Origin: a virus
Virus record (IMG/VR): IMGVR_UViG_3300006147_000054
Length of the DNA: 39,845 bases
Reading direction: 5' to 3' (one strand)
In this document: piece by piece, positions 1 to 39,845 of the stretch
How positions within the stretch are numbered: position 1 is the stretch's first letter
Layout of the letters: each line of letters starts with the position of its first letter
The notes under the pieces: model-generated
What the model saw: the letters and a program-made list of their open reading frames with translations, nothing else
Database searches by the model: none
What the model was told of the DNA's origin: nothing
Program-made: the position numbers and the translations under genes

Positions 1-77
1 CACTTAGCAATTCCTTTCCCAGGCGAATTAAGTCCAGTGGATTTACCTTATCGTTGGCATGCAGAAAAGCCAAGTGA
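1..77. repeat. Terminal 77-bp direct repeat, copy 1, identical to 39769-39845
   Basis: Both copies read cacttagcaattcctttcccaggcgaattaagtccagtggatttaccttatcgttggcatgcagaaaagccaagtga. Confidence 0.95.
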
Positions 78-405
78 CGATCTAGTTGACGCAGTTTGGG
101 ACGATGACTCGCATAGTTGGATTGAAAATAGTGATAAATCTCAACCAGCTTTAATTGCTAAGTTGCAAGCAAGTAATGCAGCTATGCAAAAGAAAATGGA
201 AAACTACGAAGCAGCTAAGATCAAAGATGCTCAAAATAATGACAAAGTTGCTCAAGCTTTGAGTGGCGTACAAAGGGGACAAGCACAAACTACAGCAGTT
301 CTTGCTCAACTTGTGCCAATGGTTCAACAACTGTCCAAGTCAGTAAACACACCAGACAAGCCAAATGAAGCTGATGAAACTAAAAAAGAAGAAGGTGCTG
401 AATAA
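1..405 (+). CDS. 3' part of the junction-spanning CDS (169 aa in total, starting at 39664). Hypothetical tail-fibre-associated protein in the XkdW position.
   Basis: Position 1 is in frame with the ATG at 39664 (105 nt upstream of 39769). The Met at 37 in the ORF track is an artefact of linearisation. The gene lies between the fibre gene and the XkdX-like gene. Confidence 0.7.
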   Translation, partial: HLAIPFPGELSPVDLPYRWHAEKPSDDLVDAVWDDDSHSWIENSDKSQPALIAKLQASNAAMQKKMENYEAAKIKDAQNNDKVAQALSGVQRGQAQTTAVLAQLVPMVQQLSKSVNTPDKPNEADETKKEEGAE

Positions 406-599
406 TGTTTGATTTCGATTTCAGTTCTATCTATTCAAACCTTGAAAGCTTGTGTAAATCTTCATTAGATAATGGGTACTTTACAGACAACACCATTGCA
501 GGATTTGTTCAGCAAGGGACATTTGATGCAGATGGCTATAAGAGAATTACGGGTGATGAGTATGTTGCAGGAAATCAAAGCACTGTGGCAAACGGCTAA
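405..599 (+). CDS. XkdX-like small phage protein
   Basis: 64 aa. It starts MFDFDF and contains YKRITGDEY, the pattern I recognise from XkdX-family proteins that follow tail fibre genes in PBSX-like elements. Confidence 0.65.
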   Translation: MFDFDFSSIYSNLESLCKSSLDNGYFTDNTIAGFVQQGTFDADGYKRITGDEYVAGNQSTVANG

Positions 600-975
600 A
601 CTTAATTTACTTCATTTGATTTTGGGAAGCTTGCTCACAGCTTTTGGAATTGTTCTTTTAGTGAACGATTCCTTTTTTTATTGGCCGCCAGAATGGCAGT
701 GGTTCTTCAATAACGATTTAGTAGATGCTTTTGCAATCATAGTTGGTATTGGCTTGATTGCATTTGTTTTTGCTGGTGGAAGAAGTCAACTTGCTAATGC
801 TGTTTTATTAGCCTGTTCAGCATTCTTTCTGATGATGCTGACAGTCTTGCAACTAGGACATGTTTTTGTAGCTCATGACTATAGCAGATTGCTTTCAATT
901 GTAGCGCTAATTGGGTGGCTATTAGTAATTCAATATTTAGCAGTATTTTCTAAGACTGTAAAACGACGAAAGTAG
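556..975 (+). CDS. Four-TM membrane protein in the lysis cassette, possibly a holin-like accessory protein. Start uncertain.
   Basis: Four hydrophobic segments: LILGSLLTAFGIVLLV, AFAIIVGIGLIAFVFAG, AVLLACSAFFLMMLTVL, IVALIGWLLVIQYLAVF. The ORF is open from 472; the ATGs at 556 and 562 reduce the overlap with the upstream gene. Confidence 0.55.
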   Translation: MSMLQEIKALWQTAKLNLLHLILGSLLTAFGIVLLVNDSFFYWPPEWQWFFNNDLVDAFAIIVGIGLIAFVFAGGRSQLANAVLLACSAFFLMMLTVLQLGHVFVAHDYSRLLSIVALIGWLLVIQYLAVFSKTVKRRK

Positions 976-985
976 GTGATAAGAA

Positions 986-1264
986 GTGCAAGATTGGGCT
1001 AACTTAATCCGTGAAATAGCACTTCTTTTTTCTGGTTTTGTTGCAGGACTTACTGCTTGGAATGCTCTACGCAAGACTAGTCATGAGGTTTCAAAAGACG
1101 ATAAAGAAGAATTGAGAGCTGACCGTGATTTATATAGAAATCGTTGGCTTGAAAGTGAGAAAGCTTTTGATGAAATTGATGCAGAAAATGACAAGTTGCG
1201 CAAGAAGGTTAAACGGTTAGAAAACAAGATAGATGATTTTAAAGAAAAAGAGGATAGAAAATGA
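986..1264 (+). CDS. Small membrane-anchored coiled-coil protein, hypothetical
   Basis: GTG start with GGTGA 7 nt upstream. N-terminal TM segment (IALLFSGFVAGLTAW) followed by a charged coiled-coil-like tail. Overlaps the next gene by 4 nt. Confidence 0.6.
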   Translation: MQDWANLIREIALLFSGFVAGLTAWNALRKTSHEVSKDDKEELRADRDLYRNRWLESEKAFDEIDAENDKLRKKVKRLENKIDDFKEKEDRK

Positions 1265-1680
1265 GTTTAGGACAAATTACAGACTTGGTTATTGTTGCTC
1301 TATCGGTAGTTGTGACAATAATCTTTTATTTTTATTCAAAGCACAAAATTGAAATTGATAAGAAAGCACTGCAAGGAGACGCATTAGCTAAGGCTGAGCA
1401 AATGATTGCTAGATCTGCAGGAGCAATTGTTTTTCAAACTGACAAAGAAGGTGGATCAGGCCAAGAAAAGCTGGTAAGTGCCTTTAATTACTTAACTGCT
1501 ATCTTAGACATGGCACACTTACCGCACCCTTCGACAGCGTACATCAAAGGTGAGATTGAGAAGTCGATTACTACTATGAAACAGGCTAAGAATGCCGTTG
1601 AAAGTATGCAAACAGTAACTGGTCAGTATAAGCCAGTTGAAAAGACAGAAACAAAAAAGGAGGAAAAAAAGAATGCTTAA
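1261..1680 (+). CDS. Holin, LL-H-type with a single N-terminal TM
   Basis: 139 aa with an N-terminal TM (LVIVALSVVVTIIFYFY) and a charged C-terminus. It lies immediately upstream of the endolysin and overlaps it by 8 nt. The layout matches my recollection of Lactobacillus LL-H holin family proteins. Confidence 0.65.
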   Translation: MSLGQITDLVIVALSVVVTIIFYFYSKHKIEIDKKALQGDALAKAEQMIARSAGAIVFQTDKEGGSGQEKLVSAFNYLTAILDMAHLPHPSTAYIKGEIEKSITTMKQAKNAVESMQTVTGQYKPVEKTETKKEEKKNA

Positions 1681-2575
1681 AATGGTTGATGTATATAGTG
1701 GAAGCCCTAGAAGTTTTGCAGCTCAAAGTGGTACTGATATCACTATGGTAAAAGCTACTCAAGGAACTTACTATGTAAATCCATACTGTGATACCGATTA
1801 TCAGGCTGCTAAGAAAGCTGGGAAAATGCTTGGTGTATATCACTATGCTGGTGGTGGCGATCCTGCTGTTGAAGCTAATTATTTCTATAAAAATACCAAG
1901 AATTACATTGGCGAAGCAGTTCCCGCCTTAGATTGGGAAGATTATCAAAATCCTAAATTCGGTAAAGACTCAAATTGGTGTAGAGAGTTTGTTGATAAGT
2001 ACCACGAATTATCTGGTGTTTGGCCTCTTATATATACTGGTCAAGCTTCACTTTCTGAAGTTGGAAATTGTGCGAAAGATTGTGGTCTATGGGTAGCTTG
2101 GTACGCTACTATGAATTGGAACAGTTGGACTTTACCAACTGCAAGCTTTAGTGTTGCGCCTTGGCCAACTTATACCATCTGGCAGTTTACGGGTGGTGAT
2201 ATGGATCGCAATGTAGTTAACACGACTCGTGAAGGGTGGCAAAAGTTAGCTAAGCCTAATGTTGATGGAAGACCTGTATCACAACCAGTAATTGCAGAAA
2301 CAAAACCACGTCCAGAAGTTAAGAAGTGGACTGATGATCTCGGGGATGTTTGGTACTCTGAAAAGGGTACTTTCGTAACTGGTGGAGCAATCAATCTTAG
2401 ATATGGAGCTAGAACTTCATCTAAAATTATTGCTCAACTCCCAGCAGGTACAGAAGTTAAGTATGATGCTTATAGCCGACACGATGGATATGTCTGGATT
2501 AGACAACCTCGATCAAATGGATACGGATACTTAGTATGTCGTGCTGGTAATGAGGCATGGGGAACTTTTAAGTAA
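1673..2575 (+). CDS. Endolysin: GH25 muramidase domain plus C-terminal SH3b-like cell-wall-binding domain
   Basis: AGGAGG lies 10 nt upstream of the ATG at 1673. The N-terminal region (VDVYSG...GVYHYA...IWQFTG) is GH25-like. The C-terminus (GGAINLRYGARTSSKIIAQLPAGTEVKY...GYVWI) is SH3b-like. The ORF-track start at 1637 lies inside the holin gene. Confidence 0.85.
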   Translation: MLKMVDVYSGSPRSFAAQSGTDITMVKATQGTYYVNPYCDTDYQAAKKAGKMLGVYHYAGGGDPAVEANYFYKNTKNYIGEAVPALDWEDYQNPKFGKDSNWCREFVDKYHELSGVWPLIYTGQASLSEVGNCAKDCGLWVAWYATMNWNSWTLPTASFSVAPWPTYTIWQFTGGDMDRNVVNTTREGWQKLAKPNVDGRPVSQPVIAETKPRPEVKKWTDDLGDVWYSEKGTFVTGGAINLRYGARTSSKIIAQLPAGTEVKYDAYSRHDGYVWIRQPRSNGYGYLVCRAGNEAWGTFK

Positions 2576-2592
2576 TTGAATACATAGGAAAA

Positions 2593-2627
2593 GCCACTCT
2601 GGAGTTAATTCTCTGGAGTGGCTTTTT
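2593..2627 (+). terminator. Intrinsic terminator after the endolysin
   Basis: GCCACTCTGGAG / CTCTGGAGTGGC stem (with G-U pairs), followed by TTTTT. Confidence 0.7.
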
Positions 2628-2633
2628 GCGTAT

Positions 2634-2662
2634 TTTAAAAAGTATAGAATCAGATATATAAT
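2634..2662 (+). promoter_or_regulatory. Candidate promoter of the 45-aa moron ORF
   Basis: TATAAT at 2657-2662, with a weak TTTAAA 17 nt upstream. It lies downstream of the lysin terminator. Confidence 0.4.
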
Positions 2663-2697
2663 AGAAAGAAAAGTAAACTTAAAGGAAGAAAATCAGC

Positions 2698-2835
2698 ATG
2701 AAAAACAAAACTAAATTAGCCCAACGGTTTGAAGGATTTGATTATGAAGCGTATTGGAAAAAATGGGAAAAGGAACATCCTAATCAATCTAAGGAGATAG
2801 ACTGGGGAAAGCCAGTAGGTAGAGAAATTTGGTAA
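2698..2835 (+). CDS. 45-aa ORF resembling only the C-terminal toxin-binding tail of MazE/ChpS-type antitoxins
   Basis: AAGGAAG RBS 9 nt upstream of the ATG. Sequence: MKNKTKLAQRFEGFDYEAYWKKWEKEHPNQSKEIDWGKPVGREIW. The C-terminal IDWG-x-P-x3-E-x-W matches the remembered E. coli MazE ending IDWGEPKDKEVW. Confidence 0.5.
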   Translation: MKNKTKLAQRFEGFDYEAYWKKWEKEHPNQSKEIDWGKPVGREIW

Positions 2836-3029
2836 ATGCTCGCTAAAATGTTCGCCAAGTTTAAAACCATAGAAGGGGAGAGAACATTATTTTTAGTGTT
2901 TTTAAATACTGAGCATCGTTAAAAATCAATAAAAATCATATAAATCTCCCCTCATCTCCATAGATAAAAGCCTGTAAGTACTGATCTTACAGGCTTTTTT
3001 GTTTGCTATGATCGCCAAATGCTCGCTAA
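2836..3029. other. Probable attP region with four direct 11-bp arm-type repeats
   Basis: Repeats: ATGCTCGCTAA (2836), ATGTTCGCCAA (2848), ATGATCGCCAA (3008), ATGCTCGCTAA (3019). They flank about 150 bp of non-coding DNA between the lysis module and the integrase, the canonical attP location. Confidence 0.55.
2969..3001. terminator. Bidirectional intrinsic terminator inside the attP region
   Basis: Perfect 10-bp stem AGCCTGTAAG / CTTACAGGCT with loop TACTGAT. It is flanked by an A-run upstream and TTTTTT downstream, and lies just downstream of the integrase stop on the minus strand. Confidence 0.7.
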
Positions 3030-3032
3030 GCT

Positions 3033-4142
3033 CTAAATTTCATCTAAAATTCCAACAATTTGATTATCGGATTTTTGCTTTAATTCATCTAACATGTAGG
3101 CATAGGTTGATGCCGTGATACTCATATTTGAATGACCTAATCTTTTACTAATTGAATATAAGTCGACTCCTTTAAAGAGTAACATAGCAACGTGAGTATG
3201 TCTAAGGCTGTGAAAATGAAAACCATTTTTTTCAATATGTAACTTTTTAAGCTGCTTCCTTAGAACTTTATTGACGGCACTAGAAGTCGGAATGGTGCCA
3301 TCTGGTCCAATAAATAGCCGCATTGTACCATTCTTTTTTAATTGGAGAAGAATATCGAGCAATTTTTGATCTACAGCAATAACTCTAGTGGAGGAACGGT
3401 TTTTGGTTTTTTTATTAATTTCATCAGAATCATAGTTTACAATTTTCTTTTTATCATAATCCCATGATTTAGTGATATGAATTTGTTTATTTTTGAAATC
3501 AATATCATTCCATGTGAGAACTCTAATTTCCCCTGGTCGCATACCAGTATAAATTATTGTCAAAAGCATATATCGACTGATGTAAGTAGCATTAATTTTA
3601 TCTTTTAGTGATTTTACTAGTTGTTGAACTTGTTCAAAATTTAAGTAATCTATTTTTCTTGTTTTTTCTTCATTCCAAATTAAATTAATACGGTCAGTGA
3701 AGTTTTTTCTAATTATACCTTCACTGATAGCGTCTTTGGCACAGGAACGAATAGAACCGTGTGTTTTTTTGACTGTATCCTTAGCATGAGTTGCACCATA
3801 ATCATTCATAAATTTTTGATATTTTAGGCGATTAATTTTAGAGATTTTAATATTTGGAAAATTTTTTGTTAAAAGATCATAAATAATTCTATACCGCCGT
3901 TTAGTATTACCAGATTTTCCAGGAGTTTTATAGGTCTCATACCAAGTTTTAAAATATTCAGCAAATATGGGGTCTTGATTAGAAATGTTTTCTTCATCTT
4001 TTGCTACTTCCATTTCATTAGCCCACTTTTGAGCATCCCTTTTAGTAGCAAAACCACTTTTAGTTTTATATTTTCTCTCATCATTAGAGTACCAAGATAT
4101 TTGAACTGACCAAGTTTTACCTCTTTTTTTGATATAAGCCAT
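3033..4142 (-). CDS. int: Tyrosine recombinase (phage integrase)
   Basis: 369 aa. Contains the catalytic signature TGMRPGE...HSLRHTH...LGHSNMSITASTYAYM (R, H-x-x-R, H, Y). Confidence 0.92.
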   Translation of the reverse strand: MAYIKKRGKTWSVQISWYSNDERKYKTKSGFATKRDAQKWANEMEVAKDEENISNQDPIFAEYFKTWYETYKTPGKSGNTKRRYRIIYDLLTKNFPNIKISKINRLKYQKFMNDYGATHAKDTVKKTHGSIRSCAKDAISEGIIRKNFTDRINLIWNEEKTRKIDYLNFEQVQQLVKSLKDKINATYISRYMLLTIIYTGMRPGEIRVLTWNDIDFKNKQIHITKSWDYDKKKIVNYDSDEINKKTKNRSSTRVIAVDQKLLDILLQLKKNGTMRLFIGPDGTIPTSSAVNKVLRKQLKKLHIEKNGFHFHSLRHTHVAMLLFKGVDLYSISKRLGHSNMSITASTYAYMLDELKQKSDNQIVGILDEI

Positions 4143-4296
4143 ATTTAGTCCTCTTTTTTGTCTGTGATTTTAAAAGTTCTAAAAGTTTGTGATAGTCCTT
4201 ATCACTAATATCTCTGTTCTTGTTCTCTGTGGTAGGATTGCATGCTATGATCCCTAACTTTCTAAGTTTTTCTCTATTGCTAAGCATTTTTGTCAT
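4117..4296 (-). CDS. Possible small basic ORF (59 codons) overlapping the integrase start
   Basis: GGAG is adjacent to the first ATG (4296) and 9 nt before the second ATG (4287). No recognisable domain. Below the ORF-track size cutoff. Confidence 0.25.
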   Translation of the reverse strand: MTKMLSNREKLRKLGIIACNPTTENKNRDISDKDYHKLLELLKSQTKKRTKYGLYQKKR

Positions 4297-4326
4297 CTCC
4301 TTTCAGAACATCAGTTCTTGAAACTG

Positions 4327-4352
4327 TAAAAATAAAACCAGCGTTAACTGGT
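4327..4352 (-). terminator. Intrinsic terminator after the membrane-protein gene
   Basis: ACCAG / CTGGT hairpin followed by a T-rich run on the minus strand, directly after the stop at 4360. Confidence 0.5.
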
Positions 4353-4359
4353 CGTTATC

Positions 4360-5010
4360 TTAATAAAATTTGTATTCGTTATAGTTAGTAAATCTAGAAT
4401 GACCTAGAGCTTTATTTTCCCCTGTGTAAAAGGCAAGATAAATACCACGTTTTTGATCTTTGGGTTGGATATCCATCCCAGAAGTTGCCATAGAACGCAA
4501 AACTAAATTCGAAATAGAATTACCAACTTTAGTTTTTGTTGCATCATCTAAGTTCATAAAGCTTTCGTCAACATAAACATAGGCTTGGGTATCACTCTTA
4601 ATATCAATTTTTTCAACATAAGTTGAATAATCATAATTATGATTACCATTATTGGCATCATCTTGATCGCCTTTTAAATCTTGGAATAATTGATCGTTAG
4701 CCTTTTTTATTTGGACATTACTCTCATTATTGGAATTTGAGTCTTTATTGTTATCTTCTTTACTAGATTTTTGTGAAGAACTGTAATTATTGGTAGCCTT
4801 TTTCGAAATCTGATTGGATTTTGAAGGAGAGATGAAAATAGTTACTAACATTAGAACCAAAGATATTGCAGAAATAGCTCCTGAAAGCTTTAAAGATTTC
4901 TTTGATAAAGTTGGTTGCTTTTTTTCTTTAATAGACTGCCATGCAAAATAGAGTGGAAGAGCTGAAATTACAAAGATAAGCATAAAGATCCACGTAAACA
5001 TATTACTCAT
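4360..5010 (-). CDS. Two-TM membrane protein with an extracytoplasmic globular domain; superinfection-exclusion or lysogenic-conversion candidate
   Basis: The start at 5010 is preceded by AGGAG. It has two N-terminal TM segments, then an S/N-rich linker, then a globular domain of about 110 aa. It sits between int and the repressor operon. Confidence 0.6.
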   Translation of the reverse strand: MSNMFTWIFMLIFVISALPLYFAWQSIKEKKQPTLSKKSLKLSGAISAISLVLMLVTIFISPSKSNQISKKATNNYSSSQKSSKEDNNKDSNSNNESNVQIKKANDQLFQDLKGDQDDANNGNHNYDYSTYVEKIDIKSDTQAYVYVDESFMNLDDATKTKVGNSISNLVLRSMATSGMDIQPKDQKRGIYLAFYTGENKALGHSRFTNYNEYKFY

Positions 5011-5090
5011 AGTTTTTCTCCTACTTATATACAAAGTTATGAAATAATAAGCATTAACAATCAGCTTTTAAAGTCGTCAGTATTGGACTA

Positions 5091-5543
5091 TTAAAATAGT
5101 AAATCATTGTTGCTTTCAAACTTTTTAGCAACAACTTTTTTTAATCTTTCCGGAATGCCGAACTGTAACATAAACTCTCCAGGATCTTCGCAAGTGTAGC
5201 CTTGGGAAGAGGCATAATCCCAAATGAGATTTAAACCATACAGATCAGCTTGATCTTCTTTGAATGCGTCATCGTTTCGATTAAAGGCATCGTGTTCTTG
5301 CCAATCATAATCATGGGCATAGTACATAACACCTTTATCACCATTAATGCAATGTCCGAGTTCATGCGCAGCCATGAATGGAATTTCTGGAGGATTCCAC
5401 CAGTTCGTATTGACAATGATAAGCTTCTTTTGTGGAAGATACCTAGAGCGAAAATGTCTGTCATCTAACCGAGAAAGTATAACACCGAGGTTATGATCCT
5501 CAATTAAATGACATATATATAGTAGTAAATCATTATTGTACAT
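5091..5543 (-). CDS. ImmA/IrrE-family zinc metallopeptidase (anti-repressor protease)
   Basis: Contains the HELGH motif (MAAHELGHCINGD). The ATG at 5543 lies 4 nt after the Xre stop, the classical ImmR-ImmA arrangement. The longer 182-aa ORF overlaps the Xre gene. Confidence 0.8.
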   Translation of the reverse strand: MYNNDLLLYICHLIEDHNLGVILSRLDDRHFRSRYLPQKKLIIVNTNWWNPPEIPFMAAHELGHCINGDKGVMYYAHDYDWQEHDAFNRNDDAFKEDQADLYGLNLIWDYASSQGYTCEDPGEFMLQFGIPERLKKVVAKKFESNNDLLF

Positions 5544-5547
5544 AGCA

Positions 5548-5904
5548 TTACTCGTAGTGAACGCCTCCGTCATTCTTATGTCTTTCAAGAATGGCTTTGA
5601 TAATATCCATATCTTCATCTGAAACAGGACGACCACCATAGCTAAGCACGACAGGGTCTTTTTCTAAGTCAACTGACTTAGTTTCATTTTCTTCATTTCC
5701 ACTGTTGTCATTACCCATTAAGTATCCATTAGATACATCATACAGAGTAGCTATTTGATTAATAGTTTGAATATCAGGCTCACTAATGCCATATTCCCAA
5801 TTAGCATAAGTTGAAAGTCCAATGCCTAAATGCTTAGCAACATTAGTTTTACTCCAACCTTTGCCTTCTCTAAGTTGTTTTAATTTATCACTAAAATCGG
5901 TCAT
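5548..5904 (-). CDS. Xre-family HTH repressor (CI-like, no S24 peptidase domain)
   Basis: N-terminal HTH_3 pattern (LKQLREGKGWSKTNVAKHLGIGLSTYANWEYG). Divergent from the cro-like gene. Confidence 0.85.
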   Translation of the reverse strand: MTDFSDKLKQLREGKGWSKTNVAKHLGIGLSTYANWEYGISEPDIQTINQIATLYDVSNGYLMGNDNSGNEENETKSVDLEKDPVVLSYGGRPVSDEDMDIIKAILERHKNDGGVHYE

Positions 5905-6067
5905 ATTTTTGACCTCCTAAATCAAATTACAATTATATTGTAACTTAATTTTATATTTTTAAAATATTTTTACAAAAAATATGTAGAAAAGTATTGTATT
6001 TTTAAAAATGTGTAGTATTATATAAGTATAAAGTTACAAGATATTTGTAACTGAAAGGAGGGAAAAC
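5905..6067. promoter_or_regulatory. Divergent lysis-lysogeny switch region with palindromic operators
   Basis: Operators TTACAAttataTTGTAA (5927-5943) and TTACAAgatatTTGTAA (6034-6050; extended palindrome 6032-6052), plus a degenerate TTACAAaaaatATGTAG (5970-5986). A candidate rightward promoter is TTGTAT (5994) followed 16 nt later by TATTAT (6016). Confidence 0.7.
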
Positions 6068-6292
6068 ATGCCAAGTCTTACTAAAGAGAATAGCGCCCAA
6101 ATTTTAGATCAATATCTAAAAGAACATGGAATTAAGAAAAGTTATCTTGCTAAAAAGATGAATATGTCGCCATCTAATTTAACTGGATATTTGAATGGAA
6201 CATTACGTTTTACAGCTGAGTTTGCTTTTGGTGTAGCAGATGCTTTAAATATTTCACCTTCCATTTTTTTAAATAAAAGTTACAAGATTTAG
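6068..6292 (+). CDS. Cro-like Xre-family HTH protein
   Basis: 74 aa with an HTH pattern (KKSYLAKKMNMSPSNLTGYLNG). First rightward gene after the operators. GGAGG RBS. Confidence 0.8.
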   Translation: MPSLTKENSAQILDQYLKEHGIKKSYLAKKMNMSPSNLTGYLNGTLRFTAEFAFGVADALNISPSIFLNKSYKI

Positions 6293-6369
6293 GAAATAAG
6301 CAAATGAGATACAAGAAAATTAAAATCGAGTTTGAGCTTGAACATGCAGACGACTAAGTAGGTGATTAA

Positions 6370-6699
6370 ATGCCCGAACTAATTAATAAAGATGCTCTCA
6401 TAGTTATCTTTAAACCAATTATCAAAGCTTTATTTGATAAGGAAAAGGAAGAAGCAGAGGGCGCAACAATCAATATTGATGAGTTCCGAAAAAAGTATTG
6501 CGGAGGCAAAGGCAAGGAATGGGTTAGAGTTTTTATATTTGACGAATTTCCAGAAGTTGATTTTGAAAATGGTGGTTTTGTAGTTAATCCCAGAGGGGGC
6601 AAGAAAACAATCATTTTCAGAAAAGATGCCAAAAAGTGGATTGAAGAAAACTACCACCGCATTGATTGGAACGCAAGTATTAAGGAATTGGAGAGATAG
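6370..6699 (+). CDS. DUF771-like early protein, a possible excisionase or regulator
   Basis: 109 aa. The tail (KKWIEENYHRIDW) and the position just right of cro recall the DUF771 proteins of lactic-acid-bacteria phages. The functional assignment is inference. Confidence 0.5.
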   Translation: MPELINKDALIVIFKPIIKALFDKEKEEAEGATINIDEFRKKYCGGKGKEWVRVFIFDEFPEVDFENGGFVVNPRGGKKTIIFRKDAKKWIEENYHRIDWNASIKELER

Positions 6700-6701
6700 C
6701 A

Positions 6702-6812
6702 ATGAAAAAGAAAACAGATTGGTTACTTGCTATTGTCTGCTCGGAAGTAATTGCAGCAGGAGTTTTAGCATTAAGTATGTTGAGTTACTACTTTTGGAGA
6801 TTATTTATTTAA
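6702..6812 (+). CDS. 36-aa single-TM peptide
   Basis: GGAG 8 nt upstream. Sequence: MKKKTDWLLAIVCSEVIAAGVLALSMLSYYFWRLFI. Confidence 0.4.
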   Translation: MKKKTDWLLAIVCSEVIAAGVLALSMLSYYFWRLFI

Positions 6813-6826
6813 GGGAGGTGATAAAG

Positions 6827-6979
6827 ATGACACTAGAAGCAAGATTAATCAGTAATAGCAACGCATTTTTTGCTAGACAAGATAGAGCGCCGTTAGTAGC
6901 TGACGAATACGAGAAACAATTCCAAATTGCATTAATGACACAAAAAAAGCCGTTACCGACTGCAATCAGTAACGACTAA
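6827..6979 (+). CDS. Hypothetical 50-aa protein
   Basis: GGGAGG lies 8 nt upstream of the ATG at 6827. The upstream part of the long 6626..6979 ORF overlaps better-supported genes. Confidence 0.55.
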   Translation: MTLEARLISNSNAFFARQDRAPLVADEYEKQFQIALMTQKKPLPTAISND

Positions 6980-7024
6980 TTCAAAGGTTTTATAAATTAA
7001 ATTTCTAAGGAGTATTTTACCACA

Positions 7025-7351
7025 ATGATTGAGATTATGACACGAGAACAAGCTAAAACTTTCAGAGAGCAACGACTGCTGGAAGAACAAAAAAGGTTAG
7101 CAGAACAAGGCATTAGTTCCGCATTTGAAGGAAAGTTTTTAGTAACAATCGGTGACAGCAGTTGTAATTATTATAACTTTAAGCACTTTATTACTACTCA
7201 AATTTTTGGAATGGGTATTGATAACTTTGTTGAAAAAACTGATTGGGACAAAAAAGAAGTAATTGAATATCTAGCTACTGTTGACCAAGACGATGACCTC
7301 TGGAAAGAGCAAGTTATGGATTACTTTGGCGGATTGGAGGGCAACTACTGA
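7025..7351 (+). CDS. Hypothetical protein
   Basis: 108-aa ORF with an AAGGAG RBS, in the early operon. Confidence 0.6.
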   Translation: MIEIMTREQAKTFREQRLLEEQKRLAEQGISSAFEGKFLVTIGDSSCNYYNFKHFITTQIFGMGIDNFVEKTDWDKKEVIEYLATVDQDDDLWKEQVMDYFGGLEGNY

Positions 7352-7353
7352 TT

Positions 7354-8220
7354 ATGAAAAGTAAAGAAATTGCTACCAAGTTAGATGAAACTAGTTCTGA
7401 ATACAGATTTAAATTAACACCAGCATCAATTGAATTTGAAGACTTTGACAAGCTTAGAAAAGAAGCTGACGAAGTCTATAAAAGATATAACGGCTATGTA
7501 GTTGTTCCTGCTAATTTGAAAGTTGATAAAGCAATAGCTGCTGATTTAAATAAGAAAGCAAAAGCACTAAGGGCAGCTAAAAAGGCGGTAAGGAAACAGG
7601 CTTTAGAACCATTAGCTGAATTTGATGGAAAAATGGACGATTTAATTGATGAAATTGAGGATGTTTCAGGTCAAATTCATCAAGGGCTTAAAGACTATAA
7701 AGAACAAGCAATTAAATTAAGACATGAGAATAATATTAAGCATATAGATAAGATGGCCGAACAGTTTGGTCTTACGCATGAAGACATTCCATATGACAGT
7801 AAATGGGATAACAAGTCCACTAATTGGAAAAAGGCTGAAGAAACAATTAATCAATTGCTAGAAAAGGCGGCTCAAGAACGTGATTTCAAAAATGAAAAAA
7901 TTGAGCTAATCACAGAAGCTGCTGAAAAAGAACATATTTTACCAGATAGCTATATAAATCTTATTAGTGATTTAACTATTTCTGAAATATTAACTCGTAT
8001 TAAAAACGATGGAAAACGTCAACGTGAATTAAATCAAGAACAAGATGAGTCTATTCCACAATCAGTTAAAGGTAATTCGGTAATTGATACTTCTACAGGG
8101 GAAGTAGTAGGTAAAGCTGAAATTGCGTACTTAAAAATTACAGGCTCACATACTCAAATGGAAAAATTAGTCCAATTCTTTAAGAAAAATGGATTAAAAG
8201 TAGAACCGATTAAGAGGTAA
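7354..8220 (+). CDS. DUF1351-like protein (accessory to the recombination module)
   Basis: 288 aa, coiled-coil rich. The N-terminal pattern (IEFEDFDKLRKEADEVYKRYNGYVV...NLKVDKAIAADLNK) and its position upstream of ERF match my recollection of DUF1351. Confidence 0.55.
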   Translation: MKSKEIATKLDETSSEYRFKLTPASIEFEDFDKLRKEADEVYKRYNGYVVVPANLKVDKAIAADLNKKAKALRAAKKAVRKQALEPLAEFDGKMDDLIDEIEDVSGQIHQGLKDYKEQAIKLRHENNIKHIDKMAEQFGLTHEDIPYDSKWDNKSTNWKKAEETINQLLEKAAQERDFKNEKIELITEAAEKEHILPDSYINLISDLTISEILTRIKNDGKRQRELNQEQDESIPQSVKGNSVIDTSTGEVVGKAEIAYLKITGSHTQMEKLVQFFKKNGLKVEPIKR

Positions 8221-8225
8221 ACACA

Positions 8226-8999
8226 ATGGAGTTTATAGGAGAAGAGAAAGATCGCACTAGCTGGGCACTTCATTTTGCCCAAGTTAAAGCCAATATTAAG
8301 CAACCACAGAGAAGCCACACAGTTCAAGTATCTGGTAAAACAAAGGCCGGCAAGCCTTATACCTATGAATACAAATACGCTGATTTAGCAGATGTTGATA
8401 AATCAGTTATGGACGCTATTAAGAACGTTGTTGACGATAAGGGAGCTGTTCAATTTTCTTACTTCTTTGATGTTAATAACACAGATCAAGGTGTAGATGT
8501 CAGAACGATTTTAGTCGATATTACAGGATTTTGTGCAGTAACTAATAAAGTTTGGTTTAAAAATTTCAATGTTGGGGATGCGCAGAAAACTGCTAGTTTA
8601 ATTAGTTACGCCAAGCGTTACTCCTTAAGTGCAGCATTTGGAATTGCTAGCGAAGATGACGATGATGCACAAGATATCAAGACTATTGAAGAGCCAAAAG
8701 TACTATCTAAGCGTGAATTAGATAACTATATGGTCTACTATAACGGCTTAAAAGCCAACTTAGCTGATCTGTATCAAGAAGCCGTAGATGGTATGCAAGA
8801 TGCGCAAGAGTGGATTAGAGGGTCACACACTCCACAAGATGCGCAAGCTATTCATCAGCTAAATCAAATTTATAAGCAGCGAGAAAAGAGTAAGCAAGAA
8901 GATGTCTCTAATTTGTTCGGTACCCTTCCAGGAGAGGGGCCAAAAGTTGAACAAAAATATATTAAGGAGGAGGTAAAAAATGGGCAGAAGGATGTTTAG
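8226..8999 (+). CDS. erf: ERF-family single-strand annealing protein
   Basis: Motifs YKYADLADVDKSV and ISYAKRYSLSAAFGIASEDDDDA are typical of the ERF superfamily. Confidence 0.8.
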   Translation: MEFIGEEKDRTSWALHFAQVKANIKQPQRSHTVQVSGKTKAGKPYTYEYKYADLADVDKSVMDAIKNVVDDKGAVQFSYFFDVNNTDQGVDVRTILVDITGFCAVTNKVWFKNFNVGDAQKTASLISYAKRYSLSAAFGIASEDDDDAQDIKTIEEPKVLSKRELDNYMVYYNGLKANLADLYQEAVDGMQDAQEWIRGSHTPQDAQAIHQLNQIYKQREKSKQEDVSNLFGTLPGEGPKVEQKYIKEEVKNGQKDV

Positions 9000-9930
9000 T
9001 GACAAAGTTGTTGAGACAGACAAGTTCCTAGATATGCCAGTTTCCACTCAAAACCTATATTTTCATCTATGTATGCACGCAGATGATGATGGTTTTCTTG
9101 GAAATCCTAAAACTATAACCCGTTCAATTGGTGGGCAACAAGATGATTTAACTCATCTAATTGAAAAAGGGTATGTAATTGTCTTTGAAGATGGAACTGT
9201 AGCAATAACTGATTGGTTTGTTCATAACTATATTCCTAAAGATCGTTATCACAAAACAGTTTATCAAGAGAATAAGAAAAAATTGGAACTCTCCGAAACC
9301 AAGCAATACCGCCTTGTAACAAGATCCCCGATTGTTCAGGATGCAGAAAGTAAACAAGATGTATACAACATGGATACAGACTGTATACAAGATGCAAACA
9401 AAGTGTATACCGAAGATAAGTTAAGTAAAGATAAGTTAAGTAAAGATAATAATACAGATAAATTGTCGAGTTCTGAACCGAACTCCGACCCTGAACTTGA
9501 AGAAAAACAAAAATCTCAAAAAATACCTTATGAGAAAATTGTCGATTACTTAAACAGAAAAACTAGCTCACACTATCGCTCAACCTCTAAAGCTACAAGA
9601 CGCTTAATTAAAGCTAGATACAACGAGGGCTTTACAGATATAGACTTCAAAACTGTTATAGACAAGAAGTGTGCTGAATGGTTACAAGATGCCAATATGG
9701 TGCAGTACTTACGCCCAGAAACGTTATTTGGTACTAAATTTGAAGCTTATCTAAATCAGCCAGATACAGGATCTATTCCACGGCGAAATTATGGATCTAA
9801 ACCAGTTCGCAAGGCTACTAACTGGGATCAATATCAGCATCAGCAACAACCGAAAGAACGACGTCTGACTCAGCAGGAGCGAGAAGCGATATTCAGAGAG
9901 TTTGGTCCGGGAGGTAGCTATGCAAAATAG
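8980..9930 (+). CDS. Replisome organizer (Phage_rep_org_N-like N-terminus, conserved phage C-terminal domain)
   Basis: The N-terminus (FSDKVVETDKFLDMPVSTQNLYFHLCMHADDDGF) and the C-terminus (IPYEKIVDYLNRKT...YLRPETLFGTKFEAYLNQ) are the typical pair. GGAGGAGG RBS. Confidence 0.8.
   Translation: MGRRMFSDKVVETDKFLDMPVSTQNLYFHLCMHADDDGFLGNPKTITRSIGGQQDDLTHLIEKGYVIVFEDGTVAITDWFVHNYIPKDRYHKTVYQENKKKLELSETKQYRLVTRSPIVQDAESKQDVYNMDTDCIQDANKVYTEDKLSKDKLSKDNNTDKLSSSEPNSDPELEEKQKSQKIPYEKIVDYLNRKTSSHYRSTSKATRRLIKARYNEGFTDIDFKTVIDKKCAEWLQDANMVQYLRPETLFGTKFEAYLNQPDTGSIPRRNYGSKPVRKATNWDQYQHQQQPKERRLTQQEREAIFREFGPGGSYAK
9361..9465. repeat. Candidate replication origin (iterons) inside the replisome organizer gene
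   Basis: GTATAC palindromes at 9361, 9383 and 9405, plus GGATAC at 9372, are spaced at multiples of 11 bp. They are followed by 2.5 tandem copies of GATAAGTTAAGTAAA (9415, 9430, partial at 9445). Confidence 0.55.
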
Positions 9931-10237
9931 ACTTAAAGAAATTCGGCAAGAAAAAGGCTTAACCCTTGATGAAATGCAAAATCAAACAGGGATTAAGCGA
10001 GGAACATATAACAATTATGAAAATGGTGTGACCGAACCAAAACTAGAGACTTGGCAAAAGCTAGCTAATTTTTGGAAAGTTTCAGTGCCTTATCTCCAAG
10101 GCCTAGACCAAAAATGGTATCAAGCTGAATGTTTAGAATGCGGCAAAATCTTTAGAATTTTGTCAAAAGAAGCAGACGAGGTTAACTGCTGCCCATTTTG
10201 TAAAAAATTTTATTTATCAATTTCAAAAGCCAATTAA
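9920..10237 (+). CDS. Xre-type HTH protein with a C-terminal CxxC...CCxxC zinc ribbon
   Basis: GGGAGG lies upstream of the ATG at 9920. HTH pattern LKEIRQEKGLTLDEMQNQTGIKRGTYNNYENG, then CLECG...CCPFCKK. Confidence 0.75.
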   Translation: MQNRLKEIRQEKGLTLDEMQNQTGIKRGTYNNYENGVTEPKLETWQKLANFWKVSVPYLQGLDQKWYQAECLECGKIFRILSKEADEVNCCPFCKKFYLSISKAN

Positions 10238-10257
10238 GAAGAGTAAAGGAGTAAATC

Positions 10258-10878
10258 ATGGAAACTATTGTTTATAACGAAATAATTGATGGAAGAACTG
10301 CTGTTGTAAAAGAAATGAATATGCCTTTTGGTCACTATTACACCGGGTATATTGAAATTCTATCGACTGATCCAATTAGTTGGAAAAATCGTTTAGAGAT
10401 GGGGAAAGAAATATTTTTTGACTCTTATGCTGAGTTTGAGGAGTTTCCTAGTGGAGTAACATTTGCTGGAACTCTTCCAGGAATTGATAGTGAAAAACAA
10501 TTTGTAGGTTTTGATACGGAATCATTTCCAGCAGGTGAGTATGACAAAGAAGACTGCATAGATATTTTGGAAGAAACAGCTACTAGGCTCGCAATTAGAA
10601 CTAGAGCAGCAAAAGAAGCAGTTGCTAATCTGAAAAACGAAGAAGATCAATCTGATGAAAAGCCAAAGAACGTTGGCTTGTTACTAGAAACATTAACTGA
10701 TATAGCTAAGGCGAATACCGCTAACAAGTTTGATGAGAAAGACAATGCTGAACGGTATTTGAATGAAGCAGGAAATAATGTGGCAGGTTATCTTATTAAA
10801 GAATTAGGCGTTAACCCAGCTGATATTGCCTTATATGCTATTGCAAAAATTGTACTAAACGAGGACGAAGAGGATTAA
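10258..10878 (+). CDS. Hypothetical acidic protein
   Basis: 206 aa, AAGGAG RBS, ends LNEDEED. Confidence 0.65.
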   Translation: METIVYNEIIDGRTAVVKEMNMPFGHYYTGYIEILSTDPISWKNRLEMGKEIFFDSYAEFEEFPSGVTFAGTLPGIDSEKQFVGFDTESFPAGEYDKEDCIDILEETATRLAIRTRAAKEAVANLKNEEDQSDEKPKNVGLLLETLTDIAKANTANKFDEKDNAERYLNEAGNNVAGYLIKELGVNPADIALYAIAKIVLNEDEED

Positions 10879-10881
10879 AAA

Positions 10882-11217
10882 GTGAGTAAATACGTAAGAG
10901 GAACAGAACATATTAGCGAAGAATTAGCAAGATTTATCGGAAGGACCTTGGGAATTGTAGCAGTTGGAGATGAAAATTTAGCTTTAAAACTGACTGAGGA
11001 AGTATCGAAAATGGTTGATCAAAGCTCTTTAGATTTGATTGCTTCTAGTCAAGTGGGACAATTGCTGTTTACATCTTTACAATTTGGAAACAGTAAAGAT
11101 GTAACCGAGGGCTTTAAAGCAATATTTGATGATGATAAAAAGGCAGAAGAGGCAGCTAAGGAGTTTATAAAGGCACAACTTCCAAACATTATTGGAGAGG
11201 ACGAAGATGATGAGTAG
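10882..11217 (+). CDS. Hypothetical highly acidic protein
   Basis: 111 aa, GTG start, ends GEDEDDE. Confidence 0.55.
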   Translation: MSKYVRGTEHISEELARFIGRTLGIVAVGDENLALKLTEEVSKMVDQSSLDLIASSQVGQLLFTSLQFGNSKDVTEGFKAIFDDDKKAEEAAKEFIKAQLPNIIGEDEDDE

Positions 11218-11956
11218 CGAATTAATCAAAGTAACAGTTCAAAACGATCAGCAACTAGTTAGTGCGAGAGATCTTTATAAAGGATTAGGACTAAAAGGTC
11301 GTTTTAGCAGATGGGTAGATAATAATTTTGATTTATATACCGAAAACGAAGATTTTTACAAGTGTACATCAAGTACAGTTGTTGGAAACGGGGCTAGACG
11401 AGAAATTGTTGATTATGCCTTAACAATTTCAATGGCTAAGCAGCTTGCAATGATGGCGAGAACAGAAACATCAAAATTATATCGAGAATATTTCTTGGAA
11501 CTCGAAAGAAAGTGGAATGACCCACAAAACGTTATTCAACGTGCTATGGATATTCTTCATAGTGAGAACTTGCAACTTAAGCTTGAAAACAAGAGCCTAA
11601 GTAGACAACTAGAGGAGAGTAACAAGAAAGCTAGTTATTTAGATGTCATTCTTGGAACTACTGATGCAATGCTTACAACACAGATTGCTATGGATTATGG
11701 CTATAGCGCTAGAGAGTTCAACAAGTTACTCCATCGCATGAAAATTCAGCATAAAGTTAACGGTCAATGGATCTTATATAAAGCGTATATGGGTAAAAAA
11801 TACACAACCACCAAGATGTATTCCTACACTGATAAACACGGTAAAGATCATGCTAAGCCACTTACAGCGTGGACACAAAAAGGTAGACGCTTGATTTACG
11901 ACGTGCTTAAAGAAAATGACGTTCTACCACTAATCGAGAGAGAGGACATTGCTTAA
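11207..11956 (+). CDS. Phage antirepressor (AntA/Bro-type N-terminus plus KilAC-type C-terminus)
   Basis: N-terminus: VSARDLYKGLGLKGRFSRWVDNN. C-terminus: LTTQIAMDYGYSAREFNKLLHRMKIQHKVNGQWILY. The ATGs at 11207 and 11210 follow GGAGAGGA. Confidence 0.75.
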   Translation: MMSSELIKVTVQNDQQLVSARDLYKGLGLKGRFSRWVDNNFDLYTENEDFYKCTSSTVVGNGARREIVDYALTISMAKQLAMMARTETSKLYREYFLELERKWNDPQNVIQRAMDILHSENLQLKLENKSLSRQLEESNKKASYLDVILGTTDAMLTTQIAMDYGYSAREFNKLLHRMKIQHKVNGQWILYKAYMGKKYTTTKMYSYTDKHGKDHAKPLTAWTQKGRRLIYDVLKENDVLPLIEREDIA

Positions 11957-12168
11957 TGCTTGAAGAAAACCATAATTTGGAAAAGATTATCGAAGACGCA
12001 AAAGAGTACCGATGGTACTCAATCCCTGATATGTACATGGTTGAGATCTTAGACACAACTGGTCGTTCTGCTGGATATGCTAAGTCGATATTTATTGACA
12101 AGAAAGAGGCAGCAAAAGTTGCTAAGAAGCTCCATGGAGTAGTAAGGCAGGTAAGTCAAAATGAGTAA
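11956..12168 (+). CDS. Hypothetical protein
   Basis: 70-aa ORF. Its start overlaps the upstream stop (TAATG). Confidence 0.55.
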   Translation: MLEENHNLEKIIEDAKEYRWYSIPDMYMVEILDTTGRSAGYAKSIFIDKKEAAKVAKKLHGVVRQVSQNE

Positions 12169-12358
12169 AACCCAGCTAAAACCAAAGTGGTATGCAATGT
12201 ATAGAGGTGACACATTTATTGATCTTGGTACAGCAGATTATTTAGCTGAAAAGTATCACAAAAAGAAACAATCTCTGTTGTACTTGTCGAAACCTGCATA
12301 TCACAGAAACGCACCGAAAAATAGCCAAAGACTAACACTTTATAAAATGGAGGATTAG
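12161..12358 (+). CDS. Hypothetical protein
   Basis: 65-aa ORF overlapping the upstream gene by 8 nt. Confidence 0.55.
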   Translation: MSKTQLKPKWYAMYRGDTFIDLGTADYLAEKYHKKKQSLLYLSKPAYHRNAPKNSQRLTLYKMED

Positions 12359-12361
12359 GCA

Positions 12362-12631
12362 ATGAAAGTAATTGATAAGCGAACAGAAAGAAATAATGAT
12401 TGGCATATTGGAGATGTAATTTGCTACTGGAATAAGCCTGATGAAAAGTATTACGGCTTAATTTGTGAAATAAAGCTCCCTACTGATAGCGGGTTTGGAG
12501 TAATAGATTTAGAAAATAAAACAGAATCATTAGTTTCATTTACCTTTCCTTTAATTGATGATTTACAGCATCTTGTTAGAAGTGAATATCGTCATGTTGA
12601 AAAAGTAAACGCAAAGCTGGTGATCGAATGA
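12362..12631 (+). CDS. Hypothetical protein
   Basis: 89-aa ORF, tightly packed in the operon. Confidence 0.55.
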   Translation: MKVIDKRTERNNDWHIGDVICYWNKPDEKYYGLICEIKLPTDSGFGVIDLENKTESLVSFTFPLIDDLQHLVRSEYRHVEKVNAKLVIE

Positions 12632-12870
12632 CAGTAGCAACTAGAGAAAAATGTCCCTGCTGTGATTTTGATTCAGATGGTTTTGGTAAAAACATAATTG
12701 GCAAAGGTTATGGTAGCTGCGAAATTAGATTATATAGAGCAACTAAATATGACTTCTACATTTATTCATATTCAGTTGGAGCTGAAGCACTTTTAAAAGA
12801 TTGGTTTGAAATATATTCTCAAAAAGTTAGATTTTGCCCAGTATGCGGAAGGAGATTAGCAATTGACTAA
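12628..12870 (+). CDS. Small zinc-ribbon protein
   Basis: 80 aa with CPCC near the N-terminus and CPVCG near the C-terminus. ATGA overlap with the upstream gene. Confidence 0.55.
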   Translation: MTVATREKCPCCDFDSDGFGKNIIGKGYGSCEIRLYRATKYDFYIYSYSVGAEALLKDWFEIYSQKVRFCPVCGRRLAID

Positions 12871-12932
12871 AAAACAAAAATCTACTCAAGAAGTGATAGA
12901 AGAATGGCGAAAAGTAATCAGAGGAGAAAACA

Positions 12933-13289
12933 ATGGAAAAAATCAAAGTAGAAAAAGATAGTGTAGAAGAGAGTTATCGTTGGGCTTATGGCTGGCGAGT
13001 GGTAGATGGGAAGTGTTCTCCACCTGCAAGGAACTTCCCTTTACCAGACTTTGTTCAAGCAAGAATTGAGTGGCTATCTGATGAAATGCAACGGGGTGGC
13101 TTAACATTTCAAGGCGCTTTTAAGATGCTGTTAGATATTGATGATGAAAAGGCACTGAAAGAAGATTGGAAACTGGGAGCTGCAAGTGACTATATGCAAG
13201 TTAGTGATGAGTACCGTAACTGGTTACAAGATCCAATTCTTCATGATATTAGACGAGTTGCAGTTATGGTGGGGTTCATTTATGACTGA
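12933..13289 (+). CDS. Hypothetical protein, paralog A of 14137..14478
   Basis: 118 aa, GAGGAG RBS. By eye it is roughly two-thirds identical to the 14137 product. Confidence 0.65.
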   Translation: MEKIKVEKDSVEESYRWAYGWRVVDGKCSPPARNFPLPDFVQARIEWLSDEMQRGGLTFQGAFKMLLDIDDEKALKEDWKLGAASDYMQVSDEYRNWLQDPILHDIRRVAVMVGFIYD

Positions 13290-13356
13290 TTGGATTTTTG
13301 CAGCAGCATTCTTAGTTCTGCTAGAAATATTGATTTTATATGTGGGGAGTTTATAA
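13282..13356 (+). CDS. Possible 24-aa hydrophobic peptide
   Basis: Sequence MTDWIFAAAFLVLLEILILYVGSL. The ATG overlaps the upstream stop. No independent support. Confidence 0.25.
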   Translation: MTDWIFAAAFLVLLEILILYVGSL

Positions 13357-13358
13357 AC

Positions 13359-13664
13359 ATGATTTTTGAAATACATTCTGTAAAGGACACATTTGATGAA
13401 GAAGGAGATTTATCTAGGAGTTATTTAGGCGCACTTGCTGAAGCTGGCTTTAAACTGATGAAAGAAAAAGACGAATTTGGAGATTCAATATATAAAATTC
13501 ATGTTGTAAATCTGAAAGATTTACAACTACTGCACCAAACAGTTAATCACGATTTAATCATATCGTTTCCTGAATCAAAGCCAGTACCGGAAAATACTAT
13601 GAGTATATTGTGTGATAGATATGATGAACCACAACTTTTAATCTATGATGATTGGGTTGAGTAA
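13359..13664 (+). CDS. Hypothetical protein
   Basis: The ATG at 13359 is preceded by GGGGAG. The ORF-track start at 13290 is a TTG without support. Confidence 0.55.
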   Translation: MIFEIHSVKDTFDEEGDLSRSYLGALAEAGFKLMKEKDEFGDSIYKIHVVNLKDLQLLHQTVNHDLIISFPESKPVPENTMSILCDRYDEPQLLIYDDWVE

Positions 13665-13669
13665 GTTAT

Positions 13670-14131
13670 ATGAGAGTTAATTTTACGATTGAAGGACCGC
13701 CAGTAGGTAAGGCTAGACCTAGAGTTACTAGGACAGGTACTTTTAATCCGCCTAAAAGTGATCAGTACGAAAAATTAGTAAGATACACAGCAATTAACAG
13801 TTTTAGTGGATATTTTGACCTAGATGAGCCTTTAGATGTCAAAATAGTGGCATATTTTAGAATTCCCAAGAGTTGGAGCAAGAAGCGCAAAGCTCGTTGC
13901 TTAGCTAATCAGGAATTACCTATTAAGACTCCTGACGCTGATAATATCGCAAAAATAATACTGGATGGTATGAATCCGGATAAAAAGCGAAATAAACAGT
14001 TGAGAAAAATGGTTGAACTTATGCGTGGAGTATATAGAGATGATAGGCAAGTCACTAAATTGGCAGTTGTAAAGAGATATGCAGACCGTCCTAGGGTTGA
14101 AGTGAGAATTAAGAGAGATATGGGGGATTAG
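13670..14131 (+). CDS. rusA: RusA-family Holliday junction resolvase
   Basis: Motifs GPPVGKARPR, DADNIAKIILDGMN and YRDDRQV. Confidence 0.85.
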   Translation: MRVNFTIEGPPVGKARPRVTRTGTFNPPKSDQYEKLVRYTAINSFSGYFDLDEPLDVKIVAYFRIPKSWSKKRKARCLANQELPIKTPDADNIAKIILDGMNPDKKRNKQLRKMVELMRGVYRDDRQVTKLAVVKRYADRPRVEVRIKRDMGD

Positions 14132-14136
14132 AAAAA

Positions 14137-14478
14137 ATGGAAAAAGATAGAGTGACTGAAAGTTATGATTGGGTATATGGATGGAAAGTTGAGGATGGCA
14201 AGTGTGTGCCACCAGCTAAAAATCATTCCTTACCTGAATTTGTTCAAAAGCGCATTGATTGGGTTTCAAATGAAATCCAGGGAGGGATGCTTACATTCCG
14301 CGGTGCTTTCAAAATGCTGTTAGATATTGATGATGAGGAAGATCTGAAAAAAGATTGGGAGTTTGGGGCTTCTAGCGATTACATGCCTGTTAGTGATGAG
14401 TACCGTAACTGGTTAAATGATCCGATTCTGGGCAATATTAGAAGCGTAGCATTGATGATTGCCGTAATTTACGGATAG
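14137..14478 (+). CDS. Hypothetical protein, paralog B of 12933..13289
   Basis: 113 aa. It shares GAFKMLLDIDDE and VSDEYRNWL blocks with paralog A, including an identical 27-nt stretch. Confidence 0.65.
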   Translation: MEKDRVTESYDWVYGWKVEDGKCVPPAKNHSLPEFVQKRIDWVSNEIQGGMLTFRGAFKMLLDIDDEEDLKKDWEFGASSDYMPVSDEYRNWLNDPILGNIRSVALMIAVIYG

Positions 14479-14491
14479 ATTGGGGAATTAG

Positions 14492-14716
14492 ATGGAAGAG
14501 ATAGACGTAAGCTTGCCAAGTAAATTTATGGATGCCTGTGTAGCAAAGAATAAGGACAAAGCCTTGAGATTAGCAAAGTTGATGGCTAAGCAACATAACT
14601 GCACTTTAAAGGCTGAACTTGATATTTTAGATTTTGATGCCAGCATTTTATCTAGTGAATACCGTTTGCCAATTGCCACTATGATTAAGGAACTAAGAAA
14701 ATATGAAGCATCATAA
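14492..14716 (+). CDS. Hypothetical protein
   Basis: 74-aa ORF with a GGGGA RBS. Confidence 0.55.
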   Translation: MEEIDVSLPSKFMDACVAKNKDKALRLAKLMAKQHNCTLKAELDILDFDASILSSEYRLPIATMIKELRKYEAS

Positions 14717-14789
14717 TGCAGAATTAATCGCTGTAGCAGGGATGTTAATCTGCTTAGGTGCAGTAGGATTTGTGGTTTTTGTCTTATGA
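14703..14789 (+). CDS. Possible 28-aa single-TM peptide
   Basis: Sequence MKHHNAELIAVAGMLICLGAVGFVVFVL. It overlaps the upstream gene end and has an ATGA overlap with the next ORF. Confidence 0.3.
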   Translation: MKHHNAELIAVAGMLICLGAVGFVVFVL

Positions 14790-14914
14790 GTGATCTTAAA
14801 TATCAAAAAGGCGAATGGTATCACGTACAGGAAGACGGGACACTTAAGTCGGTAGACTATGACAAAGAAGTTGAAGAGTATTACAAGAAATGGAGAGATA
14901 ACTATGGCAATTGA
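14786..14914 (+). CDS. Possible 42-aa protein
   Basis: Sequence MSDLKYQKGEWYHVQEDGTLKSVDYDKEVEEYYKKWRDNYGN. It fills the gap between 14789 and 14904 and is translationally coupled on both sides. Confidence 0.4.
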   Translation: MSDLKYQKGEWYHVQEDGTLKSVDYDKEVEEYYKKWRDNYGN

Positions 14915-15203
14915 ATTGAAGATTGGAACTAGAGGAACGAGGGCTGAATTACTGTATACCTTTACTCAGGATTTCTTAGATGAACATGGAATTAGGAGAG
15001 CTGGTTCAGTTCGTGTTCGTTCAGAAGATAGTATGAGTCTGGAATATAATGCTGTTTGCTATGTGATTAAAACTAAATACGGGTTTATGTGTTCACTAAA
15101 TAGTGGTGATGTTTTAACTTATATGGGCGATGGAATTTGGGACTTAAGAGTAGCTAAAGAAAATAAATTAACTGATGAAGAGGAAGAGAAGCCTTGGCTA
15201 TGA
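14904..15203 (+). CDS. Hypothetical protein
   Basis: The ATG at 14904 is preceded by GGAGAG at a 6-nt spacing. The ORF-track start at 14859 lacks an RBS. Confidence 0.55.
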   Translation: MAIELKIGTRGTRAELLYTFTQDFLDEHGIRRAGSVRVRSEDSMSLEYNAVCYVIKTKYGFMCSLNSGDVLTYMGDGIWDLRVAKENKLTDEEEEKPWL

Positions 15204-15412
15204 AATTGTATGGATATGAAGTCAACACTTGCAATTATAAGCAGTTTTCAACAGGACAACTTGATGAGTTTAGATCAATGTTGAAATCAAATATTAGGAA
15301 TTTTAATGAACTTGTTGAACCAACAATTGAAGCAATGATTGATAAAAGCAAGGCAGAAGAGTTACTAGCTTATATAGAGCATGAAATCAAAGTAAGAGAC
15401 AGAAATAATTGA
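15200..15412 (+). CDS. Hypothetical protein
   Basis: ATGA overlap with the upstream stop. 70 aa. Confidence 0.55.
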   Translation: MKLYGYEVNTCNYKQFSTGQLDEFRSMLKSNIRNFNELVEPTIEAMIDKSKAEELLAYIEHEIKVRDRNN

Positions 15413-15433
15413 TAGGTGAGAGGGAGTGTAAGT

Positions 15434-15937
15434 GTGTATCAAATCAATTTAGGGTTGCAGCCCAATCCGAGAGCTACAGCTAGGAAGGTGGACAAATTTC
15501 TGACTACTGAGTTTCAGAGATATCTTAACTTAGCTGGTTTGCACCGCAATCAACTTACAAGCCCTCAATTATCTTTTGCACCAGGATCAACAAACAAAAA
15601 TGGGGTCGAAGATAATTTCATAGATGAAGCATTAGATGATATTAATATTGCTGATCCTGCTAGGAAGGTGTGTGCAGCCATCTATAAGACAATGGATAAT
15701 TGTACTGACACCGCCTTTAAGCCCTACAGACGCATTTTAATTGGTACATATATAGATCAATTAAGGATTGTTGACGTAGCAGCAAGTGTCAACTTATCTA
15801 CTCGATCAATCGACAACAAAAAAGTCAACGCACAATGCGAATTTGCTGACCGTTGGCTGTACTGGAAGAAGTATTTTGATGTTGAAGGCTTACCTGATTT
15901 AAGAGTTTTTACTGAAAGAATTAAGACTGTTTGGTAA
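15434..15937 (+). CDS. ArpU-family late-gene transcriptional regulator (candidate)
   Basis: It is the last early gene before the packaging module. The pattern LTSPQLSFAPGS...NGVED and the size recall ArpU/Alt-type regulators. The start is either GTG 15434 (GAGGGAG upstream) or GTG 15416. Confidence 0.55.
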   Translation: MYQINLGLQPNPRATARKVDKFLTTEFQRYLNLAGLHRNQLTSPQLSFAPGSTNKNGVEDNFIDEALDDINIADPARKVCAAIYKTMDNCTDTAFKPYRRILIGTYIDQLRIVDVAASVNLSTRSIDNKKVNAQCEFADRWLYWKKYFDVEGLPDLRVFTERIKTVW

Positions 15938-15956
15938 GTTTCGGAAAAATTGGTCG

Positions 15957-16019
15957 TGCGTAAAGTATGCGTAAACCTTGCGTTCTGCTTGCGTGCAAAT
16001 CGTGTTAAATTGTTATTGT
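15957..16019 (+). promoter_or_regulatory. Candidate activator-dependent late promoter: four phased TGCGT boxes plus an extended -10
   Basis: TGCGT occurs at 15957, 15968, 15979 and 15990, exactly 11 bp apart. TGtTATTGT at 16011-16019 has no recognisable -35. Confidence 0.5.
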
Positions 16020-16145
16020 CGAAAGATTAGGTGGTAGGATCTTTCGACGACACCTCGATGATGCTATGAGTGCGGTTTTTCGAACTTAAAAATACTCCTT
16101 TCTAAAATTAATAGAAGATCTTGATTTGTGTAAGTACAAATTGAC

Positions 16146-16194
16146 TGACCGTCCTTGGTAGGCGTTAGCAGTCGTTCGATTCGGCTGGCGGTTA
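16146..16194 (+). ncRNA. tRNA-like module A (acceptor-like helix plus T-arm, no D or anticodon arms)
   Basis: TGACCGT pairs with GCGGTTA (two G-U pairs). The T-arm is CAGTCG-TTCGATT-CGGCTG at 16169-16187. Confidence 0.4.
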
Positions 16195-16277
16195 TAGCCC
16201 GAGACAGCGGGCTAATCGATGAGAGACGATAAAAAAAGACCTCTAATAAAATATTTCTCGTAGTTTCTTAATTATTC

Positions 16278-16308
16278 AAGTTAAGCAGGTTCAATTCCTG
16301 CTTGGCTT
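16278..16308 (+). ncRNA. tRNA minihelix-like hairpin (module D)
   Basis: Continuous 12-bp helix AAGTTAAGCAGG / CCTGCTTGGCTT, capped by the T-loop TTCAATT and closed by a G-C pair. Confidence 0.4.
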
Positions 16309-16463
16309 ATAGCACCTAAGCAGGTAGTCATTATCAGACTATTATGTGTAATAGTATGTAGCTTAGGTGCAACCTTCTATCGCCATGACCCCTCAACGGT
16401 TTCGAGGGAGAGCGTAGACTAAGAGCTGGTTATCTGTTCGCAGTGGACCGCAGCAGATACCGT

Positions 16464-16548
16464 GGGTAGAACGGAACACAATTTGGAATTAGAAAGAAGG
16501 CAATCTTCTTTCATAAATATCTAGCGAGGTTCGACTCCTTGCCTGCCC
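16464..16548 (+). ncRNA. tRNA-like module B (85 nt, non-canonical)
   Basis: GGGTAG pairs with CTGCCC in an acceptor-like closure. An 8-bp hairpin GAAAGAAG-GCAAT-CTTCTTTC sits where the anticodon arm would be. The T-arm is CGAGG-TTCGACT-CCTTG. No D-stem is visible. Confidence 0.35.
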
Positions 16549-16703
16549 GTTGCCTGTTGGAAAGCAGGCGTTAAGCAAATATACCTTGTCATGCAATATA
16601 TTTGCGTTTTATCCGTAATAGTAATGTACATTCACGAAAAATATATTACTTGTCGTTTAATTTACAGCATCTGGTTTAGCTCTGTGCCTTAACAGAGCAT
16701 TGT

Positions 16704-16810
16704 AGGATATAGCTAGCCATTGGTGAGCTAGGGTAGTGGCAATTCTACCGAGATATAGCTAAGTATGCCAGCAACGATTATCTCTTATTGGTTCGATTCC
16801 GGTGTATCCT
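16704..16810 (+). ncRNA. tRNA-like module C (107 nt cloverleaf-like, non-canonical)
   Basis: Acceptor AGGATAT/GTATCCT. D-arm CTAG-11 nt (with GG)-CTAG. Stem GGTAG/CTACC with the 8-nt loop TGGCAATT. A 6-bp extra arm GAGATA/TATCTC with a 23-nt loop. T-arm ATTGG-TTCGATT-CCGGT. Confidence 0.4.
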
Positions 16811-16915
16811 ATTGATTAGCTTTGTTCAATTATTATTAATCTCCGTGTGTTTCACCAAAGCTAATCTATTGGCAAAGTCCTAATTTGGACTAACATGTAT
16901 ATTAATCTCAAAATG

Positions 16916-16946
16916 TCAACTCTGTAACTTCGGAGTTGATTTTTTT
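16916..16946 (+). terminator. Strong intrinsic terminator ending the structured region
   Basis: TCAACTC / GAGTTGA stem (extendable), followed by seven T residues. Confidence 0.75.
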
Positions 16947-16971
16947 ATAATATTTTTTGAGGTGAATATAT

Positions 16972-17553
16972 ATGAATGAAGAGAAAAAAACTGTATGGGA
17001 AGATAGATTTGAAAAATTAGAAAAAAAGTTTACTGCCTTTGGTGAGAAGAGAAAAAATATAATTTATACCATTATAATAGCTGCATTTTTATTTTTTGGT
17101 AATTTTTTAATTTTTACATCACTAGAAAACTCTCAACAGGCTGGAAAGCAAAATTTTTGGATAGAAGATAGTATGATCTTTATATCCATTGCATTTTTCG
17201 TAAGTGCTATTGCACTTATTATTGTTCTTCTAGGTAATCCTCCACTAAAAGATTTATGCCTATCGATCTGTATTTTACTTAATTTAATGACCTTTGTAAC
17301 TTCTATACATGTTCCGAATCGATATTTATGGTGTACTCTAACTTGGGGTGTGACTGATTTAATTATTTCAAGATGGTTATTAATCAATATTTATAAAGCT
17401 AAAACACTTTTTACTATTACTGAAATAAAAGAAGTGCATAAATTTTCTGATAAAAATGTTGAAATAACCAAAAAACATTATCCGTTTTTATTTCCAATAA
17501 TAATAGCTTTAATAACTGCTCTAGGAACAATTATTGCAGCTTTACTAAAATAA
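16972..17553 (+). CDS. Polytopic membrane protein of unknown function, an AT-rich moron
   Basis: 193 aa with about five hydrophobic segments after a charged N-terminus. TATAAT at 16946-16951 and a GAGGTGA RBS lie upstream, and it has its own terminator downstream. It is visibly more AT-rich than its neighbours. Confidence 0.7.
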   Translation: MNEEKKTVWEDRFEKLEKKFTAFGEKRKNIIYTIIIAAFLFFGNFLIFTSLENSQQAGKQNFWIEDSMIFISIAFFVSAIALIIVLLGNPPLKDLCLSICILLNLMTFVTSIHVPNRYLWCTLTWGVTDLIISRWLLINIYKAKTLFTITEIKEVHKFSDKNVEITKKHYPFLFPIIIALITALGTIIAALLK

Positions 17554-17568
17554 ATTTGTATTATTGTA

Positions 17569-17598
17569 AGTCAGCATAAGCTGGCTTTTTATTTTTTT
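17569..17598 (+). terminator. Intrinsic terminator after the moron
   Basis: AGTCAGC-ATAA-GCTGGCT hairpin followed by TTTTATTTTTTT. Confidence 0.7.
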
Positions 17599-17623
17599 AA
17601 AATTAAGGTGGTGGTGAGATGTT

Positions 17624-18163
17624 TTGGAACGTAAGTTAACAGCTAAACAAAGGTTATTTTGTGATGAGTATATTAAGTCTGGAAATGCTAAAGACGCAGC
17701 TCTCAAAGCTGGATATTCTGCAAAAACAGCATATTCTATTGGTAATGAGAACCTGAATAAACCTGAACTTAAATCTTATATTGACGCTAAAATGGCTGAA
17801 ATTGAGTCTCATAAAATTGCTGATGCTAAAGAAGTGTTGGAATTCTACACGAAAGTACTCCGAGATGAAGTTGTTGAAGAAGTTCCAATGTCCACTGCCG
17901 ACAATGTGGTTGTAATTAAAAAGAAACCTTCTTTCAAAGACAAAATTACAGCTTCAAAAGAAATTATGAAGCGATATCCATTAGTTGATCCTATTGAGAA
18001 GCAAAAACTTAAAAAACTTATTGCAGATACTCGTATATCAGAAGCAAAGGCTACGGTTGCTGAACGTTTAGGTAGTGAAAACACTGAACAACTTGATGAT
18101 TTAATTAATAAACTTGTAGGAGAAGAAAAGAAAGATGGGACTAGATCAGATCCTAACTCATAA
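17624..18163 (+). CDS. terS: Terminase small subunit
   Basis: The N-terminus LTAKQRLFCDEYIKSGNAKDAALKAGYSAKTAYSIGNENLNKPE is the typical Terminase_2 signature. TTG start after GGTGGTGAG. Confidence 0.85.
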   Translation: MERKLTAKQRLFCDEYIKSGNAKDAALKAGYSAKTAYSIGNENLNKPELKSYIDAKMAEIESHKIADAKEVLEFYTKVLRDEVVEEVPMSTADNVVVIKKKPSFKDKITASKEIMKRYPLVDPIEKQKLKKLIADTRISEAKATVAERLGSENTEQLDDLINKLVGEEKKDGTRSDPNS

Positions 18164-19364
18164 ACAAAAACAAGTGCTTCATTCATATTTACATGATGAT
18201 TGGAAAATTATGATCTTATCCGGCGCTTTCAGAGCTGGTAAAACAGTAATGAATAATTATATCTTTGTGATGGAGCTAAAACGTATTGCTAAGCTTGCCA
18301 AGAGTAGAAAAGATCCACATCCTCAATATATTTTGGCAGGGTATAGCTCTAATTCCATTTACACTAACGTTATCAGTGCGATTGAGTCGTATTTTGGTAT
18401 CACGATGAAAACTGATAGACATGGACATTATCATTTGTTTGGAGTAGATATAGTGCCATCTTACACAGGATCAATCCGTGGGGTTGGATCAATTCGTGGT
18501 ATGACAAGTTACGGTGCTTATATAAATGAAGCAAGTTTATCTACTCATGACGTCTTTCAAGAAATATTACAACGTTGTTCTATTGAAGGGGCACGTATTA
18601 TTTGTGATACCAACCCTGATATACCAACGCATTGGCTAAAAACAGATTATATTGATAACCCAGATCCTAAAGCACGCATTAAATCTTTTACTTTTACTAT
18701 TGATGACAACACCTTTTTATCAAAGGATTATGTCGAATCAATTAAAGCAGCAACCCCTAAAGGGATGTTTTATGATCGGGGTATTTTAGGACAATGGGTT
18801 ACAGGTGATGGTATTGTTTATAGAGATTTTGATAAAGACAAAATGGTTATCTCTAGGGAACAAGTTCCAGATGATTTAGAGTATTACGTTGGCGTTGACT
18901 GGGGTTATGAACACCCTAATCCGATCATTCTTCTTGGTGATGATAAGGACGGTAATACGTATGTGCTAGCTGACTACACACAGAAACATAAATTCATCGA
19001 TTATTGGATAAGGATTGCGAAGAACTTGCAGGCAAGTTTTGGACGCAACCTTATTTTTTATGCTGATTCTGCTCGCCCTGATAACGTAAATGAATTTCAA
19101 TCTAATGGTATTAACTGTATAAACGCCAATAAGAATATCATGCCGGGAATTGAGTGTGTGGCTAGAAAAATGCGTATCGGTCAATTTTATGTGGTCGATA
19201 CAGCAGCAAGTGGATTACTAGAAGAAGTTTATCAGTATGCTTGGGACGACAAAACAGGTTTGCCACTCAAAGAAAATGATGTAAGACACAATGACCGACT
19301 AGATGCTATTAGATACGCAATTTACAGTAGAAATAAGAAGGGAGGTTTCGTGCCTTGGAATTAG
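18135..19364 (+). CDS. terL: Terminase large subunit (PBSX/Terminase_3-like)
   Basis: 409 aa with the Walker A-like motif SGAFRAGKT. Follows terS and overlaps it. Confidence 0.85.
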   Translation: MGLDQILTHKQKQVLHSYLHDDWKIMILSGAFRAGKTVMNNYIFVMELKRIAKLAKSRKDPHPQYILAGYSSNSIYTNVISAIESYFGITMKTDRHGHYHLFGVDIVPSYTGSIRGVGSIRGMTSYGAYINEASLSTHDVFQEILQRCSIEGARIICDTNPDIPTHWLKTDYIDNPDPKARIKSFTFTIDDNTFLSKDYVESIKAATPKGMFYDRGILGQWVTGDGIVYRDFDKDKMVISREQVPDDLEYYVGVDWGYEHPNPIILLGDDKDGNTYVLADYTQKHKFIDYWIRIAKNLQASFGRNLIFYADSARPDNVNEFQSNGINCINANKNIMPGIECVARKMRIGQFYVVDTAASGLLEEVYQYAWDDKTGLPLKENDVRHNDRLDAIRYAIYSRNKKGGFVPWN

Positions 19365-20764
19365 AAGCGTTAAAAAAATTAATCCAGAACACTTCTTCAA
19401 GTCGTAATGATTTGATTAATAACTACAAACAAGCAGTGAATTATTATGAAAATAAGACTGATATCACTACCAGAAACAACGGTAAAGCTAAGCTTAATAA
19501 GGAAGGTAAAAAAGACCCATTAAGAAGTGCTGATAATCGCATTCCATCAAACTTTTATCAGTTGTTAGTAGACCAAGAAGCAGGGTATGTTGCTTCTGTC
19601 TTTCCTGATATTGATATAGGGAAAGATGCGGACAACAAGAAGATCTTAGATGTTTTAGGCGATGATAAAGCTTTAACGCTCAACAGTTTGTTAGTAGACA
19701 GTTCAAATGCTGGTCGAGCTTGGTTGCACTACTGGATTGATGACGACAACAATTTCAGATATGGCATTATCCAACCTGATCAGATCACGCCTATCTATGC
19801 GACAACGCTTGATAATAAATTGCTTGGTGTACTTAGAAGTTATAAGCAGTTAGACCCAGAAGATGGTAAGTACTTCACAGTTCATGAATATTGGACCGAT
19901 AAAGAAGCACAATTCTTCAAGACAAGTACAACTAACAGCGAAATCATTGAGCCTTACAACATTATTACTTCTTACGATTTAAGTGCTGGTTATGAAACAG
20001 GACAGTCAAACACCTTAAAACACAACTTTGGACGTGTTCCTTTTATCGAATTTCCTAAAAATAAGTACAGATTGCCTGAGCTTAACAAGTATAAGGGCTT
20101 AATTGATGCTTACGATGATATCTACAACGGGTTTATCAATGATCTCGATGATGTTCAGACTGTAATTCTTGTCTTAACCAATTATGGCGGTGCTAGCTTA
20201 AAGCAGTTCATGAACGATTTAAGAGAGTATAAGTCCATTAAGATTAACAACGCAGGCAACGGTGATAAGAGTGGCGTTGATAAGCTACAAATTGACATTC
20301 CTGTTGAAGCCCGTGACGATGCACTTAAGATAACCCGTGATAACATTTTCTTGTTTGGGCAAGGAATTGATCCAGCCAACTTTGAAAGTTCAAATGCTTC
20401 TGGTGTAGCAATCAAAATGCTATATTCTCACTTAGAATTAAAAGCAGCTAAGACGCAAACTTATTTTGAACACGCAATTAACGAGCTTGTCCGTGCGATT
20501 ATGCGATATCTCAACTTTTCAGATGCTGACAAGCGTCATATATCACAACATTGGACGAGAACTAAGGTAGAGGATAGCTTAACTAAGGCTCAGATCGTCT
20601 CTACAGTAGCCAATTACAGTTCAAAAGAGGCAGTTGCTAAAGCAAATCCTATTGTTGATGATTGGCAACAAGAACTGAAAGACTTAGCCAAAGATAGACA
20701 AGAAAATGATCCCTATGCTGAAGATTTAAACGGCACAGGCGTACAAAACAACAATGAAGAGTAG
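19355..20764 (+). CDS. Portal protein (SPP1 gp6-like)
   Basis: 469 aa directly after terL. TTG start with GGGAGG upstream. Size and position are typical. Confidence 0.8.
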   Translation: MELEALKKLIQNTSSSRNDLINNYKQAVNYYENKTDITTRNNGKAKLNKEGKKDPLRSADNRIPSNFYQLLVDQEAGYVASVFPDIDIGKDADNKKILDVLGDDKALTLNSLLVDSSNAGRAWLHYWIDDDNNFRYGIIQPDQITPIYATTLDNKLLGVLRSYKQLDPEDGKYFTVHEYWTDKEAQFFKTSTTNSEIIEPYNIITSYDLSAGYETGQSNTLKHNFGRVPFIEFPKNKYRLPELNKYKGLIDAYDDIYNGFINDLDDVQTVILVLTNYGGASLKQFMNDLREYKSIKINNAGNGDKSGVDKLQIDIPVEARDDALKITRDNIFLFGQGIDPANFESSNASGVAIKMLYSHLELKAAKTQTYFEHAINELVRAIMRYLNFSDADKRHISQHWTRTKVEDSLTKAQIVSTVANYSSKEAVAKANPIVDDWQQELKDLAKDRQENDPYAEDLNGTGVQNNNEE

Positions 20765-22673
20765 TGAATACTGGAAAAAACGTGCTTTATTTGCTAAAAA
20801 AAAGCAACTAGAAGCGTCAGCAGACTATGAAGCTGCTATGCAGTCACGCCTAAGAAAGTTAGAGCATGATATCGAAAAAGAGGCGTTAGGATACTTACAA
20901 AGATATGCTAATGAGAACCATGTAGGGCTTAAACAGGCTGCTAGCGTCTTGGGTAATATCAACTCAACTAAGTGGTCTATGACCCTAGAAGAGTTTGAAA
21001 GAAAAGCCAAAGCTGGTGGCTATGAGAAAGAATTAAATGCTGAATACTACAAGAGTCGCATATTTAGACTTCAACAATTACATGAACAGATGGTTGAGTT
21101 TTCTAAAAAGTACGGCATGGCTGAACAATTGCGAATGCAAACAGGCTTAGCTAAACAGTATCAGAACAGTTACTATTTAGATGCTTACAACAAGTATCGT
21201 GCTACTGGTCAATTAGATATCAAACTAAATCACTTTAACGAACAGCAACTAGAAAACATTGTTTATCGACCTTGGAAAGGTAGTGATTTCAGTAAGCGTA
21301 TTTGGAAAGAATACACGGAAGTCCTACCTGATGAGTTAACCGATGCACTTTTAAGAGGTACTTTGTTTGGTTACTCTCCAAGCAAAGTCGTTAGAATGAT
21401 GCGAGACAGATTCCAAAAAGTTTCCGAAAGAGATTTACATAGACTAGTTATCACTGAGATGGGGCATACTGCAGAAGAAGCTACAGCTCAGTTTTATAAA
21501 GACAGTGATATTGAACAGTATCAGTATTTAGCAACATTAGAAAGTCATACTTGTGACCAATGCGCCCACTTAGATGAGCGCATTTTTAATGTCAAAGATA
21601 AAAGAGAAGGAATTAATTATCCGTTAATTCATCCCTATTGTAGATGTACCACAGTTCCATATGACAAAAACTTGCCAGATATTGAAACACGTTGGAGTCG
21701 TGATCCTGAAACTGGTAAAGGGCATTATGTATATCGCAATGCGTTGAGCTATAGAGACTGGAAAAAGATTAGTAATGTTAAAATTCTTAGTCTAAATATG
21801 TTGCCTAGTCTTAATGCTCCAAGAAAGAACAAATTTGTACCCAAGACTTTGAAACATATTCATGATGTTAGTATTTCTGATTACATTGAGCAAAGATGGG
21901 CAGAAAGGCCAACATCAATGCCGCCAACTGCTGAAACAAGAAAAGCAGTAAAAGATAATATTACAAAGCAACTGAATAAAATAGCAGAACTTAGTTCATT
22001 ACCAACTGTTGATGTTCGAATGAGAGTTAAAGCTGAAAATTTAGAGAGTGTTTTAAATAATGGATTTAAAAATCAATTTGAAACTAATACTAGTGGTGGA
22101 ACGCTAAATACTTCATATAGAAAAGAAGCTACTGAGAAATTATTTAATATCCCTAAAAAAGACGTTGATAAATTCAAACCATCAGACTTTGAAAAGTATG
22201 GTTATCTATGGGATCACAGAGAAAATGAGCCAATAGACAACGCATTAAACCAATACGGTGATGTTATTATAGTTTTTAAAAAGGACATCAAAACTAAAAC
22301 TACTTACTTTCATGGAGATAGCTTAGGTATTAAAGGGTCATTAAATCAAAGCTTAAACAGGACAGCAAAAATAGGTGAGCCTAACCCTTCATATCTAAGA
22401 AACTTGTGGCGTTTTGATGCTGACGATGGTTCTAGAATGAAGCAAAAAGTTTGGAATGATCCATCACGCAAGTTGAGTAAGGATTATACTAGTATTAACC
22501 AGTTCATTAAAAATAAAGCTAAGGATTATACCGAAGCTCAAATACATGGTAAATTAACAGTAGATAGCATTGACTATCTTGAAATACCAAAAGACAAGTT
22601 AACTAATTCACTAGTGAAGAAATTGAAAGAATCAAATATAAAATATAAAGTACGAGGTGACAGCAATGATTAA
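20754..22673 (+). CDS. MuF/SPP1-gp7-like head morphogenesis protein fused to an unassigned C-terminal domain of about 335 aa
   Basis: The MuF core ends at HTCDQCAHLD...YPLIHPYCRCTTVPY (aa about 165-303). Residues 304-639 have no domain I can name and are more AT-rich. Confidence 0.8.
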   Translation: MKSSEYWKKRALFAKKKQLEASADYEAAMQSRLRKLEHDIEKEALGYLQRYANENHVGLKQAASVLGNINSTKWSMTLEEFERKAKAGGYEKELNAEYYKSRIFRLQQLHEQMVEFSKKYGMAEQLRMQTGLAKQYQNSYYLDAYNKYRATGQLDIKLNHFNEQQLENIVYRPWKGSDFSKRIWKEYTEVLPDELTDALLRGTLFGYSPSKVVRMMRDRFQKVSERDLHRLVITEMGHTAEEATAQFYKDSDIEQYQYLATLESHTCDQCAHLDERIFNVKDKREGINYPLIHPYCRCTTVPYDKNLPDIETRWSRDPETGKGHYVYRNALSYRDWKKISNVKILSLNMLPSLNAPRKNKFVPKTLKHIHDVSISDYIEQRWAERPTSMPPTAETRKAVKDNITKQLNKIAELSSLPTVDVRMRVKAENLESVLNNGFKNQFETNTSGGTLNTSYRKEATEKLFNIPKKDVDKFKPSDFEKYGYLWDHRENEPIDNALNQYGDVIIVFKKDIKTKTTYFHGDSLGIKGSLNQSLNRTAKIGEPNPSYLRNLWRFDADDGSRMKQKVWNDPSRKLSKDYTSINQFIKNKAKDYTEAQIHGKLTVDSIDYLEIPKDKLTNSLVKKLKESNIKYKVRGDSND

Positions 22674-23061
22674 GGTTTTAGCTAAAAATAAAGAACAATA
22701 TATCATTGCAATTGATTACCGTTTATATTTCGTAGACAAAAACAATAACGTATATTCAATTAGTTCAATAAAATCTAGCCTTAGACTTGATAATTTTAAA
22801 TATGGAGATTTTACTAGTGAATATTCTGAAGAAAAACTTCAAAGTATTAGAATTAAAACTAAAAAGTTTGATCCTGAATTTGATCAATATAAAAAAGATG
22901 TTATGGAAGATGGCAATATGACTGAAGACCAGTTTAACTTATTCGTAAAAAAAGGTTATGAACAGGATTTAGCCAGCTTTAATGAAATATGTGGTAAAGA
23001 AATATTCCATAATATGAAAGTTGACAGTGCTTGGGTTAATAAGTATTTAGATTATTTGTAG
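22666..23061 (+). CDS. Hypothetical 131-aa protein, a candidate immunity or partner protein of the MuF C-terminal domain
   Basis: The ATG at 22666 is preceded by GAGGTG and overlaps the MuF stop by 8 nt. It is followed by a terminator. Confidence 0.55.
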   Translation: MIKVLAKNKEQYIIAIDYRLYFVDKNNNVYSISSIKSSLRLDNFKYGDFTSEYSEEKLQSIRIKTKKFDPEFDQYKKDVMEDGNMTEDQFNLFVKKGYEQDLASFNEICGKEIFHNMKVDSAWVNKYLDYL

Positions 23062-23084
23062 GATTTAAAAATTGATAATTGATT

Positions 23085-23123
23085 AGAGAAATATTGCTTA
23101 TTACAGTATTTCTCTTTTATTTT
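23085..23123 (+). terminator. Intrinsic terminator after the MuF cassette
   Basis: Perfect 9-bp stem AGAGAAATA / TATTTCTCT followed by TTTATTTT. Confidence 0.65.
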
Positions 23124-23206
23124 GTCCTGAGTAAGACATTAAACTACTCTTTTTGTATGCCCTTATGAGAGGCGAACTCGTATAAAACGTGTGAAAGGAT
23201 AGAACA

Positions 23207-23764
23207 ATGAAAAGAAAACAATTAGAAGAGCTTGGATTACAAGAAGAGCAGATTAAAAAGATCATGGATTTAAACGGCGAAGACATTCAAAATGCTAAGG
23301 ATAAAGCAAGTGCTAGCAATGCTGAAATCTTAGAAGAGAATGAAGCTCTTAAGTCCCAGATGAGTGAAAGAGATAAGGATTTAAAGAAGTTGCGCTCTCA
23401 AGTCAAAGATAATGAAGACTTGACTAAGCAATTTAATGATTTAAAGAGTAAGTATGACAAGGATACGGCTGACCTTACTCAAAAACTTGCTACTAATCGT
23501 TTAAATAGTGCAATTGACCAATCATTAAGCAAAGCTAACGCTCGTAATAATAAGGCTGTTAAAGGTCTTTTGAACATGGACGAAATTAAGCTTGGTGATG
23601 ATGGTAATTTAACTGGTTTAGACGATCAAATTAAATCTTTGCAGAAATCTGATGGTTATTTATTTGATGAAGGTAGTAAACAAGATTACCAACCAAATAA
23701 TGGAAAACCCGCTAACGCTGATCCAGTCCAAGCAATGGTTGATATATTTAAAGGAGACAAATAA
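23207..23764 (+). CDS. Scaffolding protein (GP20-like)
   Basis: 185 aa, coiled-coil. The N-terminus LEELGLQEEQIKKIMDLNGEDIQNAK is typical. It precedes the capsid gene. Confidence 0.75.
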   Translation: MKRKQLEELGLQEEQIKKIMDLNGEDIQNAKDKASASNAEILEENEALKSQMSERDKDLKKLRSQVKDNEDLTKQFNDLKSKYDKDTADLTQKLATNRLNSAIDQSLSKANARNNKAVKGLLNMDEIKLGDDGNLTGLDDQIKSLQKSDGYLFDEGSKQDYQPNNGKPANADPVQAMVDIFKGDK

Positions 23765-24843
23765 TGGCAATTAATTACGCTGATAAATATCAAAAAGCAG
23801 TTATTGATGGTTTTTATCCAGACGTTTTATATTCAAGCGCTTTGTGGCAATCACCATCTAACAAAACAATTAATTTTTTAGATGCAAAACATATTAAAGT
23901 TCCACGATTATCAATTTTATCTGGACGTCAAGACCGTGAAAGACGTACTATTACGCAACCAGCAGCCAACTACTCATTAGATTATGATGTTTATGAATTA
24001 ACCAATGAACGTTACTGGAGTACGCTAGTTGATCCATCAGACATTGATGAAAGTAATCAACTGCTATCAATCGCTAACATTACTAGACAATACAACTTAG
24101 ATAGTAAAATGCCTGAAAAGGATAGAGAAATGTTTTCTAAGTTGTTCAGTCAACGTCAAGCAGTTAATACTTCCGAGGGATTAGATGAAAATGCTGGTAT
24201 CCATTCAGAAAGTTTAGACGCAAAAAACGTTTTACACGCTTATGATCAAATGATGCGTAACTTTGACCGTGCAAGAATTCCAGCCCAAGGACGTATCTTG
24301 TACGTTGATACTGGCACTTATTACATGCTTAAGGACGCAGAAGCAATTAATAGAACAATTATCGTAAGTGATGCACAAAATATTAACCGTTCTGTACGTT
24401 CACTTGATGAAGTTACTATTGTTCCTGTGCCAGAAGATTTGTTCCAAACTAAGTTTGATTTCACTAATGGTTCTAAAACTGTTGATGATGCTAAGCAGAT
24501 TAAGATGATGCTTATTTTCAACGGTGTTCAAATTTCTCCTGAAAAGTATGATTTCGTTGGATTAGATGCGCCAGCTGCTGCAAATTCTGGAAACTGGCTA
24601 TACTACGAACAAAGTTATGATGATGTTCTTTTACTTAAGCCTAAATTTAAGGGAATTGAGTTCTTTGTTGCTGAAAAGGACGCAGATGGTAATTCTAATC
24701 CTGCTGAACGTAAGCAAACAAAAGAAGATGCTAAACCTGACGAAAATAATACTGTAGATGAAATCAAGGCTTACTTAGATAAGGCTGGCATTGATTACGC
24801 TGGTAAGACTAAGAAAGACGAGTTATTAGCTTTAGTGAAGTAG
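23764..24843 (+). CDS. Major capsid protein with a C-terminal HeH/SAP-like motif
   Basis: 359 aa directly after the scaffold gene (ATAATG overlap). The C-terminal tail is TVDEIKAYLDKAGIDYAGKTKKDELLALVK. Confidence 0.75.
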   Translation: MAINYADKYQKAVIDGFYPDVLYSSALWQSPSNKTINFLDAKHIKVPRLSILSGRQDRERRTITQPAANYSLDYDVYELTNERYWSTLVDPSDIDESNQLLSIANITRQYNLDSKMPEKDREMFSKLFSQRQAVNTSEGLDENAGIHSESLDAKNVLHAYDQMMRNFDRARIPAQGRILYVDTGTYYMLKDAEAINRTIIVSDAQNINRSVRSLDEVTIVPVPEDLFQTKFDFTNGSKTVDDAKQIKMMLIFNGVQISPEKYDFVGLDAPAAANSGNWLYYEQSYDDVLLLKPKFKGIEFFVAEKDADGNSNPAERKQTKEDAKPDENNTVDEIKAYLDKAGIDYAGKTKKDELLALVK

Positions 24844-24851
24844 GTGGTTAG

Positions 24852-25241
24852 ATGGATAAATACCCACGATTTGAAGAGGTTAAAAAACATTTAGCTGATT
24901 TTCTGCCTAATACTGATAACATGCCCAACTATGATAGCGTATTGGAATTTACGCTAGAGAAAGTTATTTCTGATGTTTCAATTTACACGAATATTCCAAT
25001 CTTAGAGCTACCAGAAGAGCTTGAACCAACTATTTTAGGTTTGGCAGTGCAAACTATTGACACTCATCAATGGCTAGTACCTAAAGACCAGCAAGTTGGC
25101 AATATTCAGTCATTATCAGAGGGTGATACATCAGTTTCTTTTAGATCTCCAAGTGATATTTATTCAGCATTGCAGGCTACTAACACAATCACTGATAACT
25201 ATGTGATGCTTTTAAACAATTTTAGAAGGTTGGCCCAATGA
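24852..25241 (+). CDS. Head-tail connector (gp6-like)
   Basis: 129 aa, first gene after the capsid gene. Confidence 0.6.
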   Translation: MDKYPRFEEVKKHLADFLPNTDNMPNYDSVLEFTLEKVISDVSIYTNIPILELPEELEPTILGLAVQTIDTHQWLVPKDQQVGNIQSLSEGDTSVSFRSPSDIYSALQATNTITDNYVMLLNNFRRLAQ

Positions 25242-25600
25242 GTTACTTTAACGGCTTAAAAAATGCACTTCCTAAGCTATGGAATGATCGAGTTAAAATT
25301 GTGGGTACTCAGCCAACCAAACATGGCTACATCACTAATAACGAAGATGTGACTATTGTTGAAGATGAACCAGCTAAGGTTGTCCTAAAAGGACAATCAG
25401 CAAGTGAACAATCTTTCTTTGGGACTGATGAGTATGATGCAAAATTAATTATTCGAAATGGCATTAAAATACCTGCTGGAGCGGATATTTACGTGACTGA
25501 TGGAAATGGTCAAGAAACTAAGTATAAACGTGCCAGCAAAGGATATAGTGGTTATTTTAGCCATCAGGAAGTAGCAATGGTTAGGAGTGAAAAAGCATGA
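25238..25600 (+). CDS. Head closure / head-tail adaptor protein
   Basis: 120 aa. Assigned from its position in the connector series, with 4-nt overlaps on both sides. Confidence 0.55.
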   Translation: MSYFNGLKNALPKLWNDRVKIVGTQPTKHGYITNNEDVTIVEDEPAKVVLKGQSASEQSFFGTDEYDAKLIIRNGIKIPAGADIYVTDGNGQETKYKRASKGYSGYFSHQEVAMVRSEKA

Positions 25601-26031
25601 GTTTAGGACATGTTGACGATGCTCAATTTCAGCAATTTGCTAGCAGAGTGAGACAGAAGATTGACAGTGGCTATGTGAAACAGGAGCTTGGAAAGAGTTC
25701 TAAGCGTATTGGTACTCAGTCATTGCGAATTCTAAAAGCAAATACTCCTGTAAAGCAAGGTAACCTCCGCAGATCATGGACGACAGAAGGACCGAGCTAT
25801 GGTGGCGGTGGTTGGACGATCAAATTAATTAACAATGCTGAATATGCTTCTTGGGTTGAAAGTGGTCATAGGCAGACACCAGGTAGATATGTACCAGTAC
25901 TTAAAAAGTGTTTGGTTAGAGATTGGGTGCCTGGCCAGTGGTACATGAAAAAATCTATTCCACAGATCCAAAGGCAATTGCCACAATTGGTAACAGAGGG
26001 ACTGTGGAGTTTAAAGGACTTGTTTGAATGA
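25597..26031 (+). CDS. HK97 gp10-like neck protein
   Basis: Motifs NTPVKQGNLRRSW and NNAEYASWVESGH. Confidence 0.7.
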   Translation: MSLGHVDDAQFQQFASRVRQKIDSGYVKQELGKSSKRIGTQSLRILKANTPVKQGNLRRSWTTEGPSYGGGGWTIKLINNAEYASWVESGHRQTPGRYVPVLKKCLVRDWVPGQWYMKKSIPQIQRQLPQLVTEGLWSLKDLFE

Positions 26032-26480
26032 CAATAGTTGAAAGAATAGCCAAACGAATATCAGAGATATTCCCTGATGTGACAATTTATTCAGAAAGAC
26101 AAAAAAGCGGATTTGAAGTGCCGTCATTCTACATCAGTAAGATAATGACGATTACTAAGAACCGCTTTTTTGATATTCAAGATAGGCACTTGTCTTACTC
26201 AATAACCTATTTTGCTAATCCAGATCAACCTAACGCTGATATGGAAGAAGTAGAGCAAAAATTACTGAATAATTTCACTAGATTAGATGATTATGCAACT
26301 GTTCGAAACCGTGAAACCACTGTTAATCAAGAAGATGAAACTCTAGTAATGAGTTTTGATTTGAGGTTAGAGATGTATCCAGTTGAAGACGGTGGAAAGC
26401 TAGAAAGGATTGAAGTTAATGGCGGACTCCAAGAAGACGGAAACCGAGATTCTGGTGGGCAAAATGAAAGTGCCTATTAA
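26028..26480 (+). CDS. Tail completion / terminator-type protein
   Basis: 150 aa, last connector-series gene before the sheath gene. Confidence 0.5.
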   Translation: MTIVERIAKRISEIFPDVTIYSERQKSGFEVPSFYISKIMTITKNRFFDIQDRHLSYSITYFANPDQPNADMEEVEQKLLNNFTRLDDYATVRNRETTVNQEDETLVMSFDLRLEMYPVEDGGKLERIEVNGGLQEDGNRDSGGQNESAY

Positions 26481-26637
26481 AGTTGAAGACGTTAAATTCA
26501 CAAAACAAGCTTTGATTTCAAGTCCTAAGTTCTCAGTTATTGAACGGGATATTTTGAAATTAGCTTTAGATGATGACAAGGAATACACAATTGCTGAAGT
26601 TCAAAAGGCAGTTGAAAAATTTAAGGAGGGATATTAA
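26464..26637 (+). CDS. Small hypothetical structural-module protein
   Basis: 57 aa from the ATG at 26464; an alternative ATG lies at 26419. It ends at the sheath gene start. Confidence 0.45.
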   Translation: MKVPIKVEDVKFTKQALISSPKFSVIERDILKLALDDDKEYTIAEVQKAVEKFKEGY

Positions 26638-27992
26638 TGGCAGGTGGAACTTGGAAAGCACAGGACAAGCGTAGACCGGGCGCTTATATCAATGTCGTTG
26701 GTAATGGTCAAAGAGAAGTAACTTCTTCTCTAGGGAGAGTTTTGTTGGTTCGTGATAAAGGTTTAGGCTGGGGCAAGACTGGCGTTGTTGAAGTAGATGC
26801 TAATGCTGATTTTACTAAGAAACTTGGTACTACTTTAGATGATCCAGCATTGACGGCACTTAAAGAAACTTTAAAAGGGGCTTCTAAAGTATTAGTTCTT
26901 AATCCGAATGAGGGAACGGCAGCAACTTTAACCAAGGAAGGTTTACCTTGGACTATTACAGCTAACTATCCGGGTGAAAAAGGTAATCAAATTACCGTTA
27001 GTGTTGAGGTTAGTCCAGCAGATCCAAATACAGCTACTGTTTCGACTATCTTTGGCACTAAGTTAGTTGATGAACAAGTTGTGAAGTTTGATGCCTTAGA
27101 TGAATTTAAAGGCAATGACTATATCACTGCAAAAGAAGTAGCAGATGGCAGTTCAAAACCTGCTGCCTTTACTAATGTTTCTGGTGCTTTAACTGGTGGA
27201 GCAACTACTGAATCTAAGCAAGTCGAAACATTATTAAGTGACGCTTTAGAAAATGAAGAATACGCTGTTGTCACTACTGCTGGTTTTGAACCATCAAGCA
27301 ACATGAATAAATTGGTTATTGAAGCAGTAAAACGTCTACGTGAAAACGAAGGACGTAAAGTTAGAGGAGTAATCCCTACTGATGCAAGTACTGTCTACAA
27401 CTATGAAGGTATTTCAACTGTTGTTAATGGCTACACTCTGGGCGATGGAACTAATGTTGATGTTAAAGATGCCACAGGTTTCTTTGCTGGTATTTCAGCA
27501 TCAGCAGATGCAGCAACTTCTTTAACTTATTTTGATGTTGAAGATGCTATCTCTGCATATCCTAAGCTTGATAACGAAAAGACGATCAAGGCATTAGATG
27601 CTGGTCAAATTGTATTTACCACAAGACCAGGGCAAAGAGTGGTTATTGAACAAGATATTAACTCATTACATAAATTCACTGCTGAAAAGCCAATGGCTTT
27701 CTCAAAGAACCGTGTAATAAGAACACTTGATGAAATTGCTACTGATACTGAAAACACTTTTGAAAGAGTCTATTTAGGTAAGGTTGGTAACAATGCGAAT
27801 GGTCGAGACTTGTTCAAGGCTGATAGAATTGCTTACTTAACTGGCTTGCAAAACAGAAATATTATTCAAGCGTTCGCTAATACTGATATCACGGTAGAAG
27901 CAGGTAATGATGTTGATTCTATTGTTGTTAACTTAGCAGTTACTCCAGTTGATGCAATGGAAAAACTTTACATGACTATGGTAGTTAGATAG
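26637..27992 (+). CDS. Contractile tail sheath protein (XkdK-like)
   Basis: 451 aa. The N-terminus MAGGTWKAQDKRRPGAYINV is typical of Firmicute sheath proteins. Confidence 0.85.
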   Translation: MAGGTWKAQDKRRPGAYINVVGNGQREVTSSLGRVLLVRDKGLGWGKTGVVEVDANADFTKKLGTTLDDPALTALKETLKGASKVLVLNPNEGTAATLTKEGLPWTITANYPGEKGNQITVSVEVSPADPNTATVSTIFGTKLVDEQVVKFDALDEFKGNDYITAKEVADGSSKPAAFTNVSGALTGGATTESKQVETLLSDALENEEYAVVTTAGFEPSSNMNKLVIEAVKRLRENEGRKVRGVIPTDASTVYNYEGISTVVNGYTLGDGTNVDVKDATGFFAGISASADAATSLTYFDVEDAISAYPKLDNEKTIKALDAGQIVFTTRPGQRVVIEQDINSLHKFTAEKPMAFSKNRVIRTLDEIATDTENTFERVYLGKVGNNANGRDLFKADRIAYLTGLQNRNIIQAFANTDITVEAGNDVDSIVVNLAVTPVDAMEKLYMTMVVR

Positions 27993-28003
27993 GAGGAACA
28001 TAG

Positions 28004-28459
28004 ATGGCAATTACAGATGATTTCTTAAACGGTCGAGATACTATTTCAACCAAAGATGCTACTTTATCTATTAAGATTAATGGCAATATCTACAAGATGA
28101 TTGAATGCAATAAGTTTACAGCTAAACTTGAAAAGAATAAGGAAGACGTCCAAACCTTGGGTTCTCACTGGAAGAGAAAGAAAACTACTTCTGTTGAAGG
28201 GACAGGAACTTTAGGCGGTTACTTAATTAATGCTAACTGGCTTAAATATGGTATTCCTTATACTCAAAACGGTGGAGATTTGTATTTTGATGCAACTTTA
28301 ACCATTCATGACCCAACTTCAAGAGCTGATAAACAAGTGGTTCATCTTTCTAATGTTAATTTAGACGATATTCCAATTGCAGATTTTGAAGCTGATGATG
28401 GCGTAATGGAATGGGAAAGTGACTTTACTTTCGAAGGTGTTAACTTAGTAGAAGGTTAG
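28004..28459 (+). CDS. Tail tube protein (XkdM-like)
   Basis: 151 aa, directly after the sheath gene. Confidence 0.8.
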   Translation: MAITDDFLNGRDTISTKDATLSIKINGNIYKMIECNKFTAKLEKNKEDVQTLGSHWKRKKTTSVEGTGTLGGYLINANWLKYGIPYTQNGGDLYFDATLTIHDPTSRADKQVVHLSNVNLDDIPIADFEADDGVMEWESDFTFEGVNLVEG

Positions 28460-28472
28460 TAGGAGAATTTAA

Positions 28473-28892
28473 ATGGCTGAAAGTGTTGAAGATTTTTTAT
28501 TTGAAAATGTTGGTAGTCCAGTAGAAGAAAAAGAAGTTAAGTTAGAGAGATTTAAATCTCCTTTTAAGATTAAGTCGTTGACCGCTGATGAAGTGTCAGA
28601 TCTTCGAAAGCAAGCAACTAAGCGAGTTCTTAACCGTAAAACTCATAAATATGAACAAGAAACTGACGAAAACCAATTTCAAGATTTAGTTGTGGCAGAA
28701 GCTGTTGTTTCTCCTAACTTAAACAATGAAAAACTCCAAACTTCATGGGGCTGTATTGCTAAGCCAGAAGAAGTTTTAAAGAAAATGCTTAAAGTTGGTG
28801 AATACACTGAGCTATCACAGGCAATTATGGACTTATCAGGTCTTAACGATGATGACAGTTCAGAAGACTTGGTTGAAGAAGCAAAAAACTAA
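28473..28892 (+). CDS. Tail assembly chaperone, short form (XkdN-like)
   Basis: 139 aa, between the tube and tape measure genes. Acidic C-terminus. Confidence 0.75.
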   Translation: MAESVEDFLFENVGSPVEEKEVKLERFKSPFKIKSLTADEVSDLRKQATKRVLNRKTHKYEQETDENQFQDLVVAEAVVSPNLNNEKLQTSWGCIAKPEEVLKKMLKVGEYTELSQAIMDLSGLNDDDSSEDLVEEAKN

Positions 28893-29083
28893 TAAATGAG
28901 TCTGTTGGCGATTTTAACATTTACCATTATGTTCTTAATGAGTATCATTGGACGCCTAAACAATGGGCGGAGATGTCAAGACGTGAGCAGGCTTTAGTCG
29001 TTGCTTCAATTGAAGTACGGCAAAAATATGAAAAAGAAGAAGAGCGTAAAGCTAAAAGAAAAGCTAGGTCTAAGCATATTTAG
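28473..29083 (+). CDS. Tail assembly chaperone, long form, made by a -1 programmed frameshift
   Basis: The slippery heptamer A_AAA_AAC at 28883-28889 sits one codon before the TAA. The -1 frame is open from 28877 to the TAG at 29081-29083 and has no start codon before 28973. Confidence 0.65.
28883..28889 (+). promoter_or_regulatory. -1 ribosomal frameshift slippery site
   Basis: AAAAAAC in X_XXY_YYZ register relative to the chaperone reading frame. Confidence 0.6.
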
Positions 29084-29126
29084 GCTTAGCTTTTTCTTTG
29101 TATCAAAAATAGAGAGGAGGTAGTAA

Positions 29127-32100
29127 ATGAGTACAATTAGTACCACCGTGAAAATTAATGATGCTTTTAGTAGTCCATTAGATAGATTATCTAGTGGTTT
29201 ACAAAAAGCTCAAAGTGGTATGAGTAAACTAAAACAAGCTATTTCTGGTGGATCTAGTGGCGGTGGTAGCATGTTCAAGTCCATGGTTGGCGGTACTGTT
29301 GTTGGTGGTGCAATTAACAAGGGAATGGAGCTAGCTGGGACTGGTATTAGGTCAATGTATGGTGAACTTGATGAAGCAAGTAAAGCTTGGCAAACATTTG
29401 AAGGAAACATGCATCAGTTAGGAAAAAGTCCTGCTGAAATTGCCACTGCTAAGAAGTCAATGCAACAATTTGCCCAACAGACAATCTATGGTGCATCAGA
29501 TATGGCAAGTACTTACTCACAATTGGCTGCTGTTGGTACAAAAAACGTGGATCAATTAGTTAGAGGTTTTGGTGGTTTAGCTGCTGCTTCTTCTAATCCA
29601 CAACAAGCTATGAAGACCTTGTCAGAGCAGGCAACTCAAATGGCTGCCAAGCCAATGGTGCAATGGCAAGACTTTAAACTTATGCTAGAACAAACTCCAG
29701 CAGGTATTTCTGCCGTTGCCAAGACAATGGGTGTAAGTACCCAGCAATTAATTAAGAACGTCCAAGATGGAAAGGTTAAAACCGAGGACTTCTTGAACGC
29801 AATAGCTAAAACAGGAACGAACGCCAACTTTACCAAAATGGCTACCCAATTCAAAACGGTTGGGCAAGCTATTGATGGTTTAAAGGAAACAATGGCTAAC
29901 AAATTGCAAGGTGCATTTGATCGCTTAGGTAAAGTTGGCATCAAATTTGTTTCTGATTTAACAGATCAACTTTCCAATGTTAATTTTGATGGATTTGTTG
30001 ATGGATTGTTTAAAGCTTTTGAAAGTTTAGAGCCTATTTTTGATAATTTAAAAAAAGGTTTTGAAGACTTTAAAAAAGGTTTCTCTGATTCTGGCGCTTT
30101 GAACTCACTAAAGGATACCTTTGAAAGTATTACAAAAGCTGTTGATAAATTAGTAAAAACGATGAGTAAGTCCAATGGTGGTGATAGCCTATTTAAACAG
30201 TTAGGTAAACTAGCTGGTGGTGCATTAGGTGGTGCTGCAAAAGCTATTTCTGGATTTGCAGAAGCATTAGGAAAATTAGACCCAGGTACAATTCAAATGT
30301 TAGCCCAAGCTTTTATCATCTTAAAAGGTGGATTGAAGGGACTATTCTTTGAAGCTGTAGTTTGGGGTTTAAAAGAACTTAATAAACTTGATCCCGGCAC
30401 AATTAAAAATATTGCAGAAGCTATAACGGCTTTAGCAGTGGCATTCACAATGTTGAAAGCCATGGGGAAAATTGGAGGCTGGATGAAAGAGGTATCAGGC
30501 TTCTTTAAAGGCCTAAAAGGGGCTAAAAAGATTAAAGCTCCTGAAATTGAGTCACCAAAAATGACTAAACCAGGTAAGATCTTAAGTAATGCTGGAGCAT
30601 ATATGAAACTGGGCGCAGCATTTGCCCTAGTTGGTGCTGGTGCATTAATGGTCGGCGCTGGATTTAAGTTGCTAGCTGATGCAGCTACTCAGATATCTAG
30701 TGCAGGTGGCGGTGCTATAGCAACATTCTTTGGAATGATTGCCGCTATTGCTGCATTAGTAGTCTTAGTTAGGTTCTTAGGCCCTGCATTGATTGGTGGA
30801 GCAATTGGTTTTGCTATTTTTGCGGCTGCGTTGCTCTTAATTGCTGTTGCTGTTTTAGTTGCTAGTGCTGGTATTGCTCTTTTAGCTACTCAACTCCCTA
30901 CTATTTCAGAATATGGGACTAGTGCAGCAGTTGGTTTACTTGCTTTAGCTGGTGCGATTGCTGTATTTGGCTTAGCCGCAATAGTTGGAGCTGTTGGAGT
31001 ACTTCTTTTAGGAGTTGCCTTAGTAGTTCTTGCAGTTGGTTTAGTTGCAGCAGGTGTTGGAGCATTAATTTTTGCTGTAGGTTTAGCCTTAGTTGGAATT
31101 ACTGCTCTAATTGCAGCTGTTGGTGTCTTACTTTTAGGAGTAGCAATTGCCTTGATTGCAGTAATGGTAGTAATTGCAGCAGTTGGAATGCTTCTATTCG
31201 GTGTGGCACTTGTCTTAGTTACAGCAATGGGGATTGTTGCTGCAATTGGCTTACTTTTGATGGGCGTTGCTTTAATGCTAATCATGGTTAGTGCAATGGT
31301 TGCTGCAGTCGGTTTAATTCTATTATCAGTAGCATTACTCTTAATTGGTCCAATGTCCTTAATCGCAGCTGTTGGATTATTGCTCTTAGGTGTTGCTTTA
31401 GTCCTAGTCATGGCGATGGGCTTAGTCGCCGCAGTTGGTATCTTGCTTTTAGGAGTTGGATTAGTTCTTGTTTCAGCTATGGCAATGGTCGCCGCAGTAG
31501 GTTTATTGTTGATGTCAGTTGCTTTAATGATGATTATGGTAACGGCGATGGTATCAGCAGTCGGGTTGATGCTTTTAGCTGTAGCTCTGGTATTAGTTGG
31601 TCCGATGGCAATGATTGCAGCAGTAGGCTTAATGCTACTAGCTGTAGCGGCAATCATGCTAGGAGCTGGATTGATGGTAGTAGCTGCTGCTGCTATGGCT
31701 GTTTCTGCTGCCTTAATTGCTGTAGGTGCTTCCGTAATGATTATGGTTTCATTCTTCATTATGGCTGGTTCTATGATGGTTTCAGCTATTACTAGCGCAA
31801 TGCACAATGTTGTTAGTGCTGTAAGAAGCGGGATTTCTAACGCTGTTAATGCTGCTAGAAGTTTCGGAAATGCTTTGGTTTCTGTTGGTAGGCAATTAAT
31901 TCAAGGTTTAGTTAACGGTATTAAATCTATGATTGGTGCAGCTGTTAGTGCCGTCCGAGGTGTGGCAAGTAAGGTAGTAAGTGCTGCTAAAAGCGTGCTT
32001 CACATTGGTTCTCCATCTAAATTATTTAGACAGTATGGTCGCTGGGTCGATCAAGGTTTAATTATTGGGTTGAATAGAGATGCTGGTGCAGCTGCTGATG

Positions 32101-32543
32101 CTTCAGCAAGTATGGCGCAAGGTGTTGTAGATGCAGCTTCTGGAATGTCTCCAACCTTAGACCCTATTGGATTAAGCGGTATAAATCCAGGAGATTTACT
32201 TGCAGCTGGATTTGATAGGGCACTGGACGCAATCAGCAATGTTGCTGGTGCAATTACTGGACTTGATGGATCAAGAGCTAATATTGGCATTTTCGGTCAA
32301 GGTGCAGTTTCTTCTAGTTCAGTTGGTAGCGATACAGTAACATCTGGCTCAATTGCTCCAAGTTCAGTATTGACTAATAACAACAGTAATAGCCAAACAG
32401 ACAATAGTACTCAAGTTCAAATTGATAAAGGCGCTATTGTCATCAATGCTTCTGGTGATCCAGATGCAGACGTAGACAAGATTTTAGACAAAATCGATCA
32501 AAAGATTATTGATAGACGTAATAAAGCTCTAGGAGGTGGTTAA
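29127..32543 (+). CDS. Tape measure protein with a greatly expanded hydrophobic repeat core
   Basis: 1138 aa, GAGGAGG RBS, located after the chaperone gene. Helical N-terminal part, about 400 aa of A/V/L/G/I/M-rich repeats, then a C-terminal region. Confidence 0.85.
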   Translation: MSTISTTVKINDAFSSPLDRLSSGLQKAQSGMSKLKQAISGGSSGGGSMFKSMVGGTVVGGAINKGMELAGTGIRSMYGELDEASKAWQTFEGNMHQLGKSPAEIATAKKSMQQFAQQTIYGASDMASTYSQLAAVGTKNVDQLVRGFGGLAAASSNPQQAMKTLSEQATQMAAKPMVQWQDFKLMLEQTPAGISAVAKTMGVSTQQLIKNVQDGKVKTEDFLNAIAKTGTNANFTKMATQFKTVGQAIDGLKETMANKLQGAFDRLGKVGIKFVSDLTDQLSNVNFDGFVDGLFKAFESLEPIFDNLKKGFEDFKKGFSDSGALNSLKDTFESITKAVDKLVKTMSKSNGGDSLFKQLGKLAGGALGGAAKAISGFAEALGKLDPGTIQMLAQAFIILKGGLKGLFFEAVVWGLKELNKLDPGTIKNIAEAITALAVAFTMLKAMGKIGGWMKEVSGFFKGLKGAKKIKAPEIESPKMTKPGKILSNAGAYMKLGAAFALVGAGALMVGAGFKLLADAATQISSAGGGAIATFFGMIAAIAALVVLVRFLGPALIGGAIGFAIFAAALLLIAVAVLVASAGIALLATQLPTISEYGTSAAVGLLALAGAIAVFGLAAIVGAVGVLLLGVALVVLAVGLVAAGVGALIFAVGLALVGITALIAAVGVLLLGVAIALIAVMVVIAAVGMLLFGVALVLVTAMGIVAAIGLLLMGVALMLIMVSAMVAAVGLILLSVALLLIGPMSLIAAVGLLLLGVALVLVMAMGLVAAVGILLLGVGLVLVSAMAMVAAVGLLLMSVALMMIMVTAMVSAVGLMLLAVALVLVGPMAMIAAVGLMLLAVAAIMLGAGLMVVAAAAMAVSAALIAVGASVMIMVSFFIMAGSMMVSAITSAMHNVVSAVRSGISNAVNAARSFGNALVSVGRQLIQGLVNGIKSMIGAAVSAVRGVASKVVSAAKSVLHIGSPSKLFRQYGRWVDQGLIIGLNRDAGAAADASASMAQGVVDAASGMSPTLDPIGLSGINPGDLLAAGFDRALDAISNVAGAITGLDGSRANIGIFGQGAVSSSSVGSDTVTSGSIAPSSVLTNNNSNSQTDNSTQVQIDKGAIVINASGDPDADVDKILDKIDQKIIDRRNKALGGG
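30921..31739 (+). repeat. Thirteen in-frame tandem 63-bp (21-aa) repeats within the tape measure gene
   Basis: Units of the type IAAVGxLLLGVALVLVxAMxx begin every 63 nt. I checked the phase at 31110, 31173, 31236, 31299 and 31614. The flanking units are more degenerate. Confidence 0.8.
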
Positions 32544-32544
32544 T

Positions 32545-33225
32545 ATGCCGGTCAACGGCTTTGGTGTTTATATCACTGATTATTCAACTAATCGGACAGT
32601 TGAATTGCCTGTAAACCCGTCAGAATTAACTTTGAAGTATGAAACCGACGATAAGTCAGAAACTATTGTGAATTTGGGAGAGATTAACCGAGTAGGAAAT
32701 ATGAAATTGGTATCTCTTACGATTGACAGCGTCTTTCCTAAGAAACATAGTTCTTGGATTAGTTCAGATAAGCTTTTAAAGGCTGATGAATACATTAATT
32801 GGCTTAAGAATATTCAAGCTAATAAACATCATGTTCAATTAGTCGTCAGTTCTACTCAGATTAGTGTAACTATGACAATTTCTAGCTTTGAATATGGCTT
32901 TAAGAATGGATTTGCAGATGAATATGCTTATACTTTGGGCTTAAAGCAGTATAGAGAAGTTAAGTATCATAAAGTTAATGTTCCAGCTCCTCCCAAACCT
33001 AAACCAAGACCAGCTCCTCCTAAGAAGTTGGGCATTGGTTCAATTGTAATTGTGAATGGTCGGCTACGCCTAGATAGCTATGGAAGTGCGCCGGGTGTAT
33101 ATGAGAATAACGTAAGAAGACGAATTACTTATTTAGCTCCAGGTCATCCATTCCCAATTCACGTTGCATTAGTAAATGGCGGACCTCGGGGCTGGGTTAG
33201 ACAGAGTGAAGTGAGATTAGCATGA
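32545..33225 (+). CDS. Tail/baseplate protein in the XkdP position, with a Pro-rich linker and an SH3-like C-terminal domain
   Basis: AGGAGG lies 8 nt upstream of the ATG at 32545. The linker PAPPKPKPRPAPPKK is followed by a beta-rich tail. No LysM motif was recognised. Confidence 0.6.
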   Translation: MPVNGFGVYITDYSTNRTVELPVNPSELTLKYETDDKSETIVNLGEINRVGNMKLVSLTIDSVFPKKHSSWISSDKLLKADEYINWLKNIQANKHHVQLVVSSTQISVTMTISSFEYGFKNGFADEYAYTLGLKQYREVKYHKVNVPAPPKPKPRPAPPKKLGIGSIVIVNGRLRLDSYGSAPGVYENNVRRRITYLAPGHPFPIHVALVNGGPRGWVRQSEVRLA

Positions 33226-34268
33226 TTACAAAACTTCAAATTCTTAAGCACGACAACGGTGGAGCTAGAATTGGTGTTGAAATCAAAGATATGGTTAAAA
33301 ATCTTAAGTGGGTAACTGATTTAAACTATTCTGCTGGAGAGCTAACGTTTGACATCGTCAACGGTAAAGACCCGATAATCCCAGCAATGGGAGCAATTGT
33401 AGACTTTGCTTGGGATAATAAAGATATTTTCTGGGGTTTTGTGTTTAGTGCAGAATGCACTTCTGATACTACAGTGAGCGTTAAAGCTTACGATTTTGAA
33501 AGATATCTAAAAAGTGAAGGTTCAGTCGTCTTTCAATCGGGAACTCTTGGAGATAGATATAGTAATGTTTGTCGTCGTTTTGGTGTTCCTTTCAACATCA
33601 GGGAACAGCCAAATTACAGAGTACCTGCGGAAGTTTGTGATGGTAAAACTGGCTTTGATATGATTAAGAGCGCAATCGATAAGACATACGCTGCAACTGG
33701 AGAAATGTACTGTATTGTTGCTAATCATATGATTATTGAGCTTAGAAGAGCGCCTATTCCTACACGAACTCTTCTAGTTATTGATACTCAAAACACGATG
33801 AGCGATTACACTTACTCCGAAAGTATTGATAACGCAGCTAACGTTGTTCAAGTGGTTCAAAAGAACACTGATAACTCGCAGACTAAGACAGCAACTGCGA
33901 CTTCTGATACTGGAGACGATCCAGCTACTACAAGTTTTACGATTGCATCTGCTAGAGGCAATACGATTAAAACTTGGGGTCAGATTGTTAAGGTAGTCAA
34001 TGCTAAGAACAAAGCAAACTGGGCACAGATGGTTCAACAAGCTAATGACGAATTGAAGAAACGAAATGTTTCAGAAAGAAAGTTAACGCTGGACTGTATT
34101 GGCGATACTTCTTTAATTGCTGGCGCTGGTGCTAATGTTAAGATTAAAGACTTCGGCAAAACTTGGACTAATTGCCCTATTTTGAAAGCAACTCATAACT
34201 TCGGGACAGATTACACTTGCAGCTTAGAAATGAAAGTAGGTACAAAATGGCAGGAGAACAGCTTATAA
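33222..34268 (+). CDS. XkdQ-like baseplate hub / late-control-D-like protein
   Basis: 348 aa. Assigned from its position in the conserved XkdP-U series. Confidence 0.6.
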   Translation: MITKLQILKHDNGGARIGVEIKDMVKNLKWVTDLNYSAGELTFDIVNGKDPIIPAMGAIVDFAWDNKDIFWGFVFSAECTSDTTVSVKAYDFERYLKSEGSVVFQSGTLGDRYSNVCRRFGVPFNIREQPNYRVPAEVCDGKTGFDMIKSAIDKTYAATGEMYCIVANHMIIELRRAPIPTRTLLVIDTQNTMSDYTYSESIDNAANVVQVVQKNTDNSQTKTATATSDTGDDPATTSFTIASARGNTIKTWGQIVKVVNAKNKANWAQMVQQANDELKKRNVSERKLTLDCIGDTSLIAGAGANVKIKDFGKTWTNCPILKATHNFGTDYTCSLEMKVGTKWQENSL

Positions 34269-34609
34269 AAATGTTGACGGAACGGGGCGGTAGTGACTCC
34301 GAATATTCCGATGTTATCTATGGCCGTGTTATTAGTGCTTCTCCTTTAAGGGTACAAATTTCCAACTCAATGATTATTGATGATAACTTCATTGTGTTAG
34401 GAAAGCACATAGGTAGCTTTTCAATGAGTGGCAGTTTGACGACTACAGAAGAAAAGAAAGGCAAGGACGGAGAAAAGCCTAAGACTGAAAAGACCACTAA
34501 GGCTGCTACTTTTACTTTTGATAACTCTTTAAAAGTAGGCGATAGGGTAACTATGATTAGAGCTGATGGTGGTCAACAATTCTACTTATTTGAGAGAGAG
34601 GGCGGTTAA
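34247..34609 (+). CDS. XkdR-like protein (DUF2577-like)
   Basis: Start at the ATG at 34247. The pattern YGRVISASPLRVQISNSMIIDDNFIVLGKHI matches. Confidence 0.6.
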   Translation: MAGEQLIKMLTERGGSDSEYSDVIYGRVISASPLRVQISNSMIIDDNFIVLGKHIGSFSMSGSLTTTEEKKGKDGEKPKTEKTTKAATFTFDNSLKVGDRVTMIRADGGQQFYLFEREGG

Positions 34610-34610
34610 T

Positions 34611-34982
34611 TTGAATAATGAAGAAAATCAAAATCCTACCCTAACTTTTCAGATTGCTAATGGTAGAATACGGAATAAATTTGATGGCTTAGGTGCTATG
34701 GTTCAAGCTGTAGATAAGATCCTAAAAACAGAACGTTTTGTTTTTCCGATTTATACCGATCAATATGGCAACGATTTAAATGATTTGCTCGGTAAAGACT
34801 TAGGCTATGCAAGAGTTGAAGCTGAACGTATGGTGAAAGAGGCATTACTAGCCGATGAACGTGTAATAGAAGTTGATATCACGAGTATTAACGAGACAAG
34901 TCCCAATACTTTAACTCTTAGTGGCGAATGTCAAACGAGTTATGGAAATATACCAATAGAAAGCGAGGTAAGCATTAAGTGA
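34611..34982 (+). CDS. XkdS-like protein (DUF2634-like)
   Basis: TTG start at 34611, just after the upstream stop, with GAGGGCGG upstream. 123 aa. Confidence 0.55.
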   Translation: MNNEENQNPTLTFQIANGRIRNKFDGLGAMVQAVDKILKTERFVFPIYTDQYGNDLNDLLGKDLGYARVEAERMVKEALLADERVIEVDITSINETSPNTLTLSGECQTSYGNIPIESEVSIK

Positions 34983-36130
34983 GTCCAAATGAATTGATTA
35001 CTGAATTTCAAAATAAAGATTATGACTATTTTCTAAGAAAAATGCTTGATGCTGTACCTGATAATATTGATAAGCGTGAGGGTTCAATCATCTATGACGC
35101 TTTAGCTCCTGCTGCGTTAGTTATGGGGCAACAATCCTTAGATATGGCTAATGTAATCAAAGAAACTTATATCAAAACAGCTTCTGGAAATTTCCTAGAT
35201 TATCGAGCAGTTGAACATGGTACAAGTCGATATCCTGCTACTCAAACAGAAGCTAAGGCGAAAGTTTTAAATGATAAGAAAGAACCATTAGACAATATTC
35301 AAATAGGCGATAAGTTTGCTAGTATTGGCGACTCGCCTATTTTTTATGCCGTGACAAAGATTAATGCTGACTTAACGGTTGAACTAACAGCGGAAGTTAA
35401 GGGTTCCAGCGCTAATAGTTATATCGGGCAGATTTTACCTGTTACTCCAAACGACTTACTTTCATGGGCTGAAATTACAGAAATTACTGCCCCTGCAAGG
35501 GATGTAGAAAGTGACGATCACTTAAGAGCAAGATTGTTAAGCTCTCAAAGCTGGATTGCTTACGGTGGTAATGTAGCTGATTACTTAGACATGACAAGCA
35601 AGATTGATGAGGTTGGAGCTGCACAGATTTATCCAACTTGGAACGGTGGTGGAACTGTTAAAGTTGTTATTCTGAATAATAATTTAATGCCTGCTAGTGC
35701 TAGTTTGGTTCAAAAGGTTAAAAATGTACTTGATCCAGAAGACAAGCAAGCAGAGGGCTATGGATTAGCTCCAATTGACCATGCTGTGACTGTAACTGCT
35801 CCTGAAAAGTTGATTGTAAATGTTGATATTTCAGTAAAGCTTGATGACACGAAAGTAACACGGTACGTGAAAGATAGCATTACTAAGGCAGTTGAGGGCT
35901 ACTTCCAATCATTGAGAGAAGATTGGGCAGACATTAATCAAAAGCTTGGTAGAGGTTATCAAGAAACAATTTATCGTTCTAAGATCCTGTCCCAAGTTAT
36001 GCTGACGGAAGGTGTGGTTAATGCTAAGCTTCCATCTCTAAATGGTCGTGACGCAGACATTGACTTGGTTTTCACTAATTCAAAGTCACAATTGCCAGTG
36101 GTCGGGACGGTGACAATTAATGAGCAATAA
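34979..36130 (+). CDS. Baseplate J-like protein (XkdT-like)
   Basis: 383 aa. Size and position are typical. GTG start overlapping the upstream stop. Confidence 0.7.
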   Translation: MSPNELITEFQNKDYDYFLRKMLDAVPDNIDKREGSIIYDALAPAALVMGQQSLDMANVIKETYIKTASGNFLDYRAVEHGTSRYPATQTEAKAKVLNDKKEPLDNIQIGDKFASIGDSPIFYAVTKINADLTVELTAEVKGSSANSYIGQILPVTPNDLLSWAEITEITAPARDVESDDHLRARLLSSQSWIAYGGNVADYLDMTSKIDEVGAAQIYPTWNGGGTVKVVILNNNLMPASASLVQKVKNVLDPEDKQAEGYGLAPIDHAVTVTAPEKLIVNVDISVKLDDTKVTRYVKDSITKAVEGYFQSLREDWADINQKLGRGYQETIYRSKILSQVMLTEGVVNAKLPSLNGRDADIDLVFTNSKSQLPVVGTVTINEQ

Positions 36131-36680
36131 GTATGAGCTTCTAAACTATATGCCTGATTATTACGATGGCGTATATGAGATGGAGGAGCTCCTTAAATCC
36201 GAAAGTTTAACGCTTAAAGATTTAGAAGACAGCCATTTGAGGACATTGCTAAATGAATTTGTCTCAACTGCTGATGCTAAGGGAATTTCACTCTTTGAAA
36301 GTCAACTAGGCGTAGTTCCAGACGAAAACGATACTTTGGAAATGCGCAGAAATAAGGTCTTGATGTATGTACTACCACCAAGGCCAATAACAATTAGATT
36401 TTTCAAAGATATGCTTAATAACGTTAATCTTCCAGTGAAAATTGATGTTAATTATGGAGCTAGAGCTGTTGTAGCAACTGCTAAATCTGCTGAAATGACA
36501 AGTAATCAGATTAATTACTTGAAGTATCTGTTGAATGTTTATTTGCCTGCTAATCTGCTATATCAAGTAAAAATCTTGCTAAATAGTGCTAAAGTTTCAA
36601 ATGATCTAAGACTTGGCATTGGTAACATTGTAAAAGCAACAGGCATAGCAAAAGCAAGTCCTAGCCAAGTATTTAACTAG
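36120..36680 (+). CDS. XkdU-like tail protein (DUF2313-like)
   Basis: 186 aa. The N-terminus LLNYMPDYYDGVYEMEELLKSE is typical of this family. Confidence 0.65.
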   Translation: MSNKYELLNYMPDYYDGVYEMEELLKSESLTLKDLEDSHLRTLLNEFVSTADAKGISLFESQLGVVPDENDTLEMRRNKVLMYVLPPRPITIRFFKDMLNNVNLPVKIDVNYGARAVVATAKSAEMTSNQINYLKYLLNVYLPANLLYQVKILLNSAKVSNDLRLGIGNIVKATGIAKASPSQVFN

Positions 36681-36692
36681 TGAGGTGATGAA

Positions 36693-39614
36693 ATGTCAGA
36701 ATATAATAAAACAATTTTAACCAATGAAGGTATCGACTTAGCCCGCAGAGCTAACAAGGGTACGGCAACATTCTCTTTGACGCGAGGTGTTTCATCAACT
36801 GATAACTTATCAGGTAAGACTGTTGAAGAACTTCAAAATTTAACTCAATTGCCGAGTATTCAACAATCAGTAGTTTTGAGCGATGTGATCAATACTGCTG
36901 ATAATCCGGATACGGTTTTAGGTGTCAGAATGACTTTTGATAATCAGAATTTGAAGACTGGTTATAATGTTCACACTGTTGGTATCTATGCAAAAGAACC
37001 TGGAAAAAATGAGATTTTGTATGGTATTGTTACTGCAAAAACTCCAGAATACATTCCAGATTTTGGAGAACAAACACTTTTCAAGTTTGATTTTTTAATG
37101 TATTTGGTCATTGGACGTACGGATAAGGTAACTATAGAAGTTAGTCCTGATGATGTTTACCGTAAGAAAGATACATATAATAAGACTGAAATTGATGCTA
37201 AAGTTTCAGATGCTGTATCTAAGTTAAATAATAAAGATGCTGAAATCCTTAAAAGCTTGAATGATTATAAGCAAGAAGATAAAACTTATCATCGAGATCT
37301 TGAACAACAAATTAGCATAAACTTTGATACTAAAGCCGATAAGACTACTGTAGAACAACAACTTGGAACAAAAGCTGATAAGGCCAATACTTACACCAAA
37401 GATGAAGTGAATAGCAAAGTCGCTCCTAAAGCTGATAAAGGCTATGTAGATAGTGAACTGAATAAAAAAGCTGATAAAGCGACTACTTATACTAAAGACG
37501 AAGTAAATAGCAAAATTGCTGGGCAGATTAAGTCAGTAAATGGGCACACTGCTAATGCTAGTGGTGCAGTAACCTTGCCAACTTTGAAAGCTAATACGCT
37601 TACCGGCTATGATGTAAAGAACAAGACAGCTACTTTTGACAACAACGCTCATTTTGATGCAAATGGCATCTTTTCAAGATGGCCTGTAGATCAAGGCGTT
37701 ATCGGGCAACTTGCTGATGCAATTAATGCGAAGCTACCAATTGAAGAGGGACCCGCCAATACTGACCTATTAATGAATGCAGGTAATAAAATAGTTTATT
37801 GGCATGGCAATGGGGATGCAGTTAAGAATTTACCGCCAATGAATAATAAAAAATATTTTTTTGCTGTTAAGTTATTTGATACTAATTGGGGTTCTGTAAC
37901 TGTTATAGATCAAGACGGAGGTTACTGGATAAATACAGCGAATGGCAATGTTTGGACTGGTTGGCGTTCAGTCGTCACAAATGAGCATCTTAAAAAGTTA
38001 AAATTTGTAAAGCAGTCATTAGATCAAAGTGGTAATACTTTCCAAGATACCAAGTTTGTAACGCAAGAAGCAGATGGAACTTTCAAAATTAATATTTTCG
38101 ATAGCGACTGGACTGCAAATAAGGTTGCATGGCTACTGAAAAATACTAGTTCTTATAGCATTGGTGCTAATACTAACTTAAATGATATTAAAGCTCCTGG
38201 TCTTTATCATTGTTCCGGTGCATCTAATATAGCTAATCTTCCTGCTGGCGAGGATAGCTGGTTTAATATGGTCGTTAACAGTGATAATTGGAATGGGTCA
38301 CAAGCTTTGTATGCAACAAATCATAATCAACTCTATATTAGGACTTGGACAAATAGTGGTTTTAGAGGCTGGCAAAGAATAGCTAATGCTGGTGATTTAA
38401 CTAATCAAAGCATCACTTCAATTACTGATTATGATGTTGGAGCTGAAGTCTGGCATAATACACAAACTAATGGATTTAGTTCATCTGGTAATTTTGCTAA
38501 TTATCTTGTTGATGCAGGCGCTCTAAAGCCTATTGCTCATTCAATTAATGTTTTAAACTCAAGCGCTTTAATGCGTGGTGGTGGTGAAATGACAAAAGGA
38601 AGCACAATTTTATGGCAAGGTACTAATGCTGGTCCTAATATTCATGAGGGAAACATTGGCGGTCTTCAATGGAATGGTGCTACAGACTATGTAAAAATTT
38701 TTGGTGATAACAATGCATCTGACAATCTAGATTTAGCCATTCAACTTGGAGACGATAATTCTAACCATATTTCAATCAGGGATAAGGACGGAACAGAAAG
38801 AGCAGCAATTACAGCCGGCGGTCACTTTACTGGTAGTACAGATTGGGCACGTGTAGGTGGAACAGGACTTAACAACCCTACTTTAGGTAGATACATTCAG
38901 CATAGTAATACTTGGAACGACATTATCGGTCAAAACAATGGGCAAATGGCTCTTACAGCTATTCGTGATGATTCTAACGGGTCAGAAAATACAATTGGTC
39001 AACACTCTGCTGGAGTTGCTTTTGGTGGTGGAGATACAAAAGGTGTCTTAAGTGTTGCTTGGGACAAACCACAGGCAAGAATTATTGGTGGTAATGGCAA
39101 TTCACCTACATGGAAAAAAGATATTGCTTGGAAAGATGATATTAATAATGCCAATCCTTCGGTTACGGTAATTAACAGTTTTGACGTTGCTAATGTGAAA
39201 GAAGGACCTCATCAGACTTGGCCTGTAAAACAGCCTTGGCTGGTGGATCAGATGGCATTACACCCGTTTGCAGACGCAATCAATGCGTTGAATACTAATT
39301 TAAGTACTTTAAGAACAGAATTAATGAATTTGAAACGGCGTGTTGACTATAACTCTCCGCAAGGTGAATTTAACAACACAACCGTCAATATTAATGACTT
39401 GAGGAGTACTGGTATTTATCGTTTTGCAAATTGTTATATTCAAAATGGACCATATCCGACTAATAATACTCACTGGATTTATCTACAGGTGACAGTATTT
39501 GATGCTAATACGGTTTATCAGACGCTCTATGAAGGAGATAACATGTATGGTAGAAAGTCATCTAGTCCTACTAATTGGGGTAAATGGCATAAATATCTTA
39601 ACCAAGAAGTTTAA
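36693..39614 (+). CDS. Tail fibre / receptor-binding protein with an N-terminal tail-collar-type domain, KADK repeats and three knob-like modules
   Basis: 973 aa. The N-terminus is ILTNEGIDLARRANKGTATFSLTRG. It has repeats of the form KADKxxTYTKDEVNSK. Three modules end in W-x-G/K-W-R/Q/H. Confidence 0.8.
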   Translation: MSEYNKTILTNEGIDLARRANKGTATFSLTRGVSSTDNLSGKTVEELQNLTQLPSIQQSVVLSDVINTADNPDTVLGVRMTFDNQNLKTGYNVHTVGIYAKEPGKNEILYGIVTAKTPEYIPDFGEQTLFKFDFLMYLVIGRTDKVTIEVSPDDVYRKKDTYNKTEIDAKVSDAVSKLNNKDAEILKSLNDYKQEDKTYHRDLEQQISINFDTKADKTTVEQQLGTKADKANTYTKDEVNSKVAPKADKGYVDSELNKKADKATTYTKDEVNSKIAGQIKSVNGHTANASGAVTLPTLKANTLTGYDVKNKTATFDNNAHFDANGIFSRWPVDQGVIGQLADAINAKLPIEEGPANTDLLMNAGNKIVYWHGNGDAVKNLPPMNNKKYFFAVKLFDTNWGSVTVIDQDGGYWINTANGNVWTGWRSVVTNEHLKKLKFVKQSLDQSGNTFQDTKFVTQEADGTFKINIFDSDWTANKVAWLLKNTSSYSIGANTNLNDIKAPGLYHCSGASNIANLPAGEDSWFNMVVNSDNWNGSQALYATNHNQLYIRTWTNSGFRGWQRIANAGDLTNQSITSITDYDVGAEVWHNTQTNGFSSSGNFANYLVDAGALKPIAHSINVLNSSALMRGGGEMTKGSTILWQGTNAGPNIHEGNIGGLQWNGATDYVKIFGDNNASDNLDLAIQLGDDNSNHISIRDKDGTERAAITAGGHFTGSTDWARVGGTGLNNPTLGRYIQHSNTWNDIIGQNNGQMALTAIRDDSNGSENTIGQHSAGVAFGGGDTKGVLSVAWDKPQARIIGGNGNSPTWKKDIAWKDDINNANPSVTVINSFDVANVKEGPHQTWPVKQPWLVDQMALHPFADAINALNTNLSTLRTELMNLKRRVDYNSPQGEFNNTTVNINDLRSTGIYRFANCYIQNGPYPTNNTHWIYLQVTVFDANTVYQTLYEGDNMYGRKSSSPTNWGKWHKYLNQEV

Positions 39615-39624
39615 TTAGTTTAGA

Positions 39625-39648
39625 CCTTAGTTTATCTAAGGCTTTTTT
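39625..39648 (+). terminator. Intrinsic terminator after the fibre gene
   Basis: CCTTAG-TTTAT-CTAAGG hairpin followed by C and TTTTTT. Confidence 0.6.
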
Positions 39649-39663
39649 ATTGGAGAAAAAATT

Positions 39664-39845
39664 ATGGAAGCAGAAAATTTTTCAAAATTATTGAACGAAG
39701 TTGTAAGTAACGGAAAAATTAATTTTTATTATTATTCAGATCCCACTAGCCCAAACATTGAATTGCATCACTTAGCAATTCCTTTCCCAGGCGAATTAAG
39801 TCCAGTGGATTTACCTTATCGTTGGCATGCAGAAAAGCCAAGTGA
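39664..39845 (+). CDS. 5' part of the junction-spanning CDS (continues at position 78 of the window after the duplicated 77 bp)
   Basis: GGAG lies 8 nt upstream of the ATG at 39664. It is in frame with 1..405 through the repeat. Confidence 0.7.
   Translation, partial: MEAENFSKLLNEVVSNGKINFYYYSDPTSPNIELHHLAIPFPGELSPVDLPYRWHAEKPS
39769..39845. repeat. Terminal 77-bp direct repeat, copy 2
   Basis: Identical to 1-77. Confidence 0.95.

What the first reader, a model, noticed from the sequence alone, without database searches (positions are those of the whole stretch)
2634..2835. Orphan headless-antitoxin ORF: only the toxin-binding tail of a MazE/ChpS-type antitoxin
The 45-aa product ends EIDWGKPVGREIW. 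From memory, E. coli MazE ends NIDWGEPKDKEVW and ChpS ends DVWGKSTPAGDEIW; this C-terminal segment is the part that wraps the MazF/ChpBK toxin. The phage ORF lacks the N-terminal AbrB/SpoVT-type DNA-binding barrel. No PemK/MazF-like gene follows it: the 28-codon ORF at 2836 looks unrelated. It has its own -10 and RBS and sits in the classical moron slot between the lysin gene and attP. The hypothesis is a decoy antitoxin that neutralises host MazF/PemK-family toxins, which would be an anti-abortive-infection function. The alternative is that it is a fragment related to the host gene at the integration site.
Basis: partly seen in the sequence, partly recalled or inferred. Interest (0 to 1): 0.62.

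Follow-up and report, generated by a model that had tools for sequence, protein, structure and literature searches.

The report
Prophage gene encoding only MazE's toxin-binding tail
A Lactobacillus prophage carries a conserved 45-residue gene that is just the toxin-gripping tail of a MazE antitoxin, with no DNA-binding head and no toxin next to it, so it most likely acts as a free-standing shield against MazF toxins carried by rival prophages.

Summary
ORF 2698-2835 (45 aa) has a promoter-like site, an RBS and flanking terminators. It is 82.5% identical to residues 47-91 of the MazE-like antitoxin of L. johnsonii prophage Lj771. Lj771 keeps a full mazE-mazF pair in the same slot between lysin and att.

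A profile of full-length relatives aligns end to end with E. coli MazE (1UB4, E = 1.4e-8). On that alignment the ORF covers MazF-binding sites III, II and I, including the Trp73 equivalent. The AbrB-type head and mazF are absent from the window.

It is not a host-gene duplicate. The phage/host junction lies about 130 bp downstream, and the ORF travels with at least three different attachment sites.

Headless versions of 43-61 aa occur on hundreds of public contigs. They fall into about eight lineages with different upstream regions, sometimes in tandem or next to a second complete mazEF. Between-lineage dN/dS is 0.03-0.4, which argues against a dead remnant. Some decayed alleles do exist.

The best reading (confidence about 0.55) is a stand-alone MazF-neutralising peptide. 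It is a convergent analogue of AimX and YosL of Bacillus phage phi3T, so it is a new variant of a known kind. Neither function nor expression was tested.

The parts
2588..2627 (+). Intrinsic terminator of the lysin gene. It is the upstream boundary of the cassette. Copies of it bracket successive cassettes in related phages.
   Evidence: The scan finds 17 pairs followed by a T-run. The element is duplicated after the headless ORF in L033 and L046.
2634..2662 (+). Sigma-70-like promoter, TTTAAA-17-TATAAT.
   Evidence: It matches 10 of 12 consensus positions. It is conserved in the A-type loci. Activity was not tested.
2683..2688 (+). Ribosome-binding site AGGAAG, 9 nt upstream of the ATG.
   Evidence: Read directly from the sequence.
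2698..2835 (+). 45-aa ORF encoding the headless MazE tail. Residues 1-6 correspond to about MazE site III, 7-20 to about the site II helix, 21-31 to a linker insertion, and 32-45 to about site I with W36 equivalent to MazE W73.
   Evidence: Site definitions come from PMC12557383 and PMC3879964.
2836..2859 (+). Pair of direct 11-bp repeats (ATGCTCGCTAA, ATGTTCGCCAA). They are probably integrase arm-type sites on the P arm and start right at the ORF stop.
Evidence: Read from the sequence. The stretch is invariant across A-type loci. Their function is inferred.
2966..2998 (+). Terminator hairpin that contains the attP core. It is the likely 3' end of the ORF transcript.
   Evidence: Found by the scan. 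The phage form (window, L009, L007) and the integrated form (L005, L012) diverge inside the hairpin after AAAAGCCTGTAAGT.
3008..3029 (+). Second pair of the same direct repeats, on the P' arm.
   Evidence: Read from the sequence; also described in note e1-2901111.
3033..4142 (-). Tyrosine integrase of 369 aa that travels together with the A-type and E-type headless ORFs.
   Evidence: It hits PF00589 and PF14657. It is 99-100% identical in L007, L009 and L013.

Best explanation
The ORF is a real, translated moron gene. It encodes only the MazF-binding region of an AbrB-type MazE antitoxin: an amphipathic helix plus the extended DWGxPxGxE tail.

It arose from a prophage mazEF cassette of the Lj771 type by loss of the DNA-binding and dimerisation head and of mazF. 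Since then it has been kept as a separate gene with its own promoter and RBS. It moves among L. johnsonii-group prophages as the last gene before the attachment site.

Inferred mechanism. The peptide is made from a constitutive-looking promoter in the lysogen and on DNA entry. It binds the substrate groove of MazF dimers encoded by other elements in the same cell, above all the mazEF cassettes that sibling prophages carry in the same slot. It blocks their RNase activity in trans. The expected effect is protection of the phage, or its lysogen, from MazF-based exclusion, abortive infection or addiction.

What is shown and what is inferred. Homology, anatomy, spread and purifying selection are shown. 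Binding, the identity of the target toxin and the biological pay-off are inferred.
For: (1) Homology to the toxin-binding half.
- The ORF is 82.5% identical to Lj771 MazE residues 47-91. That protein is followed by a PemK/MazF toxin (Pfam E = 1.2e-21) at the same lysin-att slot.
- The full-length family profile aligns end to end with E. coli MazE 1UB4/1MVF (E = 1.4e-8). The helix and DWG tails are in register.
- MazE 48-82 is the MazF-binding part, and Trp73 fills the site I pocket (PMC12557383; PMC3879964).

(2) Sufficiency is plausible.
- A MazE 54-67 peptide and a 12-mer inhibit MazF alone, the 12-mer also in vivo.
- Phage phi3T AimX and YosL resemble the MazE C-terminus and bind and inactivate MazF (PMC10769878).

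(3) In this family the tail normally goes with MazF.
- Every full-length copy examined except the one in L. iners has MazF directly downstream.
- Eight of the 11 Lactobacillus species representatives with the tail have an adjacent PemK.
- The same tail is also found fused to other antitoxin heads (P0026, P0030).

(4) It is a maintained gene.
- Headless ORFs of 43-61 aa fall into about eight lineages with different upstream DNA. Each has a start codon, and those inspected (window type, L017, L021, L027) have an RBS-like sequence before it.
- They occur with at least three attachment sites.
- Cluster members are seen on hundreds of contigs and are nearly all 45-47 aa.
- Between-lineage dN/dS is 0.03-0.4, like tails of intact cassettes.
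- Homology blocks begin at the ATG and end at the stop.

(5) Arsenal-like arrangements exist.
- L046 has two different headless ORFs in tandem.
- L033 has a headless Lj771-type tail next to a complete second mazEF.

(6) MazF toxins are common in the host genus: 66 of 99 species representatives carry one.

(7) The AF2 model shows helices at residues 6-10 and 16-26 and a low-confidence extended tail, as expected for an antitoxin tail that folds on binding.
Against: - No experiment and no expression data support it.
- Co-residence of this ORF with an Lj771-type MazF in one cell was not demonstrated. The sample comparison was uninformative.
- L. xujianguonis carries a headless copy but has no PemK gene at all.
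- Decayed alleles exist. P0088 is a 35-aa allele cut before the DWG motif and is seen on 53 contigs. Several singletons are frameshifted or deleted. The first copy in L046 has a TTG start and Gly at the otherwise invariant Asp.
- A monomeric tail lacks the avidity of dimeric MazE and may be unstable.
- The tail alone has no significant match to solved MazE structures.
- Part of the low dN/dS could date from before truncation, because the tail tree is unresolved.
- The within-lineage count of 9 synonymous against 4 nonsynonymous changes is inflated, because most of those loci were fetched by exact protein identity.
Confidence: 0.55

Rival explanations
1. It is a non-functional remnant. A mazEF cassette at the prophage end lost mazF and the 5' half of mazE. 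The surviving 3' piece happens to be open and is drifting towards loss.
For: - The DNA alignment with Lj771 shows the ORF region is what is left after about 110 bp (RBS plus codons 1-28) and a further 20 bp are missing.
- Weak residual similarity to mazE codons 29-36 lies just upstream of the ATG and now carries in-frame stops.
- Degraded heads next to live MazF occur in L. kitasatonis and L. gallinarum.
- Truncated, frameshifted and deleted alleles exist: P0088, P0009, P0011, P0012 and P0014.
- One orphan copy sits in a genome with no PemK.
Against: - Between-lineage dN/dS of 0.03-0.4 is not neutral.
- Invariant motif residues (F14, D15, Y16, Y19, W20, P28, D35, G37, P39, G41, E43) are kept in headless lineages down to about 50-60% identity.
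- Nearly all cluster members, seen on hundreds of contigs, keep 45-47 aa.
- At least three unrelated upstream regions each supply an RBS and an ATG at the same codon.
- Tandem duplication and spread across attachment modules are not expected for debris.
Confidence: 0.2
2. It is a functional small protein whose job is not trans-neutralisation of a rival's MazF. It might tune the phage's own or a neighbouring mazEF by competing with full-length MazE and altering repression or toxin release. It might act as a protease decoy. It might bind a non-MazF partner.
For: - In L032-L035 the headless ORF sits 290 bp upstream of a complete mazE-mazF pair in the same phage.
- In phi3T the MazE-like peptide AimX also binds a second, phage-encoded partner.
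- Selection on the peptide says nothing about the partner.
Against: - In the window and in most lineages (A, B, C, E, G, H) no mazEF lies nearby.
- The conserved residues are those that align with MazE's MazF-contact sites.
- No alternative partner is suggested by the gene context.
Confidence: 0.15
3. It is the duplicated 3' end of a host mazE-like gene, regenerated at the attachment site on integration.
For: Only its position next to attP supports this.
Against: - Phage-form and integrated loci stay identical through the ORF and for about 130 bp beyond it. They diverge only inside the terminator hairpin at about 2966-2981.
- The ORF occurs with other attachment sites: next to glmS, an epimerase gene and a GH68 gene.
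- Its closest relative is a prophage gene.
Confidence: 0.02

Closest known systems
MazE/MazF cassette of Lactobacillus johnsonii prophage Lj771 (LJ771_055/056, AF195902)
   Same: It occupies the same slot, after a lysin that is 98.7% identical at the protein level (the last 228 bases compared are identical) and before the attachment site. The tail is 82.5% identical. The host species group is the same.
   Different: Lj771 has the 46-residue AbrB-type head and a 114-aa MazF. The window has neither. The window also has a different integrase and att module.
E. coli MazE C-terminal region (PDB 1UB4), and the MazE 54-67 and SamF peptides
   Same: The family aligns end to end with MazE. The ORF corresponds to MazE residues of about 48-82, that is sites III, II and I including Trp73. 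Short peptides from or like this region inhibit MazF without the head.
   Different: The ORF is a natural stand-alone gene rather than a synthetic fragment. It has an 11-residue insertion (KKWEKEHPNQS region) between the helix and the DWG tail. Sequence identity to E. coli MazE is low outside the motif.
AimX and YosL of Bacillus phages phi3T and SPbeta (Zamora-Caballero et al. 2024, PMC10769878)
   Same: These are phage-encoded proteins whose similarity to MazE is confined to its MazF-binding C-terminal region. They bind and inactivate MazF. AimX is a similarly small peptide.
   Different: No shared ancestry is evident. No sequence comparison with AimX or YosL was run here, so independent origin is an inference. 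From my own knowledge, B. subtilis MazE has a different head and a helical C-terminus rather than an AbrB head and a DWG tail. AimX is under arbitrium control and has a second partner. The present ORF is a moron at the prophage end, and its function is untested.
Phage orphan antitoxins (T4 AdfN against DarT1, PMC11825919; T4 Dmd against RnlA/LsoA, from my own knowledge)
   Same: The concept is the same: a phage carries an antitoxin-like gene without a toxin in order to defeat a toxin-antitoxin defence.
   Different: AdfN is an enzyme (a type IV logic). Dmd is unrelated in sequence to the cognate antitoxins. Here the gene is a literal fragment of a type II antitoxin.
PHROG 4324 (unknown function)
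   Same: The ORF matches it at E = 4.6e-11.
   Different: It matches only profile positions 48-89 of 89. The PHROG models the full-length protein.

Membership tests
AbrB-type MazE antitoxin (Pfam PF04014 MazE_antitoxin; NCBIfam NF007312 MazE / NF008463 ChpS) | N-terminal AbrB/SpoVT-like DNA-binding and dimerisation domain (the ...KWGNS..R.PK... motif) | tested here: not met
   The ORF has no Pfam or NCBIfam hit. It starts at family position 48. The upstream DNA has no room for a head, because the lysin stop is at 2575, followed by a terminator and a promoter.
AbrB-type MazE antitoxin | C-terminal toxin-binding segment homologous to MazE residues of about 48-82 | tested here: met
   It is 82.5% identical to the Lj771 MazE tail. 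hhalign probability is 99.9%. The family profile aligns with 1UB4 MazE end to end, with the DWG tails in register, at E = 1.4e-8.
AbrB-type MazE antitoxin | Operon partner: a MazF/PemK toxin gene directly downstream | tested here: not met
   tblastn with Lj771 MazF finds nothing in the window. The DNA downstream of the ORF is attP and the integrase.
AbrB-type MazE antitoxin | Neutralises its cognate MazF | not testable with these tools
   This needs co-expression or binding assays.
Phage MazE-tail mimics (AimX/YosL kind) | A phage-encoded protein with similarity to MazE restricted to the MazF-binding C-terminal region, and no adjacent toxin | tested here: met
   Shown. The definition is taken from PMC10769878.
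Phage MazE-tail mimics (AimX/YosL kind) | Sequence homology to AimX or YosL themselves | not tested
   Those sequences were not at hand. No such chain appeared among the 60 PDB matches shown (323 matches in all), which is not a real test.
Phage MazE-tail mimics (AimX/YosL kind) | Binds and inactivates MazF and promotes phage development | not testable with these tools
   This is a bench experiment.
Decaying TA remnant (pseudogene) | Neutral evolution (dN/dS about 1), random frame disruptions, and no conserved expression signals | tested here: not met
   dN/dS is 0.03-0.4. Length is kept at 45-47 aa in nearly all cluster members. RBS and ATG are kept in different upstream contexts. A minority of alleles are disrupted.
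Host gene 3' end duplicated at att | The ORF lies within the att core or overlap region shared with the host | tested here: not met
   The junction is about 130 bp downstream of the stop.

The most novel reading that the evidence does not exclude
Prophages of the L. johnsonii/gasseri group fight one another with a swappable cassette slot after the lysin gene. Some carry a complete mazEF, which acts as addiction or exclusion. Others carry one or two head-less MazE tails of different specificity classes, which act as shields against their rivals' MazF. A few carry both. On this reading, DNA-binding-domain-less antitoxin peptides would be a widespread, naturally evolved class of trans-acting toxin inhibitors in lactobacilli, not a single oddity.
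Probability: 0.35. Interest if true: 0.72.

Novelty: new variant of a known kind. Interest (0 to 1): 0.6.

Why it matters
Type II antitoxin tails are short and disordered, so orphan type II antitoxins in phages are hard to spot, a point also made in PMC11825919. Here comparative genomics defines a small-protein family seen on hundreds of contigs. The family equals the complete MazF-binding region of a MazE, is stripped of its regulatory head, and sits in prophages of common gut and probiotic lactobacilli.

If it neutralises MazF in trans, three things follow:
- It would be a second, independently evolved case of the AimX/YosL strategy, this time in an AbrB-type MazE lineage.
- It would show that prophage-borne mazEF cassettes and their antidotes circulate as alternative alleles of one slot.
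- It would give a natural minimal MazF inhibitor for study.

It also bears on annotation. These 45-47-aa genes are mostly unnamed, labelled 'hypothetical', or mislabelled by chance similarity to antibody chains.

Tried and rejected
- Tail-only searches of solved structures (single sequence, profile) returned only chance matches to antibody heavy-chain framework and CDR1 segments. They give no evidence either way. The link to MazE needed full-length relatives.
- Pfam and NCBIfam find nothing for the ORF itself.
- The first related-loci run on genome contigs failed because no column block was conserved enough. It was repeated with a trimmed alignment.
- The Lj771 paper of Denou et al. 2008 is not held. 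What I say about it comes through PMC3879964.
- I tried to see whether samples with the headless ORF also hold Lj771 MazF by looking up the MazF protein. No listed samples overlapped, and there were too few places to conclude anything.
- L007 has a 296-aa protein with a weak PemK-like N-terminus in its lysogeny module. I tested it as a possible in-phage target, but it is absent from the window and from the other loci.
- The neighbours of the 61-aa F-type copy gave no PHROG hit, so that context stays unassigned.
- The within-lineage synonymous/nonsynonymous count is kept only as weak support, because most loci were retrieved by exact protein identity.
- The tail tree is too short (111 columns) to decide between one truncation event and several.
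- I considered a DNA-level constraint from the att arm as the cause of conservation and rejected it. Variation is concentrated at synonymous sites, and the ORF occurs with different att modules.

Full report
WHAT IS THERE. The window is a temperate Lactobacillus phage in its circular or phage arrangement. A GH25+SH3 lysin (1637-2575) and, on the other strand, a tyrosine integrase (3033-4142) face each other across about 450 bp.

In that gap the following features lie in order:
- the lysin terminator (2588-2627);
- a TTTAAA-17-TATAAT promoter-like site (2634-2662);
- AGGAAG (2683-2688);
- an ATG-initiated 45-codon ORF (2698-2835);
- two 11-bp direct repeats that start at the stop codon;
- a second terminator hairpin (2966-2998);
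- the same repeats again (3008-3029).

The ORF product is MKNKTKLAQRFEGFDYEAYWKKWEKEHPNQSKEIDWGKPVGREIW.

WHAT IT IS RELATED TO. The ORF has no Pfam or NCBIfam hit of its own. It does match PHROG 4324 at E = 4.6e-11, but only positions 48-89 of that 89-position profile.

tblastn against phage records finds one close relative. This is the 91-aa 'Maz-like protein' LJ771_055 of L. johnsonii prophage Lj771, at 82.5% identity over ORF residues 5-44 (E = 1e-16). In Lj771 that gene lies after a lysin that is 98.7% identical to the window's, and whose last 228 compared bases are 100% identical. It is followed by LJ771_056, a 114-aa PemK/MazF toxin (Pfam E = 1.2e-21), and then by the prophage end.

The DNA alignment shows what the window lacks. 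About 110 bp holding the mazE RBS and codons 1-28 are missing, plus a further 20 bp. A weakly similar stretch just upstream of the ATG now carries in-frame stops. Downstream of the stop, similarity to Lj771 ends and mazF is absent. tblastn with Lj771 MazF finds nothing anywhere in the window.

LINK TO CHARACTERISED MazE. Tail-only searches of solved structures return only chance matches to antibody heavy chains. A profile of eight full-length relatives does better. It matches E. coli MazE (1UB4 chain C, 1MVF chain D) from first to last residue at E = 1.4e-8. The KWGNS head, the segment after it and the terminal DWGxP..E.W are all in register.

Published work defines MazE residues 48-53, 54-67 (helix H2) and 68-82 as MazF-contact sites III, II and I. 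Trp73 is buried in a MazF pocket (PMC12557383; PMC3879964). On that alignment:
- ORF residues 1-6 correspond to site III;
- residues 7-20 correspond to the site II helix;
- residues 32-45 correspond to site I, with W36 equivalent to W73;
- an 11-residue insertion lies between the helix and the tail.

So the ORF is not an arbitrary fragment. It begins where the toxin-binding region begins and contains all of it. An AF2 model (mean pLDDT 70) gives helices at 6-10 and 16-26 and a low-confidence extended C-terminus, as expected for a tail that folds on binding.

NOT A HOST-GENE COPY. I compared phage-form loci (window, L009, L007) with integrated ones (L005, L012). They are identical through the ORF and about 130 bp beyond it. 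They diverge inside the terminator hairpin after AAAAGCCTGTAAGT. The attP core is therefore at about 2966-2981, and the ORF is on the phage arm.

Related headless ORFs also end prophages at other sites:
- next to a GH68 gene (A and E types);
- next to glmS (G type);
- next to a UDP-GlcNAc 2-epimerase gene (L016).

HOW COMMON, AND IN WHAT FORMS. Searches of protein collections recover dozens of clusters of 43-61-aa proteins that are tail only. Members of five clusters alone are seen on hundreds of contigs. Examples are P0104 on 292, P0101 on 121, P0105 on 76 and P0102 on 56. Nearly all are 45-47 aa, and some are named 'hypothetical protein [Lactobacillus johnsonii]'.

From the fetched loci I distinguish about eight lineages:
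- A: the window type, 45 aa, in 13 loci with several different lysis modules. One locus (L010) has a Panacea-Fic pair inserted before it.
- B: L016, with an A-type upstream region and a C-type body.
- C: L017 and L036, with an unrelated 520-bp upstream region and a GGGGGA RBS.
- D: L032-35, 43 aa with an in-frame WEK deletion.
- E: L021 and L046-53, 46 aa, 67% identical to the window ORF, with its own TATAAT and GAGGAG.
- F: L054-57, 61 aa, in a non-phage-looking context beside a cas8e gene.
- G: L058-62, 47 aa, at the glmS site.
- H: the L. xujianguonis chromosome, 48 aa.

Pairwise blastn shows that homology between lineages starts at the ATG and stops at the stop codon. The ATG replaces the same Lys codon of Lj771 mazE in A, C and E.

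Two arrangements stand out. In L033 the order is: headless D ORF, a second copy of the lysin terminator, then a complete and different mazE(93 aa)-mazF(112 aa) pair. In L046 a C-like headless ORF, a terminator copy and an E-type headless ORF stand in tandem. The post-lysin slot is thus a modular array whose units are bracketed by terminator copies.

DOES THE TAIL GO WITH MazF? Yes, in full-length genes. Every full-length copy in my loci has MazF directly downstream, except the L. iners gene. Among 99 Lactobacillus species representatives, 11 carry the tail family and 8 of these have PemK adjacent. PemK toxins are present in 66 of the 99. The same tail is also found fused to other antitoxin heads (P0026 and P0030). 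That fits the known modularity in which the tail co-evolves with the toxin (PMC3879964).

SELECTED GENE OR DEBRIS? Between lineages, NG86 dN/dS over the 37-codon core is 0.03-0.4. For example, window against L017 shows 18 nucleotide but only 4 amino-acid differences. This is the same range as between tails of intact cassettes.

Motif residues F14, D15, Y16, Y19, W20, P28, D35, G37, P39, G41 and E43 are invariant in the trimmed alignment of the window ORF with closer headless and full-length tails. They are largely kept in the more distant headless proteins, although single members depart from them, for example P0025, P0030 and P0054.

Within lineage A, I counted 9 synonymous and 4 conservative nonsynonymous segregating changes, against 16.5% synonymous expected (P = 3.5e-5). 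Most of those loci were fetched by exact protein identity, which inflates the ratio, so I give it little weight.

Several things count against strict constraint:
- a 35-aa allele ending before DWG (P0088) is seen on 53 contigs;
- several singleton alleles are frameshifted or deleted;
- the first L046 copy has a TTG start and Gly at the invariant Asp;
- L. xujianguonis has a headless copy but no PemK gene;
- the 111-column tree cannot decide between one truncation and several, so some divergence may pre-date truncation.

On balance the data favour a maintained coding gene that is sometimes lost.

MECHANISM PROPOSED. Shown: the ORF equals the MazF-binding region of a MazE, it has expression signals, and it is conserved as a protein. 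Established elsewhere: MazE-derived or MazE-like peptides without the head inhibit MazF, and phage phi3T uses MazE-C-terminus look-alikes (AimX, YosL) to bind and inactivate host MazF.

Inferred: the peptide binds MazF dimers made by other elements in the cell. The best candidates are the Lj771-type cassettes of sibling prophages, which share host, lysin and slot, and whose MazE tail is 82% identical. Binding would prevent RNA cleavage when the labile cognate MazE runs out during superinfection, induction or loss of the rival element. Whether the pay-off is anti-exclusion for the phage or anti-addiction for the lysogen cannot be told from sequence. Confidence is about 0.55.

COMPARISON AND NOVELTY. 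The ORF works like a MazE tail but fails two defining features of the MazE family, the head and the adjacent toxin. I therefore do not file it as a MazE antitoxin.

As a kind, phage-borne toxin-less mimics of the MazE C-terminus are known (AimX/YosL), and so are phage orphan antitoxins (AdfN; Dmd, from my own knowledge). What is new here:
- a different MazE lineage (AbrB-type with a DWG tail), so probably an independent origin;
- a visible evolutionary path from a prophage mazEF cassette in the same slot;
- a large, diversified and recombining family in lactobacilli, with tandem and mixed arrangements.

Hence the rating 'new variant of a known kind' and interest of about 0.6.

Noticed in passing
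window 2836-3029: The attP anatomy can be read from the comparisons. The core lies inside the terminator hairpin at 2966-2998. The phage/host junction comes after AAAAGCCTGTAAGT. The core is flanked by two pairs of 11-bp direct repeats (ATGCTCGCTAA-like), which are probably integrase arm sites. In integrated copies the neighbouring host gene is a GH68 (levansucrase-like) gene.
   Followed up: partly
L020:2837-3132 (IMGVR_UViG_2518645521_000001): This is an Lj771-type cassette in which mazE is split by a frameshift in its poly-A run (KKKK codons), while mazF is intact (97% identical). It could be a sequencing error, phase variation, or a snapshot of head/tail separation.
   Followed up: no
L033:4480-6086 and L046:2820-3641: Copies of the lysin terminator bracket successive cassettes after the lysin gene. 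The order is spacer plus headless ORF, a terminator copy, then either a full mazEF or a second headless ORF. This looks like a recombination-built moron array.
   Followed up: partly
L017:2452-2985, L033:4480-5000 and L046:2861-3243: A conserved spacer of about 520 bp with several hairpins lies between the lysin terminator and the C/D-type headless ORFs. It has no convincing ORF. Its function is unknown.
   Followed up: no
L010:4877-5823: A SocA_Panacea-domain gene and a Fic gene, a putative toxin-antitoxin pair, are inserted between the lysin and the A-type headless ORF in one relative.
   Followed up: no
L007:8570-9460 (minus strand): A 296-aa protein with a weak N-terminal PemK-like match and a long coiled-coil-like C-terminus sits in the lysogeny module of a relative that has the same integrase and headless ORF. 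It is absent from the window.
   Followed up: partly
L029/L068 (Lactobacillus iners DSM 13335) and L027/L063 (L. xujianguonis): L. iners has a full-length orphan MazE of this family. L. xujianguonis has a headless copy, which by my reading of the DNA follows a glycerate-kinase-like gene (that neighbour was not checked with any tool). Neither genome has any PemK match.
   Followed up: partly
P0041 (database name) and PDB hits: The tail's FxGFDYxxYWxxW..P stretch resembles by chance the framework-1/CDR1/framework-2 region of antibody heavy chains. One public record names a headless copy 'immunoglobulin heavy chain variable region addiction, camel antibody'. That name probably derives from the MazE-camel-antibody entry 1MVF and is an annotation artefact.
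   Followed up: no
P0088 (35 aa, 53 contigs, longest 517,753 bp): This is a common A-type allele that stops just before the DWG motif. It keeps the site II helix but lacks site I. It may be a decaying copy or a minimal version.
   Followed up: no
window 4360-5034 (minus strand): A 224-aa protein with N-terminal hydrophobic segments and an S/N-rich linker lies between the integrase and the repressor. It is in the usual place of superinfection-exclusion genes.
   Followed up: no

Follow-up and report, generated by a model that had tools for sequence, protein, structure and literature searches.

The tRNA islands of phages and the RNAs that accompany them (GOLLD, ROOL and the T4 species RNAC and RNAD) are abundant and conserved, and have long been a functional puzzle. 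The genes for RNAC and RNAD lie with those for the T4 tRNAs, and tRNA-processing enzymes mature both RNAs. Partial tRNA mimicry is also known elsewhere: the tRNA-like domains of tmRNA and YrlA comprise an acceptor/T-arm/D-loop unit without an anticodon arm, and mascRNA-menRNA is a tRNA-like RNA cleaved by RNase P and RNase Z. T-loops and k-turns, in turn, are frequent architectural motifs in large RNAs. The two T4 RNAs (species 1 and 2 stable RNAs) are small, expressed late and of unknown function (PMC9697503), and GOLLD and ROOL are structured RNAs of several hundred nucleotides that lie by tRNA islands in Lactobacillales prophages and are probably co-transcribed with them (PMC5737381, PMC12286853). 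In plant mitochondria, t-elements, found through the motif GGTTCRANYCC, direct cuts by RNase P and RNase Z (PMC1920247). In B. subtilis, one third of the tRNA genes lack CCA and RNase Z cuts 3' of the discriminator; a native substrate of this enzyme has a U74-A75 trailer and then a stem-loop, and on long leaders RNase P acts first (PMC1874595).

Here, these systems are compared with a region (positions 15938-16971) of a 39,845-nucleotide stretch of viral DNA, hereafter the window, which derives from an Lj771-like prophage of Lactobacillus. The region is a non-coding, conserved and strongly structured plus-strand RNA locus. As judged from the Rfam searches described below, its RNA belongs to no described RNA family, GOLLD and ROOL included, and the anatomy of the region resembles a tRNA-type operon, extended and processed, more closely than a single interdependent 1-kb fold.

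The locus and its transcription unit

An earlier note had described these 1034 bp as carrying no credible ORF, and indeed the longest ORF on either strand encodes 36 aa. Period-3 conservation in the homologues, which would speak against an RNA, is absent: the variability at the three positions is 0.155/0.162/0.145, compared with 0.04/0.04/0.21 by the same measure in the adjacent activator gene, where period-3 conservation is strong. The earlier placement of the region between the late regulator and terS holds on the upstream side, where the regulator adjoins; downstream, a 193-aa ORF (16972-17553), which looks membrane-spanning as judged by eye from its hydrophobicity, separates the region from terS. 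Among relatives the next genes downstream vary and include those for a membrane protein, a methyltransferase, a ParB-like nuclease and terS. The elements that frame the unit are as follows.

15416-15937, plus strand: gene for an ArpU-family late transcriptional activator, the upstream neighbour in all clades
15957-15994, plus strand: four direct TGCGT boxes with 11-bp spacing, candidate sites for activator binding in the late promoter
16004-16012, plus strand: extended -10 element TGTTAAATT (the -10 itself at 16007-16012), conserved in homologues
16915-16946, plus strand: intrinsic terminator identified by a terminator scan, closing the RNA/tRNA unit

The activator matches PHROG 248 'transcriptional activator' (E 5e-32) and scores 39.1 bits with TIGR01637 phage_arpU, slightly below the cut-off of 43.1; its L. 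jensenii-type homologue reaches 82 bits with the same model. The four boxes start at 15957, 15968, 15979 and 15990. Where relatives have an activator of another type, the boxes read CGGAC, TTGCAG or TATGTT, with spacing and position unchanged, and the -10 and start region remain fixed while the boxes switch with the activator type. The conserved extended -10 motif is TGNTAAATT; its TAAATT hexamer is invariant wherever the homologue sequence covers the position (38 distinct homologous sequences), and the TG two bases upstream of it is present in most homologues. A simple sigma-70 scan misses this promoter because it has no -35 element. On the evidence of these motifs, the region starts at an ArpU-activator-dependent late promoter, with activator binding predicted, and transcription would start near 16019-16021. 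At the other end, the terminator consists of a 10-bp stem (16915-16940) followed by TTTTTTT, and terminator-like hairpins also close the unit in Lj771, phi jlb1 and the jensenii clade. Both ends of the segment had been proposed before, and both were recovered: the start in the form of the extended -10 and the four phased boxes, and the strong terminator, placed earlier at 16916-46, by the scan. In the mechanism suggested by this arrangement, the upstream-encoded activator would bind the four helically phased boxes and fire the -35-less promoter, and the transcript would extend to the intrinsic terminator, giving a plus-strand unit of approximately 16019-16946 within the phage late programme.

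Homologues are found 3' of the late activator in phages of L. johnsonii, L. gasseri and L. jensenii, with more distant versions in the L. delbrueckii phages LL-H and phiJB. A metagenome scan with the invariant core of the region yielded 26 members, none of which forms a new clade, and a scan of genome contigs with the activator alignment yielded one locus. No description of this RNA was found in the literature searched, nor did mapped transcripts of Lj965, Lj771, LL-H or related phages turn up there; since expression or end-mapping data were found for no member, the transcript, its start and its processing are inferred.

Conserved fold and tRNA-like modules

A consensus fold was derived from 22 non-redundant homologues and comprises 17 helices with 115 pairs. 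Across the 22 sequences these pairs are 97.9% paired, compared with 33-47% in slid controls, and compensatory changes occur in 32 pairs, compared with 1-9 in slid controls; none of 500 shuffles reaches 32. The covariation that the earlier note had proposed to look for among homologues is thus present, and the independent events are fewer than the cell counts suggest because most of the covariation separates just a few subclades. With the core model, R1, the jensenii clade is found at E 1e-9 to 1e-6 and locus L145 at E 2.6e-9, both across the whole length of the model. When these two clades are added, 26 of 47 core pairs covary, a count that leans towards the R1 structure because the alignment was fitted to the structure of the model. 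The paired cells contain 322 G-U and 30 A-C combinations, which points to a plus-strand RNA. This asymmetry was used for the strand call because MFE z-scores are uninformative in this respect: the plus strand of 16015-16705 has a z-score of -4.5, and both strands fold better than shuffles. The fold, which consists mostly of local hairpins and tRNA-like junctions, contains the following elements.

16018-16048, plus strand: 5' hairpin P1, 11 bp, helix 1 of the consensus
16121-16144, plus strand: local hairpin of 8-10 bp that folds in every subclade
16147-16194, plus strand: tRNA-like module 1, with an acceptor-like stem, a D-loop-like CC-UUGGUA-GG and a T-arm, and no anticodon arm
16195-16214, plus strand: trailer hairpin of module 1 (helix 6), tail AUAG followed by GCCCG/CGGGC
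16215-16277, plus strand: AT-rich linker, variable in length and sequence, with the lowest conservation of the region (0.37-0.38)
16278-16309, plus strand: tRNA-like module 2, a 12-bp acceptor/T-arm minihelix hairpin with the T-loop UUCAAUU
16312-16370, plus strand: long hairpin GCACCUAAGC/GCUUAGGUGC with an inner hairpin (helices 8 and 9)
16377-16417, plus strand: k-turn-like hairpin, the invariant core, assigned by its sequence pattern, with helices conserved or covarying
16428-16461, plus strand: 12-bp hairpin (helix 12 of the consensus, helix 3 of the core alignment)
16462-16550, plus strand: tRNA-like module 3, whose 8-bp acceptor-like stem stacks on a T-arm of 6 bp
16551-16570, plus strand: trailer hairpin of module 3 (helix 16), tail GUUG
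16571-16678, plus strand: variable AT-rich stretch (conservation 0.41-0.54), replaced or deleted in the gasseri-type subclade
16679-16698, plus strand: pre-tRNA leader hairpin GCUCUGU/ACAGAGC (helix 17), 99.4% paired
16703-16812, plus strand: tRNA-like module 4, a full cloverleaf with a long variable arm, from a consensus of six variants
16814-16866, plus strand: spacer hairpin GAUUAGCUUUG/CAAAGCUAAUC, a perfect 11 bp

Six helices had been singled out earlier, all of which are perfect complements. Four of them (16018-27/16039-48, 16195-16214, 16312-21/16361-70 and 16679-85/16692-98) belong to the consensus fold, the one at 16575-83/16597-16605 is lineage-specific and lies inside the poorly conserved AT-rich stretch, and the last (16814-24/16856-66) recurs as a conserved spacer hairpin 3' of a tRNA or tRNA-like gene in Lj965 and phi jlb1. 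The pseudoknot proposed between AGGTG and CACCT (16029-33/16051-55) fails, since five lineages carry uncompensated one-sided changes. A 4-bp long-range helix suggested by RNAalifold (16131-34/16648-51), with two-state covariation, was set aside because its 5' strand lies within the loop of a local hairpin that is itself well supported, whereas its 3' strand falls in a poorly aligned AT-rich stretch, where a chance 4-mer is easily found.

The four T-arm hairpins of the earlier note are confirmed and go well beyond what chance would produce: when both strands of the 39.8-kb window are scanned with a strict T-arm descriptor, there are four matches, all on the plus strand and all within the region, with loops starting at 16175, 16290, 16530 and 16792. 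In the modules that contain them, acceptor pairing reaches 6-7 of 7 positions and the stems covary. Module 1 has the T-loop UUCGAUU (16175-16181), complete acceptor pairing (7/7) and helices (3-5) that are 98.5-100% paired; in the jensenii clade its acceptor changes from ACCGTC/GGCGGT to ACCAAG/CTTGGT, by three compensatory pairs. Module 2 also has no anticodon arm; 8 of the 11 pairs of its helix 7 show compensatory change, and the adjacent acceptor pairing is again 7/7. Module 3, which corresponds to helices 13-15 of the 22-sequence consensus and helices 4-6 of the core alignment, has the T-loop UUCGACU (16530-16536) and, in the anticodon-arm position, an internal hairpin (16492-16512) with a loop of varying sequence. 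In module 4 the 'anticodon' loop is 8 nt long (UGGCAAUU), and the module fills the slot held by tRNA-Gln in Lj771 and KC5a.

These modules escape tRNA annotation. ARAGORN predicts no tRNA genes in the window, and the best Rfam tRNA score on 15700-17200 is 17.9 bits against a threshold of 29; modules 1 and 3 are called by neither ARAGORN nor the Rfam tRNA model, and module 4 scores 21.6 bits with Rfam tRNA-Sec, below the threshold of 47, without an ARAGORN call. The pattern extends to 54 related loci, in which the 97 kb that follow the activator hold 132 T-arms and 572 kb elsewhere hold 3. About two thirds of these T-arms are not callable tRNAs, so that standard tRNA finders overlook this share of the tRNA-shaped elements in the arrays. 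Acceptor pairing of 7/7 is seen in 55% of the non-tRNA modules and in 17% of shuffled strands. Nearly all modules are followed by a tail N-U-W-G and a GC hairpin, as are the real tRNAs of relatives, and CCA is encoded in none of the modules or neighbouring real tRNAs. Such trailers also resemble the native RNase Z substrate of B. subtilis (PMC1874595). One module, in locus L149, gives a sub-threshold match to mascRNA-menRNA.

The intervening hairpins are maintained as well. P1 is paired in 97.9% of cells, with two compensatory pairs, and the jensenii clade has an analogous hairpin at its position. The stem at 16121-16144 differs by subclade (UUGAUUUGUG/UACAAAUUGA versus UUAAUUUGUU/AACAGAUUAA), and the trailer stem of module 1 alternates between GCCCG/CGGGC and GCCUG/CAGGC among homologues. 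In the trailer of module 3, 4 of 6 pairs are compensatory in the 22-sequence consensus and 5 of 6 in the core alignment; at 16428-16461, 7 of 12 pairs are compensatory once the jensenii and L145 clades join. The inner part of the long hairpin at 16312-16370 can form two mutually exclusive pairings (16323-29/16337-43 or 16339-54). The GCUCUGU/ACAGAGC hairpin is found immediately 5' of tRNA-Gln, tRNA-Phe and other tRNAs in relatives, and in Lj965 it is duplicated ahead of tRNA-Phe.

Across the johnsonii, gasseri and jensenii clades, conservation is highest in the hairpin at 16377-16417. Its 5' strand consists of a C-helix (CUAUCGC), a CAU bulge, GA, C and an NC-helix (CCCUC), its loop is AACGGUUUC, and its 3' strand reads GAGGG, A, GA and GCGUAG; 4 of the 7 C-helix pairs covary. 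This pattern suggests a k-turn geometry. The combination GCSAUGAC-hairpin-(A/C)GAGCG is found again in LL-H and in other clades, where it directly follows tRNA-like modules, and a relaxed k-turn descriptor is weakly enriched (approximately 3.6-fold) in these leaders; a strict descriptor misses the copy in the window and those in LL-H. A second match to TCGCCATGAC...AGAGC, at 31409 on the minus strand was dismissed as chance, as it lies inside a 1138-aa ORF.

Relation to described RNA families

The earlier note had suggested membership in the GOLLD or ROOL families, which the searches do not bear out. The covariance models of GOLLD (RF01998, which covers the conserved 3' domain) and ROOL (RF03087) give no hit in the window at gathering score, and none when the limit is relaxed to E<=10 on 15700-17200 or to E<=5 in nine homologous loci; neither reaches gathering score in 24 more. 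When the whole of Rfam was applied to the window and 33 related loci, just genuine tRNAs reached threshold in the noncoding regions downstream of the activators; tmRNA and Y-RNA families gave no match in the window or the nine homologous loci. Upstream of the activator, salivarius-1 RNA is above threshold in L174, L176 and L183.

The tRNA association for which GOLLD and ROOL had been invoked is nevertheless genuine, as real tRNA genes lie directly downstream of the homologous region in relatives. The RNA thus shares with GOLLD and ROOL its nature as a structured, tRNA-associated non-coding RNA of a Lactobacillales prophage, but it differs from them in being a row of tRNA-like modules and hairpins, in having no supported pseudoknot and in its block-deleted natural variants. 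With the plant t-elements, MALAT1 mascRNA and MEN-beta it has in common a non-decoding GGTTCRANYCC-type T-arm, its loop closed by G-C, and an acceptor stem inside a longer transcript; in contrast to these, the phage modules form runs of three to five within a late transcript, their cleavage is predicted, and the array mixes in genuine tRNAs and a k-turn-like hairpin. Whereas T4 RNAC and RNAD are two short RNAs, this is a 0.7-kb conserved array with a shared core, in another host and with another promoter logic, and a relationship in sequence is not expected. The modules resemble canonical tRNAs (RF00005) in their T-arm, acceptor stem, D-loop-like GG and CCA-less trailers, but they score below threshold, and their anticodon arm is absent or has a non-conserved or 8-nt loop. 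An acceptor/T-arm/D-loop unit of this kind is shared with the tRNA-like domains of tmRNA and YrlA.

Probable processing, alternative readings and significance

We favour, with some reservation, the reading that this undescribed late phage RNA family is a processed extension of the phage tRNA operon. In this reading, several 'tRNA slots' hold mimics that keep the T-arm and an acceptor-like stem without a usable anticodon arm, the best-preserved of which additionally retains the D-loop-like GG, and the slots are separated by spacer hairpins, one of them the invariant k-turn-like hairpin. Host RNase P on the 5' side and RNase Z on the 3' side probably cut the transcript at these mimics as they would at tRNAs; such cleavage is the most likely fate because mimics and genuine tRNAs share a CCA-less trailer (discriminator, U, A/U, G, then a hairpin). 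It would free small tRNA-shaped RNAs and intervening hairpin RNAs, including a piece of approximately 150 nt with the k-turn core. Our preferred guess for these products is an interaction, late in infection, with host factors that bind tRNAs or k-turns, in which they would serve as decoys or helpers.

The giant structured RNA of the earlier note is borne out in that the locus is non-coding and strongly structured; a single giant ornate fold is uncertain, as the modules stand in linear series. That the transcript of 0.7-0.9 kb acts intact, as a single fold or a homo-oligomer like ROOL and GOLLD, with T-loops and k-turn serving as structural building blocks and not as processing signals, appears rather unlikely. 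The setting in a prophage beside a tRNA island is that of GOLLD and ROOL (PMC5737381, PMC12286853), but their models are unmatched. Module order is kept from the johnsonii to the jensenii clade, the loop of the core hairpin is invariant, as a tertiary contact would predict, and T-loops and k-turns recur architecturally in large RNAs; the conserved order and invariant core could equally mean that the intact RNA functions. Against this, the fold is a row of local hairpins and junctions whose sole long-range helix is the discarded 4-bp one, the pseudoknot fails, module trailers are identical to the ones found on genuine, processed tRNAs, and natural variants have lost 245 nt (modules 1-2), exchanged the 3' part or retained just the first 140 nt. 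A cis-acting late-operon leader, controlling read-through of the terminator at 16915-16946 by processive antitermination or attenuation, or using tRNA-type cleavage solely to define and stabilise the 5' end of the late mRNA, as plant mitochondrial t-elements set mRNA ends (PMC1920247), strikes us as distinctly unlikely. The RNA always lies between the activator-dependent promoter and the packaging genes, and in several clades the terminator precedes the first late ORF; this strong terminator just ahead of the late genes suggests a possible cis-regulatory role, which the processed-operon reading leaves unexplained. However, the downstream genes differ among relatives, 700 nt with four tRNA mimics far exceeds what end definition needs, and all RNA antiterminators known to us are far smaller.

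Drift of functionless tRNA pseudogenes that have lost their anticodon arms would account for the real tRNAs directly downstream in relatives, for module 4 in the tRNA-Gln slot, for the several aberrant tRNAs with 6- or 8-nt anticodon loops that ARAGORN reports in the arrays of relatives and for the dispensability of parts in natural variants. Such decay is very unlikely, as compensatory changes keep the stems, T-loops stay intact where the flanks of the clades no longer align, the most conserved part is the non-tRNA k-turn core, and anticodon-less modules of the same designs appear again and again in phages of the johnsonii, jensenii and delbrueckii groups, among them virulent LL-H, which has such modules and zero tRNA genes. 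Least credible is an element that acts at the DNA level, for instance in packaging, replication initiation or attachment, with inverted repeats that would merely mimic RNA helices. The region does lie just upstream of the terminase genes, and both of its strands outfold shuffles, but G-U exceeds A-C approximately 10:1 in paired cells, the T-loop consensus is confined to one strand, and the linear genome end of phage Lv-1 is located beyond the next two genes. Attachment sites normally adjoin the integrase, which is non-adjacent in every locus examined.

Under the processed-operon reading, the benefit of the RNA to the phage may be small, because the deletion variants show modules 1-2 to be dispensable. 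The finding explains a kilobase of seemingly empty DNA, which is unannotated or filled with spurious ORFs in Lactobacillus phage records such as those of LL-H, KC5a and Lv-1, and it adds a family with an unusually readable anatomy, comprising an activator-dependent promoter, tRNA mimics and an invariant k-turn-like hairpin. The mimics retain just what RNase P, RNase Z and the CCA-adding enzyme recognise and have dropped the decoding part. More tentatively, and as a possibility rather than an expectation, the RNA may represent a third independent class of tRNA-island phage RNA, made in bulk late in infection and acting in trans, through its mimics and k-turn core, on the host tRNA-handling or k-turn-binding machinery. 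If so, it could be a decoy for defence toxins that target tRNA acceptors or for tRNA-processing enzymes or, alternatively, a self-assembling RNA or RNP particle. Its members in virulent LL-H, in phi adh/jlb1 and in L. johnsonii and L. gasseri lysogens offer tractable systems.

Homologues and conserved structure of the region

By sequence comparison, the window is a prophage of the Lj771 type from the Lactobacillus johnsonii/gasseri group. Over the first 776 nt, the region 15938-16971 shares 97% identity with prophage Lj771; its identity to prophage Lj965 and to phages phi jlb1 and KC5a is 72-77%. In all four, a gene annotated as 'transcriptional activator' lies directly 5' of the homologous stretch, which lacks credible annotation (a hypothetical 'orf28' covers it in the KC5a record).

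Elements of the region and neighboring genes
15416-15937: activator; PHROG 248 and ArpU family of phage packaging/lysis regulators
15957, 15968, 15979, 15990: four TGCGT boxes upstream of the RNA, 11-bp spacing
16004-16012: TGTTAAATT, including the -10, downstream of the boxes
16018-16048, +: hairpin P1, first element of the RNA
16121-16144, +: covarying hairpin
16147-16194, +: module 1, then tail AUAG, a hairpin and an AT-rich variable linker
16278-16309, +: module 2, then tail AUAG
16312-16370, +: long hairpin
16377-16417, +: core hairpin
16428-16461, +: hairpin between core hairpin and module 3
16462-16550, +: module 3, then tail GUUG
16551-16570, +: hairpin after the module 3 tail, then a variable AT-rich stretch
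16679-16698, +: leader hairpin 5' of module 4
16703-16812, +: module 4
16814-16866, +: spacer hairpin
16915-16946, +: terminator, last element
16972-17553: 193-aa ORF, no family match (Pfam, PHROG); apparently membrane-spanning, from a by-eye reading of its hydrophobic sequence, no tool
17624-18163: terS (Terminase_2)

The earlier note had described the region as free of ORFs, and the longest one within it, on either strand, is indeed 36 aa. Across homologues, column variability in the activator gene is 0.04/0.04/0.21 by codon position and the period-3 spectral power is 140 times the median, compared with 0.155/0.162/0.145 and a period-3 ratio of 1.1 in the region; thus, the codon-like conservation that would have spoken against an RNA is absent. 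Two hypothetical proteins annotated in public records, KC5a orf28 (L004 1967-2251) and Lv-1 gp45 (L110 1381-1569), lie on the conserved RNA or extend into it; with codon periodicity and a conserved ORF both missing, they are probably false gene calls.

Scanning viral contigs for exact words from two conserved blocks identified 41 loci carrying the element, an activator protein-anchored scan yielded 78 loci, and a metagenome scan added 26 further members. For an alignment of 22 sequences (mutually <96% identical, 62-97% identical to the window), RNAalifold predicted 17 helices with 115 pairs, in which 97.9% of pair cells hold standard pairs, compared with 33-47% after sliding the 3' partners by 1-3 columns. 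Compensatory double changes were found in 32 pairs, well above the slid controls (1-9) and shuffles (16.9 +/- 2.3, none of 500 reaching 32). All helices listed in the earlier note are perfect complements at the coordinates given there and its terminator was found again by a terminator scan, whereas the pseudoknot it proposed is contradicted by five uncompensated one-sided changes.

The folding energy of the plus strand between 16015 and 16705 is 4.5 sd lower than in dinucleotide shuffles, and the minus strand also folds better (z = -8.0), so energy alone is uninformative on the strand. Paired cells, however, contain 322 G-U against 30 A-C combinations, and ten pairs are mostly G-U across the sequences; the structure is therefore that of the plus-strand RNA, not of the DNA or the opposite strand. 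A core covariance model spanning 16374-16572 (196 nt) recovers, at full length, the L. jensenii phage Lv-1 clade (E = 1e-9 to 1e-6), the L145 clade (E = 2.6e-9) and, marginally, phage LL-H (E = 0.013). With the Lv-1 and L145 clades added, 26 of 47 pairs covary compared with 2-8 in slid controls, in an alignment that was fitted to the model's structure and whose counts lean towards it. Many covariation events divide just a few subclades, which puts the number of independent events below what the cell counts imply.

tRNA-like modules and the core hairpin

A strict T-arm descriptor (5-bp stem closed by G-C, loop T[T/G]C[A/G]ANN), applied to both strands of the 39.8-kb window, matches exactly four times, always on the plus strand inside the region (loop starts 16175, 16290, 16530 and 16792), in agreement with the four T-arm hairpins noticed before. 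In module 1, the T-arm is stacked on an acceptor-like stem, with a D-loop-like UUGGUA and without an anticodon arm; the acceptor reads ACCGTC/GGCGGT in the window and ACCAAG/CTTGGT in the jensenii clade, which amounts to three compensatory pairs. Module 2 is a bare acceptor/T-arm minihelix of 12 bp (8/11 pairs covary), module 3 has a hairpin with a non-conserved loop at the anticodon-arm position, and module 4 forms a complete cloverleaf (long variable arm, 8-nt loop), its slot being occupied by tRNA-Gln in Lj771 and KC5a. ARAGORN reports tRNAs with 2-nt or 4-nt 'anticodons' (6- or 8-nt loops) in the arrays of relatives (L001 2198-2268, L149 4309-4388, L150 2068-2147, L152 4630-4705, L116 4448-4520), those of L150 and L152 having 8-nt loops as in module 4; these may be decoders of a quadruplet or otherwise odd type, or more mimics that do not decode.

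The core hairpin is the best-conserved block across clades and, from its sequence layout (C-helix, bulge CAU, G-A, CCCUC-loop-GAGGG, A, G-A, C-helix), a putative k-turn; a relaxed k-turn descriptor gives an enrichment of only about 3.6-fold. In LL-H, L149, L150, L152 and the jensenii clade, tRNA-like modules are followed by a related motif, GCSAUGAC-hairpin-(A/C)GAGCG. A second TCGCCATGAC...AGAGC in the window (31380-31420, minus strand), sharing a 10-mer with the core hairpin, was judged to be a chance occurrence within a repetitive coding region (1138-aa ORF, 29127-32543).

Among 54 loci with related activators, 132 canonical T-arms occur on the plus strand in the sequence immediately following the activator (97 kb) and 3 in the other 572 kb, a ~260-fold enrichment, and about two thirds of them are not ARAGORN tRNAs. 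Perfect 7/7 acceptor-like pairing is present in 55% of 49 distinct non-tRNA modules compared with 17% with shuffled 3' strands. The four bases past their acceptor strand are nearly always N-T-W-G, followed by a GC-rich or k-turn-like hairpin; genuine tRNAs in the same arrays do not encode CCA and have trailers identical in type. This arrangement is found in L. johnsonii, gasseri and jensenii phages, L. delbrueckii phages phiJB and LL-H and several further clades. In virulent LL-H, the unannotated 1-kb gap between activator ORF172 and terS (L189 204-1229) contains two k-turn-like hairpins and five strict T-arm matches, four of which have loops of the typical GGTTCGA type, and it lacks a tRNA gene. 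The arrangement is absent from other loci with more distant activators, some of which have a salivarius-1 RNA motif upstream.

Candidate late promoter, apparently exchangeable neighbors and known RNA families

In relatives whose activators are 26-62% identical, the TGCGT boxes are replaced by CGGAC, TTGCAG or TATGTT at unchanged spacing and position, and the -10 and following GTATTGTCGA are constant across box types. Since the boxes vary together with the activator type, the sequence evidence is good that this is a late promoter dependent on the activator, its start being predicted near 16019-16021. Box switching (window 15957-15994; same position in L020, L030, L049, L025, L014, L106 and L001) leaves the downstream RNA unchanged, and activator and operator seem to be exchanged together, as one cassette. 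On the other side, the 193-aa ORF separates the RNA unit from terS and falls in DNA whose G+C is very low (0.25-0.28 vs 0.36-0.45 around it); the slot looks like an exchangeable cargo slot, since relatives carry different genes there (a methyltransferase, a ParB-like nuclease).

The RNA has no match among the Rfam 15 families: no model reached gathering score in the whole window, and GOLLD and ROOL, to which the earlier note had tentatively linked the region, gave no match in 15700-17200 (E<=10) or in nine homologous loci of four clades (E<=5). Gathering-score scans of 24 more loci found genuine tRNAs alone in these regions; salivarius-1 RNA (RF03030) passed upstream of the activator gene in three loci (L174 2246-2302 and 2391-2446, L176 2526-2581, L183 2447-2502), where the activator is just ~27% identical to that of the window and no tRNA-like array follows (L183 has one isolated T-arm match). 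GOLLD and ROOL occur in prophages beside tRNA islands (PMC5737381, PMC12286853), and the likeness is one of this context, the present fold being a row of local elements. The literature searched contains no description of this RNA, which we class with the tRNA-like elements of phage tRNA operons and their companion RNAs.

Proposed processing and alternative explanations

The most likely reading is of an extended tRNA operon, with tRNA mimics in several of its slots. The mimics keep the acceptor/T-arm stack and elbow, which tRNA-maturation enzymes recognize, and lack the decoding part. RNase P/Z would cleave at each module, freeing mini tRNA-shaped RNAs and intervening hairpin pieces, including a ~150-nt fragment (16310-16461) with the invariant core. 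Cleavage is expected from the retained parts, from precedents and from a sub-threshold mascRNA-menRNA match of one module of a relative. In B. subtilis, CCA is not encoded in one third of tRNA genes; RNase Z, which CCA blocks, cleaves just past the discriminator, a U74-A75 trailer with a stem-loop behind it is one of its native substrates, and RNase P goes first on long leaders (PMC1874595). Plant mitochondrial tRNA-like t-elements, which share the T-arm motif GGTTCRANYCC with the present modules and were found by it, direct RNase P and RNase Z cuts inside longer transcripts (PMC1920247). The structural and family-level statements are very likely correct, the processing model has about even odds, and any specific function of the products is speculative. 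In phage T4, RNAC and RNAD are encoded alongside the tRNA genes. The two offer a phage precedent for RNAs that are expressed late and whose function is still unknown (PMC9697503).

A single ornate RNA or ROOL/GOLLD-like assembly is a less likely alternative, favored by the conserved module order and one invariant loop, but long-range pairs are not supported and natural variants (L006/L109/L121, L016, L122) dispense with large blocks. The earlier reading is right in part: the phage RNA is conserved, structured and linked to tRNAs, but it is not GOLLD or ROOL and probably not one monolithic fold. The conserved terminator ahead of the late genes suggests a purely cis-regulatory leader, which would leave unexplained both the size of the RNA and the variation of downstream genes between relatives. 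Neutral decay of tRNA genes conflicts with the compensatory changes, with T-loops intact across clades past alignability and with the presence of the array in LL-H without any tRNA. A DNA-level element conflicts with the G-U/A-C asymmetry, with T-loops on one strand only and with where the Lv-1 genome ends.

Natural variants occur in several independent contigs: L006, L109 and L121 are short, lacking 245 nt that span modules 1-2, the 3' part is replaced in L016 and L129 (by tRNA-Phe in L016), L122 keeps only the first 140 nt, and L136 is a further case. These deletions and replacements are a ready series for asking which modules matter.

What the first reader, a model, noticed from the sequence alone, without database searches (positions are those of the whole stretch)
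16146..16810. Four T-arm modules that look like tRNA parts but do not assemble into canonical tRNAs
Four hairpins carry the tRNA T-loop consensus closed by a G-C pair: CAGTCG-TTCGATT-CGGCTG (16169), GCAGG-TTCAATT-CCTGC (16285), CGAGG-TTCGACT-CCTTG (16525) and ATTGG-TTCGATT-CCGGT (16787). Each is followed by 7 nt that can pair with an upstream strand like an acceptor stem. The rest is aberrant. Module A lacks D and anticodon arms. Module B has an 8-bp hairpin with a 5-nt loop and no D-stem. Module C has an 8-nt anticodon-type loop, no position 26, and an extra arm with a 23-nt loop. Modules B and C share GGCAAT in the anticodon-position loop. These could be decoys or handles for tRNA-binding enzymes (CCA-adding enzyme, RNase P/Z, anticodon nucleases or other tRNA-targeting defences), processing signals, or decayed tRNA genes.
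Basis: seen in the sequence. Interest (0 to 1): 0.72.

Follow-up and report, generated by a model that had tools for sequence, protein, structure and literature searches.

The report
Conserved tRNA-mimic modules in phage RNA
A Lactobacillus prophage carries four tRNA look-alikes that cannot decode; three of them, plus the hairpins between them, form a conserved structured RNA that is absent from RNA-family databases and sits where related phages keep their tRNA genes.

Summary
The 39.8-kb window contains exactly four hairpins with the tRNA T-arm signature. All are on the + strand at 16170-16803, against 0.07 expected by chance. In 977 kb of unrelated DNA the same motif is almost always inside a real tRNA (28 of 29 hits).

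None of the four is a canonical tRNA by ARAGORN or Rfam. They are not debris either. Modules A, B and C recur at the same positions in about 29 distinct Lactobacillus johnsonii/gasseri (pro)phage sequences. Compensatory changes keep their acceptor-like and T stems paired (97% of cells paired, against 34-49% in slid controls).

The modules belong to a roughly 0.9-kb ORF-free unit. It runs from a promoter-like site preceded by activator boxes (15957-16011) to a predicted terminator (16915-16946). Relatives place canonical tRNAs (Gln, Glu, Phe, Tyr) at its 3' end; this window has none. Module D occupies the tRNA-Gln slot.

Only the "top half" of tRNA is kept: a 12-14-layer acceptor/T stack, with a D-loop-like UGG in A, C and D. 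My best reading is non-decoding tRNA mimics recognised by host tRNA-maturation enzymes. The main rival is a GOLLD/ROOL-like structured RNA with embedded tRNA-like domains. The function has not been tested.

The parts
15957..15994 (+). Four TGCGT boxes spaced exactly 11 bp apart; putative binding sites for the activator encoded just upstream (15416-15937).
   Evidence: Positions. The box sequence changes together with the activator protein type across clades. The activator matches phrog_248 'transcriptional activator' at E 5e-32.
16003..16011 (+). Extended -10 element TGTTAAATT with no -35; inferred start of the noncoding transcription unit (transcription start about 16013-16018).
   Evidence: TGnTAAATT or TGGTAATTT is kept in most clades (a regex found none in L034, L130, L141, L142) despite different upstream boxes. 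This is an inference. The generic promoter scan does not list it because there is no -35.
16018..16048 (+). 5' hairpin P1: GTCGAAAGAT, loop, ATCTTTCGAC.
   Evidence: RNAalifold on 23 sequences gives 11 pairs. L034 keeps the pairing with changed bases. The Lj928 clade has GTCGGA...GTCCGAC in this position.
16121..16144 (+). Hairpin immediately 5' of module A (TTGATTTGT / ACAAATTGA), with a 1-nt linker to A.
   Evidence: MFE fold. The jlb1 clade has a different sequence that forms a 10-bp hairpin at the same place (alignment, read by eye).
16146..16194 (+). Module A: 7-bp acceptor-like stem (16146-52 / 16188-94), 3-bp mini D hairpin CCU-UGGU-AGG, 6-nt linker, 6-bp T stem with loop TTCGATT (16169-87). 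No anticodon arm.
   Evidence: RNAalifold on 23 sequences. The mini-D pair shows CG in 11 sequences and UA in 12. T-stem and acceptor changes are one-sided (wobble to Watson-Crick). Absent in the Lj928 clade and L143.
16196..16213 (+). Hairpin AGCCCG-AGACAG-CGGGCT, 1 nt after module A.
   Evidence: Covaries: one stem pair is C-G in 4 sequences and U-A in 18. The loop is variable.
16278..16308 (+). Module B: continuous 12-bp hairpin capped by T loop TTCAATT; an acceptor/T-arm 'minihelix' with no D or anticodon part.
   Evidence: MFE -16.8 kcal/mol, z -6.1. Eight of 11 pairs show double-sided changes in 23 sequences, and 94.5% of cells are paired. Rfam tRNA score 17.9 bits, below threshold.
16313..16369 (+). 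Long hairpin CACCTAAGC...GCTTAGGTG with an internal branched part, 4 nt after module B.
   Evidence: RNAalifold gives 7 pairs, 2 with compensatory changes. It is shortened to a simple CCTAGG hairpin in the Lj928 clade.
16381..16414 (+). Hairpin with internal loop CAUGA/AGA (K-turn-like) and apical loop AACGGUUUC.
   Evidence: Appears in the MFE of 16270-16572. The outer stem covaries in the Lj928 clade (AUAUGC/GCGUAU versus AUGUGC/GCGCAU, read by eye). The K-turn reading was not tested.
16428..16461 (+). Helix H (GGTTATCTG / CAGATACC), which abuts module C with no linker.
   Evidence: RNAalifold: 4 of 8 pairs show compensatory changes, for example UA in 11 and GC in 10 sequences, and CG in 11 and UA in 11.
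16462..16550 (+). Module C: 8-bp acceptor-like stem (16462-69 / 16543-50), single-stranded linker with CACAATTTGGAA (16477-88), 8-bp hairpin with a 5-nt loop (16492-16512), T arm CGAGG-TTCGACT-CCTTG (16525-41). No D stem and no 7-nt anticodon loop.
   Evidence: The MFE reproduces this fold, z -2.7. Acceptor stem: 98.9% of cells paired, with GC-to-CG and UG-to-UA or CG changes. T stem: 100% paired, 3 of 5 pairs compensatory. GGTTC-A--CC is invariant in 23 sequences.
16552..16569 (+). Hairpin GCCTG-TTGGAAAG-CAGGC directly after module C.
   Evidence: CCUG/CAGG alternates with UCCG/CGGA: two pairs carry 9 and 10 compensatory sequences. It is the most conserved segment, 0.83 mean pairwise identity.
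16668..16700 (+). 'Pre-tRNA' hairpin element CATCTGGTTTAGCTCTGTGCCTTAACAGAGCAT, 2-6 nt upstream of the first tRNA or tRNA-like gene.
   Evidence: Present before slot 1 in most clades and repeated before tRNA-Phe in Lj965. Mean pairwise identity 0.76.
16703..16811 (+). Module D: cloverleaf-like, with a 7-bp acceptor, 5-bp D stem, 5-bp stem carrying the 8-nt loop UGGCAAUU, 6-bp extra arm with a 23-nt loop, and T arm (16787-16803). It occupies the slot of tRNA-Gln(TTG) in relatives.
   Evidence: Fold. Rfam tRNA-Sec score 21.6 bits against a gathering score of 47. Five sequence variants exist. One pair is compensatory (UA to CG in the D stem), two are wobble to Watson-Crick, and 9 of 14 variable sites are unpaired. 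Its 5' and 3' ends align with the Lj771/KC5a tRNA-Gln.
16814..16866 (+). Hairpin GATTAGCTTTG ... CAAAGCTAATC after module D.
   Evidence: Coordinates. The 5' arm also follows tRNA-Gln in KC5a, Lj965 and jlb1.
16915..16946 (+). Intrinsic-terminator-like hairpin followed by a T run; the predicted end of the noncoding unit. The next ORF starts at 16972.
   Evidence: 10 pairs plus TTTTTTT. A similar hairpin and T run occurs in L129 and L096.

Best explanation
The four T arms are the preserved 'top halves' of tRNA-derived RNAs that no longer decode. Each keeps an acceptor-like stem stacked on a T arm, 12-14 layers in all. A, C and D also keep a D-loop-like UGG.

They lie in a roughly 0.9-kb ORF-free unit with a predicted activator-dependent promoter near 16003-16011 and a predicted terminator at 16915-16946. 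This unit is the 5' part of the tRNA island of Lactobacillus johnsonii/gasseri temperate phages.

Modules A-C and the hairpins between them form a conserved structured RNA family that Rfam 15 does not hold. Module D is a derivative of the tRNA that normally occupies the first slot (tRNA-Gln).

**Shown:** the modules exist, they are not canonical tRNAs, selection acts on an RNA structure read from the + strand, and they are linked to phage tRNA islands.

**Inferred mechanism:** the modules fold like the acceptor/T-arm minihelix and elbow of tRNA. Host tRNA-maturation enzymes that read only this half (RNase P, RNase Z, the CCA-adding enzyme, T-loop modification enzymes) would then recognise them. 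The long primary transcript would be handled like a multi-tRNA precursor: cut at module borders into stable pieces and possibly CCA-tailed. The decoding half has been free to change or disappear.
For: - **The T-arm signature is real and very tRNA-specific.** There are 4 hits in 0.65 kb, against 0.07 expected per window. Only 1 orphan occurs in 977 kb of unrelated DNA, where 28 of 29 hits lie in real tRNAs.
- **Selection on structure.** For modules B and C across 23 distinct sequences, 97.1% of cells are paired, against 34-49% when partners are slid. Twelve of 24 pairs have double-sided changes, against 1-3 when slid. The covariation score is 0.481, against at most 0.145 when slid, and 0 of 500 shuffles reach it.
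- **Wider fold.** RNAalifold over 16268-16575 gives 49 pairs, 22 with compensatory changes.
- **The + strand is the folded strand.** G.U pairs are fixed on it, for example G.U in all 23 sequences at the end of the C acceptor stem. The + strand folds at -103 kcal/mol and the - strand at -92 kcal/mol.
- **T-loop residues.** The residues that define the tRNA T loop (G52 G53 T54 T55 C56 A58 C61 C62) are invariant in C and nearly so in A and B.
- **Segment conservation.** Mean pairwise identity is 0.74 for A, 0.68 for B, 0.78 for C and 0.83 for the post-C hairpin. It is 0.57 for the 3' end of the adjacent gene, 0.42 and 0.52 for the spacers, and 0.23-0.31 downstream.
- **An island of conservation.** In Lj928 only window positions about 16420-16597 match at the DNA level.
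- **Same unit as real tRNAs.** Nearly all relatives carry one to four tRNA calls (mostly canonical Gln, Glu, Phe, Tyr; L063 has only a defective one) 100-700 nt downstream.
- **The same erosion recurs.** Slot 1 holds a canonical tRNA-Gln, or a Gln-like gene with a broken anticodon loop, or module D. Further orphan T arms lie downstream in relatives. In each case the top half is kept and decoding is lost.
- **The boundaries behave like tRNA ends.** Heavily relaxed ARAGORN runs place 3' ends at 16195, 16309, 16548 and 16812.
Against: - There are no expression or end-mapping data, so processing is pure inference.
- Modules A and C abut flanking hairpins with 0-1-nt linkers. The real tRNAs of the island have 4-6-nt leaders. 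A paired leader is a poor RNase P context and suggests A and C are built into a larger fold.
- The stacks are 12-14 layers rather than the canonical 12 bp.
- Module A alone is not thermodynamically distinctive (z -0.43, and its MFE is a different fold). Its covariation is thin: one compensatory pair.
- Processing signals alone do not explain why three modules and several conserved hairpins are kept upstream of the tRNAs, or why they persist here and in L128, which have no canonical tRNA.
- The homolog set was gathered with exact patterns inside 16421-16530. This inflates apparent invariance there. L168 lacks the CACAATTTGG motif.
Confidence: 0.45

Rival explanations
1. **One large structured RNA.** This would be a small counterpart of GOLLD or ROOL. 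The tRNA-like modules are built-in domains, either architectural T loops and elbows or covalently attached tRNA-like 'cargo'. The RNA acts as a whole, possibly as an oligomer or with a protein partner, and is not cut into pieces.
For: - The niche matches GOLLD and ROOL: phages and prophages, within or next to tRNA arrays, Lactobacillales. tRNAs are sometimes embedded in GOLLD (PMC12286853; PMC5737381; PMC12990946).
- The stretch from B through the post-C hairpin (16278-16569) is contiguous and conserved in every clade. It folds with z -4.1.
- A and C join their neighbouring helices with 0-1-nt linkers.
- The unit persists without any canonical tRNA in this window and in L128.
Against: - There is no match to the GOLLD or ROOL models even at E up to 10.
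- I found no pseudoknots or long-range pairings; the fold is a string of local hairpins.
- The AT-rich spacers between blocks vary greatly in length and sequence (identity 0.42-0.52).
- Module A is dispensable in one clade.
- Structural T-loop motifs in other RNAs do not keep the full tRNA consensus GGTTCRAnYCC (from general knowledge).
Confidence: 0.3
2. **Decoy or sponge.** The modules mimic the acceptor end and elbow of tRNA. They would titrate a host factor that attacks or modifies tRNA 3' ends or elbows during infection, such as toxin nucleotidyltransferases or pyrophosphokinases that act on the CCA end. This would protect host and phage tRNAs.
For: - Only the top half is conserved, in several copies per transcript.
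- The unit lies in an accessory-gene hotspot next to phage tRNAs. The downstream genes vary between relatives: a methyltransferase, a ParB-like nuclease, and a gene annotated as SieB superinfection exclusion.
- It is inferred to be driven by a phage activator-dependent promoter.
Against: - No target system has been identified.
- No CCA is encoded after any module, so decoy activity at the 3' end would first need processing and CCA addition.
- Nothing here distinguishes this from the processing model.
- Anticodon-directed nucleases are excluded as targets, because no anticodon loop is kept.
Confidence: 0.1
3. **Leader element of the late operon.** The structured RNA would act in cis on transcription, for example through processive antitermination past the terminator at 16915-16946, or on mRNA stability. 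The tRNA likeness would be incidental ancestry.
For: - It is the first thing transcribed from the inferred activator-dependent promoter.
- It is followed by a terminator-like site just before the first late ORF.
- It is conserved across clades that have unrelated activators.
Against: - This does not explain nucleotide-level conservation of the T loops or covariation of the acceptor-like stems.
- Known antiterminator RNAs are much shorter and not tRNA-like (from general knowledge).
- Real tRNAs share the unit in relatives.
Confidence: 0.07
4. **Decaying tRNA pseudogenes.** Neutral remnants of a former tRNA array with no present function.
For: - The islands show a continuum from canonical tRNAs to defective ones: calls of tRNA-???, tRNA-Phe(AAA) and tRNA-Tyr(ATA), plus extra orphan T arms.
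- Module D has little variation to test.
Against: - A-C are kept at fixed positions in all clades with compensatory changes and invariant T-loop residues.
- They are better conserved than the adjacent protein gene and far better than the spacers.
Confidence: 0.05

Closest known systems
GOLLD RNA (Rfam RF01998)
   Same: A large noncoding RNA of phages and prophages, including Lactobacillales, located in or next to tRNA arrays. tRNAs are sometimes embedded in its variable part. Function unknown (PMC12286853, PMC12990946).
   Different: No covariance-model match even at E up to 10. The unit here is smaller (about 300 nt core, about 550 nt from P1 to the post-C hairpin). It is a string of local hairpins with no detected pseudoknots. 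The embedded elements are non-decoding tRNA mimics rather than real tRNAs.
ROOL RNA (Rfam RF03087)
   Same: Found in phages and prophages, near tRNA islands, in Lactobacillales among others. Function unknown (PMC5737381, PMC12286853).
   Different: No model match. [quoted passage not shown] No homology is shown.
YrlA / bacterial Y RNAs with a tRNA-like domain
   Same: A noncoding RNA that keeps T arm, D-loop features and an acceptor-like stem but has no decoding function. With a 7-bp acceptor stem it is cut by RNase P and CCA-tailed. It is also found in phages (PMC4201824).
   Different: YrlA is encoded next to Ro60/Rsr and has a Ro-binding stem. No Y RNA-like family appeared among the Rfam matches, and no TROVE-domain match was found among the eight ORFs scanned. 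Here several modules are arrayed in one transcript beside real tRNAs.
tRNA-like 3'-end processing elements of long noncoding RNAs (MALAT1 mascRNA type; also GUT15 in plants)
   Same: A tRNA-like fold with an aberrant anticodon region, used as an RNase P / RNase Z handle to mature a longer noncoding transcript. MALAT1/mascRNA is from general knowledge. GUT15 is known only from the abstract listed (PMC6152437).
   Different: These are eukaryotic, with a single element per transcript. Processing is demonstrated there and untested here.
tRNA-like domain of tmRNA
   Same: Module A resembles it: an acceptor stem, a D-loop analogue without a proper D stem, a T arm and no anticodon arm.
   Different: ARAGORN finds no tmRNA. 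There is no tag reading frame or pseudoknots, and no G3.U70. Module A is closed by a 6-nt linker instead of the long tmRNA body.
Stable RNAs of unknown function in the phage T4 tRNA cluster (species 1 and 2; recalled from memory, not checked here)
   Same: Non-tRNA stable RNAs encoded within a phage tRNA gene cluster and matured with the tRNAs.
   Different: No sequence relation was examined, and the phage group is different. This is a lead only.

Membership tests
Canonical tRNA (Rfam RF00005 / ARAGORN) | Covariance-model or ARAGORN score above threshold | tested here: not met
   ARAGORN finds 0 genes in the window at default and -ps settings. Rfam finds nothing at gathering score. The best sub-threshold hits are tRNA 17.9 bits (gathering score 29) over 16209-16309 and tRNA-Sec 21.6 bits (gathering score 47) over 16703-16811.
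Canonical tRNA (Rfam RF00005 / ARAGORN) | 5-bp anticodon stem with a 7-nt loop (U33, anticodon, purine 37) | tested here: not met
   A and B have no such arm. C has an 8-bp stem with a 4-5-nt loop. D has an 8-nt loop, UGGCAAUU, without U33.
Canonical tRNA (Rfam RF00005 / ARAGORN) | T arm with GTTCRANNC closed by G53-C61 | tested here: met
   All four modules have it. It is conserved in relatives.
Canonical tRNA (Rfam RF00005 / ARAGORN) | 7-bp acceptor stem stacked on the T stem (12 bp) | tested here: inconclusive
   Acceptor-like stems exist and covary, but the stacks are 7+6 bp (A, D), 12 bp continuous (B; 13 layers in the Lj928 clade) and 8+5 bp with one bulged base (C).
Canonical tRNA (Rfam RF00005 / ARAGORN) | D arm (3-4-bp stem, loop with G18 G19) | tested here: inconclusive
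   A has a 3-bp stem with loop UGGU. B has none. C has no stem, only a UUUGGAA strand. D has a 5-bp stem and a loop with UUGG.
tmRNA | tRNA-like domain plus tag reading frame and pseudoknots, detected by ARAGORN | tested here: not met
   ARAGORN finds no tmRNA, even with a lowered threshold.
GOLLD (RF01998) / ROOL (RF03087) | Match to the family covariance model | tested here: not met
   No hit at gathering score, or at E up to 10 with permissive filters, in the window region or in Lj928.
GOLLD (RF01998) / ROOL (RF03087) | Genomic setting: phage or prophage, adjacent to tRNA arrays | tested here: met
   Setting as described in PMC12286853 and PMC5737381.
YrlA / Y RNA | Encoded next to Ro60/Rsr; match to Rfam Y RNA models | tested here: not met
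   No Y RNA-like family was among the Rfam matches. The neighbouring ORFs are an activator, an unknown 193-aa protein and terminase subunits, with no TROVE-domain match among the 8 ORFs scanned.
T-box leader | Match to the Rfam T-box model (specifier loop, antiterminator T-box sequence) | tested here: not met
   No hit at E up to 10.
tRNA-like processing handles (RNase P / RNase Z / CCA-adding substrates) | Cleavage at the 5' and 3' borders of the module and CCA addition | not testable with these tools
   Only the structural prerequisites (minihelix, T loop) are shown. No CCA is encoded after any module.

The most novel reading that the evidence does not exclude
This is a previously undescribed class of phage noncoding RNA assembled from several non-decoding tRNA 'top-half' mimics. 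It would be a third, compact counterpart to GOLLD and ROOL in phage tRNA islands. It would act as a multivalent mimic that engages host tRNA-binding machinery or tRNA-directed defence, or as a scaffold particle, rather than as a mere processing relic.
Probability: 0.3. Interest if true: 0.8.

Novelty: new variant of a known kind. Interest (0 to 1): 0.6.

Why it matters
Phage tRNA islands repeatedly host large structured RNAs (GOLLD, ROOL) whose function has stayed unknown since they were described.

This locus is a much simpler member of that setting. It has a core of about 300 nt whose conserved blocks are recognisable tRNA mimics. It also sits in inducible, genetically workable Lactobacillus gasseri and johnsonii prophages (phi adh / jlb1, KC5a, Lj771).

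If the modules are recognised by RNase P, RNase Z, the CCA-adding enzyme or a tRNA-directed toxin, that gives a concrete handle on why phages link structured RNAs to their tRNA genes.

There is also a practical point. These regions are currently unannotated, or mis-annotated as 'hypothetical protein' (KC5a orf28) or 'tRNA-Ser' (Lj965).

Tried and rejected
- **Rfam.** I searched at gathering score over the whole window and three relatives, and at E up to 10 over 15800-17100 and over Lj928. Only sub-threshold tRNA-like hits and obvious noise came back. No GOLLD, ROOL, tmRNA, T-box, ribozyme or Y RNA-like family was among the matches.
- **ARAGORN.** Default, -ps, -ps80/70, intron and mitochondrial modes gave no credible tRNA. 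Only heavily relaxed runs pick up module borders.
- **Protein coding.** No ORF longer than 36 aa lies in 15940-16970.
- **The GGCAAT motif.** I considered it as a shared functional loop, or as a pseudoknot with the AUUGCC after module C. I rejected this because the loop is not conserved in the family.
- **CACAATTTGG pairing with ACAAATTG at 16136.** Rejected, because the partner is absent in the jlb1 clade.
- **Search patterns.** The first pattern, CACAATTTGGAA...TCTTTCA, mostly hit an unrelated coding sequence in viral contigs; only about 20 of 118 loci were family members by nhmmer. The stricter three-block pattern found nothing in the species-representative genomes, and a second pattern found three Lactobacillus genomes.
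- **Protein-anchored search.** Using the activator protein reached only relatives with at least 87% identity.
- **Literature.** I found no description of this RNA. The Ventura 2003 paper was not available.
- **Not pursued to a test.** The K-turn reading of 16381-16414 and the anti-Shine-Dalgarno-like motif at 16095.
Full report
**What the window is**

The window is a temperate Lactobacillus siphophage. Its integrase is at 3033-4142 (-), RusA at 13670-14131, and the small and large terminase subunits at 17624 and 18135. Positions 15900-16713 are 96.9% identical to L. johnsonii prophage Lj771. They are 72-77% identical to Lj965, phi jlb1, KC5a and JNU_P11.

The finding lies in a 1,034-nt stretch with no ORF longer than 36 aa (15938-16971). 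On one side is a gene matching PHROG 248 'transcriptional activator' (15416-15937, E 5e-32). On the other is an unknown 193-aa ORF.

**Checking the observation**

I scanned for a 5-bp stem closed by G-C around the loop TTCRANY.
- The scan finds exactly these four sites in the 39.8-kb window. All are on the + strand within 16170-16803.
- Across 500 dinucleotide-preserving shuffles the mean is 0.07 hits per window and the maximum is 2.
- As a control on real DNA, I ran the same scan on 110 unrelated loci (977 kb). It gave 29 hits, 28 of them inside ARAGORN tRNAs and one orphan.

Four orphans in 0.65 kb is therefore exceptional.

None of the four is a canonical tRNA.
- ARAGORN finds nothing at default or slightly lowered thresholds.
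- Rfam finds nothing at gathering score.
- With permissive settings Rfam gives only tRNA 17.9 bits (threshold 29) and tRNA-Sec 21.6 bits (threshold 47).
- Only heavily relaxed, intron-permitting ARAGORN runs call anything. Their ends then coincide with the module borders: 16195, 16309, 16548 and 16812.

Its 'B' text describes the 16525 module and its 'C' text the 16787 module. The 16285 module is not described.

**Anatomy (coordinates; folds)**

- **Module A (16146-16194).** A 7-bp acceptor-like stem, a 3-bp mini D hairpin with loop UGGU, a 6-nt linker and a 6-bp T stem. It has no anticodon arm.
- **Module B (16278-16308).** One continuous 12-bp hairpin capped by a T loop. This is the acceptor/T-arm minihelix and nothing else (MFE z -6.1).
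- **Module C (16462-16550).** An 8-bp acceptor-like stem, a single-stranded linker carrying CACAATTTGGAA, an 8-bp hairpin with a 5-nt loop, and a T arm.
- **Module D (16703-16811).** A cloverleaf with an 8-nt 'anticodon' loop (UGGCAAUU) and an extra arm of 6 bp with a 23-nt loop.

A, C and D carry a D-loop-like UUGG, placed to meet the T loop as in the tRNA elbow. B does not. No module is followed by an encoded CCA.

Each module is flanked by hairpins. A and C abut them with 0-1-nt linkers. B and D have 2-4 nt or more.

**Surroundings**

Upstream are four TGCGT boxes at exactly 11-bp spacing (15957-15994) and an extended -10 element, TGTTAAATT (16003-16011), with no -35.

The -10 element is visible in most clades (window-type, Lj965, L080/L129/L143 and Lj928; a regex search found none in L034, L130, L141 or L142), while the box sequence changes with the activator protein:
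- TGCG(T/C) where the activator is at least 85% identical.
- T(A/T)(C/T)GTT in Lj965, where it is 61% identical.
- CG(T/G)AC where it is about 25% identical.

I read this as an activator-dependent promoter. That is an inference.

A terminator-like hairpin with a T run lies at 16915-16946, 25 nt before the next ORF. The unit is therefore about 0.9 kb: promoter, a 5' hairpin, then modules and hairpins, then a terminator.

**Relatives**

I collected homologs with exact-pattern scans of viral, genome and metagenome collections, and with the activator protein as an anchor. This gave about 29 representatives below 97% identity.

BLAST against 50,697 phage records finds nothing outside this group. 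All 17 complete loci reached through the activator protein carry the core.

In every representative the orphan T arms of B and C sit at the same relative positions. A is present except in the Lj928 clade and L143.

Downstream, nearly all relatives carry one to four tRNA calls, mostly canonical: Gln-TTG, Glu-TTC, Phe-GAA, Tyr-GTA (L063 has only a defective one). This window and L128 carry none.

So intact tRNAs do not replace A-C in relatives. They replace only D. The first slot after a conserved 'pre-tRNA' hairpin (16668-16700) holds one of the following:
- a canonical tRNA-Gln;
- a Gln-like gene with a broken anticodon loop (Lj965, L063);
- module D (six representatives, five distinct sequences);
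- another tRNA.

Relatives also carry further orphan T arms downstream. The islands therefore show a continuum from tRNA to tRNA-like element.

**Evidence for selection on an RNA structure**

- Across 23 distinct sequences of 16268-16575, RNAalifold predicts 49 pairs, 22 with compensatory changes.
- I then counted only the stems of modules B and C. In these, 97.1% of cells are paired, against 34-49% when the partners are slid by 1-3 columns.
- Twelve of these 24 pairs have changes on both sides, against 1-3 when slid.
- The covariation score is 0.481, against at most 0.145 when slid. No shuffle out of 500 reaches the observed values for pairing or covariation.
- G.U pairs are fixed on the + strand and would be A.C mismatches on the other strand. 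The + strand folds more stably (-103 against -92 kcal/mol).
- The residues that define a tRNA T loop are invariant in C (GGTTC-A--CC) and nearly so in A and B.

By segment, mean pairwise identity is as follows:

| Segment | Identity |
|---|---|
| Module A | 0.74 |
| Module B | 0.68 |
| Core 16381-16461 | 0.70 |
| Module C | 0.78 |
| Post-C hairpin | 0.83 |
| Pre-tRNA hairpin | 0.76 |
| 3' end of the activator gene | 0.57 |
| Spacers | 0.42 and 0.52 |
| Downstream of the unit | 0.23-0.31 |

Two caveats apply.
- My search patterns lay within 16421-16530, so conservation there is inflated. One locus found through the protein (L168) lacks CACAATTTGG.
- Support for A is thinner, with one compensatory pair. 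Support for D is also thin, with one compensatory pair and 9 of 14 variable sites unpaired.

**Interpretation**

What is kept is the half of tRNA read by RNase P, RNase Z, the CCA-adding enzyme and the T-loop modification enzymes. That half is an acceptor/T coaxial stack of 12-14 layers with a canonical T loop and, in three modules, the GG that closes the elbow.

What is lost is the half read by the ribosome's decoding centre and by anticodon nucleases.

This pattern recurs independently at slot 1 and further downstream. The modules also share a transcription unit with real tRNAs.

My best-supported reading is that these are non-decoding tRNA mimics handled by the host tRNA-maturation machinery. 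The long transcript would then be matured like a multi-tRNA precursor. [quoted passage not shown]

I put this at about 0.45, for three reasons:
- Nothing about expression or RNA ends is known.
- A and C are embedded between helices with almost no single-stranded leader.
- Processing alone does not explain why the whole block persists where no tRNA remains.

The main rival, at about 0.3, is a single structured RNA with built-in tRNA-like domains. GOLLD and ROOL occupy the same niche, and GOLLD sometimes carries embedded tRNAs. Against this, neither Rfam model matches even at E 10, and I found no long-range pairings.

A decoy for factors that act on tRNA ends, a cis-acting leader of the late operon, and neutral pseudogenes are less likely. 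The last is contradicted for A-C.

**Novelty**

Rfam 15 has no family for this RNA, and the full-text searches found no description of it. Existing records leave it unannotated, or label parts of it 'hypothetical protein' (KC5a orf28) or 'tRNA-Ser' (Lj965).

It is a new variant of known kinds: tRNA-mimic RNAs and structured RNAs associated with phage tRNA islands. As far as sequence searches can see, it is confined to one phage group.

Noticed in passing
window 15957-16011: Four TGCGT boxes at exact 11-bp spacing, followed by the extended -10 element TGTTAAATT with no -35. The box sequence co-varies with the type of the upstream activator protein across phage clades. This looks like an activator-dependent (late) promoter.
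   Followed up: partly
window 16095-16102: CTCCTTTC, a CU-rich motif resembling the anti-Shine-Dalgarno sequence. It is kept in all clades (for example CACCTCCTTTG in L034 and TTCCTCC in L142) inside an otherwise poorly conserved stretch of the 5' segment. It could pair with ribosome-binding sites.
   Followed up: no
window 16381-16414: A hairpin whose internal loop CAUGA/AGA fits the K-turn pattern: a helix, a 3-nt bulge, then tandem G.A pairs. The outer stem covaries in the Lj928 clade.
   Followed up: no
window 16115-16122; L006 about 1816-1831: The self-complementary AAGATCTT in this window corresponds to a hairpin, AGATCTGAAAAGATCT, in the Lj928 clade. It may be a dimerisation or hairpin element.
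   Followed up: no
window 16668-16700; L001 (second copy about 26 nt upstream of tRNA-Phe, 2700-2773): A conserved hairpin element, CATCTGGTTTAGCTCTGTRCCTTAACAGAGCAT, sits 2-6 nt upstream of the first tRNA or tRNA-like gene. It is repeated before tRNA-Phe in Lj965. It may be a leader or processing element of the island.
   Followed up: partly
relatives: L003 2542-2611; also L002, L004, L080, L128 and L134 (same T arm type), and L006, L034, L130 (second type): Further orphan T arms lie downstream of the canonical tRNAs: GGTGG-TTCGAyT-CCACA (a degenerate tRNA-Phe-like gene) and CTTGG-TTCGATT-CCAGT. ARAGORN also makes odd calls here (tRNA-???, Phe-AAA, Tyr-ATA). The islands hold a continuum from tRNA to tRNA-like element.
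   Followed up: partly
L154 and L170 (aligned to window about 16432-16468): A deletion between two GGGTAG repeats removes helix H in these two loci, so H is not indispensable.
   Followed up: no
window 16915-16974: A terminator-like hairpin and T run lie only 25 nt before the ribosome-binding site and ATG of the first ORF after the RNA unit. The same layout occurs in L129 and L096. Late-gene expression would need read-through or a second promoter.
   Followed up: no
window 16972-17553 and the equivalent slot in relatives: The gene that follows the RNA/tRNA island differs between relatives: an unknown 193-aa protein here, a DNA methyltransferase in Lj771, a ParB-like nuclease in jlb1/KC5a, and a gene annotated as SieB superinfection exclusion in Lj928. 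This is an accessory-gene hotspot.
   Followed up: no
window 30890-32000: There is a strong negative AT skew (-0.29) and higher G+C (0.43) inside the 1138-aa ORF at 29127-32543. A 305-aa antisense ORF lies at 30890-31807.
   Followed up: no

What the first reader, a model, noticed from the sequence alone, without database searches (positions are those of the whole stretch)
21663..23123. MuF head protein carries an unassigned 335-aa C-terminal domain followed by an overlapping small gene and a terminator: toxin/immunity-like or injected-effector cassette
The MuF/gp7 core ends at CRCTTVPY (aa about 303), but the ORF continues for about 335 more residues. That extension contains a conserved-looking core (VLNNGFKNQFETNTSGGTLNTSYRKEATEKLF ... 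KYGYLWD ... YGDVIIVFKKDIKTKTTYFHGDSLG) that I cannot place in a named fold. I have only a vague, unverified impression of resemblance to a DUF-type domain, and the ADP-ribosyltransferase R/STS/ExE motifs are not convincing. A 131-aa ORF overlaps the stop by 8 nt and is followed by a terminator, and both are more AT-rich than the MuF core. MuF proteins fused to variable C-terminal toxin domains with adjacent immunity genes are an established class of phage-borne polymorphic toxins. Because MuF proteins are packaged in the head, the domain could be delivered into the host with the DNA.
Basis: partly seen in the sequence, partly recalled or inferred. Interest (0 to 1): 0.7.

Follow-up and report, generated by a model that had tools for sequence, protein, structure and literature searches.

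The report
Phage head protein carrying SopF-like ADP-ribosyltransferase
The unassigned tail of this Lactobacillus prophage head protein is a divergent ADP-ribosyltransferase of the family of the Salmonella effector SopF. It sits in a swappable cassette with its own small partner gene, so it is a new flavour of the known phage "MuF toxin plus immunity" systems.

Summary
A 639-aa MuF/SPP1-gp7 gene (20754-22673) is overlapped by 8 nt by a 131-aa gene (22666-23061), which is followed by a terminator. This stretch is AT-rich (GC 0.30 against 0.37 in the MuF core).

The unassigned part (aa 357-639) is a DUF3626/SopF-like ADP-ribosyltransferase (ART) fold:
- The AlphaFold model (pLDDT 84) matches SopF crystal structures best (Foldseek E 1e-7), then DarT, CopC/OspC3 and CteC.
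- Y501 and E594 align by profile with SopF residues Y240 and E325. Y482 corresponds to Y224 by motif and spacing only. All three are invariant in 110 relatives.

An exhaustive search finds about 3,200 sequence clusters with this domain. Of 76 relatives sampled, 58 are fused to MuF-type head proteins.

In phages with at least 83% identical MuF cores, bases 21788-23113 are exchanged as a block. I found about nine different C-terminal ends (seven extensions, two short forms). Each of the seven extensions examined has its own small overlapping ORF. The short form has none.

Degraded ART fragments next to intact small genes occur at a non-prophage site in Lactobacillus chromosomes, as expected for an immunity gene.

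Activity, packaging, target and neutralisation are inferred, not shown. MuF-ART toxins with small immunity proteins are already known (Bxa). The ART clade and the partner family are new to this class.

The parts
19355..20764 (+). Portal gene (SPP1 gp6-like). It lies immediately upstream of the MuF gene and overlaps its start. Context.
   Evidence: Pfam SPP1_portal E 5.8e-91; ORF list.
20754..22673 (+). 639-aa fusion gene: an N-terminal MuF/SPP1-gp7 minor head protein and a C-terminal SopF-like ART module.
21336..21653 (+). MuF core domain (aa 195-300).
   Evidence: Pfam PF04233 E 6.1e-15; TIGR01641 E 4e-22.
21788..23113 (+). Exchangeable cassette (about 1.3 kb, GC 0.296): ART module, small ORF and terminator hairpin. 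DNA homology to phages jlb1, Lj771 and KC5a stops at 21787 or 21730 and resumes at 23114 or 23121.
   Evidence: blastn; junction alignments; GC.
21822..22670 (+). DUF3626/SopF-like ADP-ribosyltransferase-fold module (aa 357-639).
   Evidence: Sub-threshold Pfam DUF3626 hit (25.6 bits against a cut-off of 27). 59 of 76 relatives hit DUF3626. AF2 pLDDT 83.7, pTM 0.85. Foldseek SopF 7dn8_A E 1.3e-7, TM 0.54.
22197..22199 (+). Tyr482 codon. Invariant in 110/110. Proposed equivalent of SopF Tyr224 (nicotinamide contact).
   Evidence: Equivalence is inferred from the KYGYL/PIYAAL motif and spacing; it was not directly aligned.
22254..22256 (+). Tyr501 codon (QYG). Invariant in 110/110. Aligned to SopF Tyr240 (nicotinamide contact).
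   Evidence: Profile alignment to 7dn8_C; spacing 85 = 325-240; SopF residue roles; conservation.
22533..22535 (+). Glu594 codon (YxEAQIHG). Invariant in 110/110. Aligned to SopF Glu325 (N-ribose contact, catalytic).
22654..22659 (+). Ribosome-binding site GAGGTG of the small gene, inside the end of the MuF gene (translational coupling).
   Evidence: Sequence.
22666..23061 (+). 131-aa partner gene and candidate cognate immunity or neutraliser. Predicted N-terminal beta-meander plus helical bundle. No known family or fold.
   Evidence: Always follows the 639-aa gene in the 8 contigs shown.
23085..23125 (+). Intrinsic terminator: a 12-bp stem and 7-nt loop, then TTTTATTTTG. The hairpin belongs to the cassette. 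The T tract and what follows are conserved in all relatives.
23207..23764 (+). Scaffolding protein gene, the first conserved gene after the cassette. Context.
   Evidence: Pfam Phage_scaffold E 2.7e-44.

Best explanation
The 639-aa gene encodes a portal-associated MuF/SPP1-gp7-type minor head protein. Its last 283 residues are a divergent ADP-ribosyltransferase of the DUF3626/SopF family. The enzyme module, the 131-aa gene that overlaps its stop codon and a terminator hairpin form a 1.3-kb cassette (21788-23113). This cassette is swapped by recombination among closely related Lactobacillus myophages, as in a polymorphic-toxin system.

Proposed mechanism. During late gene expression the fusion protein and the small protein are made together by coupled translation. 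The small protein binds the ART module and keeps it inactive in the producing cell. The MuF part takes the fusion into the procapsid through the portal. The ART then reaches the next cell with the DNA, or is released at lysis, and uses NAD+ to ADP-ribosylate a bacterial target.

Shown here: the domain fold and family, conservation of the NAD-site residues, the cassette boundaries and exchange, the conserved pairing with a small ORF, and orphan fragment-plus-small-gene modules.

Inferred: catalytic activity, the target, neutralisation by the small protein, packaging and delivery.
For: - Family. The window protein hits Pfam DUF3626 just below the cut-off (25.6 against 27 bits, E 7.6e-6). A profile of the domain finds 3216 cluster representatives at E<=1e-3. 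Of 76 relatives, 59 hit DUF3626, and 58 carry Phage_Mu_F (42) or Phage_min_cap2 (16). One relative scores 208 bits against DUF3626.
- Fold. The AF2 model has pLDDT 83.7 and pTM 0.85. The top PDB matches are SopF 7dn8_A and 7dn9_A (E 1.3e-7 and 3.2e-7, prob 1.0, TM 0.54-0.56). The next 13 ranks are all NAD+-using transferases (DarT, CopC, OspC3, CteC); below E about 1 the matches are mostly unrelated folds.
- Active site. A profile against PDB sequences puts SopF first and aligns QYG with SAYG (Y240) and YxEAQIHG with YIEAHIHG (E325). SopF Y224 and Y240 bind nicotinamide and E325 binds the N-ribose; mutating them largely blocks activity (PMC11937434). Y482, Y501 and E594 are invariant in 110/110 relatives.
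- Cassette. DNA homology to jlb1, Lj771 and KC5a breaks at 21787 or 21730 and resumes at 23114 or 23121. About nine different C-terminal ends sit on MuF cores that are 83-96% identical. In jlb1 and Lj771 the same position holds a classical ADPrib_exo_Tox domain; the jlb1-type hit is just under Pfam's cut-off.
- Partner gene. Each of the seven alternative extensions examined has its own ORF of 52-131 aa with an RBS at or overlapping the stop codon. The short KC5a form has only a 39-nt gap. Of 25 distinct phage MuF-DUF3626 clusters, 20 have such an ORF. Orphan 3' ART fragments that lack the Tyr residues sit next to intact homologues of the small gene at a non-prophage chromosomal site.
- Precedent. 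Bxa is a MuF-ART toxin neutralised by the small binding protein Bsi (PMC11699363). MuF toxins are usually followed by a small ORF (PMC5576092).
Against: - The window protein itself does not reach Pfam's gathering score for DUF3626.
- Sequence-only comparison with SopF is weak (E 0.1).
- The first position of the ART triad (His, Arg or Ile on strand 1) could not be assigned. The strand-1 Arg424 is conserved in only 82/110 relatives.
- SopF needs a eukaryotic ARF GTPase to be active (PMC10333799). It is unclear what, if anything, replaces it in bacteria.
- The small protein matches no known immunity family or fold.
- Homology of the small protein to the roughly 100-aa partners of other DUF3626 modules is not significant.
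- A group of 913-aa MuF-DUF3626 proteins has no same-strand downstream ORF.
- No experiment here bears on toxicity, binding or packaging.
Confidence: 0.65

Rival explanations
1. The module is an injected take-over or anti-defence enzyme rather than a toxin. It would resemble T4 Alt, modifying a specific host protein, or acting on DNA or RNA as DarT does, to favour infection. The small protein would then be a holding inhibitor or chaperone needed only until packaging.
For: MuF/gp7 proteins are portal-bound head components, and MuF fusions have been proposed as injected effectors (PMC5512222; PMC9503650). The next-best structural neighbours after SopF are the ssDNA ADP-ribosyltransferases DarT. 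The gene sits in the late head operon.
Against: Cassette exchange with about nine alternatives, and orphan fragment-plus-small-gene modules in chromosomes, are the signature of toxin-immunity conflict rather than of a fixed take-over function. Short MuF forms without any extension are common in near-identical phages, so the module is dispensable for infection.
Confidence: 0.2
2. The module is released at lysis and acts outside bacteria, for example on gut epithelial cells. This is reported for the Bacteroides prophage MuF-ART Bxa and is how SopF acts in eukaryotic cells.
For: SopF, the only characterised family member, acts on a eukaryotic V-ATPase and needs ARF GTPases. Bxa was first described as a host-cell-directed fitness factor. 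The hosts are gut lactobacilli.
Against: The partner gene with coupled translation and the orphan modules argue for a target inside bacteria. The family is very widespread in phages of many environments, in actinomycete genomes and in giant viruses. Bxa itself is also antibacterial.
Confidence: 0.07
3. The extension is a catalytically dead structural or DNA-binding appendage of the head protein, and the small ORF is an unrelated moron or assembly factor.
For: The Pfam score is sub-threshold for the window protein. The small protein has no recognisable function. The cassette carries its own terminator, as morons do.
Against: Seven residues are invariant across 110 sequences of 20-37% identity, including the counterparts of all three SopF NAD-contact residues. 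Such conservation is not expected of a dead domain. The small ORF is translationally coupled and co-varies with the domain type. No promoter-like site above chance precedes it, and the one site nearby would remove its RBS.
Confidence: 0.08

Closest known systems
Bxa / Bsi / BAH of Bacteroides stercoris prophage (MuF-ART polymorphic toxin; PMC11699363)
   Same: An N-terminal MuF head domain is fused to a C-terminal ADP-ribosyltransferase. The gene lies in the head-morphogenesis module of a gut-bacterium prophage. Small adjacent ORFs are present, one of which (Bsi) inhibits the toxin by binding. [quoted passage not shown]
   Different: Bxa is described as a promiscuous arginine-specific ART and has an ARH-type hydrolase as a second immunity protein. 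Here the ART is of the SopF/DUF3626 clade (Tyr/Tyr/Glu site, no match to ADPrib_exo_Tox). No hydrolase gene is present, and the single partner belongs to no described family. I did not compare the Bxa sequence or structure directly.
SopF (Salmonella T3SS1 effector; PDB 7DN8, 7DN9; Pfam DUF3626)
   Same: It is the best structural match (E 1.3e-7, TM 0.54) and belongs to the same Pfam family by transitivity. Tyr240 and Glu325 align with invariant residues here, and Tyr224 corresponds by motif and spacing only.
   Different: SopF is a stand-alone secreted effector that modifies Gln124 of eukaryotic ATP6V0C and is activated by ARF GTPases. Here the domain is fused to a phage head protein in a Gram-positive host, is only 13-14% identical, and has a bacterial partner gene. 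The target and any cofactor are unknown.
MuF polymorphic toxins (Jamet et al. 2017, PMC5576092) and Apk2 (PMC12226406)
   Same: The MuF gene lies directly after the portal gene in a temperate phage of Firmicutes. The C-terminal domain is variable, and a small ORF under 150 aa follows (seen for 89% of MuF toxins against 25% of short MuFs). For Apk2 both toxicity and specific binding immunity have been shown experimentally.
   Different: DUF3626/PF12294 does not appear in the main text or the held supplementary tables of the 2017 catalogue. Proteins like this one would have been counted there as having a C-terminal extension without a known domain.
MuF-ART fusions of Lactobacillus phages Lj771 and jlb1 (ADPrib_exo_Tox type)
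   Same: The MuF core is 85-87% identical at the DNA level, the insertion point and downstream junction are the same, and a small overlapping ORF follows (52 and 65 aa).
   Different: Their C-terminal domain is a classical exoenzyme-type ART (Pfam PF03496; in jlb1 the match is just below Pfam's cut-off). It is unrelated in sequence to the window's module, and their partner ORFs are unrelated to the 131-aa protein.
DarT (of DarTG toxin-antitoxin systems)
   Same: It is the second-best structural neighbour (E 1.2e-3, TM 0.39-0.50) and is a bacterial ART toxin with an adjacent antidote gene.
   Different: DarT modifies thymidine in ssDNA, and its antidote DarG is a macrodomain hydrolase. The match is much weaker than to SopF, and the partner here is not a macrodomain.

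Membership tests
MuF polymorphic toxin family (Jamet 2017) | N-terminal MuF-superfamily domain | tested here: met
   Pfam PF04233 56.4 bits against a cut-off of 29.6; TIGR01641 78.6 bits against 39.65.
MuF polymorphic toxin family (Jamet 2017) | Gene immediately downstream of the portal gene in the head or packaging module of a tailed temperate phage | tested here: met
   The SPP1_portal gene at 19355-20764 overlaps its start, with terminase upstream and scaffold and capsid genes downstream. The same gene pair lies on contigs up to 635 kb. A relative with the same cassette lies inside a 285-kb Lactobacillus intestinalis scaffold, and Lj771 is a prophage. I did not verify the integrase in the window.
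MuF polymorphic toxin family (Jamet 2017) | C-terminal domain varies between close relatives while the N-terminal part is conserved | tested here: met
   About nine C-terminal types (362 to 639 aa proteins) sit on MuF cores 83-96% identical. The DNA breakpoints are defined.
MuF polymorphic toxin family (Jamet 2017) | Small ORF (<150 aa) directly downstream, specific to the toxin type | tested here: met
   A 131-aa ORF overlaps the stop codon by 8 nt. Each of the seven extensions examined has a different small ORF, and the short form has none.
MuF polymorphic toxin family (Jamet 2017) | C-terminal domain is toxic and the small protein neutralises it | not testable with these tools
   This needs expression and rescue assays. 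The only indirect support is the set of orphan fragment-plus-small-gene modules.
DUF3626 / SopF-like ADP-ribosyltransferases (Pfam PF12294) | Match to the Pfam model above its gathering score | tested here: inconclusive
   The window protein scores 25.6 bits (domain alone) or 23.5 bits (full length) against a cut-off of 27. Relatives linked by the domain profile pass it clearly: 59 of 76 match at E<=1e-3, with the best at 208 bits.
DUF3626 / SopF-like ADP-ribosyltransferases (Pfam PF12294) | ART fold resembling the SopF crystal structure | tested here: met
   Foldseek: 7dn8_A E 1.3e-7 and 7dn9_A E 3.2e-7, prob 1.0, TM 0.52-0.56, using a model with pLDDT 83.7.
DUF3626 / SopF-like ADP-ribosyltransferases (Pfam PF12294) | NAD+-contact residues equivalent to SopF Tyr224, Tyr240 and Glu325 | tested here: met
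   Y501 aligns with Y240 and E594 with E325. Y482 is matched to Y224 by motif and spacing only. All three are invariant in 110/110 relatives. I could not superimpose coordinates.
DUF3626 / SopF-like ADP-ribosyltransferases (Pfam PF12294) | NAD+-dependent ADP-ribosylation of a substrate | not testable with these tools
   Requires biochemistry.
R-S-E exoenzyme-type ARTs (Pfam ADPrib_exo_Tox, as in Lj771 and jlb1) | Match to PF03496 with Arg / Ser-Thr-Ser / Glu-x-Glu motifs | tested here: not met
   The window protein gives no PF03496 hit at E<=1. The conserved motif is Y-x-E-x-Q-x-H-G, not E-x-E. Lj771 hits PF03496 above its cut-off at the same position, and the jlb1-type extension hits it just below the cut-off (21.7 against 23.4 bits).
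DarT (DarTG) | Close structural or sequence similarity to DarT and an adjacent macrodomain antitoxin | tested here: not met
   Only a weaker fold match (E 1.2e-3, TM 0.39). No macrodomain was found, and the partner has no Pfam or PDB match. PADLOC gives no hit.

The most novel reading that the evidence does not exclude
SopF-like (DUF3626) ADP-ribosyltransferases are primarily a phage weapon. They would be carried in the capsid on MuF proteins, singly or in tandem arrays, and injected with the DNA to ADP-ribosylate a conserved bacterial target by a chemistry not yet seen in phage-host conflict (for example glutamine modification as in SopF, or nucleic-acid modification as in DarT). Each would be held in check by a fast-evolving, previously undescribed family of small binding proteins. 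Bacteria would also keep these small proteins as orphan genes to disarm incoming phages. On this reading the Salmonella effector SopF is a domesticated offshoot of this phage family.
Probability: 0.25. Interest if true: 0.72.

Novelty: new variant of a known kind. Interest (0 to 1): 0.5.

Why it matters
MuF-fused toxins are abundant in gut phages, yet only two enzyme types (Apk2 and Bxa) have been characterised. About two thirds of MuF C-terminal extensions had no assigned domain in the 2017 catalogue.

This locus assigns one such extension to the SopF family. Until now the only characterised member of that family was a eukaryote-directed Salmonella effector that depends on a host GTPase. The family turns out to be very large in phages (about 3,200 clusters at 50% identity), and 58 of 76 sampled relatives are fused to MuF-type head proteins.

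The locus offers a compact, testable pair in a tractable Lactobacillus phage group. Natural controls exist on the same backbone: a classical ART, other unknown domains, and no domain at all.

Finding the bacterial target would show what this ART clade does outside eukaryotic cells, and whether small orphan immunity genes protect bacteria against injected phage effectors.

Tried and rejected
- Sequence-only searches of the C-terminal 336 aa and of a 3-sequence profile against PDB sequences found nothing. Only a 26-sequence profile put SopF first, at a weak E of 0.1.
- NCBIfam, PHROGs and PADLOC gave no informative hit for the module or the small protein.
- The word-indexed homologue search found only 3 relatives of the module and 2 of the small protein. 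The exhaustive profile search was needed to reach the family.
- I tested whether the 131-aa protein is homologous to the roughly 100-aa ORFs downstream of other DUF3626 modules. None of the tests was significant: hmmsearch E 0.59, hhalign probability 16% and P 0.0016, and jackhmmer converged on close relatives only. The L. delbrueckii partner gave nothing either. I therefore treat these ORFs as positional analogues, with homology unproven.
- The metagenome scan for the small protein added no new diversity.
I repeated it with proteins from the third homologue search.
- The small-protein model has no significant PDB neighbour (best E 0.56).
- I did not attempt a linker-fused pseudo-complex, because the tool reports no interface measures.
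- An independent promoter for the small gene is not supported. Promoter-like sites are at chance level (6 found against 5.0 expected), and the nearest one would start transcription inside the RBS.
- Membership in the R-S-E class of ARTs is rejected.
- Literature searches for DUF3626, for SopF together with MuF, and for "SopF-like" found no description of this fusion.
Full report
**1. The observation**

The window carries a late head-gene block: terminase, SPP1-type portal (19355-20764; Pfam SPP1_portal E 5.8e-91), a 639-aa ORF (20754-22673), a small ORF, and then the scaffold gene (23207-23764; Phage_scaffold E 2.7e-44) and the major capsid gene.

- The 639-aa protein has a MuF domain at aa 195-300 (PF04233 E 6.1e-15; TIGR01641 phageSPP1_gp7 E 4e-22). 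The CRCTTVPY motif ends at Y303.
- The small ORF starts at ATG 22666, behind the ribosome-binding site GAGGTG (22654-22659). It overlaps the MuF stop codon by 8 nt and encodes 131 aa.
- A 12-bp hairpin at 23085-23115 followed by TTTTATTTTG is the only terminator-like site in the region. Shuffled sequence gives 0.2 such sites.
- GC is 0.372 in the MuF core, 0.296 in 21788-23113 and 0.258 in the small ORF.

**2. Where the module begins**

Three close phages have MuF proteins that are 68-87% identical overall: Lactobacillus phages phi jlb1 and KC5a and prophage Lj771. They are nearly identical to the window protein up to about aa 326 (Lj771, KC5a) or about aa 345 (jlb1). After that they differ completely.

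- KC5a stops at 384 aa.
- jlb1 (510 aa) and Lj771 (524 aa) carry another domain at this position. In Lj771 it is a classical ADPrib_exo_Tox ART (PF03496, E 1e-6). The jlb1-type extension hits the same Pfam family just below its cut-off (21.7 against 23.4 bits, E 1.4e-4).
- At the DNA level, homology ends at window 21787 (jlb1) or 21730 (Lj771, KC5a). It resumes at 23114 or 23121 with 82-94% identity.

The variable block is therefore about 21788-23113. It holds the C-terminal module, the small ORF and the terminator hairpin. The jlb1 block also ends in a hairpin of its own, whereas Lj771 and KC5a have none.

**3. What the module is**

Pfam gives one near-threshold hit: DUF3626 (PF12294), 25.6 bits against a cut-off of 27, E 7.6e-6. 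DUF3626 is the domain found in the Salmonella T3SS1 effector SopF (PMC6682159). SopF is an ADP-ribosyltransferase that modifies Gln124 of ATP6V0C, is activated by ARF GTPases, and has solved structures 7DN8 and 7DN9 (PMC10333799).

The word-indexed search found only three relatives of the module. An exhaustive profile search found far more: 3216 cluster representatives at E<=1e-3 and 1374 at E<=1e-10. Most are proteins of 550-650 aa with the match at the C-terminus.

Of 76 such proteins:
- 59 hit DUF3626;
- 42 hit Phage_Mu_F;
- 16 hit Phage_min_cap2.

So MuF fused to DUF3626 is a common architecture. Some giant MuF proteins carry two to five tandem copies of the domain.

An AlphaFold2 model of aa 357-639, built on 26 diverse relatives, has pLDDT 83.7 and pTM 0.85. 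Foldseek against the PDB gives these matches:

| PDB match | E-value |
|---|---|
| SopF 7dn8_A (prob 1.0, TM 0.54-0.56) | 1.3e-7 |
| SopF 7dn9_A (prob 1.0, TM 0.54-0.56) | 3.2e-7 |
| DarT | 1.2e-3 |
| CopC | 4.7e-3 |
| OspC3 | 1.7e-2 |
| CteC | 2.6e-1 |

Ranks 3-15 are all NAD+-using ADP-ribosyl or riboxanyl transferases. Further down, at E above about 1, the list is mostly unrelated folds with a few more NAD+-site proteins among them.

Against predicted viral structures, the best matches are a "minor capsid protein", a "DUF3626 domain-containing protein" of a Nodularia phage, large proteins of Bacillus phages SP-15 and CP-51, and several giant-virus proteins.

**4. The active site**

A 26-sequence profile searched against PDB sequences puts SopF first, at a weak E of 0.1. 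It aligns QYG with SopF SAYG, and Y-x-E-A-Q-I-H-G with SopF Y-I-E-A-H-I-H-G. The spacing of that Tyr and Glu in the SopF chain is 85 residues, which equals 325-240.

A paper that used these mutants states that E325 contacts the N-ribose, that Y224 and Y240 contact the nicotinamide of NAD+, and that mutating them largely blocks activity. Its primer sequences confirm the local SopF sequence, including PIYAAL around Y224 (PMC11937434).

The equivalents in the window protein are:
- Y501 for Y240 and E594 for E325, both directly aligned;
- Y482 for Y224, by the KYGYL/PIYAAL motif and spacing only.

All three are invariant in 110 of 110 relatives that share only 20-37% identity. So are G502, T517, S523 and Y592. 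R456 is conserved in 108/110, Q596 in 109/110 and H598 in 106/110.

I could not assign the first position of the classical ART triad. The strand-1 Arg424 is conserved in only 82/110 relatives. The R-S-E class is excluded: there is no PF03496 hit and no E-x-E motif.

I conclude that the module is an ART-fold domain of the SopF clade with an intact NAD+ site. Activity itself is an inference.

**5. Cassette behaviour**

I searched IMG/VR with the MuF core (aa 1-345) and found 24 loci with 83-96% identical cores. Together with the window, their C-terminal ends fall into about nine types:
- 639 aa (this one);
- 625, 553, 534 and 499 aa, with unassigned domains;
- 524 and 510 aa, with classical ARTs;
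- short forms of 380-384 aa and 362 aa;
- one 396-aa protein that looks like a truncated Lj771-type ART.

Each of the seven extensions examined is followed by its own ORF of 52-131 aa with an RBS. That ORF overlaps or abuts the stop codon of the MuF gene, and the seven ORFs are unrelated to one another. The KC5a-type short form has only 39 nt before the conserved junction.

This one-domain, one-small-gene rule on a constant backbone is the defining pattern of polymorphic toxin-immunity cassettes. [quoted passage not shown]

**6. The small gene**

The 131-aa protein has no Pfam, NCBIfam, PHROG, PADLOC or PDB-sequence match.
- A 98%-identical copy (annotated as an L. taiwanensis hypothetical protein) lies directly after a 639-aa MuF gene in 7 of the 8 contigs shown. 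In the eighth, the upstream gene is cut by the end of the contig.
- A 34%-identical homologue follows the 59%-identical MuF-DUF3626 gene of an L. intestinalis prophage.
- Its AF2 model (pLDDT 81.2, pTM 0.71) is an N-terminal four-strand meander followed by a helical bundle. It has no significant PDB neighbour (best E 0.56). It is therefore not a macrodomain or an ARH-type hydrolase. If it neutralises the ART, it does so by binding.

Across 25 distinct (80% identity or less) phage MuF-DUF3626 clusters, 20 have a same-strand ORF of at least 60 aa with an RBS that starts 28 nt before to 63 nt after the stop codon. This holds even for stand-alone 265-aa DUF3626 genes. Twenty-five of these ORFs form one BLAST-linked family of about 100 aa.

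Homology of that family to the 131-aa protein is suggestive by layout and a shared [FY]-G-x-F motif, but it is not significant. One group of 913-aa proteins in other phages lacks such an ORF and has a convergent 113-aa ORF instead.

**7. Orphan modules**

A non-prophage site in Lactobacillus chromosomes carries, in order, MerR, MFS, DUF4811 and a 70-aa HTH_59 gene.
- In L. intestinalis this site also holds a frameshifted 3' remnant of the ART module, followed by an intact 130-aa homologue of the small gene. A Cas2-exonuclease fusion lies nearby.
- In other samples the same site has a 109-aa ORF equal to the last 85 or so residues of the ART, which lacks the two Tyr residues. It overlaps an intact 139-aa homologue, P0159, which was seen on 16 contigs.
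- A third variant, P0158, is a fusion of an ART remnant with the small protein.

Retention of the small gene while the enzyme decays is what is seen for orphan immunity genes of polymorphic toxins. It is the best indirect evidence here for a protective role.

**8. Mechanism**

Shown here: the fold and family, the conserved NAD+ site, the fusion to a portal-adjacent MuF/gp7 protein, the cassette exchange, the coupled small gene and the orphan modules.

From established knowledge:
- MuF/gp7 proteins are minor head components, and MuF fusions are thought to be carried in the capsid (PMC5512222; PMC9503650).
- Two MuF toxins have been characterised experimentally. Apk2 is a (p)ppApp synthetase with a hydrolase and a binding immunity protein (PMC12226406). 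Bxa is a MuF-ART that ADP-ribosylates arginines and is neutralised by the hydrolase BAH and the small binding protein Bsi (PMC11699363).

Inferred for this locus: the ART is made late together with its inhibitor, is taken into the head through the MuF part, and acts on a bacterial target after delivery or release. Neither the target nor the chemistry can be predicted. SopF modifies a glutamine, while the next structural neighbours modify ssDNA (DarT) or arginine (OspC3, CopC).

An independent promoter for the small gene is not supported. Whether the prophage expresses it is an open question. The cassette's own terminator would fit such expression but does not show it.

**9. Novelty**

The kind of system is known: a MuF polymorphic toxin, and even a MuF-ART with a small immunity protein. 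Two things are new.
- The ART clade. DUF3626/SopF-like domains do not appear in the text or the held supplements of the MuF catalogue. No paper in the searchable library links SopF or DUF3626 with phages or MuF. Automatic UniProt names do already flag DUF3626 in a phage protein.
- The partner family, which is undescribed.

The finding also shows that the SopF family is overwhelmingly phage-borne. I rate it a new variant of a known kind, of moderate interest.

Noticed in passing
L121-L128 and L132 (KC5a type); window 21822-21850; L003 3600-3655: The short 384-aa MuF proteins of KC5a-type phages end in ...VPKTLE*. These are the first codons of the DUF3626 module (window: FVPKTLKH), and the DNA is about 75% similar up to that point. 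The short form therefore looks like a deletion derivative of a DUF3626-bearing ancestor. P-K-T-L is nearly invariant at the start of the module in distant relatives.
   Followed up: partly
Proteins P0008, P0034, P0039, P0044, P0075, P0137: Giant proteins of 1000-4500 aa carry two to five tandem copies of the DUF3626-like domain. Several also have an N-terminal Phage_Mu_F domain. This recalls the multi-ART polyvalent proteins described for another ART clade.
   Followed up: partly
L094 3438-4159; L108 3700-4420: A non-prophage site in Lactobacillus chromosomes (MerR, MFS, DUF4811, HTH_59) holds a degraded or truncated 3' fragment of the ART, followed by an intact homologue of the small gene. 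In L094 a Cas2-exonuclease fusion gene lies 1.5 kb away.
   Followed up: yes
L112, L113, L114, L129 (about 3960-4900 in each): Four further C-terminal extensions sit on the same MuF core (proteins of 499, 625, 553 and 534 aa). None has a Pfam assignment; L114 gives only a faint RadC-like hit at E 0.003. Each has its own small overlapping ORF of 56-85 aa. These are more unassigned candidate toxin-immunity pairs.
   Followed up: partly
L001 2501-4033, L002 2501-4075, L003 2501-3655: RefSeq names the MuF genes of phages jlb1, Lj771 and KC5a 'head maturation protease', as does PHROG 595. No protease domain was detected in them or in the window protein, so the label looks like an annotation carry-over.
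   Followed up: partly
L013 5237-5560: In the L. intestinalis-type relative, the cassette holds an extra ORF of about 60 aa after the small gene and its terminator. The ORF is hydrophobic and probably membrane-spanning, and it lies before the conserved junction.
   Followed up: no
BFVD hits: The same fold appears in giant eukaryotic viruses (Bodo saltans virus, Yasminevirus, Klosneuvirus, Tupanvirus, mimivirus Kroon) and, more weakly, in iridovirus IIV-6 422L. The clade therefore crosses from phages to viruses of eukaryotes.
   Followed up: no
L038-L050 (for example L039 2045-5122): A group of 913-aa MuF-DUF3626 proteins in a different phage lineage has no same-strand downstream ORF. Instead, a convergent 113-aa ORF overlaps the stop codon.
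   Followed up: partly
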